A stretch of DNA of 29,469 nucleotides from a virus (taxonomy: Duplodnaviria; Caudoviricetes), in the IMG/VR virus record IMGVR_UViG_3300006734_000027, positions 1 to 29,469 of that record; one strand, 5' to 3'. The translations under genes were made by a program, and so were the position numbers. Below are positions 1-29,469 of this stretch, piece by piece. Position 1 is the stretch's first letter. Each line of letters starts with the position of its first letter. The notes beneath the pieces are model-generated. The model was not told the DNA's origin, made no database searches, and was given only the letters and a program-made list of their open reading frames with translations.

Positions 1-141
1 ATTGGATTGAAAACAGCCCGAGAGATTAAAGATCTTCAGATGTCCTTATCGGGTGAAAGGTTCAACAATCTCGAACAACTGCGACAGATCCGTAGGGTTG
101 ACTGGGACGCCGTGATTGCTGCTAATTTAATCAGGGTTTGA
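1..141 (+). CDS. Partial (3' end) helix-hairpin-helix protein, ComEA/PsbU-like fold
   Basis: Frame 1 is open from the window edge: IGLKTAREIKDLQMSLSGERFNNLEQLRQIRRVDWDAVIAANLIRV*. The (G)IGxKTA..I and F..LEQL..I patterns are typical of HhH domains. Followed by a terminator. Confidence 0.65.
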   Translation: MGLKTAREIKDLQMSLSGERFNNLEQLRQIRRVDWDAVIAANLIRV

Positions 142-160
142 TTACACTCTTCTCCTTACC

Positions 161-186
161 AAGCCCCTGGGAAACCGGGGGTTTTT
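161..186 (+). terminator. Rho-independent terminator
   Basis: GCCCCTGG-GAAA-CCGGGGGT stem with a GNRA loop, followed by a T-run. Confidence 0.8.
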
Positions 187-212
187 CAGTCTTACAATAA
201 AAAGAAAAAGAT

Positions 213-890
213 ATGACTATAGGACCTGCGCTATATTTAGGACGTGTTGGTTCCACTGGCACTTCCACGGCCCCACATGCGCATTGGGAAGTATTGAAGA
301 ATGGAAAGCGATTTCCTCTTTCCAAGGCACGTACTGATATTGGACAATACCTTCAATTCCGACTCCCTGGCAGTGAAGACTGGCAAGCTTTGTACTCAAA
401 GCAAGCTGACAATTTTGTTTTAAATCCAGCAGCAACACTTACAAGTCCCATGGGCATGCGCGTGCATCCTGTCCATGGTGACCGAAGGATGCATGGTGGA
501 GAAGACTATGGCTTGCCAGAAGGAACTCAACTGCGTTTCTTGGGACAAGGATCTGTTGCAACCCATGCCAATCGTGGTGGTGCAGGTAACGTTTCTAGTT
601 TGCGCACTGGCCCATATGAATTACAAACATTTCATTTAAGTGAATTACCGGGTTCTTCAACAACACGTGGTAAAAATTTTGGGGATGCGTCCACAGTCCC
701 TTCTGGCTCTAGCGTCGATCCAGAGGAGTTTTTATTGGGTTATTTACTTGGTACTGGCTTTACCGGTAAACCAAAAGAAAGTGCAGCCACTAAAATGAAA
801 CGTAACTTAATCGGTCAACTTCTTCAGCCATCAACTCAGCAAAATCCCCTGGATCTGCTGATGAGTCAGCCCAATCCATATCTTGGTTAG
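213..890 (+). CDS. M23-family metallopeptidase, circularly permuted
   Basis: GRVGSTGTSTAPHAHWEV (HxH motif) at the N-terminus; TSPMGMRVHPVHG..RMHGGED (HxxxD) and GAGN...FHLS further downstream. Confidence 0.85.
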   Translation: MTIGPALYLGRVGSTGTSTAPHAHWEVLKNGKRFPLSKARTDIGQYLQFRLPGSEDWQALYSKQADNFVLNPAATLTSPMGMRVHPVHGDRRMHGGEDYGLPEGTQLRFLGQGSVATHANRGGAGNVSSLRTGPYELQTFHLSELPGSSTTRGKNFGDASTVPSGSSVDPEEFLLGYLLGTGFTGKPKESAATKMKRNLIGQLLQPSTQQNPLDLLMSQPNPYLG

Positions 891-929
891 TTCAGTACAT
901 TTATAATGAGAAACATACGGAAGTAGGTT

Positions 930-1391
930 GTGCAACTCAGCGACTTCGATAAGAGTAGGGTCCGTTATCATCTGGGCTACTTCACGGTTTCTGTGCCGGC
1001 GGGTGACTTCGCGCGGCTTGAAGAAGCTATGAACACGGTCCCTGATTCGTACTTCTACGACAAGATCGTTATTCAGATCGGTCGCTGCGACACTGCCGAA
1101 AAGAAGACTGAAGTTGCTACTTCACCTTCTACCCGCCTTGAAAGCATTGCTGGTGACGTGGATCGTACGATCCGATCCAGCAATGCCAAAGAGGCACTCA
1201 AGGTTTGGGACGAGATTTATCTCTATGAAACCAACCGTTTAGCTAACATCCTTTACGTTCCCAACTACAAGGATCCGTTTCAAGCCAGATACCGTTACGA
1301 ACGTTCTGGTGCTGAGTTTATCCAGAGTCTTCCAGGACCTGCCGACGTTTCAGTGGGTACACGTCTGTACCTACACGAGCTTTGGCGCTAG
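930..1391 (+). CDS. Hypothetical phage protein, possibly virion-associated; target of an HNH insertion at its 3' end
   Basis: 153-aa ORF with a GTG start, TATAAT at 902-907; its last 12 residues recur in diverged form at 1950-1988. Confidence 0.8.
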   Translation: MQLSDFDKSRVRYHLGYFTVSVPAGDFARLEEAMNTVPDSYFYDKIVIQIGRCDTAEKKTEVATSPSTRLESIAGDVDRTIRSSNAKEALKVWDEIYLYETNRLANILYVPNYKDPFQARYRYERSGAEFIQSLPGPADVSVGTRLYLHELWR

Positions 1392-1946
1392 TATACAGTT
1401 GCTTTTTGCTGCTGGCATCATGGTTTCCCAATGGGATCCACTACCTTCTTTCGAAGAGCTAGATGCATATTACAAGTATGACCCAGAAACAGGGATTGTA
1501 ACACTCAAAAGGATGCGCTGCAATTCAGACGCCAAACGAGTAGGGAAGCCTGTCGGGAATTTAAGGAAACGCAATAAGCGTTTAGTGTGGACAATAACGC
1601 ATAAATACAAAGATCTATACTTAAGTCGTGTCATTTGGGTTTTGATGACACGAGAAGATCCCGGTGAGTTTATTGTTGAGTATAAAAACAGAAATGCTCA
1701 AGACAATACCTGGAACAATTTAAGACTTGCGACACGTCCACAGAATGCGGTTAATCAAATATTTGCAGGTTATTCACAAAGAAAAGACACAGGATTATAT
1801 AGAGTTAGGGTAACGCTTGAAGGTAAACGAATTACGGTTGGAAATTTTAAAACAGAAGAAGAAGCTAAAAAAGCAGCCTTGAATGCCAAAAAGCTCTTTT
1901 ACGGAGAGTTTGCGTGTCTTGATTTAGAATGTTCTTAATCAGGGAA
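1347..1946 (+). mobile_element. Free-standing homing endonuclease cassette 1: replacement 3' end of the upstream gene plus HNH-AP2 gene (boundaries approximate)
   Basis: Upstream gene ends SVGTRLYLHELWR*; after the HNH stop the sequence reads AVGSRLYLHEVWR*; the cassette is visibly AT-richer than its flanks. Confidence 0.75.
1420..1938 (+). CDS. HNH homing endonuclease with a C-terminal AP2-like DNA-binding domain, possibly inactive
   Basis: YDPETG N-terminal motif, VEYKNRNAQDNTWNNLRLAT..QN HNH-like core, YRVRVTLEGKRITVGNFKTEEEA...YGEFA AP2-like tail; ATG at 1420 preferred to the CTG at 1309. Confidence 0.85.
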   Translation: MVSQWDPLPSFEELDAYYKYDPETGIVTLKRMRCNSDAKRVGKPVGNLRKRNKRLVWTITHKYKDLYLSRVIWVLMTREDPGEFIVEYKNRNAQDNTWNNLRLATRPQNAVNQIFAGYSQRKDTGLYRVRVTLEGKRITVGNFKTEEEAKKAALNAKKLFYGEFACLDLECS

Positions 1947-1988
1947 GCCGTTGGTTCTCGTCTTTATTTGCATGAGGTTTGGAGGTAA
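1947..1988 (+). pseudogene. Displaced original 3' end of gene 930..1391
   Basis: gcc gtt ggt tct cgt ctt tat ttg cat gag gtt tgg agg taa = AVGSRLYLHEVWR*; 10 of the last 12 residues match the expressed C-terminus. Confidence 0.85.
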
Positions 1989-1990
1989 TT

Positions 1991-2761
1991 ATGGCCCCAG
2001 GTAATCCTTTTGGTAATCGTATTACCAATGAAATTATGTACATGGCAAACGTCCTTGGACAAGGGCGTATTCCTTACATTGCTCCCAACTCAACATTAAA
2101 ACCCAAGCCTAGGCAAGCTCCTTTCACCTCCCTGAGTAGTGATCAGCTTCCTGCAGGTGCTTATATGACCGAAGCTGGCAGGACATATGGAATCGATTCT
2201 GAACAGGTTGGTCGCTTGGGCGGCTACATGGACGAACGAGGCCGCATTTTTCTCCCTGCCAATAATCAAGTGAGGCCATCAAGCTGGGGTGCCTCTTCCT
2301 TTGGTCGTACTCAGCCCCCTGCAGCCGAACGTGCATATCAGGCCGAAAAGTCTCGTGTAGCGCAGATTACTGCACAAGATCCTGAACTTCAGCGTTACGA
2401 AGCAGCACGTAAGATTGCTGCTGCACCTGGCGCTACGCCAGAACAAGTTCAGTCTGCAGAAGATATTGGTATGCAGATGTGGGCTAAAGCCAATCCCCAA
2501 CTTGCCGCTAAAGTACGCCCTGGTCAATTTGGGTACGATGCTATTCAGGGCTCTTTAGCTGGTCAAGCAGCTTCTCAGGGTTATGGTTATCGGATGCCTC
2601 AGCAAATGTTGATGACACCTCCTCCAGGTGTTAACGCACCTCAAGGCCTTCCGGGCGTCAGTTCCTTTGGTGCAACTTCCACCTACGGCCAACAAGGTCT
2701 GCAGATTGATCCAGAGATGGAAAAGAAATTTCAGGCTCTTCTTAACCAAGCACAGAAGTAA
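1991..2761 (+). CDS. Hypothetical Q/A/G-rich protein, candidate internal virion protein
   Basis: Long ORF; GGAGG at 1981-1985 precedes the ATG at 1991; lies between two hydrolase genes. Confidence 0.7.
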   Translation: MAPGNPFGNRITNEIMYMANVLGQGRIPYIAPNSTLKPKPRQAPFTSLSSDQLPAGAYMTEAGRTYGIDSEQVGRLGGYMDERGRIFLPANNQVRPSSWGASSFGRTQPPAAERAYQAEKSRVAQITAQDPELQRYEAARKIAAAPGATPEQVQSAEDIGMQMWAKANPQLAAKVRPGQFGYDAIQGSLAGQAASQGYGYRMPQQMLMTPPPGVNAPQGLPGVSSFGATSTYGQQGLQIDPEMEKKFQALLNQAQK

Positions 2762-2847
2762 TATCCTTGGCGGCGCATAGCGCGTAAGTCCAACCTGCTG
2801 GACGCGAATCAATGATTCATGGAGGCCAGTGTTGTTGCTTTAGAACC

Positions 2848-2964
2848 ATGATCCTTTGTCCCAATTTTGTTAAACGTCTGACGACCAAGCTTGGTATTAT
2901 CTTTGCACTGCAAGCTGTTTTTATTCCTGGTCTCAAGGCAAGTTCAAATTGGGTAGGAGCATAA
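2848..2964 (+). CDS. 38-aa hydrophobic, signal-peptide-like small protein
   Basis: MILCPNFVKRLTTKLGIIFALQAVFIPGLKASSNWVGA*; fills the gap up to the lysozyme start; not in the ORF track. Confidence 0.55.
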   Translation: MILCPNFVKRLTTKLGIIFALQAVFIPGLKASSNWVGA

Positions 2965-2968
2965 ACCC

Positions 2969-3667
2969 ATGGCAGATCGTTCCTTCTACGAAAAGTTTAG
3001 GCAGACCCCCGAAGCACAGGGTTTGCTTCGTATGCTGCGCTTTGCAGAAGGAACAGAACGCGGTGGGCCGGACTCGTATCGCGTCATGTTTGGTGGTTCG
3101 TTAGCACCAGACCTGAAGCAACATCCGGACAAGGTAATGAAAGGGAGAAGCACTGCAGCAGGTGCTTATCAATTCCTGACGCGAACTTGGCAGCAACAAC
3201 AGAAGAAACTTGGCTTAGGTTCTTTTGGCCCGGTTGAGCAGGATATTGCTGCGCTCGATCTTGCTCGTCAGCGAACCATGGGATTGGGCGGCCTTTCTTA
3301 TCTGCAAAAGAAAGGGCTAACACCTGAATTTGTCGCTGCTTTAGCACCCGAATGGGCATCTTTACCTACGCGGGAAGGTAAAAGTTATTACGGACAACCT
3401 GTCAAAAGTTATTCAGATCTTCAGAAAACGTACCAACAGGGCATGCAGCCTTTATCAGGCGATCAAGCTCAGGGTGCAGCAAAAGAACAAGACATGTCTT
3501 CTTCTGGTTTGTTCCAGGGTTTTATGTCAGCTGTCCTTAGTGCTCAACAAAAACAGCCGACGACAAAAGATCTGTTGAAACAAGAACTTATGTCGCAATT
3601 GCTGCAACCGCCCACAGCTTCCATTGATCCTTTTCAATTGCTTCTCAACAACAACCCCTACGGTTAA
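2969..3667 (+). CDS. Lambda-type lysozyme / transglycosylase (GH104-like)
   Basis: LRFAEGT, YRVMFGG, STAAGAYQFL..TW, F.P.EQD, EWASLP, YYGQ motifs; AGGAG RBS. Confidence 0.9.
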   Translation: MADRSFYEKFRQTPEAQGLLRMLRFAEGTERGGPDSYRVMFGGSLAPDLKQHPDKVMKGRSTAAGAYQFLTRTWQQQQKKLGLGSFGPVEQDIAALDLARQRTMGLGGLSYLQKKGLTPEFVAALAPEWASLPTREGKSYYGQPVKSYSDLQKTYQQGMQPLSGDQAQGAAKEQDMSSSGLFQGFMSAVLSAQQKQPTTKDLLKQELMSQLLQPPTASIDPFQLLLNNNPYG

Positions 3668-3709
3668 AATACGTTAGAATTAACGAATCAGTAAAAGTGC
3701 AGTAGAACA

Positions 3710-4489
3710 TTGAGCTCGACAGCCACAAACAAGCAACCCTTGCTGATTGACCGTCCGTTATTCGATTCGGTTCGGGTCACGACCCAAACGGTTGGTAGCT
3801 CTACTGCCAATACTCTTTTTGTTCAGGGCGGCCAGGCTCCATCGATCCTTGTCGACATGGACGCTGCTCTACAAGAAGACAACAACAACGGCGGTGTCGT
3901 TGATTCAATCACGATCACGCGAAACGATTTCTATCGAAACGCTGATTACACAGTTAACACCACAACCTCTGGAACAGTAATCTCGCTTGTCAGTGGCCAG
4001 GTTGTTTTCATTGCGGAAACCGGTGTTGTTGGAACTGCCCCCGCCAGTGGTTACGGTTATTACACCTATACCGGTGCAACAACTCTTACTGGGGTTAATA
4101 CTGCGCTTGTGTACTCAGGTGGCACTGCTTCTGGTTTTGATTACAACGGTGTCACCTATGGTTACCAGCCAGAAGTGACCTTTGTGTTCTACCAGACGCG
4201 TGGAACAACTGTGCCTGTGCCTGCATCAGGTGATTACCGTATTCTGTTTGCCAAAACGGTTCCGGCGAGTAGTGGTACTGTCGACTGCTCTGACGTGATG
4301 CCACAGTTGGCTGCTCCTGTCGTAGCTGCTGGTAACACCAATGGCTTAGGTACCACGGCACCTCTTCGCAACAAGGGCATCTACCTCGAGCGTGGTGACC
4401 GTATTTACGTTGGTGTGTTTCCAGATGGTCCCAACATTTCTGGCTACACACCAGGTGCTCACGTGTACGCACAAGGCGGATTCTTCTGA
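3710..4489 (+). CDS. Putative virion structural protein (T/G/V-rich, beta-rich)
   Basis: 259-aa ORF, TTG start, TAGAAT at 3675-3680, composition typical of tail or baseplate proteins. Confidence 0.65.
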   Translation: MSSTATNKQPLLIDRPLFDSVRVTTQTVGSSTANTLFVQGGQAPSILVDMDAALQEDNNNGGVVDSITITRNDFYRNADYTVNTTTSGTVISLVSGQVVFIAETGVVGTAPASGYGYYTYTGATTLTGVNTALVYSGGTASGFDYNGVTYGYQPEVTFVFYQTRGTTVPVPASGDYRILFAKTVPASSGTVDCSDVMPQLAAPVVAAGNTNGLGTTAPLRNKGIYLERGDRIYVGVFPDGPNISGYTPGAHVYAQGGFF

Positions 4490-4491
4490 TC

Positions 4492-6021
4492 ATGGCCAGA
4501 AAGAGTGGAAGCTCTTTTGGTAATTTCAACCAGTCACCCGTAGCTGCTCCAGCGGGCGTTCGTCCGATCACAACCGAGTTCTCCCGTGGCTCAGTACCTG
4601 ATTCGATTTACGCTGTCAACAGGGAGTCAGCCTGGACGCGTTGGAGACGTGGTTACGAGCTAGCCACTGCCACGTTCTACGACAACAGCTACGAGTACCC
4701 CTTCCAGTATCAGATTCCTGTTCCATCGGGAACGCCAAGTTCTGTCGCTAATCCTGCTCCCATCATCTCCGGTACCTTTGTCGGGTTCCCGACTAAGAAC
4801 AAAGAGATGGGCATGCACTGGGCTGGCTGGCGTTATGCCGGCTCTATGCGCAGTGATAGGCTTACGGATCCGGTTACTTCTGACAAGCTATACATCGAAT
4901 CAATCACAGAGGATGAGACGAACTGGTACGTAAAACTCGCAGGTAACTGGAGTCCAAGCAACCCCTTACCACCACCTTTTTATGTTGCGATACCAGGTGT
5001 TCCCGGTGGATTGACTCCATTAAACAGTGAGTTGATCGAGGATCGGGTCATCAGCCCAGGTGGACCAATCATTGATCGAGATACGATTGACCCCCAAACG
5101 CAAAAACGATACGGTTACGTCCAAGCTGTACTGACAGCCACCGACCCATTTACGGGTGTTCTTACATTACGTAAGTCAGGCTCAGTGCAAGTCACTCCAG
5201 ATAAAGAGTTCTTGACACCGTCGCCCGTAGCATTTACCGTTGGCCGTTATATCATCACTGGTGCGAGGTTCTGTTGTTCTTGCCAGGACTTTACGCGACG
5301 TGATTTTGCGTTCATGCGTGATCTTGGGAAGAGTAATAAACGCCTGTTCCCACGAAGCGGTGTCTCCAACGTCAAGCCAGGACGTTTTGAACTAACCAAG
5401 CGTAATGGCGTGCTTGACAACAGTGCGATGACACCTGGAACGGTGAACAGGATGATGGAGGTCTATGCACCATCTGGTTACCAGCTGCCTTTTGATGTAG
5501 CGGACAGTGTTGTTGATAACAAAGCAACAAGAGACAACCCTGGCATCTACACCGATTTTGGTGCCACCTATACCAGGAATACATCAAACCCTGGCATTGA
5601 AGGCTCCAGGGCTGAAGGCATGCCTGGCTTTAATGACTACTCAAGTGATCAAGGCACAATTACGGCATTGACAGATAACTGGGAACCATTGCTTGATGAG
5701 TTGAGATATTGCAAGCACATCTATGCACTTAAGTTTGCGGATAACACCTTCCCGCCAGAACCATCTGATTTTCCTGTTGGTAGAGATAATATGACAGATT
5801 GGGAGCAACGCCTGGTCGAACAAACAGAAAAAGAACAGGAGTCAATCAAATCTTCTATCTTGAATCGCTTTTCGTTGGCTCAGATGGATGTACCACCGTA
5901 CAACTGTCAGTCCGTCATGATGATGCCCATGATGCAAAAGCTGTTTAATGTGCCAACAGATTTCATCGTCATGCAAGGCTTCACCATGTTTGATAAAGAC
6001 GGCAAGCCCTACAAGCCATAA
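4492..6021 (+). CDS. Hypothetical protein with a split SWIM-like zinc finger
   Basis: CCSCQDF at about 5272-5292 and YCKHIYAL at about 5707-5730. Confidence 0.7.
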   Translation: MARKSGSSFGNFNQSPVAAPAGVRPITTEFSRGSVPDSIYAVNRESAWTRWRRGYELATATFYDNSYEYPFQYQIPVPSGTPSSVANPAPIISGTFVGFPTKNKEMGMHWAGWRYAGSMRSDRLTDPVTSDKLYIESITEDETNWYVKLAGNWSPSNPLPPPFYVAIPGVPGGLTPLNSELIEDRVISPGGPIIDRDTIDPQTQKRYGYVQAVLTATDPFTGVLTLRKSGSVQVTPDKEFLTPSPVAFTVGRYIITGARFCCSCQDFTRRDFAFMRDLGKSNKRLFPRSGVSNVKPGRFELTKRNGVLDNSAMTPGTVNRMMEVYAPSGYQLPFDVADSVVDNKATRDNPGIYTDFGATYTRNTSNPGIEGSRAEGMPGFNDYSSDQGTITALTDNWEPLLDELRYCKHIYALKFADNTFPPEPSDFPVGRDNMTDWEQRLVEQTEKEQESIKSSILNRFSLAQMDVPPYNCQSVMMMPMMQKLFNVPTDFIVMQGFTMFDKDGKPYKP

Positions 6022-6050
6022 AAAAGCAGCCCTCGCGCAAGAGCTGCTTC
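6019..6050 (-). terminator. Rho-independent terminator between convergent genes
   Basis: AAGCAGC...GCTGCTT stem; on the minus strand it is followed by TTTTTT. Confidence 0.7.
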
Positions 6051-6075
6051 TCCCTCGTCCGTAGAGGCCGCCCCC

Positions 6076-6294
6076 TCAGGCAGCCATAGGCATCATACCA
6101 GCTTTCATAAGCGTTTTCCGTACTGCTGCTACGTTCCAACGGTAGCTATCCCTGGAGCGCGTCTCAGCAAAGGCTGCGTAGTGAGGCCCAAGCTTTAGGG
6201 TCCCGTCATCGCGGTACTTGAAGAGTGTCTTCTTGTCAATTCCCAGAAGTTCTTCGAGTTTCTGGGCAGAGACCCAGCCGGGGTGTTTGGCCAT
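6076..6294 (-). CDS. Small HTH DNA-binding protein (excisionase/MerR-like)
   Basis: WVSAQKLEELLGIDKKTLFKYRDDG.LK.G.HY...YRWN pattern. Confidence 0.75.
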   Translation of the reverse strand: MAKHPGWVSAQKLEELLGIDKKTLFKYRDDGTLKLGPHYAAFAETRSRDSYRWNVAAVRKTLMKAGMMPMAA

Positions 6295-6429
6295 GGAGCT
6301 GGCAGTAGCTACTTATACACCGTACACAAAAGAAATCATCTGTCAAGATTTGTCAGGATATCTTTATCTCTTTAGTTTGTCCGGTAACTGTTTGGAGAAT
6401 TTAGAATGAATTAACGGCAATTGAAAAGC

Positions 6430-6768
6430 ATGTTTTGCAACGAGCACGAGCCCCTCGCCCTGCTAGTTGAATTAACACCAAAACTTGCCAAGAAACGTTT
6501 TAGAGAGAGTATATACCAAGCCTGGGACCACAAGTGTGGCTATTGCGGAGATGTCGCCACAAGTCTTGATCACATCGTACCAAGGTTTAAATCTGGTTCT
6601 TCTAATCGGCATAATCTTCTTCCCTGTTGCAGGCGCTGTAACGCCCATAAAGGATCAGAGGATATGAGGACCTGGTTTGAAAAACAAGATTTCTTTTCTA
6701 CCAAAACTCTTGATAGGATTGAAGCCTGGATCAAACAAGAGTCTGTTTTTATTTTTGGTGAGTGCTGA
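6430..6768 (+). CDS. HNH endonuclease (McrA/HNH_5-like)
   Basis: CGYCG...SLDHIVPRFKSGSS..HNLLPCCRRCNAHKG; ATG at 6430; its stop overlaps the next start (TGATG). Confidence 0.9.
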   Translation: MFCNEHEPLALLVELTPKLAKKRFRESIYQAWDHKCGYCGDVATSLDHIVPRFKSGSSNRHNLLPCCRRCNAHKGSEDMRTWFEKQDFFSTKTLDRIEAWIKQESVFIFGEC

Positions 6769-9623
6769 TGGGGATCTACGCCGATTACGTCGATTCATAT
6801 AGTGACCTTATTGATGCGTATATCGATTCTGGTACGCCTGACTATGACGCGTATGTAAATAATTCGAGTGATCTTAGTCAAGCTTATGCCGCTTCAGGTA
6901 CACCAGACTACAGGTCGTATGTTTTATCGAATTGGGATTTAGAAGATCACTGGCAGAAAAACATAAAACCACAAGGAATTAGCCGAAAGGACTGGGGTGC
7001 ATCACACTGGAGTTCCACTGGATCAAGTGAAGGGCGCACACTTCCACGTACTTATTCACAAACAAAAGCAGAGTGGGGTGCATCACACTGGAGTGTCCAT
7101 GGTCAAAAAGAAGGTCGTGAGCTGCCCAGGACCTCTTCACAAACAAAAGACGAATGGGGCAGGGCTCATTGGGACAATAATGGACGTTATGAAGATCGCA
7201 TACTCCCAGGAGCCAAGTTATCGGTAGCCAGTGATGGCACGGTTTACATCGCGAGTAGCGATACGATTGGCGCACGCGCTCTTCGTTCTTATCAGAATTT
7301 AGTCGAGTCAGTAAACAATGCTTCGCCGGGAAGCTATAAAAGTCTTATGGAAGGCCTGCAGAGCGCCTTAGGGGATCTCAAGTTTAACGATTTAGTCAAT
7401 AACTATGGTATTGATACCATCTCTGCAGGCTATCAAAAAACAAAGGTTAATGCATGGGATGCCAAAACATTAGGCGCTCAGCCTCCTACTGGCGGTTTTA
7501 ATGCCGATTATTACCGTTTAAATACAGCAGGCGGAAGCACTGCATTGAGTGAATGGAATAATGCTCAATCCTCTGTCGATGTAGGGGGATACTATCTGCC
7601 TGATCTTGACATTACAGGAAGATACACAAGAGATGGATATTTGCACTGGCACTACACGACTCAAGGCAAGGCAGCGGGAGACCGTGGTAACGCAGCAGAA
7701 ACTGCAAAAATAGCAGAAGATTACACAGAATATTTGACTGATGCAGACTATCAAAGTTACAGGGATCAAGTCCTTGGCTTAGCAGATCGTTTCGATAATT
7801 TAAAAGATTGGGCAGACGCACAAGATCCAGAGGTATTGAAAGAATGGTATGACTCGCTTCCCTCATACCAAAAAAAAGAATATGACGCAGGCATATTAGC
7901 AGTGCCAACCCTTGATTTTATCCCTGAAAAACTAAGGGATAAAATCAAGATGTCAAAAGGAACCACGATTTTAGAAGGGAAACTGTCTAGTGTGCTCGGC
8001 GAAAAAGAGCAAGAACAACAAAAGATGTTTGGTGCGTTAACCAATGACTCGTTAAAACAAGCAGCACTGGAACTACAAAAGGTTAAGCTTCAAGAACAGC
8101 AGTTTGATTTTTATTCTGGTCTTCCAGGCTACGATGAAGTCATGACCGTGAATGAATCACTTGCCAACTCATTGCTTGCTGACACAGGTGTTGGCGGAAT
8201 CTTCGGTTGGGTGGGCGATTCGACAAAGCAGAAAGAAAGTCTAGAGAAAAGCTTGTTTGCCGCTACTGGTGTACCAAGCCGTAGTAATGCTATTTACAAC
8301 TGGCAAAAATGGTTTGATGAACAGTTATTGACCCGTTATGAGGATGGTATTGAAGTTGTAGATCCACTTGATGAAAATGTAACATATAGCATTGATGTTG
8401 AGTTTGCGCAAGATTATATCGATCGTTATTTAAAACCACGTTTCGATACTTCGCGATCCATGAGCGAATTCGTAAGTTACATGGACGTTAAACAAAATGA
8501 ACAGAATGTATTTCAAACACAGAGCGCTCTTGATTCATTGCGTGACATTGCAAACGTAAGAGCTAAAGCTTATTTGGATGGTGTCAAGAGTACTTCCGCT
8601 TTAAATTTTGATGTTGATTTCTACTGGAATCCACAAGGCAATTTTGTAGAAAATAATCCCAAAGTAGAGTTATATGAAAGACAAAAACAAGAACTAGCTG
8701 AAGATTGGGACATAGCTAAAACAAAAGGAGATACAGAAAAAGTAAAAGGGACCGATTGGACCTGGAATCAGTGGGCTTATTATTATGGCCTTAATTTAAA
8801 CGATAAGAATCAATTTGCAAAATTGCACTATCAAGTGAAAGGAGCTGCTGAAGGATTTGATCCAGCCAAAGATTTAATCACATTTAAAGATGCAGAAGAT
8901 TACATCGACAGTAAAATCTTACCTGAAATTACTGATGAAAAATTAAAAATCGGAGACATTGTTTTTTTAAATTTCGTGACTCCCGAAGAGTATGCCGACA
9001 AGCTTCTTGAGGGTATTAGTCCAGAAGGGCATAAAGAAGAATGGGACAAGCTTCTTGAGACCTTGGGCCTAAGTGATAAAGACATGGGTATTGCAGAGGT
9101 TAAGCAATACATTATTGAAGCCTTTCAAACAGGTGCCGCCAGGCAAATCAGAGAATCGATTAAGTACCTCAATGAGAAAAAGCTAACCCCTACACAAGAG
9201 CGCTTAGGCGTTGATTACATTGAACGTCCAGAAGACGAGGCTCCGATTGATGATCCGAATGCCTCTTCTCTTTATAAGATCTTTCAGAACGCAGGCTTCC
9301 AGGGTAGTGAGGATGAGTTCTATAACGAGTTTATGACTGACGTAGATCGAGGTGAGATGGAGCTTATGACCCAGGCTTCTAAGGGTTTGCAAGCCAGTAG
9401 TTTGTTCTCCGGCCTTTCTAGTTCCGATCCGTTTGAAGCCCTGGTATCGATAGAGAGTGTCTTTGATGATAAAAAGATGGATTCAAAGACGACTACCACA
9501 AAAGACAAATCTACGCCTAGTTATTTTACACTATTTGAAGACGATGAAGATACGGACTACAAGTCCAAGTCTGGTCAAAAAATCCTCGGTGAATTCACGA
9601 ACCTCTTCAAAGGATTTAGCTAA
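6768..9623 (+). CDS. Large (~951 aa) acidic protein with N-terminal repeats, putative virion protein
   Basis: Uninterrupted ORF translationally coupled on both sides; Y..YV....DL and WG..HW...G..EGR repeats. Confidence 0.8.
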   Translation: MGIYADYVDSYSDLIDAYIDSGTPDYDAYVNNSSDLSQAYAASGTPDYRSYVLSNWDLEDHWQKNIKPQGISRKDWGASHWSSTGSSEGRTLPRTYSQTKAEWGASHWSVHGQKEGRELPRTSSQTKDEWGRAHWDNNGRYEDRILPGAKLSVASDGTVYIASSDTIGARALRSYQNLVESVNNASPGSYKSLMEGLQSALGDLKFNDLVNNYGIDTISAGYQKTKVNAWDAKTLGAQPPTGGFNADYYRLNTAGGSTALSEWNNAQSSVDVGGYYLPDLDITGRYTRDGYLHWHYTTQGKAAGDRGNAAETAKIAEDYTEYLTDADYQSYRDQVLGLADRFDNLKDWADAQDPEVLKEWYDSLPSYQKKEYDAGILAVPTLDFIPEKLRDKIKMSKGTTILEGKLSSVLGEKEQEQQKMFGALTNDSLKQAALELQKVKLQEQQFDFYSGLPGYDEVMTVNESLANSLLADTGVGGIFGWVGDSTKQKESLEKSLFAATGVPSRSNAIYNWQKWFDEQLLTRYEDGIEVVDPLDENVTYSIDVEFAQDYIDRYLKPRFDTSRSMSEFVSYMDVKQNEQNVFQTQSALDSLRDIANVRAKAYLDGVKSTSALNFDVDFYWNPQGNFVENNPKVELYERQKQELAEDWDIAKTKGDTEKVKGTDWTWNQWAYYYGLNLNDKNQFAKLHYQVKGAAEGFDPAKDLITFKDAEDYIDSKILPEITDEKLKIGDIVFLNFVTPEEYADKLLEGISPEGHKEEWDKLLETLGLSDKDMGIAEVKQYIIEAFQTGAARQIRESIKYLNEKKLTPTQERLGVDYIERPEDEAPIDDPNASSLYKIFQNAGFQGSEDEFYNEFMTDVDRGEMELMTQASKGLQASSLFSGLSSSDPFEALVSIESVFDDKKMDSKTTTTKDKSTPSYFTLFEDDEDTDYKSKSGQKILGEFTNLFKGFS
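6778..7210 (+). repeat. Intragenic repeats: three 22-aa units followed by three 27-aa units
   Basis: Identical 21-mer TGGGGTGCATCACACTGGAGT at 6993 and 7074 (81-nt period); SGTPDY repeated at 22-aa spacing. Confidence 0.85.
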
Positions 9624-9922
9624 TGTCTGATAAACGTAAAAAAGCAGCCAAGGCTTCTAAGATTGCCAAGGATAAGATGGCTTGCAATAAACCTCAAAAA
9701 ACACCTGGTCATCCGACCAAAAGTCATGTGGTAAAAGCTTGCGAAGGAGGTGAGGAAAAGATCATTCGTTTTGGCCAGCAGGGCGTGAAGGGCGCTGGAA
9801 AGAACCCAACGACAGCTAAGGACAAAGCACGCAAGAAGTCCTATTACGCAAGACATAATGCTCAGGATCCTAACCCTGACAAAATGTCAGCACGGTACTG
9901 GAGTCACAAAACGAAGTGGTAA
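9623..9922 (+). CDS. Small basic hypothetical phage protein
   Basis: K-rich 99 aa with IIRFGQQG, RKKSYYARH and SARYWSH..KW motifs; TAATG coupling. Confidence 0.8.
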   Translation: MSDKRKKAAKASKIAKDKMACNKPQKTPGHPTKSHVVKACEGGEEKIIRFGQQGVKGAGKNPTTAKDKARKKSYYARHNAQDPNPDKMSARYWSHKTKW

Positions 9923-9933
9923 ATAGCATCAAG

Positions 9934-9942
9934 TGGTATAAT
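9934..9942 (+). promoter_or_regulatory. Extended -10 promoter for the HNH gene
   Basis: TGGTATAAT is a perfect TGnTATAAT, 20 nt upstream of the ATG at 9963. Confidence 0.65.
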
Positions 9943-9962
9943 ACTTGGGTTGCTTAAACCCA

Positions 9963-10388
9963 ATGGCCAACGCTAACAGTCGCTTTGTTTCTGTTAAATG
10001 TGAAATATGTCAGTGTGAAGGAAGCATACGCATTGATCAATACACTCGGAGAGAGGGTATTTGGAAATGTCGCTCATGTAATAAAAGAGGACAGATTCCA
10101 GTAAATAAAGGAAAAGGAGTAAAAAATAATCCTGACTTGTTGAGAACACGGTCTAGTTATTACAAAGCAAAATATCGCTGCAGAACAGGTCATAGAGGTT
10201 ACTACGTCAATGTTGAATTTCGTTTTACGTCTCTTCAACAACTGATTGATGAAATTGGCGTGAGACCGGAAGGCACAACGTTAGATCGCATTGACAACTT
10301 GGGACATTATGAGCCAGGTAATGTTCGCTGGGCAACACCCAAAGAACAAGCCAATAACAGGCGTGCCAAAAATTCAGTTTCTCGCTAA
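9963..10388 (+). CDS. HNH-type homing endonuclease with an N-terminal zinc ribbon
   Basis: CEIC...CRSC, then [34 protein letters not shown]; AT-rich. Confidence 0.85.
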
Positions 10389-10414
10389 GCTGCGTAGGCT
10401 GATTTCTTACCAGC

Positions 10415-10537
10415 ATGGCAAAACCCAAGTCCACTGCACTCCAGATTGAGTCTAAGCCTAAGAAAACGCGACAAGGCCGCTCTAAGCGCACTAAACTAAA
10501 GCCGGGGCAAAAACGTTATCGTGGTCAAGGCATGTAA
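10415..10537 (+). CDS. 40-aa highly basic protein
   Basis: MAKPKSTALQIESKPKKTRQGRSKRTKLKPGQKRYRGQGM*; the KKTRQG...KRYRGQG pattern resembles small basic cyanophage proteins; missed by the ORF track. Confidence 0.75.
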   Translation: MAKPKSTALQIESKPKKTRQGRSKRTKLKPGQKRYRGQGM

Positions 10538-10574
10538 ATAGTATGTATGATTGGGGATAACAATTGTTATTCCC

Positions 10575-11240
10575 ATGTCGGATCTTTCGCACGCTGTTAA
10601 CCTCATTCGTAAATACGAAGGGTTTAGCGAGAAAGCATACCCAGATCCGCACTCAGGCGGTGAGCCATACACCATCGGGTTTGGAACTCAGTTTTATCCC
10701 GATGGTTCTCCCGTCAAGCAAGGCCAGTGTTGTAGCCAAGAGAAAGCACTGGAATATTTGTTCCATGAAGTCAATGTCATCGATGGGCAGCTGATCAAAC
10801 TCAACCTTGGTTTGGATGACTACATGAGACAAGCTCTCGTGTCCTTCATCCATTCCATCGGTTGGGAACCTTTCCTCTACAGCCGCATCATTGATTGCTT
10901 AGAAATTGAAGACTTTGCTGGCGCCACAGAAGAAATCGGCCGTTGGATATTTGATCAAGAACACAAGGTCATTGGCGGCCTCTTAGACCGGCGCAGGGAA
11001 GAGATGAATCTGTTCCTCCAGGAGGTTGACGCTAATCCCTGGGCTTCAACAGAGATTTTGCTTACAGCCTTCCGTAACTACACTGCTGCTCCCCACGAGG
11101 TACGTGCAATTCGTGCCCTGGAAGAAAGCATTAGTCCTTACATCCTCTCGGAGTTTGCCAATACCTTCAAGATAGACGAGGACCCATTCCCTGATTTCCA
11201 ACTAGATGATGTAGATACCGAAGAGGAACGCTACACTTAA
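10575..11240 (+). CDS. Phage lysozyme (GH24) with a C-terminal extension
   Basis: IRKYEG..EKAYPDP..G..PYTIGFG, ALVSF..SIG, GLLDRRREE..LF motifs. Confidence 0.9.
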   Translation: MSDLSHAVNLIRKYEGFSEKAYPDPHSGGEPYTIGFGTQFYPDGSPVKQGQCCSQEKALEYLFHEVNVIDGQLIKLNLGLDDYMRQALVSFIHSIGWEPFLYSRIIDCLEIEDFAGATEEIGRWIFDQEHKVIGGLLDRRREEMNLFLQEVDANPWASTEILLTAFRNYTAAPHEVRAIRALEESISPYILSEFANTFKIDEDPFPDFQLDDVDTEEERYT

Positions 11241-11258
11241 AATAGTTGCAATACGTAC

Positions 11259-11558
11259 ATGCAGAGCGGAATGGAGCGTTCAAGCGAGCCAAGAGAGTTT
11301 GAGCTCCCCCTGGAACTGCAATTCGCTATGCGTAAAGCTGAGTTGCAATCAGAGGAGATGACCTGGGAGGAGCTGCGCTTTGCTCTTCTTAATCTCTACC
11401 ACCAACGCATGATGGAATGGTACGCCATCAAAGACATCATGGCGTCAGAGAACATCGAGATCGACTGGGATCATCCAACCGATCTCGAATTAGCTGAACT
11501 TGCAGCCGCCTGTGGTTATGACGACGACGATGATGACGATGAACTTCAGCCGTTCTGA
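11259..11558 (+). CDS. nblA: NblA-like phycobilisome degradation protein with an acidic tail
   Basis: LPLELQFAMRKAELQSEEMTWEELRFALLNLYHQRMM matches the NblA pattern LsLEQqF..R......Ms.Eq....L..Ly.QmM; alternative start at 11271. Confidence 0.6.
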   Translation: MQSGMERSSEPREFELPLELQFAMRKAELQSEEMTWEELRFALLNLYHQRMMEWYAIKDIMASENIEIDWDHPTDLELAELAAACGYDDDDDDDELQPF

Positions 11559-11644
11559 AGTATTTTATCCAGTTGAATAAGACGATCCAGGTACCACCTT
11601 GCCTTCTTCAGTGATTCTGTCCCGCCTTTATGGCGCTCACGCCA
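11546..11644 (-). pseudogene. Displaced original 3' end of the DUF3310 gene
   Basis: Reads WRERHKGGTESLKKARWYLDRLIQLDKILQNG*, a canonical DUF3310 C-terminus, starting 2 nt after the HNH stop. Confidence 0.9.
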
Positions 11645-12224
11645 CTTTAGGTGGCCCAGTTTTCTCCATTGCAGATCCTAGAAATGTGTTGAAACGATAC
11701 GCCATACATCTTGGAAAGCTCAAGAAGTTTAAAGCCCTTTTTTCGTTTATTCCTAATTTCTGAAACTTGTACAGAATTTAGCTTTGCAGTTCCATGGTTT
11801 TCACCACTTGTCTGTGTACCATGTTCTTTTTTGCGCCTGATATTTTCAAGAGGCGTTTCGTAACAAAGGTTTGAAAGGCGGTTGTCTGCATTGTTTCCAT
11901 TTAGATGGGAAACGTGTAACCCAACTGGACATTCTCCAGCAAAGGCAGCCATTACCTCTCTGTGTATATATACTCCTTTACTTTTCTTGTTTTTGTAGCT
12001 AAGTACTAAAACCTTGTATCCAGTTGGAGTCGTCGAGCCTTTTAGGATTCTGTTTGTTTTTTTATTTTTTACCCTGCCTAAGTCGGAGATTTCATACCGA
12101 GAATCTGATGGCAGGGGTTTCCAGGTTTCCTTGAATGTTGTTAGTACGTTTGTATTAGCCTCTTTAAATACCACTCGCATTTTTGCAGATCCTCTTTCGG
12201 ATTCCCTTTAAGATTACAACGCCA
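11645..12224 (-). mobile_element. Free-standing homing endonuclease cassette 2: replacement DUF3310 3' end plus NUMOD4-HNH gene
   Basis: Bounded by a 6-bp direct repeat TGGCGT (Trp-Arg; plus-strand ACGCCA at 11639-11644 and 12219-12224); AT-richer than its flanks. Confidence 0.85.
11647..12180 (-). CDS. NUMOD4-HNH homing endonuclease with a C-terminal HTH
   Basis: ETWKPLP...YEISDLGRVKN (NUMOD4); YIHREV..AF, VSHLNGNNADNRLSNL (HNH); GENHGTAKL...LSKMYGVSFQHISRI (HTH). Confidence 0.92.
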   Translation of the reverse strand: MRVVFKEANTNVLTTFKETWKPLPSDSRYEISDLGRVKNKKTNRILKGSTTPTGYKVLVLSYKNKKSKGVYIHREVMAAFAGECPVGLHVSHLNGNNADNRLSNLCYETPLENIRRKKEHGTQTSGENHGTAKLNSVQVSEIRNKRKKGFKLLELSKMYGVSFQHISRICNGENWAT

Positions 12225-12614
12225 AAGATACTTGGCGCAATTGCCTTTTAGGTAACCACGAAACTCCTCAAGAGTTTGCTGAGCCTCAATTGCCTCGATG
12301 CATTCGATTGAACCGCTATCCGTATAGTGTGATGGATGATTGACCTTGTCTTCCTGAATCACAGGAGGCTCTTCCTTGGTGGCCCAGGGGACTGGGCACA
12401 CACCACCAGGGCATTCACTTAGCGCATCAAGCCCCGTCGTTTTGCTGAAAGCATCAGTTCCTCCTCGTCCGGCTCCTCCAGTTCCAGGACCAGTGCTTTC
12501 GGTTTCGGAGAGGCTCCCATTGCTAAACCCTCCTCCATCGACGGGATTAAACCAGTCGTTCCGGGCCGTGTTCCCTCGAGATTCAATGGATTCCTTTCGA
12601 GTCCCTGCTCGCAT
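12141..12614 (-). CDS. DUF3310 domain protein; start uncertain
   Basis: DKVNHPSHY...IECIEAI...GYLKGN.AKYLWR...KG...EDLQK.EWYL.RL. Confidence 0.85.
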   Translation of the reverse strand: MRAGTRKESIESRGNTARNDWFNPVDGGGFSNGSLSETESTGPGTGGAGRGGTDAFSKTTGLDALSECPGGVCPVPWATKEEPPVIQEDKVNHPSHYTDSGSIECIEAIEAQQTLEEFRGYLKGNCAKYLWRCNLKGNPKEDLQKCEWYLKRLIQTY

Positions 12615-12763
12615 GCGACTAAACCCCTGTTGTACATGTCATACAATGGTACGTCATTTTCTTCGTTAGCGAGAGGTTGGCCGAAATCTTCTTCACTAAG
12701 ACAACGACACTTCAGCTCATCTTGAACGAAAGAATCTAAAAATCCGGCAGCGGAATGCATCAC
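12419..12763 (-). CDS. Hypothetical acidic protein
   Basis: 114-aa ORF with protein-like composition; divergent from the gene at 12800; overlaps the DUF3310 ORF by up to 196 nt. Confidence 0.65.
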   Translation of the reverse strand: MMHSAAGFLDSFVQDELKCRCLSEEDFGQPLANEENDVPLYDMYNRGLVACEQGLERNPLNLEGTRPGTTGLIPSMEEGLAMGASPKPKALVLELEEPDEEELMLSAKRRGLMR

Positions 12764-12799
12764 GGCGGTTAGTTGATTTACTGCTTCTACAATGATAAG

Positions 12800-13171
12800 A
12801 TGGCTAACCGTTTTAGACCTACTTACGATCCAGGTGTGGATTCTGGTACCTCTGGAGCCGAGGTAACAGATCTCAATCCGGAACAGGCGTACGACACAGA
12901 CCTTCGTCGTTTATCAGAAGACGCCCGTGGATCGGCTGAGTCCGTAAACAACGATCAGAACCGTGTCGCCAAATTCATGCGGGCCGCTAAATCTGCTGGT
13001 GCCTACAAGCAACGCGCAAGTATCGACGAACCAATGGTCCGTGGAAGAACACCAAGAGTTCGCGCAGAAATCAGTGGTGTAGAACTGCCAAGCACAGGGG
13101 ACTCAGGTGGGCGCACCGGTGCTGTTGGCTACGCCCGTAAACCTGCTTCCCAATTTGGCAAAGGGTTTTAG
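12800..13171 (+). CDS. Hypothetical protein
   Basis: MANRFRPTYDPG...; TACAAT at 12788-12793 just upstream; converges on dcd. Confidence 0.7.
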   Translation: MANRFRPTYDPGVDSGTSGAEVTDLNPEQAYDTDLRRLSEDARGSAESVNNDQNRVAKFMRAAKSAGAYKQRASIDEPMVRGRTPRVRAEISGVELPSTGDSGGRTGAVGYARKPASQFGKGF

Positions 13172-13755
13172 ACCTGGGAGAACACCACGTTGTTTGGCTG
13201 ATCTTGGTACTTACCCTTCCGATCTTGGTACGTGGTATGACAAGGGTTACCCCGATAGAACAGCAGTTGCGTGATCCCCTCATTTGCATAAATACGATTG
13301 AAGAGGGCAGTGCAATTACTAATCTCTAGCGTTAGGTAGCCTTCCCAGCCACTTTCAGCAGGCGTGATATTTACAAGGATCCCAGAACGTGCATAAGTAG
13401 ATTTACCTACGGCAACGACGGTGACATCACGAGGAAGCTTCAAACGTTCTTGTGCGACGCCCAGGCAATAGCCATACGGCGGTAGCAGAAAATACTGTCC
13501 ACGTTCATCCTCCAGGAGGTCAGCAGGCTTCAAGATGTCAGGATCAAAGTCTTTTGGATCACAATCTCCTGCCTGTACCTTGCCGAAAATCAGGCATTGC
13601 TTGGGAGAGAGTCGGATGTCATAGCCGTAAGAACTGAGACCATAACTCAGGAGCTTGCGTCCATCTTCCCTGTTGACCAGATGATCAACAAAAGGTGAAA
13701 TCATCTCTTCTTCTTCAGCAAGTTTTTTGATTTCCCAGTCGGCCAGGACGCTCAT
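13168..13755 (-). CDS. dcd: dCTP deaminase
   Basis: SYGLSSYGYDIRL, GKSTYARSG..VN.TP.E.GWEG.LTLEISN, IYANEGI.Q, Y.DRKGKYQ.Q. Confidence 0.97.
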   Translation of the reverse strand: MSVLADWEIKKLAEEEEMISPFVDHLVNREDGRKLLSYGLSSYGYDIRLSPKQCLIFGKVQAGDCDPKDFDPDILKPADLLEDERGQYFLLPPYGYCLGVAQERLKLPRDVTVVAVGKSTYARSGILVNITPAESGWEGYLTLEISNCTALFNRIYANEGITQLLFYRGNPCHTTYQDRKGKYQDQPNNVVFSQV

Positions 13756-13788
13756 AGACCCTTGTATTCGTCCTTCAGTATATCGGAG

Positions 13789-14385
13789 TTACAGAAGAAG
13801 ATGCCCGCGTTCTTCATAGATTTTCTGGAATGTGTCGACTGCATCAGATGAGCAATCTTGGGGCGGGAAGTAGACAATGAATGAAGTGCACGTCCTTTTC
13901 TTTTCAACTTCCCCGTTCTTATTGCAGAACAGGTGCGGCGGAGTCTTCAGGATGCACATCGGGAACTTAAAGATCTTTGGCTCGTAACGAATCATGTCAG
14001 GGCAGTTGCTAAAATACAGCCCCTGCTTAATCTCTCTTGCGAGCCACGCATGGTACATTCGTCTGAACCACACAGCATGTGAAGAGGTCAAAGACAAAGA
14101 AGAAGCCCTTGTCATCTTCCACTTCTCGTGCTTTTGGTCCCAGAAGTATGCGCCCGCTGGCGGGAACAAGTAACAACTTCCGTACCACTGCTGAGCATTT
14201 AAACCATCATCCATGGGCGTATAAAACTCTGTCGCCTGGACATACTCATTAGCAACTTTTGAGCTAGCGACATCCAGATCGATGCCACCCATCAGTTCAT
14301 TGGCTGCAAGTACGAGGTCTTTGCTGGAGATCAGTTCAGCGCCTTCATTGCGGGCTGCAACACCGCGAATTCCTTTGCCTGCCAT
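13789..14385 (-). CDS. Phage Dam-like DNA N6-adenine methyltransferase homolog with an atypical catalytic motif
   Basis: GGIDLDVASS..AN..V.A..FYT..DDGL...W.G..YLFPP; NPPY is replaced by FPPA. Confidence 0.7.
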   Translation of the reverse strand: MAGKGIRGVAARNEGAELISSKDLVLAANELMGGIDLDVASSKVANEYVQATEFYTPMDDGLNAQQWYGSCYLFPPAGAYFWDQKHEKWKMTRASSLSLTSSHAVWFRRMYHAWLAREIKQGLYFSNCPDMIRYEPKIFKFPMCILKTPPHLFCNKNGEVEKKRTCTSFIVYFPPQDCSSDAVDTFQKIYEERGHLLL

Positions 14386-14768
14386 TATTCTGATGCCTTG
14401 TTGTAATCAATCTCAAGAAAACGGATACCCTCGTCATCATTGATGACGTAACCCGCCTTCTCCGTTGGATCAATCTTTTGTGCAGCCTGCAGGATTCTTC
14501 GGAAAGTTTCTGCAAGATCTCCGTCATTACCACGCTCACACTCCTCCTGGGCAGCGTGAATCTCCTTGAGTGTCCAGAAGAACATAGACCGTTCTTTGTT
14601 CTTAGGCTGGAACACCATAACGCCTGGGCCTTCTACCTCCCACATCTTGCAGTACTGCTCACCCATGTCACCAAGGATTAACTTGATTGTGGCATCAAGC
14701 ATCTTGGCTTTTGTTTCGTCCAGATCCGGACCAATCACAGAAGCGATTAACTTTTCACGACGATCCAT
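14385..14768 (-). CDS. Hypothetical protein
   Basis: 127-aa ORF in a coupled minus-strand operon. Confidence 0.75.
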   Translation of the reverse strand: MDRREKLIASVIGPDLDETKAKMLDATIKLILGDMGEQYCKMWEVEGPGVMVFQPKNKERSMFFWTLKEIHAAQEECERGNDGDLAETFRRILQAAQKIDPTEKAGYVINDDEGIRFLEIDYNKASE

Positions 14769-15222
14769 CTTTTAGTAATCCCTGGCGGTGTAGTGATTCA
14801 AGAAGCTTTGGCGTTGGTTGATACAAGACCACCAACTTGCCAAGAACTCCGCGTTTCTTGACAAGCTTTCCATTGTCATCTCGTACTTTATCAAATTCTC
14901 CAGACCGTATTAGATATTCGGCAACACAACGCAATCTCCTCTTAAGAGGCAATTCTGCCTGTGGGAACTTGCCGCAGATTGTATCTGGTTGCAGATCACG
15001 GAAAGCAAGACGCAATCGATTGGCAAGGGTCATACCTGAATTGGCGTCCTCCTCTTCGTAGTTCTTCAGGTTCTCTAGGTAGCGGCGCAAACAACCATCA
15101 TCAAATGAACCAATTGGTGGAAGAAACATTTCTACCTGGTTAACCAGTGATTCGGGCAATAGCTCCTCGTGGTTTTCAACCGTGATTGAAGGGATGTCCA
15201 CACCCTGGAAACGATGTGCCAT
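14755..15222 (-). CDS. Hypothetical protein, possible winged-helix DNA-binding C-terminus
   Basis: ATG at 15222 overlaps the upstream stop (TAATG); VAEYLIRSGEFDKVR...VVLYQPT. Confidence 0.7.
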   Translation of the reverse strand: MAHRFQGVDIPSITVENHEELLPESLVNQVEMFLPPIGSFDDGCLRRYLENLKNYEEEDANSGMTLANRLRLAFRDLQPDTICGKFPQAELPLKRRLRCVAEYLIRSGEFDKVRDDNGKLVKKRGVLGKLVVLYQPTPKLLESLHRQGLLKDGSS

Positions 15223-15632
15223 TATTCCAAGCACTCCGTCTTCTTCTGGTACAGGTCGTATCGATCCCTGAGATTACGCAGATCAATTTCTGGGTTCTTA
15301 GCAAAGGACTGGATCAGCCTGTTCCAAGGGATACGGATGACTGCTTTACGGTTAATGTCAGGAGACACATTGACGTAATGGATGCCTTCGATCCAGCCTT
15401 TATCAGGCGTCTTCCTACCAATTGCCATCCAGTTGCGGATAGTTTGGTCAGAGACGCCCAGGCGTCTGCCACATTCTTCTGTCGAGATGTACTCATCGGC
15501 AAAAGCTTCGGGATTAGTGGCGTCCGTTTCTCCATCTTTGTAACGACTGTGCCACATAGAGCCAAGGATGTTCTTGATTCCCTTTAGCTCATGCGCAATG
15601 TCTTCAAGACTTTTGCGTAAACCGTACTTCAT
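15222..15632 (-). CDS. HTH DNA-binding protein (excisionase-like)
   Basis: YISTEECGRRLGVSDQTIRNW.......GWIEGIHY. Confidence 0.8.
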   Translation of the reverse strand: MKYGLRKSLEDIAHELKGIKNILGSMWHSRYKDGETDATNPEAFADEYISTEECGRRLGVSDQTIRNWMAIGRKTPDKGWIEGIHYVNVSPDINRKAVIRIPWNRLIQSFAKNPEIDLRNLRDRYDLYQKKTECLE

Positions 15633-15684
15633 AACGTCACACCGTTTGTTTAGATGCTAATCTGTAAGCAAAACTTTTGCGAAC

Positions 15685-16002
15685 ATGGAAGAACAAATTC
15701 CACCGAGCCAGGTCCCTGTAGCTCAGCAACCGCCCCAGCAGATCTCCTTAGAAGGTCAAATCACACCCGCGCAGTTGGCTGAGTTGAAAGCACGTGCCAG
15801 GCAAGTAGCAATCCAACAAGCCGCTGCACAACAACAGCAAATTCCTCAGCCGCAACCACAAGTTGTTTATGTGCGACGTAATCTGACCGTTGCTGAGGTG
15901 TTGCTTGTACTACTGCTTTCCTGCGGAATTGTTGCAGGAGTTCAATGGTCTTGGAATATGGTAACAAATTTTTTGCCGCGTGTCGAGATTAGAATGCGCT
16001 AA
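15685..16002 (+). CDS. Q/P-rich membrane protein with one transmembrane segment
   Basis: VLLVLLLSCGIVAGVQW hydrophobic stretch. Confidence 0.75.
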   Translation: MEEQIPPSQVPVAQQPPQQISLEGQITPAQLAELKARARQVAIQQAAAQQQQIPQPQPQVVYVRRNLTVAEVLLVLLLSCGIVAGVQWSWNMVTNFLPRVEIRMR

Positions 16003-16046
16003 GGAAAGCTAGAATAACAACAAGATAGAAATAAAGGGTTAGGGTC

Positions 16047-16349
16047 ATCGCTAACAGACGTATTTCAGAATTCCCTGTTATTAACGGCACGGATATTGAT
16101 GAACAGGATCTACTGACGCTAGTCCATGTCTTTGAGGTGGACCCTACCCTGCGCAACAAAAAAATTACCTTTACGCAGTTCAGAGCATATTTAGATCAGT
16201 ATTATGCTGACGCAAAAATTGGGGTTGAAAAGACTATTGCAAATGCAAATGACACCGGAGTAAAAGGAGAGATTTGCTGGGATAGCAATTACATTTATGT
16301 ATGTGTTGCTACAGACACCTGGAAGCGCGTTGCCATTTCATCTTGGTAA
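16047..16349 (+). CDS. Short tail-fibre-related protein, apparently starting at ATC
   Basis: The frame is open upstream of the GTG at 16137: (I/M)ANRRISEFPVINGTDIDEQDLLTLVHVFEVDPTLRNKKITF...GEICWDSNYIYVCVATDTWKRVAISSW; in-frame stop at 16032-16034. Confidence 0.6.
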   Translation: MANRRISEFPVINGTDIDEQDLLTLVHVFEVDPTLRNKKITFTQFRAYLDQYYADAKIGVEKTIANANDTGVKGEICWDSNYIYVCVATDTWKRVAISSW

Positions 16350-16364
16350 AAAGGAATTAATGCG

Positions 16365-17891
16365 ATGACTTACGGAACACTTAAAATTGATACTATTACG
16401 TTTACTGATGACGGCATTGATAAAAGTGTCTCAGTCTCTGGCCTAGTACAAAACCCATCTTTTAGCGGTAATATTACGGCAACGGGAACAATATCAGGAA
16501 ATATCGTCCGAGGACAAACAATTTCTGGTGTCACTGTCACTGGTACTACTGCAGCATTTACTAGCGGAACTTTTATTTCGCTTACAGGTACAACGACTCA
16601 AGGTACGACAGCAACTTATACAACCGGTTCATTTACTTCGCTGACGGGAACAACAATTTCTGGAACAACCGCAATTTACACGACAGGAACGTTTACCTCT
16701 TTAACGGGAACTACTACTACGGGCACAACAGCTAATTTTGTTTCTGGTGTATTTAGTACACAAATTTCTGGAGCAACAATAACAGGAACAACCGCAGCGT
16801 TTACTACCGTAACCGGCGGAGTCGCAACAATAACTTCAGGTGTATTTGCACTTGGTACAAATTCTTTGCCAAGTATTTCTTTTAGTAGTGACCCCAACAC
16901 CGGCATCTATAGCCCCGGTGCAGACCAAGTAGCCATCTCGACTAGTGGCACCCGGCGCATCAATATCGACAGCTCCGGCCGCCTCCTAGTGGGGACGCCT
17001 AGTGCGCGTACGGATCTTATCGCTGGCACTCGTGGTGGACAAGTTCAAATTGAGGCAGCAAGTTCCGATGCAGCCACTGCTATTGACAAGTCAAGTCTGT
17101 GTTTAACGGCAGGTAACAGCACGAGCAGTGGAGGATCTGCATATATCTTTTTTACTCGCACAAGGTCTGATTCACTGGGTGGAGTTAATACTGTTTCTAA
17201 CAACGATGTTTTGGGGGGTTTGTATTTTCAAGGCACTGACGGCACGGACGCAGTTACCGCTGCGCTTATTAAAACCGAATTAGACGGCGACGCTAGCGCT
17301 AATGACATGCCAGGCCGCCTAGTGTTCAGCACTACCGCCGACGGGGCGTCATCGCCAACTGAAGCCATGCGTATCAACAACGCAGGCGAGCTGCTGGTTG
17401 GTTACACGTCTGACAACGGCGCATACAAGCTGCAAGTCAACAGCCAGATCTTTGCCACGAGTGCCACCATCGCCACTTCTGATGGGCGGTACAAGGAGAA
17501 CGTTGCCACGCTTGATGGCTGCGTGGATCTGGTCAAAGCACTTCGCCCCGTGTCATTTGATTGGAAGCACCAAGAGCCGATCACGCGAATTGATGAAGAG
17601 GGAGAAACGGTTGTTGTTCGGGAAGCCCACAACTTCCCTGATGGCACGCAAGTCGGCTTTATTGCTCAAGAGGTTGAGACAGTTTTCGCCGACAAGCCTT
17701 GGCTTAGCAGTATCATCAAGCAAAACGTCCGCCCCGCTGTCACTGATAATGATGGGAACGAACTAGCTCCTGAGGAAGAGTTCCTTGGTATTGCCGAGGG
17801 CAATCTTATGGCGGTGCTTACATCCGCCCTGAAAGATGCCATCGGTAGAATCGAAAGTCTAGAAATCGAAGTTGCGGCACTTAAAGCTTGA
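16365..17891 (+). CDS. Tail fibre protein with a C-terminal intramolecular chaperone (Peptidase S74)
   Basis: 15-aa T-rich repeats (TGTT..GTTA.YTTG.F.SL), DPNTGIYSPGADQVAIST, DMPGRLVFSTT.DG, TSDGRYKENV...LRPVSFDWK...GFIAQEV, terminal coiled coil. Confidence 0.9.
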   Translation: MTYGTLKIDTITFTDDGIDKSVSVSGLVQNPSFSGNITATGTISGNIVRGQTISGVTVTGTTAAFTSGTFISLTGTTTQGTTATYTTGSFTSLTGTTISGTTAIYTTGTFTSLTGTTTTGTTANFVSGVFSTQISGATITGTTAAFTTVTGGVATITSGVFALGTNSLPSISFSSDPNTGIYSPGADQVAISTSGTRRINIDSSGRLLVGTPSARTDLIAGTRGGQVQIEAASSDAATAIDKSSLCLTAGNSTSSGGSAYIFFTRTRSDSLGGVNTVSNNDVLGGLYFQGTDGTDAVTAALIKTELDGDASANDMPGRLVFSTTADGASSPTEAMRINNAGELLVGYTSDNGAYKLQVNSQIFATSATIATSDGRYKENVATLDGCVDLVKALRPVSFDWKHQEPITRIDEEGETVVVREAHNFPDGTQVGFIAQEVETVFADKPWLSSIIKQNVRPAVTDNDGNELAPEEEFLGIAEGNLMAVLTSALKDAIGRIESLEIEVAALKA

Positions 17892-17926
17892 TGCCTGCTC
17901 CTGTCCTGTCGATTAAAGAATAAACA

Positions 17927-18093
17927 ATGAGCATTATGCTTTAGGTGCAGATCAAGTAGCTTCAATAGAAGCTGATATAGAAGCTCGCTTGCAAGAGCTT
18001 TTACACCCCACGCACGAACTGGGTTTACCCTGGAAAGTTCCCGATCCACTTCCGCCGCTACCTTACAGCATTGGTTACGTAAATCCAAAGTAA
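17927..18093 (+). pseudogene. Internally deleted or frameshifted tail-fibre accessory gene
   Basis: ATG AGC ATT ATG CTT TAG stops at once; a shifted frame without a start reads ALGADQVASIEADIEARLQELLHPTHELGLPWKVPDPLPPLPYSIGYVNPK*. Confidence 0.6.
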
Positions 18094-18136
18094 TTTATTG
18101 ACTTGATCTAGAGTATTTATATTGCTCTAGGTCGAT

Positions 18137-19147
18137 ATGGAAATTAAACTCACAGACGCCGCAAGGTTTTTTAACGAAGAACCGCATCAGATTGATGCGT
18201 TGAATTGGCTCCAGGCTCAACTCAGTGATGAGATCCTGGAGATTTTTGCTGAGAAATATCGGAACAAACCAAAACTCATTTTAGAAGTTGGCAATACTTG
18301 GGATGGTGTTTTTGCGGCAGCCAAAACAGCAGGTAGCACATGGCCTGAATGTGTTGCTGCACAGTGGGCACTCGAGTCAGGCTGGGGTCAACACACCTCC
18401 GGTAAAAATAATTACTTTGGATTGAAAGGATCTGGCTCTACAGTCAGCACCCAAGAATTCATCAACGGTCAGTGGGTCACAATCAAAGCTGGGTTCCTTG
18501 ATTTTCCTGATCTACAAACATGTGTTTGTTACCTTGTTGATCGTTGGTACAAAGACTTTGGTCGTTTTAAAGGGGTCAATCGGGCTACCAGTAGGAATGA
18601 ATGCGCTCGTCTTTTAGTTAAGGAATCCTACGCCACGGATCCTGATTATGCAACAAAATTAATTCAAATCATGGATCGTCAGCTTCAAAACATTGGAGAA
18701 AAAGAAGATCCCAATCCACACAACAATAACTTCAATCCCTGGAGCCCCTTTACATACAAGGTGACACCTAACATCAGCTATGGAGAACTTTGTTTAAATC
18801 AAGAAAAGCGGCGGTTTACTAAGCAATACCAGTGCGACACAACAAAAGAGCTGTGTTTATTTTTGGAAAAAGTCCGCAAGCAGTTTGGTAACAAGCCAAT
18901 TATTATCACCAGTGCGTCTCGTCCGGAACCCATCAATTCGCAAGTCGGCGGCGCTAAGAACAGTGAGCATACTTACAGTGCGCCATCTAAGGGTGCGATT
19001 GATTTCTATATTCAAGGTGCAGACACCTATGCCGTGCAGGATTGGTGCGATAAAAACTGGCCTTATTCGCTAGGCTATGGTGCACCCAAAGGATTTATTC
19101 ATCTTGGAATCAGAGAAGGTAAACCACGCGTCCGTTGGGACTACTGA
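18137..19147 (+). CDS. Endolysin: GH73 glucosaminidase fused to an M15A-type peptidase
   Basis: AQWALESGWG, NNYFGLKG, YATDPDY; then ITSASR...NSQVGGAKNSEH...AIDF...FIHLGIR. Confidence 0.9.
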   Translation: MEIKLTDAARFFNEEPHQIDALNWLQAQLSDEILEIFAEKYRNKPKLILEVGNTWDGVFAAAKTAGSTWPECVAAQWALESGWGQHTSGKNNYFGLKGSGSTVSTQEFINGQWVTIKAGFLDFPDLQTCVCYLVDRWYKDFGRFKGVNRATSRNECARLLVKESYATDPDYATKLIQIMDRQLQNIGEKEDPNPHNNNFNPWSPFTYKVTPNISYGELCLNQEKRRFTKQYQCDTTKELCLFLEKVRKQFGNKPIIITSASRPEPINSQVGGAKNSEHTYSAPSKGAIDFYIQGADTYAVQDWCDKNWPYSLGYGAPKGFIHLGIREGKPRVRWDY

Positions 19148-19148
19148 G

Positions 19149-19310
19149 ATGAAGAAATATAGAGAGCCACAGATTCGTGTTAATATCTGCTGGCAAATTG
19201 GCGACGATAAAAAATGCGTGACCCTACCAAAAGAGCACGCATATGAAACAAGAGATTGGGTTGAAAGCCAGGGGGGTGTTTGCTTCTGGTTTCAAGCATT
19301 GCCTGATTAA
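19149..19310 (+). CDS. 53-aa hypothetical protein
   Basis: MKKYREPQIRVNICWQ...FWFQALPD*; ATG 1 nt after the endolysin stop. Confidence 0.6.
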   Translation: MKKYREPQIRVNICWQIGDDKKCVTLPKEHAYETRDWVESQGGVCFWFQALPD

Positions 19311-19472
19311 TCAGCGCTCCTTGGCACGACCCACGACCAATGCTAGCGTTTCAATAAGCTTGTACAGCTTACCAACCAGCTTGTCATCGTGGGGTGTGGG
19401 TGTAATTGAAACAATAATCGATGCTACGGCATGAATGGCAAGTGCCAGTTCTATGTACTTGTTAAAGTCCAT
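19311..19472 (-). CDS. 53-aa membrane protein, holin candidate
   Basis: MDFNKYIELALAIHAVASIIVSITPTPHDDKLVGKLYKLIETLALVVGRAKER*; TPTPxDD motif; minus-strand TAGAAT at 19493-19498; missed by the ORF track. Confidence 0.7.
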   Translation of the reverse strand: MDFNKYIELALAIHAVASIIVSITPTPHDDKLVGKLYKLIETLALVVGRAKER

Positions 19473-19504
19473 GGGTGTATCCCGTTTCTTTCATTCTAGA
19501 TTCA

Positions 19505-20254
19505 CTACTTGTCAAACTCGAAAACTTCAGTCGGTTTAAAGAAAGCTTCCCAATCTTTTTGTTCTCCTTCACTGATGTTGGACTTTTGTTTTTCTGTGGG
19601 AGTCTCCCAGAAGTAATCGTCCTGATCACCAAGCCTACCCCACTTCGGGCAGTGCTCGACATCGAAGTACCTGGTTGAGACCTTAAAGTCTGGCGTCAAT
19701 AGGGTTTCTGGCGTCAAGGACGGATCCGTCATCCGGCAGCGATTGTTGGGATACGCACCAATTTGGCCATTCTCTAAGGCAATGATGTTATGCGACTTGT
19801 GCTCATCTGGAAACTCAGAGAAGTAAAAGTCGGGTTCATTGCGATGCGGGTGATAGTTATCAATGGTGAATAAGTATGAACCCTTAAGACGTTTGCCGCT
19901 TCTTGTATGAACTTCCATCTCCATGTTGTAGATGAGATTTTTTTCGACTACTGTTAAACCGGCATCAAATCCGTTCCAGAACTGCAGATCTGGTAGTTCA
20001 AGATCAGGAGATGGCGTTTGAGGTGCATCGGGATGATCTGAATCCCACTCAAGAAACGCACTGATCGGCAACTTGTCATACAAAGCGCCGTAATGCGTAA
20101 GGTACGTTTCAAAATAGAGTGCACGCCCACTGAGAGATTTGCAAGTAACCCAGTAGCCTGGTGTGTACTCCCCATGTCCTTTTTGTAGATCGTACAAGTA
20201 TTCCTTGCGGACCCACACCTTGACTGGTGGGACGTTGGCTACCAGGGTGGTCAT
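19505..20254 (-). CDS. Conserved-looking hypothetical phage protein
   Basis: 249 aa; VWVRKEYLYDL..GHGE, YGALYDKLPISAF, YLFTID, EHKS.N...L.NGQ..AYPNNR. Confidence 0.85.
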   Translation of the reverse strand: MTTLVANVPPVKVWVRKEYLYDLQKGHGEYTPGYWVTCKSLSGRALYFETYLTHYGALYDKLPISAFLEWDSDHPDAPQTPSPDLELPDLQFWNGFDAGLTVVEKNLIYNMEMEVHTRSGKRLKGSYLFTIDNYHPHRNEPDFYFSEFPDEHKSHNIIALENGQIGAYPNNRCRMTDPSLTPETLLTPDFKVSTRYFDVEHCPKWGRLGDQDDYFWETPTEKQKSNISEGEQKDWEAFFKPTEVFEFDK

Positions 20255-20377
20255 TTACAGATCGTAGATGCGGCACTCAAGAGCGCCTGGGTTCTCTACA
20301 CAGTAACGTATCCACGCAGCAGACGGGGAATGTTTTTGGGTTTTCTTACGGAACAGAGCCAGGAGTTGTTTAATCAT
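20255..20377 (-). CDS. 40-aa mini-protein with a CP12 C-terminal motif
   Basis: MIKQLLALFRKKTQKHSPSAAWIRYCVENPGALECRIYDL*; YC.ENP.A.ECR.YD; coupled to both neighbours. Confidence 0.75.
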   Translation of the reverse strand: MIKQLLALFRKKTQKHSPSAAWIRYCVENPGALECRIYDL

Positions 20378-21291
20378 GGTCTGTTGGTCAGAGGAACAAA
20401 GATCTCAGGGAAGCGTTCGGTTTCTTGATGTTCTCTTGTCCATGCATTCTGCCACTCAGACAATGAGTGGTCATGGATTGTGTCGTAATACGCATCATCC
20501 CCAACTTCAAGAATAATCTTGAAGTCATCAAAACTACCAGCTGAAATACGTTCACCGATCAGCCATGTGGATCCATCCGAAACAGTTACGGTGACACCTG
20601 AGTTGATTGTGCAACTAGTCTCTGTAAAAGCATTGGCGCCAACCGGTATAAGGACATTGGTTGCAACGGGACTGATAATGCTTGGTGCATCGATTTCAGT
20701 CTCTTGTAAACAAACTGAACCATCAAGATCTTCTAGTTCGAAGAACGCTTCTGTAATAGGAAACTCAATGACAACGCCTACGTTGTACTCAAGTGTCTCA
20801 TTGCGAGTTGATGAGACGCAAATGAGATAGCTTCCTGCTACTAGTGGATAGTATCGATCATCTCCTCTGTCTAACCTGAGACGCTCAAAGGAGTTGTACA
20901 AGTCAGATTGTTTGCTCATCACCGTATCTAAATACGGGATGTACACTTCTCCATCGGATGTTGTGTAGATGGAGTCAGCATCAAAAACCGAGTTGCCCTG
21001 GATCGGAACCTTATTAAGATCGTATGCGGAGATCTGAATGTACTGAGGACGCGGCGGTCCCTTGGTCAAAATAATCCAGCCGGGAGAAGCAAGATTAATT
21101 TGGAACCAGTGATTAAATGTACCCCCGCCAATGCCACCGTTTGAATTAAGACTTGTATCTGCACGGCCAATTGGTTTCCATTGGGCACCAAGAGTTCCAT
21201 GCAGATACCGCAGAGCAGTTTGGTTGAACGTACCAATAACTAAGGGGTTATTCTGAGTTCTTTGTGGTTGACTTAGTGAACTCCTGGGCAT
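20374..21291 (-). CDS. Hypothetical protein (beta-rich, acidic)
   Basis: ORF of about 305 aa from MPRSSLSQ; could extend to 21324. Confidence 0.75.
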   Translation of the reverse strand: MPRSSLSQPQRTQNNPLVIGTFNQTALRYLHGTLGAQWKPIGRADTSLNSNGGIGGGTFNHWFQINLASPGWIILTKGPPRPQYIQISAYDLNKVPIQGNSVFDADSIYTTSDGEVYIPYLDTVMSKQSDLYNSFERLRLDRGDDRYYPLVAGSYLICVSSTRNETLEYNVGVVIEFPITEAFFELEDLDGSVCLQETEIDAPSIISPVATNVLIPVGANAFTETSCTINSGVTVTVSDGSTWLIGERISAGSFDDFKIILEVGDDAYYDTIHDHSLSEWQNAWTREHQETERFPEIFVPLTNRP

Positions 21292-21997
21292 ATGAACCGT
21301 AATACAACTCCTGCTCTTCATCATAATCGGGGGTATTTTTGTTCACTAATGGGTGTTGAATAGTGCTTTTGTACTGCCGCTCTAGGAGTGGTTCAGGTTT
21401 GTTCTTCAGGAAGTTTTGCGCTTGCTGCATTGCTTTCTGTGGATCAAACTCTGGTTCAAACGGATGGATGGCCTGAGGTGGAAACATCCTGTTGAAACTT
21501 GAGACTAAATGGAGAGGATTGAGGCAGTGCTTGTTTTTACATGTGCGTGTCACAAATAGCTTGCCCACATCACCCCAGGCACACTGGTAGATGATCTTGT
21601 GGATCGTGACATTACCGTTGTACTTCTCGTTAAACGCCATGGTGTAAGAGGGAAATCGCGTACGTTTGCCACCGAGCCATGGGACTTCCCAACACTCATC
21701 CCATTCACCAACAGGGATTTGATTCCAGATCTCCAGCATCCGTGACTTGTAGTTCTTGTTGAGATAGTTAACGTCAAACCCACAGTTATTGCTCTGGATC
21801 TTACGCACACACTCATAACACCAGTGGTCCTCTAGATGCCGGATACGATGACCATGCTGGCAGTAGAACCCACGATAGTAGCCGTGCGTCCTGAGTTCTT
21901 CATCTGGCATCTCATGGATCCCGTCAATAACGGGAATCAATGTTAGGGTTTTTGCCAGGTTCAGTAGCTTTGTCGCGTGTTTGATGGAATTTGCCAC
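21248..21997 (-). CDS. His-Me finger / HNH-like zinc-binding protein, degenerate
   Basis: CQHGH...CYEC zinc motif; DECWE...TIHKIIYQ..WG.....VTRTCKNKHCLNPLHL. Confidence 0.75.
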   Translation of the reverse strand: MANSIKHATKLLNLAKTLTLIPVIDGIHEMPDEELRTHGYYRGFYCQHGHRIRHLEDHWCYECVRKIQSNNCGFDVNYLNKNYKSRMLEIWNQIPVGEWDECWEVPWLGGKRTRFPSYTMAFNEKYNGNVTIHKIIYQCAWGDVGKLFVTRTCKNKHCLNPLHLVSSFNRMFPPQAIHPFEPEFDPQKAMQQAQNFLKNKPEPLLERQYKSTIQHPLVNKNTPDYDEEQELYYGSYAQEFTKSTTKNSE

Positions 21998-22000
21998 GGA

Positions 22001-22426
22001 TCAAGCCTCAGGATTGCGTTTGCGTTGGACGAAGTCGTAGATCATTTCTGGATCTCGGTACACAAGATCGCCTTCTTCGTTACGAATGCGTCGTCTGTAC
22101 TTGGGTGCAGGGCGCGTCCTGCGTCGATAAAGCTTTAGCTCCAGGCGGTTGTCACGTTCCCTGTTGCGCTTGTCGTGAAGCACATCGGCATCACCTGGAT
22201 CCTCACCAGTACGTAAGTAGTACACGACACGGTGCACTGGATAGCGAATCCCAAGTAGCGACACAACATAGAAACGTGAGCTGCCATAGCGCTTCCCCGC
22301 CACTTCACCAACATCGTGGTAGCGATCAGAAGTCTTCCACCTGAGGCCACAAGGATGGTCAGGAGTGAGTTCCAGGTTCTCCTCTAGCCATGAGAGGGGT
22401 GGCAACGGTTGGTAGTTACGCGGCAT
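22001..22426 (-). CDS. HNH-like protein
   Basis: MPRNYQPLPPL..L, GLRWK, GEVAG, YPVHRVVYYLRTGEDPG..DVLH.....DNR; ATG at 22426 preferred because the longer ORF runs through the inverted repeat. Confidence 0.75.
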   Translation of the reverse strand: MPRNYQPLPPLSWLEENLELTPDHPCGLRWKTSDRYHDVGEVAGKRYGSSRFYVVSLLGIRYPVHRVVYYLRTGEDPGDADVLHDKRNRERDNRLELKLYRRRTRPAPKYRRRIRNEEGDLVYRDPEMIYDFVQRKRNPEA

Positions 22427-22514
22427 AGAGCCAGAGATGACTGAACAAGGCAAGCATAGGCCAATAAGAACGTAATAGCAAGGTGTATGCAGGTAGTCCG
22501 TCAGATCTGACGCT

Positions 22515-22708
22515 GAAGTAGCTGCACATACCTTTTTATATTTCTTATATAAGTCAAAGCTCACTTTTGCAAAAGTGGCACAAAATTTCTCTTGTATCTC
22601 AGTTTTGTCTCACATGAGATTGAGAGCTCTTCTCAATAAGTGTGCCACTTTGGACAAAGTGAGCTTCGGCTTATACTAGGTATATAAGTCTGTATGTGCA
22701 GGTAGTTT
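22515..22708. repeat. Large imperfect inverted repeat with nested palindromes in a non-coding region
   Basis: Arms 22548-22582 / 22641-22675 and outer arms CTGCACATAC 22522-22531 / GTATGTGCAG 22692-22701, each 16 nt from the inner arms. Confidence 0.85.
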
Positions 22709-22774
22709 GAGCCTCTATAAGGACGTACATGCAGCTAGTGCGTCATTGTTCCTGCACATACCCTCTTATCGCCA

Positions 22775-22802
22775 ATAAAAAAGCCCCCACCGAAGTGGAG
22801 GC
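22775..22802 (-). terminator. Rho-independent terminator after the glycosyltransferase
   Basis: Minus strand GCCTCCAC-TTCG-GTGGGGGC-TTTTTT. Confidence 0.88.
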
Positions 22803-22822
22803 CTGGATTACCTGAGCAATCT

Positions 22823-24103
22823 TTACGCTACAGACACTGGTTGCTTCTTCCCCAGCTTTCGGTTTTTCTCCCGTTTCTTAGCTGGTTTCTTAACGGTCTC
22901 AGGTTGGACCCCATGCTCCACTTGGTTCATTACATCCTCAAAGATCCCACCAAATTGAGACGCAACTGTGTCCCATGAGAATTGAGGGTCTGTTACGCGA
23001 TCCCAGCATCGTTCGCCCACATGCTGCAGATACGTACGGTCCTGGTACAGATCCTCCAGGATTTCAGCAAGGTGATCTGCTGACGGGCAGGGCATTTCCC
23101 TTGCGTAGTTGGTATCCACATCAACGTGGTCGCAACGGATCAGCTCGCCATAGCCTTCAAAGATCTCCTTGCAAGACGTATGGTCAGGTACCACCTGGGC
23201 CACAGCACAGGAAGCTTGTTCAAAGTTGACAAGCCCCCAGCCTTCGCCTTTGCAAGTGTTGACACCAACATCACAAGCGTTATAGATGGTGTTGAGCATG
23301 TCCACCGACACGTTCGGCGGCCCTTCCGTCTGTGTCGTCATGATGATGCGTCCATTGGGATCAAGACCAACACGAGACATCTCCCTGGCAAACACACCCA
23401 TCACATCCCAGCCCTGATCTTTTAGGCCCATGTGCAGGTACAGGCGTGCTTCTGGCTTATCAACTGCAAACTTGGCAAAACCCTGGATCGTAATGTCAAT
23501 CCGTTTACGGAATTGATTCCTGTTTCCGTTAAAGACAATAAATAAGTCTTCTTGGAGACCCAGTTTGCGACGACATTCTTTCTTGTCCATGGGGTAGAAC
23601 TGTCCTTGTGTCACACCATGTGGAATGACGGCAATGGGTTTGGTAATACCACCCCTCACAAATTCGTGCGCCCCAAATTCCGTGTAGGAGATGATGGCAT
23701 CCCAGTCGTTGGCAGTATCAGACAAGCAACCAATCCATCCATACGAATCCATGGGGGCATAACCCACAAATTTAAACTTGCCCTGTTTGTGCAGATCTTG
23801 GATCTGACGGTACTGTTCATTGATAATCCACATGTCATTGATCGTGAAAACAATATCTGGTTGCTCACGCTCGACAACTTCACGGATGCGTTGCTCACCG
23901 AAAGGTGCAGTTTGGAAACGATTGGAAGATGGATAAATCTTGAAGTCCCTCTGCTGTTCACATGGATCACCCCACCAGTTGTGACCAAGAACTACGATGT
24001 CAAAATCGTCCTTGAGGCGATAGATAACATTCTCGGTGACCCGAGCGAAACCGGTCATGGCGACGATGTCACCACACCAGAGGACTTTGGTTTTTTTACT
24101 CAT
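22823..24103 (-). CDS. GT-B glycosyltransferase (GT4-like)
   Basis: TGFARVT, VIPHGV, NRNQFRKRID, IYNACDVGVNT..GEGWGLVNFEQ, FSWD. Confidence 0.92.
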   Translation of the reverse strand: MSKKTKVLWCGDIVAMTGFARVTENVIYRLKDDFDIVVLGHNWWGDPCEQQRDFKIYPSSNRFQTAPFGEQRIREVVEREQPDIVFTINDMWIINEQYRQIQDLHKQGKFKFVGYAPMDSYGWIGCLSDTANDWDAIISYTEFGAHEFVRGGITKPIAVIPHGVTQGQFYPMDKKECRRKLGLQEDLFIVFNGNRNQFRKRIDITIQGFAKFAVDKPEARLYLHMGLKDQGWDVMGVFAREMSRVGLDPNGRIIMTTQTEGPPNVSVDMLNTIYNACDVGVNTCKGEGWGLVNFEQASCAVAQVVPDHTSCKEIFEGYGELIRCDHVDVDTNYAREMPCPSADHLAEILEDLYQDRTYLQHVGERCWDRVTDPQFSWDTVASQFGGIFEDVMNQVEHGVQPETVKKPAKKREKNRKLGKKQPVSVA

Positions 24104-24171
24104 TAAATCGAGTTACTCTTGATTCACTATACAGAAATTAAAGGGACGTAGACTAAAAAAAACTAAACAAC

Positions 24172-25065
24172 ATGGCCCAAACCGATCTAGCTGGTAAATT
24201 TATGCGCTTGCAACAAAATGATTTGTTTCAAGAAAGCATTGAAGGAATTATGGCTGGCGGTACTGCTGGCCTTAGTTTAATTGGCTCTGATACACCGGCC
24301 CCTCAAATTGTTTTACAAACACTTGGTGGAATTGCCGGCGGTATCGGCATTGGTTTACTGGGGAAAAACATTGGGGCAGCTATTGGGAAAAGATTGCATC
24401 CACAAGCTTTAAAAAGTCAAACAGGACCTTTAGCAACCTTTGGTAGAACCGCAGGTCAGAAAACATTGGCTGGCGGAGCTGCTGAAACAATGCGTTACGC
24501 AAAAGGTCAAATTAAGCAAGAGTTAAAACAACAAACATCGGCACAGCTTTTAAACGAAGCTTTGCAAAATCCACAGGCTTTTGGCGCTAAATACGGAGTA
24601 GATGCGGAAACTTTCAAGAAATATCACACCGCTGTAGGTGCAGCTGGTCAGGGACGCGCAGGGTTAGAGATGCTTGAAAACCTTTCCCCTGAGCAAAGAC
24701 AACAGATGGGTAAGAACGTTCAGGATTTAATGAATCAAGGTTTCAACCAAGTTGAAAATCTGATCAATGTACAAGCTGCCGCTAACATGGACAACAATAT
24801 AGCAAAGATGGCAATGCTTCAAAGAGGCAAGACAGTGCCAGGACTTGATCTTGACATTGGAGCTGCATTTGAATCTCTATTAAAAACACCAAAAGATATT
24901 ACGGGTGAACACGTTGGGCGTGCCGTAGGTCGTTTTGCAGGTGACGAAATTGGTGTTATTACTGGCATGGGTCTTGGTGGAGTTTTAGCAAATACCCTGG
25001 GAATCAAGTCAGAAAAAGATAAAAAGATTGAAGAACTAGAGGGTCGTTTGGCTGGGCGTTACTGA
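24172..25065 (+). CDS. Hypothetical G/A/Q-rich protein with glycine-zipper segments
   Basis: 297-aa ORF; GGIAGGIGIGLLG..IGAAIG and GVITGMGLGGVLA; TAGACT at 24149-24154. Confidence 0.75.
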   Translation: MAQTDLAGKFMRLQQNDLFQESIEGIMAGGTAGLSLIGSDTPAPQIVLQTLGGIAGGIGIGLLGKNIGAAIGKRLHPQALKSQTGPLATFGRTAGQKTLAGGAAETMRYAKGQIKQELKQQTSAQLLNEALQNPQAFGAKYGVDAETFKKYHTAVGAAGQGRAGLEMLENLSPEQRQQMGKNVQDLMNQGFNQVENLINVQAAANMDNNIAKMAMLQRGKTVPGLDLDIGAAFESLLKTPKDITGEHVGRAVGRFAGDEIGVITGMGLGGVLANTLGIKSEKDKKIEELEGRLAGRY

Positions 25066-25398
25066 ACGCACTAACTCTTTTTCTTCTGCGGTTTTAGCCT
25101 TCAGCTTTTCTTTCAAGAACTCTGCTGCACGATGCGTTTGCGTGGTATCTCCACAGGTGTAGAGATCAATAGCGCAATAGCCAATTTCTGGCCAGGTATG
25201 AATAGATGCGTGTGATTCCGATAGCAATGCTAGTAGCGTTACCCCTTGCGGCTTAAATTTCTCGCCAAAGATACGAAGGATGTTGGCTTTCGCCATGACA
25301 AGAGAAGCCTCAAGCAGTCGTTGAAGCTCCTCATAGTCATTCAGGATTATTGGATCACAATCGTATAGATCGAGGATGAGATGCCGCCCGTTGCTCAC
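25036..25398 (-). CDS. speD: S-adenosylmethionine decarboxylase proenzyme
   Basis: GRHLILDLYDC, F.PQGVT...LLSESHASIHTWPE.GYCAIDLYTCG. Confidence 0.96.
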   Translation of the reverse strand: MSNGRHLILDLYDCDPIILNDYEELQRLLEASLVMAKANILRIFGEKFKPQGVTLLALLSESHASIHTWPEIGYCAIDLYTCGDTTQTHRAAEFLKEKLKAKTAEEKELVRSVTPSQTTL

Positions 25399-28037
25399 AT
25401 GTCTGATGCGTTTTCATCCATTGTCGCACCAGTACATGCTTTTGGATCCACGCCGTATAGATAACGGTATTTATCGGGATCTGAGGCTACTTCAATGATG
25501 GAGGGATACCCTTCATATTTAGTGGGGTTTGACTCCCTGACTGCAGCATTAAATATCCCAAGCCCCCTCGATTGTTTCTTGCCGTAGATGTTTAATTTTA
25601 GCTGGTTTTTGCAGATGTCAAGGAACAGGACCTCAAATCGGCTGCGTCCCACAAAGCCTACGTTGCAACCACGGCAGAACTCGACGTAACTTGGATAGAG
25701 CCATTGTTGCCAATTCTTGTAATAATTACCAGAACCCTGCGCATGCTGACACGTACCAATAACAGCGCGAATCCCTGGATCAAAGACAATATGTTGATTC
25801 ATCCAGTCAAGCAATGGGTTGGAACGCAGACTTTGTTCTTTCTCGTATTTTTGGAAAAAGTCGACGTGACGTGCAGTTTCCATGAGGTATGAACGCATGT
25901 CATCTGCACTCATATCCAGAATCCAGTTCACAAGTCCTGGCAGCAGCGGAGCAAATTCACCTTGTGGATTACCTTTGCTGTCAAACTTGATCAGTTCTTT
26001 TTGTTCAGCTTGCCCGCCCGTGAACGGACGATCAAAAGGAATGGTGAGACGACGACGAGCAAGACCAGACGTGTAGTCAGTGGATTGGATGGCTTCATTG
26101 GCAGTAATGATAACCATCCCGTGGTATTGGAATGGATCTGCCGCATCACCTTGGTACTTACGCTCCGAACGGATCCAATCATTGCCAGTGATTGCTTTCA
26201 ACCTGGACACAGAACCACCCCAACGATCTGCGTCTTGGAACAGAAGAAGTTTTTTGCCCATGTAGGCCGCTGCTTCAAACCTGTTCTTCTCCATGTTTTC
26301 AAAGTCTGTGGAGTAGGTATTGTTCTTTCCAACCAATGCAACAGCAAGGTTTGCGTAGGTGGACTTACCTGATTTACCTGGGCCAACAATCTCTAAAAAC
26401 TTCTGGATCTCGTAGTTACCAAGCAGCGTTGCTCGTAGCCATGCCCGAAGCACCTGGGTACGATTCCAGGAATTATGTTGCGTGTGCTTCAACCATTTAA
26501 TGATTTCTTCACAGGTAGCCGATGGGTCATATTCGTACGGCATCTGCTGCGTCATATGCAGATTCCGATCGAATGGAAGAAGGGTACGTGTGTCTACTTC
26601 CAATACACCGTTGGTAAAGAGAAGGTAGTCGGATCCGTCATACCAATCATCAAACGGCACCAGTGCTTGGAGCTGTTTATAGATGTCCTCCATGAGGTTG
26701 TGATTGAACCCCCTGGGTAATGTGTCGGAGTATGTCAGTACTTGCAGCTTCTCGCGGATTGTCCCATACATATCGATTTTGGTCATCTTGGACCATAATC
26801 CTTCCGCTGGGTTGTATAAAAAGAACTGATTGTGCGGTTGACTAAAAAGGAGGTTCCCCATATACATACTGAGTACCTCATCCGCGATGACATTTGATGG
26901 CTGATTCCGCCCCCTTGCATCTTTTGGTTCTTTTGTCTTCTCTGGAGGCCACGCCGTCCGCTTTGAAGTGGATTGACGGGTACGCGTTGCAGGAGCTTCA
27001 AGTTCAGCCAGCTTTTCCATGTGTTCTAAGATCTCTTGCTCAAGTTCAGGGTGATGTTCCGCAATTGCATTTAGTGTCGCATCATCAACAGGAAGCGCCC
27101 GATAGTCCTCAGACGGAACCCAACCGTTCTCCTTCGCCGTATGGATCAGAGAACCAATCCCACGGCCACCACTTTTACTGAAGGAAAGCCAACGCTTGTG
27201 GCACTCACCATCTTTGTACTTATCGGATTGTTTGGACCATTCATCCCATTGATCCAACAGCGATTCGTCCAGGCTGTGGAGCGACTGACCGACCATGATC
27301 CAGATGTCGTAGTCATCCGCAGCTTCTGGCGGCATACCCCACATGGCTTCAGTGGCCAGCTGGATGTCTCGCTCCAAGCTGATGACGCTCTGAACAACGA
27401 AGTTCCCACCGACGATGCGTGAGACTTCCTGGGCTGGCTTCCCTTGCTTGGCGTTTTTGGTGATGATGCCATTCAGGATCCAGTCCGGGAGTTCAGGCAG
27501 CTTGTCCGCCCATTCAAAACCAAGCCCTTCTCCTGTGTAGTACCCATCTGTCTCTGGGTGAAGACCCATCAGCACACCCTGGTGCTTCTTCCAAAGGATC
27601 TCAAGCTTTTCTTTGTTTTCTTCAGCGTGCCAAATGTACTTGTTGCGAAGAAATTGCTTGTGCTTTTCCCTGCTTAGTTTGTAGAGTTTGCGTTCGCGGC
27701 CGATCTTGCCACTGAAGATGGTAAGGGTGGGAGGCAGCGCATCTTGTAAGGGGAGACTACTAATCTCTTCGATGAGTTTGTAGACGCTTGGTCCGTCAAC
27801 ATCAACCCAAACCAAACCATAAGGAAGGTTATAGGCAGGGCCGCCAAGTACGCCAATTGCTTTACAGTCACCTGTTGCTAGCTCCTCTTCAATTTCTTTG
27901 ACACTAAATGGTTTGTTCTGCCAGCCCTGGATGTAAGGATCTTTATTTGCACCGAGTGGAGTCAGTGGCCAGTCAATTGGGATGAGATCAATCCGAATTT
28001 CGCCGGGCTTAAGTGCTTGCTGGTTCTGACTTGTCAT
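25395..28037 (-). CDS. Primase-helicase (Prim-Pol N-terminus, PriCT-2, D5-like SF3 helicase)
   Basis: WVDVDG primase motif; DYDIWIMVGQSLH...WDEWS..SDKY..GEC.KRW.SF (PriCT-2); FTNGVL (D5_N); GPGKSGKST Walker A; LKAITG.D; RRR. Confidence 0.93.
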   Translation of the reverse strand: MTSQNQQALKPGEIRIDLIPIDWPLTPLGANKDPYIQGWQNKPFSVKEIEEELATGDCKAIGVLGGPAYNLPYGLVWVDVDGPSVYKLIEEISSLPLQDALPPTLTIFSGKIGRERKLYKLSREKHKQFLRNKYIWHAEENKEKLEILWKKHQGVLMGLHPETDGYYTGEGLGFEWADKLPELPDWILNGIITKNAKQGKPAQEVSRIVGGNFVVQSVISLERDIQLATEAMWGMPPEAADDYDIWIMVGQSLHSLDESLLDQWDEWSKQSDKYKDGECHKRWLSFSKSGGRGIGSLIHTAKENGWVPSEDYRALPVDDATLNAIAEHHPELEQEILEHMEKLAELEAPATRTRQSTSKRTAWPPEKTKEPKDARGRNQPSNVIADEVLSMYMGNLLFSQPHNQFFLYNPAEGLWSKMTKIDMYGTIREKLQVLTYSDTLPRGFNHNLMEDIYKQLQALVPFDDWYDGSDYLLFTNGVLEVDTRTLLPFDRNLHMTQQMPYEYDPSATCEEIIKWLKHTQHNSWNRTQVLRAWLRATLLGNYEIQKFLEIVGPGKSGKSTYANLAVALVGKNNTYSTDFENMEKNRFEAAAYMGKKLLLFQDADRWGGSVSRLKAITGNDWIRSERKYQGDAADPFQYHGMVIITANEAIQSTDYTSGLARRRLTIPFDRPFTGGQAEQKELIKFDSKGNPQGEFAPLLPGLVNWILDMSADDMRSYLMETARHVDFFQKYEKEQSLRSNPLLDWMNQHIVFDPGIRAVIGTCQHAQGSGNYYKNWQQWLYPSYVEFCRGCNVGFVGRSRFEVLFLDICKNQLKLNIYGKKQSRGLGIFNAAVRESNPTKYEGYPSIIEVASDPDKYRYLYGVDPKACTGATMDENASDM

Positions 28038-28222
28038 ACTTCCGCTTGCTGCAGGATTTCTACTTTAAGATCTTTCTCGGGGAATGAGCCTTCCTTTAGG
28101 ATGTTGTAGGCATGGAGATGCATTGTAGACGGAAGGACAAAAAGATCCCCATCAACCGCACTGTTCATGCGGCTTGAAAGGGTCTGCAGCCATTCGCCTA
28201 CGCCAATGACGTAGGTGCACAT
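28034..28222 (-). CDS. Hypothetical protein
   Basis: 62 aa; ATGA overlap with the primase start; TAAGAT upstream. Confidence 0.65.
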   Translation of the reverse strand: MCTYVIGVGEWLQTLSSRMNSAVDGDLFVLPSTMHLHAYNILKEGSFPEKDLKVEILQQAEV

Positions 28223-28284
28223 GGGAGTTGTTCGTTGTTCTTTTATCTTAGGCGGCCCAAACCATGCGGACCACCAAGAATGTA

Positions 28285-28476
28285 TTAAGTTCGTTGAGAC
28301 TCATTAGACTCAGCTTCTTTATATTTAGCCCTCTTATCAATTGCTTCAAATTCTTTCATCATCTTGTGATATAGCGCCACAGCATCCTCCCTGGTGACTA
28401 CCGCACGCTCACTTGCGATCTGCCATGCGAGACGCTTCCTGCACTCCATCTTGCCGTTGGGGTTGTATCTCGTCAT
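28285..28476 (-). CDS. Hypothetical protein
   Basis: MTRYNPNGKMECRKRLAWQIASE...; start uncertain. Confidence 0.55.
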   Translation of the reverse strand: MTRYNPNGKMECRKRLAWQIASERAVVTREDAVALYHKMMKEFEAIDKRAKYKEAESNESQRT

Positions 28477-28723
28477 TGTACCAAGGCGCACGCAGTTCCA
28501 TGGCCCCACCTAGCTTTTGGGATTCACCAGGCTGGAGCACAGAGTCAATCGGATACTCACGATAGATTGGTTTGTGTTGTTCTTCCCGTTCTATCTCAGA
28601 CTCAATCCGATTCTCAAGCTCTATCATATCGAGACGAGCTTTGAGCTTAGCCTCAAACCAGATGCGTTTCCACCACTTGATAGCAGCGTTAAGCGTGTCT
28701 TTCAAGATATTGTTTAGCTGCAT
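28409..28723 (-). CDS. Hypothetical protein; start lies within the 3' end of the EndoVII gene
   Basis: ...LNAAIKWWKRIWFEAKLKARLDMIELE...GGAMELRAPW; candidate ATGs at 28723 and 28744. Confidence 0.65.
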   Translation of the reverse strand: MQLNNILKDTLNAAIKWWKRIWFEAKLKARLDMIELENRIESEIEREEQHKPIYREYPIDSVLQPGESQKLGGAMELRAPWYNDEIQPQRQDGVQEASRMADRK

Positions 28724-29123
28724 CAAAAAGAAGCGGATCTTCATTTAACAATCCTATTGCACAGTTACATTTTCCACATAGCAAAGACCGCACTTTGTCA
28801 GTGTTATGACAATGATCAACTACAAATTTTTTTCCTACTCCACCAGGATCAGTTGTTTTACAGATAGCGCACATGCCGTTTTGTTCAGCAAACATTTGTT
28901 CATATTGTTTTAACGTGATTCCATAAAGTCTTTTGAGAGTTGTATTTCTTCTTGAGCGTTTTGCTTTTTCAGGATTGTTTTTAATCCATTCTTTGTTTTT
29001 TGCTCTTCTGCATGAATTGCACCAAGATGTTAAGCCTGTTTTATTTCTTGGATCTTTGTGAAACTCTTCGGGAGGTTTTGTTTCATTACATTTAGGACAT
29101 TTTTTGGAAAAATATTTAGTCAT
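28689..29123 (-). CDS. Endonuclease VII-family (putative homing) endonuclease
   Basis: KKCPKC..TKP.EEF, WCNSC, YGIT..QY..M..EQNG.CAIC, VDHCH.T.KVR.LLC..CN.AIG; strongly AT-rich. Confidence 0.92.
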   Translation of the reverse strand: MTKYFSKKCPKCNETKPPEEFHKDPRNKTGLTSWCNSCRRAKNKEWIKNNPEKAKRSRRNTTLKRLYGITLKQYEQMFAEQNGMCAICKTTDPGGVGKKFVVDHCHNTDKVRSLLCGKCNCAIGLLNEDPLLFDAAKQYLERHA

Positions 29124-29468
29124 TTAAATAAGATCCGGATCGTAGACACCACAGCGTTCGATTTGAGAGTAATACTCAGAAACCAATGCATACCAGTCAG
29201 TGTGCAAGCTATCCAAAAATTTACGAGAGATTTTAAATACCTGCGTTCTTACTGGCGTAGAGACCAAGATTGCCGCCTGCTGGACCTTCATGCCAAGGGT
29301 CTGGGTAATACCCAAGTCGTAAGCTGCGAGCTGTTTCAGCGTCTTCTTGAATTTAAGATGCCCACCTAGCAGGTCTCGCCATTCTTGCGATCCTTTCTCT
29401 AGGTCTTTCGGCCACTTTCTACTGTAAGGTTTTACGCTTGTTTTGAGGTCAGCAAGGGTTAGCTTTCC
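29124..29468 (-). CDS. PD-(D/E)XK exonuclease (Cas4/RecB-like), 3' part only
   Basis: Frame open from the window edge: GKLTLADLKTSVKPY...KQLAAYDLGITQTLGMKVQQAAILVS...DPDLI*; DLKT and QLAAY motifs. Confidence 0.85.
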   Translation of the reverse strand, partial: GKLTLADLKTSVKPYSRKWPKDLEKGSQEWRDLLGGHLKFKKTLKQLAAYDLGITQTLGMKVQQAAILVSTPVRTQVFKISRKFLDSLHTDWYALVSEYYSQIERCGVYDPDLI

Positions 29469-29469
29469 G

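Follow-up and report, generated by a model that had tools for sequence, protein, structure and literature searches.

The window (i.e., the whole 29,469-nt stretch of DNA analyzed here) is a virus record syntenic with Synechococcus phage S-EIVl. A DUF3310 gene lies on its minus strand (12141-12614; start codon uncertain) and encodes a T7 gp1.7-like protein annotated as a nucleotide kinase (Pfam PF11753, E = 1e-17; PHROG nucleotide-kinase families, E values down to 1e-28; residues 69-153, 52% to phiA1122 protein 1.7), for which a PDB search returned no meaningful match. The ORF ends in WRCNLKGNPKEDLQKCEWYLKRLIQTY*, and its last 27 codons plus the stop codon (12141-12224, minus strand) form a cassette-borne replacement C-terminus (referred to here as the replacement tail). 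On the same strand follows the gene of an I-HmuI-like, 177-aa NUMOD4-HNH-HTH endonuclease (11647-12180; Pfam, PDB, and Foldseek), whose likely start codon (12178-12180) is created where Lys and Cys codons adjoin in the replacement tail; the two ORFs share a 40-nt overlap. At the downstream junction, a 2-nt spacer (AG; 11645-11646) separates the HNH stop codon (TAA) from a second DUF3310 tail that has no start codon (i.e., the orphan; 11546-11644, minus strand; frame WRERHKGGTESLKKARWYLDRLIQLDKILQNG*). This orphan contains the last 13 nt of a convergent nblA-like gene (11259-11558, plus strand; Pfam NblA, E = 2.6e-4, below the cutoff), which matches the S-EIVl gene in the syntenic position at 63%. 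Both tails align to DUF3310 profile positions 41 to 60 (E = 0.003 and 0.009, below the cutoff). The hexamer TGGCGT occurs at 12219-12224 and at 11639-11644, 580 nt apart, and the match is not extendable. The overlap, the spacer, the start-less second tail, and the 580-nt spacing described in a first-pass annotation were all reproduced base for base.

The G+C content is 0.38 in the replacement tail, 0.38 to 0.40 in the tail plus HNH, and 0.40 in the whole 580 nt, compared with 0.53 upstream and 0.485 in the orphan. The upstream junction is spanned with 0 to 1 differences by contigs of public runs belonging to three studies, and one such contig spans the downstream junction (0 differences); the arrangement is therefore not an assembly artifact. 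The RNA data consist of one 203-nt contig (11966-12168) from one metatranscriptome run, which may be DNA. A hairpin over the HNH stop codon (11641-11655) was not visible by eye in L163-L167 and was taken as chance.

Another cassette built in the same way lies at 930-1988 (plus strand) of the window and consists of a gene (930-1391), an HNH-AP2 gene (ATG at 1420 to 1938), and a start-less copy of the last 13 codons of the first gene (1947-1988; 10/13 residues identical), all on the plus strand. GGAGG is present in the orphan of this second cassette, and 2 nt separate the end of this orphan from the following ATG; the gap is also 2 nt in S-EIVl, where the allele is empty. HNH or endonuclease VII genes occur at five further places in the window (6421-6768, 9945-10388, 21248-21997, 22001-22564, and 28689-29123), and no orphan tail was found behind any of these five.

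Native and replacement tails of DUF3310

Among the best 80 DUF3310 loci from a search with the gene of the window (four of them classed by identical coordinates), one was the window contig, 60 had a single native-type tail, 18 carried extra DNA between the DUF3310 and nblA-like genes, and one was a chimera. Together with the loci of a second search, for which a native allele was the query, the pool comprised 168 loci, 164 of which were parsed into 96 distinct ones (68 without an insert, 16 with an insert, and 12 unclassified); the second search is biased toward native alleles, and the counts do not represent frequencies. The 68 insert-free loci overlap the nblA-like gene by 13 nt (57 loci) or 4 nt (11 loci), in agreement with the earlier proposal that the overlap seen at the orphan is the ancestral junction. 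As was also proposed, relatives without the HNH end in a WRE[R/K]HKGG-type tail placed directly against the nblA-like gene. The spacing from WR to WY is 14 residues in 67 of the 68 insert-free loci and 15 residues in the window's translated tail.

The first 78 nt of the window orphan are identical (78/78) to the empty allele L025, whereas the replacement tail of the window reaches at best 64% nucleotide identity to the 67 empty alleles compared. In seven of eight occupied loci, the orphan is 88 to 100% identical to some empty allele (L010, 76%), the best match differing per locus, while the replacement tails of occupied loci reach 62 to 69% at best. The replacement tail is under purifying selection in the DUF3310 frame, the overlap included (pN, 0.07 to 0.17 vs 0.32 to 0.53 in the HNH frame; noisy values from 12 to 14 codons). 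Judged from these sequence comparisons, the orphan is the native DUF3310 end and the translated tail is foreign. The DUF3310 gene of the window is a hybrid of a host 5' part and a cassette tail. The 78/78 match and the presence of the replacement tail in HNH relatives bear out the first-pass claim that the element inserts into a coding sequence and supplies a diverged 3' end.

S-EIVl has a replacement-like tail without an HNH, and nearly all of 120 pattern matches to the replacement tail type are HNH-free genes of other phages; thus, the foreign tail that the nuclease picked up represents ordinary variation of DUF3310. The replacement tails of nuclease families A and B (see below) score higher on a profile of HNH-free K-C tails than on native tails, a comparison that is partly circular, since the HNH-free set was chosen by a pattern derived from the replacement tail. 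The possibility that the Lys-Cys start codon was an invention of the cassette was rejected, because K-C tails are also a normal feature of DUF3310 genes without an HNH in other phages. The S-EIVl gene itself (L480, 2528-2767) is of another DUF3310 subtype, with a cassette-like tail, no HNH, and a 4-nt overlap with the nblA-like gene.

TGGCGT was correctly placed at both junctions in the first-pass annotation, but its standing as a special repeat was not upheld: the hexamer occurs 23 times in the window, and its T, G, G, C, and G are 99 to 100% conserved codon positions in the 68 distinct insert-free loci. A target-site duplication was rejected for the same reasons and because the hexamers differ in L163, where the junctions read TGGCGC and CAGCGT and the orphan begins with Q rather than W. 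Deletion of the 580 nt between the hexamers does keep the reading frame, as had been stated, but it would not restore the ancestral allele: donor sequence begins no less than 28 nt upstream, and excision would therefore yield a hybrid rather than an empty allele.

The L163 locus is occupied by a 72% orthologue of the window HNH. Its upstream flank is identical at 792/800 nt to both of the empty loci L024 and L031, and its downstream flank is identical at 1181/1200 nt to L024 and at 1167/1200 nt to L031; dense differences begin 28 nt before the W codon. These flanks make L163 near-isogenic with the empty pair and indicate a recent insertion with short co-conversion. Patchy presence, matching empty alleles, and co-converted flanks, which together serve as the criterion for a homing endonuclease, are all found. 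The cassettes of L334 and P0182 have 185/195 aa in common, while the N terminus and the tail (15/29) differ, with the switch at WR on either side. The empty-allele sequence diverges at 11645 in four runs, all of which contain the HNH as well. Mismatches of the downstream junction to the empty consensus amount to 7 to 13 of 36 nt in occupied alleles and 2 to 14 in empty alleles, ranges that overlap.

The endonuclease, its relatives, and other forms of the locus

The HNH protein carries the Pfam domains NUMOD4, HNH_3, and HTH_3. Its sole PDB sequence hit was 1u3e (E = 5.6e-8), and I-HmuI (1u3e) was likewise the only Foldseek match of its model with an E value under 0.001; the first 15 residues of the model are unstructured. 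Residues H92 and N113, which are invariant in 26 sequences, align with the general-base His and the metal-binding Asn of I-HmuI. The position of I-HmuI D74 is an invariant Ser (S91) in the window HNH and its relatives (the catalytic residues of I-HmuI are D74, H75, and N96, numbered as in PMC12724721). Four full orthologues point to purifying selection on the HNH (pN, 0.16 to 0.22 vs pS, 0.62 to 0.84). In all 11 loci compared, the HNH starts with an ATG or GTG 44 nt downstream of the W codon; a Shine-Dalgarno sequence before this start is not conserved. At the other end, the arrangement of HNH stop codon, 2 nt, and W-codon position is identical in L163, L164, L165, L167, L002, and L334.

Close HNH relatives were taken as distinct, non-self sequences with at least 47% identity over 100 or more residues (n = 12). 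Eleven of them lie directly behind DUF3310 (the contig of the twelfth begins inside the HNH), compared with 1 of 143 weaker matches. An orphan is present in 7/12 close relatives, starting within a few nucleotides of the W/S codon, in hosts with 48 to 68% G+C content, and was not detected in the other 5/12. The fixed orphan start extends to GC-rich, unrelated phages (L085, L168, and L334), and HNH homologues do travel with a replacement tail, a point that the first-pass annotation had raised for checking. No HNH relative above 39% was found in isolate phages. A profile search of representatives was dominated by multi-repeat HNH proteins without context and was not used. In a tree of 29 HNHs, rebuilt with closer outgroups after a first tree with long branches, 14 of the 15 DUF3310-linked sequences fall on one branch (82/93); a single origin of all 15 was not rejected (p-AU, 0.43), which is no proof of one.

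A sister form of the cassette was found in L334 (1260-2066), L335 (918-2144; the same cassette is also present in L489-L503), L485 (927-1820), and L487 (933-1856). In these loci, the replacement tail is stop-less, and the DUF3310 frame remains open through the out-of-frame HNH into the native tail, with 0 stops vs 5.6 to 8.8 expected from synonymous shuffles (P <= 0.0006; the P values are optimistic, as controls tend to fall below shuffle means and the four loci were noticed after the fact). None of 24 unlinked HNHs is stop-free, and the DUF3310 frame across the window HNH has 8 stops vs 8.2 expected. The HNH frames of the read-through loci are 46 to 62% identical, and their open frames are 14 to 33% identical. 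The native stop codon overlaps the start of a co-directional ORF in all four read-through loci, while the next gene is convergent in 7/7 stop-plus-orphan loci (clear for five; a judgment of ORF length for L085 and L168). Translational coupling is put forward as the cause of the read-through form as a hypothesis only, because the loci of both layouts cover just two or three independent branches. A single 233-aa record (P0184) passes from the open DUF3310 frame into the HTH end of the HNH, possibly by deletion or error.

Besides the NUMOD4-HNH type (family A), two other nuclease types were found at DUF3310: a zinc-finger-type HNH (family B; L004, L010, and L018), with an orphan that starts at KYVWR, and an HNH-AP2 (family C), with an orphan that starts at (Q)WYL. 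The combination of DUF3310, replacement tail, and orphan was found in 7/7 family C loci at 74% or above and in 0/17 weaker loci, and one family C orphan is identical (45/45) to an empty allele. At the sequence level, then, three nuclease families occupy the same phage gene, each with its own junction. Deletion remnants exist for all three (L002/L003 for family A, L005/L006 for B, and L055 for C). L002/L003 have both tails and no HNH, a constellation that the first-pass annotation had held to contradict its reading; however, the HNH start and stop are retained in frame in these loci, which are deletion scars rather than refutations. Family B has orphan-less forms (L007-L009), and the orphan is lost or shortened in L005-L009 and L055. 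L045 is a tail chimera, which matches the L002 tail at 50/57 nt and then continues into a native-type end. Relatives of family B are also located upstream of DUF3310 (L298-L300), so the target cannot be deduced from adjacency. A family-B-like HNH without an orphan overlaps the kinase gene in Klebsiella phages KP1-1 and Ou2. Acinetobacter phage LLY (L482, 1585-2011) retains no more than the two termini of such an HNH behind its kinase gene, a deleted form of the HNH that is intact in KP1-1 and Ou2. By eye, an N-terminal segment (PF..GD.R.DG-like) is apparently common to L004, L038/L053/L054, L011, and L481, where it precedes different nuclease domains (those of family B HNHs, of a gene resembling endonuclease VII, and of an HNH on the reverse strand next to DUF3310).

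Proposed homing and its alternatives

We interpret the 580-nt insert at the W-R codons of DUF3310 as a cassette of a replacement gene end and an HNH that likely spread by homing (probability, approximately 0.85). From the fixed junction, the I-HmuI-like nuclease is predicted to act on DUF3310 alleles that lack the cassette, making a nick or cut close to the conserved KYxWR codons. Repair from an occupied phage would then copy the cassette in, with the DUF3310 5' part and the orphan as arms, as the near-isogenic pair suggests; the upstream crossover would lie within the 5' part common to both alleles (in the cleanest case, 28 nt ahead of the W codon) and the downstream crossover in the stranded native tail. 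Because the cassette opens with an in-frame foreign C-terminus bearing its own stop codon, the host gene would remain translatable and splicing would be unnecessary, in keeping with the selection on the replacement tail. The orphan probably acts as the downstream homology arm, refreshed from recipients, and would persist for this reason and because it carries the last 13 nt of the nblA-like gene. The later decay seen in the remnants and the chimera is ascribed to loss of the HNH through microhomology deletion or to recombination of one tail with the other. The cassette probably originated from a free-standing HNH that lay behind a foreign DUF3310 gene and moved into a non-syntenic DUF3310 gene. 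It is plausible that the occupied allele is immune to cleavage; I-HmuI nicks intron-plus DNA as well, according to PMC3017599.

Alternatively, the HNH could be a free-standing gene that is inactive or has another target, in a block that moves by ordinary recombination at conserved codons, with an accidental orphan retained solely for its overlap with the nblA-like gene. This explanation would suit the Ser that replaces I-HmuI D74, the WR codons as the best-conserved stretch and a natural crossover point, the 5/12 relatives without an orphan, and the rarity of the cassette in the viral collection. It is nevertheless unlikely, given that distant hosts share the codon position of the downstream junction although there is no homology on the cassette side, that three nuclease families each retain their own junction, that the HNH is under purifying selection, and that the linkage to DUF3310 persists across hosts with different neighbors.

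A much smaller chance is given to removal of the insert from RNA (by a minimal or trans-acting intron) or to ribosome bypass between the W-R pairs, with translation of the native tail. The codons at the two junctions match, the excision length is in frame, and the orphans have few lesions; however, the replacement tail has its own stop codon and is under purifying selection, the L163 orphan starts with Q, and the remnants have other insert lengths. No Rfam match was found at E values up to 1 (11200-12800), and the HNH is flanked by only 44 nt (coding) before and 2 nt after, in line with the earlier statement that there is no room for a ribozyme core. A group I intron was rejected, since a ribozyme core is absent around the nuclease ORF. 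In bypass of the T4 gene 60 type, the codons match, a stop codon immediately follows the take-off codon, and about 50 nt are skipped; it was rejected for this locus, where the matched codons are 580 nt apart and the first is followed by 27 sense codons. Just as improbable is an adaptive switch, in which a spare C-terminus is swapped in by recombination to vary DUF3310 (e.g., against host defense), as the L045 chimera of the two tails might suggest, for this is the one chimera among 68 insert-free loci, the orphan is lost or shortened in several loci, there is no recombinase or repeat array, and the same layout occurs at an unrelated gene in the window.

Known systems and meaning of the cassette

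The homing mechanism inferred in the first-pass annotation is supported, but a prior example, which that annotation did not name, exists in fungal mitochondria. Mobile ORFs there make gene hybrids in Allomyces macrogynus (atp6) and Glomus sp. (atp6, atp9, cox2, and nad3), according to PMC3630166, which also cites 1994 work that demonstrated the mobility of the Allomyces element biochemically. As described there, the fungal ORFs share with our cassette the order of an in-frame foreign C-terminus, an endonuclease ORF, and a displaced native C-terminus, and the identities of displaced vs inserted tails to relatives are comparable (91 to 98% vs 64 to 81% in fungi; 88 to 100% vs 62 to 69% here). 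The fungal nucleases are mitochondrial LAGLIDADG and GIY-YIG enzymes, whereas those described here are phage HNHs (NUMOD4-HNH-HTH and HNH-AP2), and in the cassette the replacement tail itself supplies the start codon of the nuclease, unlike in the fungal ORFs of that account. The cassette works like the fungal mitochondrial elements but is not a member of them.

Among phage nucleases, I-HmuI and I-BasI (PDB 1u3e; PMC3017599) have the domain order, fold, and His and Asn positions of the window HNH; they are encoded in group I introns, whereas the window HNH is intron-less and has a Ser at the Asp74 position and a C-terminal HTH. In the consulted portions of the literature, the T4 seg/mob genes (PMC2988022), the Skunavirus HNHs (PMC12724721), and the HEG islands (PMC10055350) resemble the cassette in having no intron or intein and a start that overlaps the upstream gene, and gene fragments beside HEGs are regarded as possible recombination substrates (PMC10055350). 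Free-standing phage HEGs are also described there as splitting genes (mobE in Aeh1 nrdA and mobA in T4 gene 60). An in-frame replacement C-terminus with a stranded native end is a cassette feature that these portions do not describe for the T4, Skunavirus, or ICP1 HEGs. The ShiLan-type hidden HNH is, like the cassette, a splicing-free insertion in a coding sequence and a precedent for the read-through form; its open host frame has counterparts in L334, L335, L485, and L487, whereas the window cassette has stops before the HNH body and, unlike ShiLan, duplicates the gene end. HomeR, as outlined in PMC7968924, places a nuclease element at a cut close to the 3' end of a gene with a re-coded rescue tail of 22 to 27 codons; the likeness is an analogy only, since HomeR is synthetic, CRISPR-based, and built in Drosophila, whereas the cassette is a natural phage element. 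A phage replacement tail with a stranded native end was not found in the literature searched, a weak absence given its limited coverage. The layout is known in fungal mitochondria; the phage cassette with an HNH would be a new setting for it.

At somewhat less than even odds, we further suggest that phages hold a general class of splicing-free home-and-rescue elements, in which one DUF3310-targeting HNH lineage shows three forms set by the downstream context: a stop codon plus a stranded tail (next gene convergent, 7/7 loci), an open frame (native stop coupled to the next start, 4/4 lineages), and no orphan (HNH abutting the next gene). If so, home-and-rescue elements would swap nucleotide-kinase C-termini between unrelated phages. 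The natural series is unusually complete, comprising a near-isogenic pair, three nuclease families, scars, and a chimera, and it predicts the cut site within a few bases. For annotation, it carries the warning that a short gene end without a start codon, when located behind an HNH gene, is a homing footprint. The cassette represents a way for a homing nuclease to enter the coding sequence of a dense phage genome without an intron or intein, and a route for domain-end shuffling among unrelated phages.
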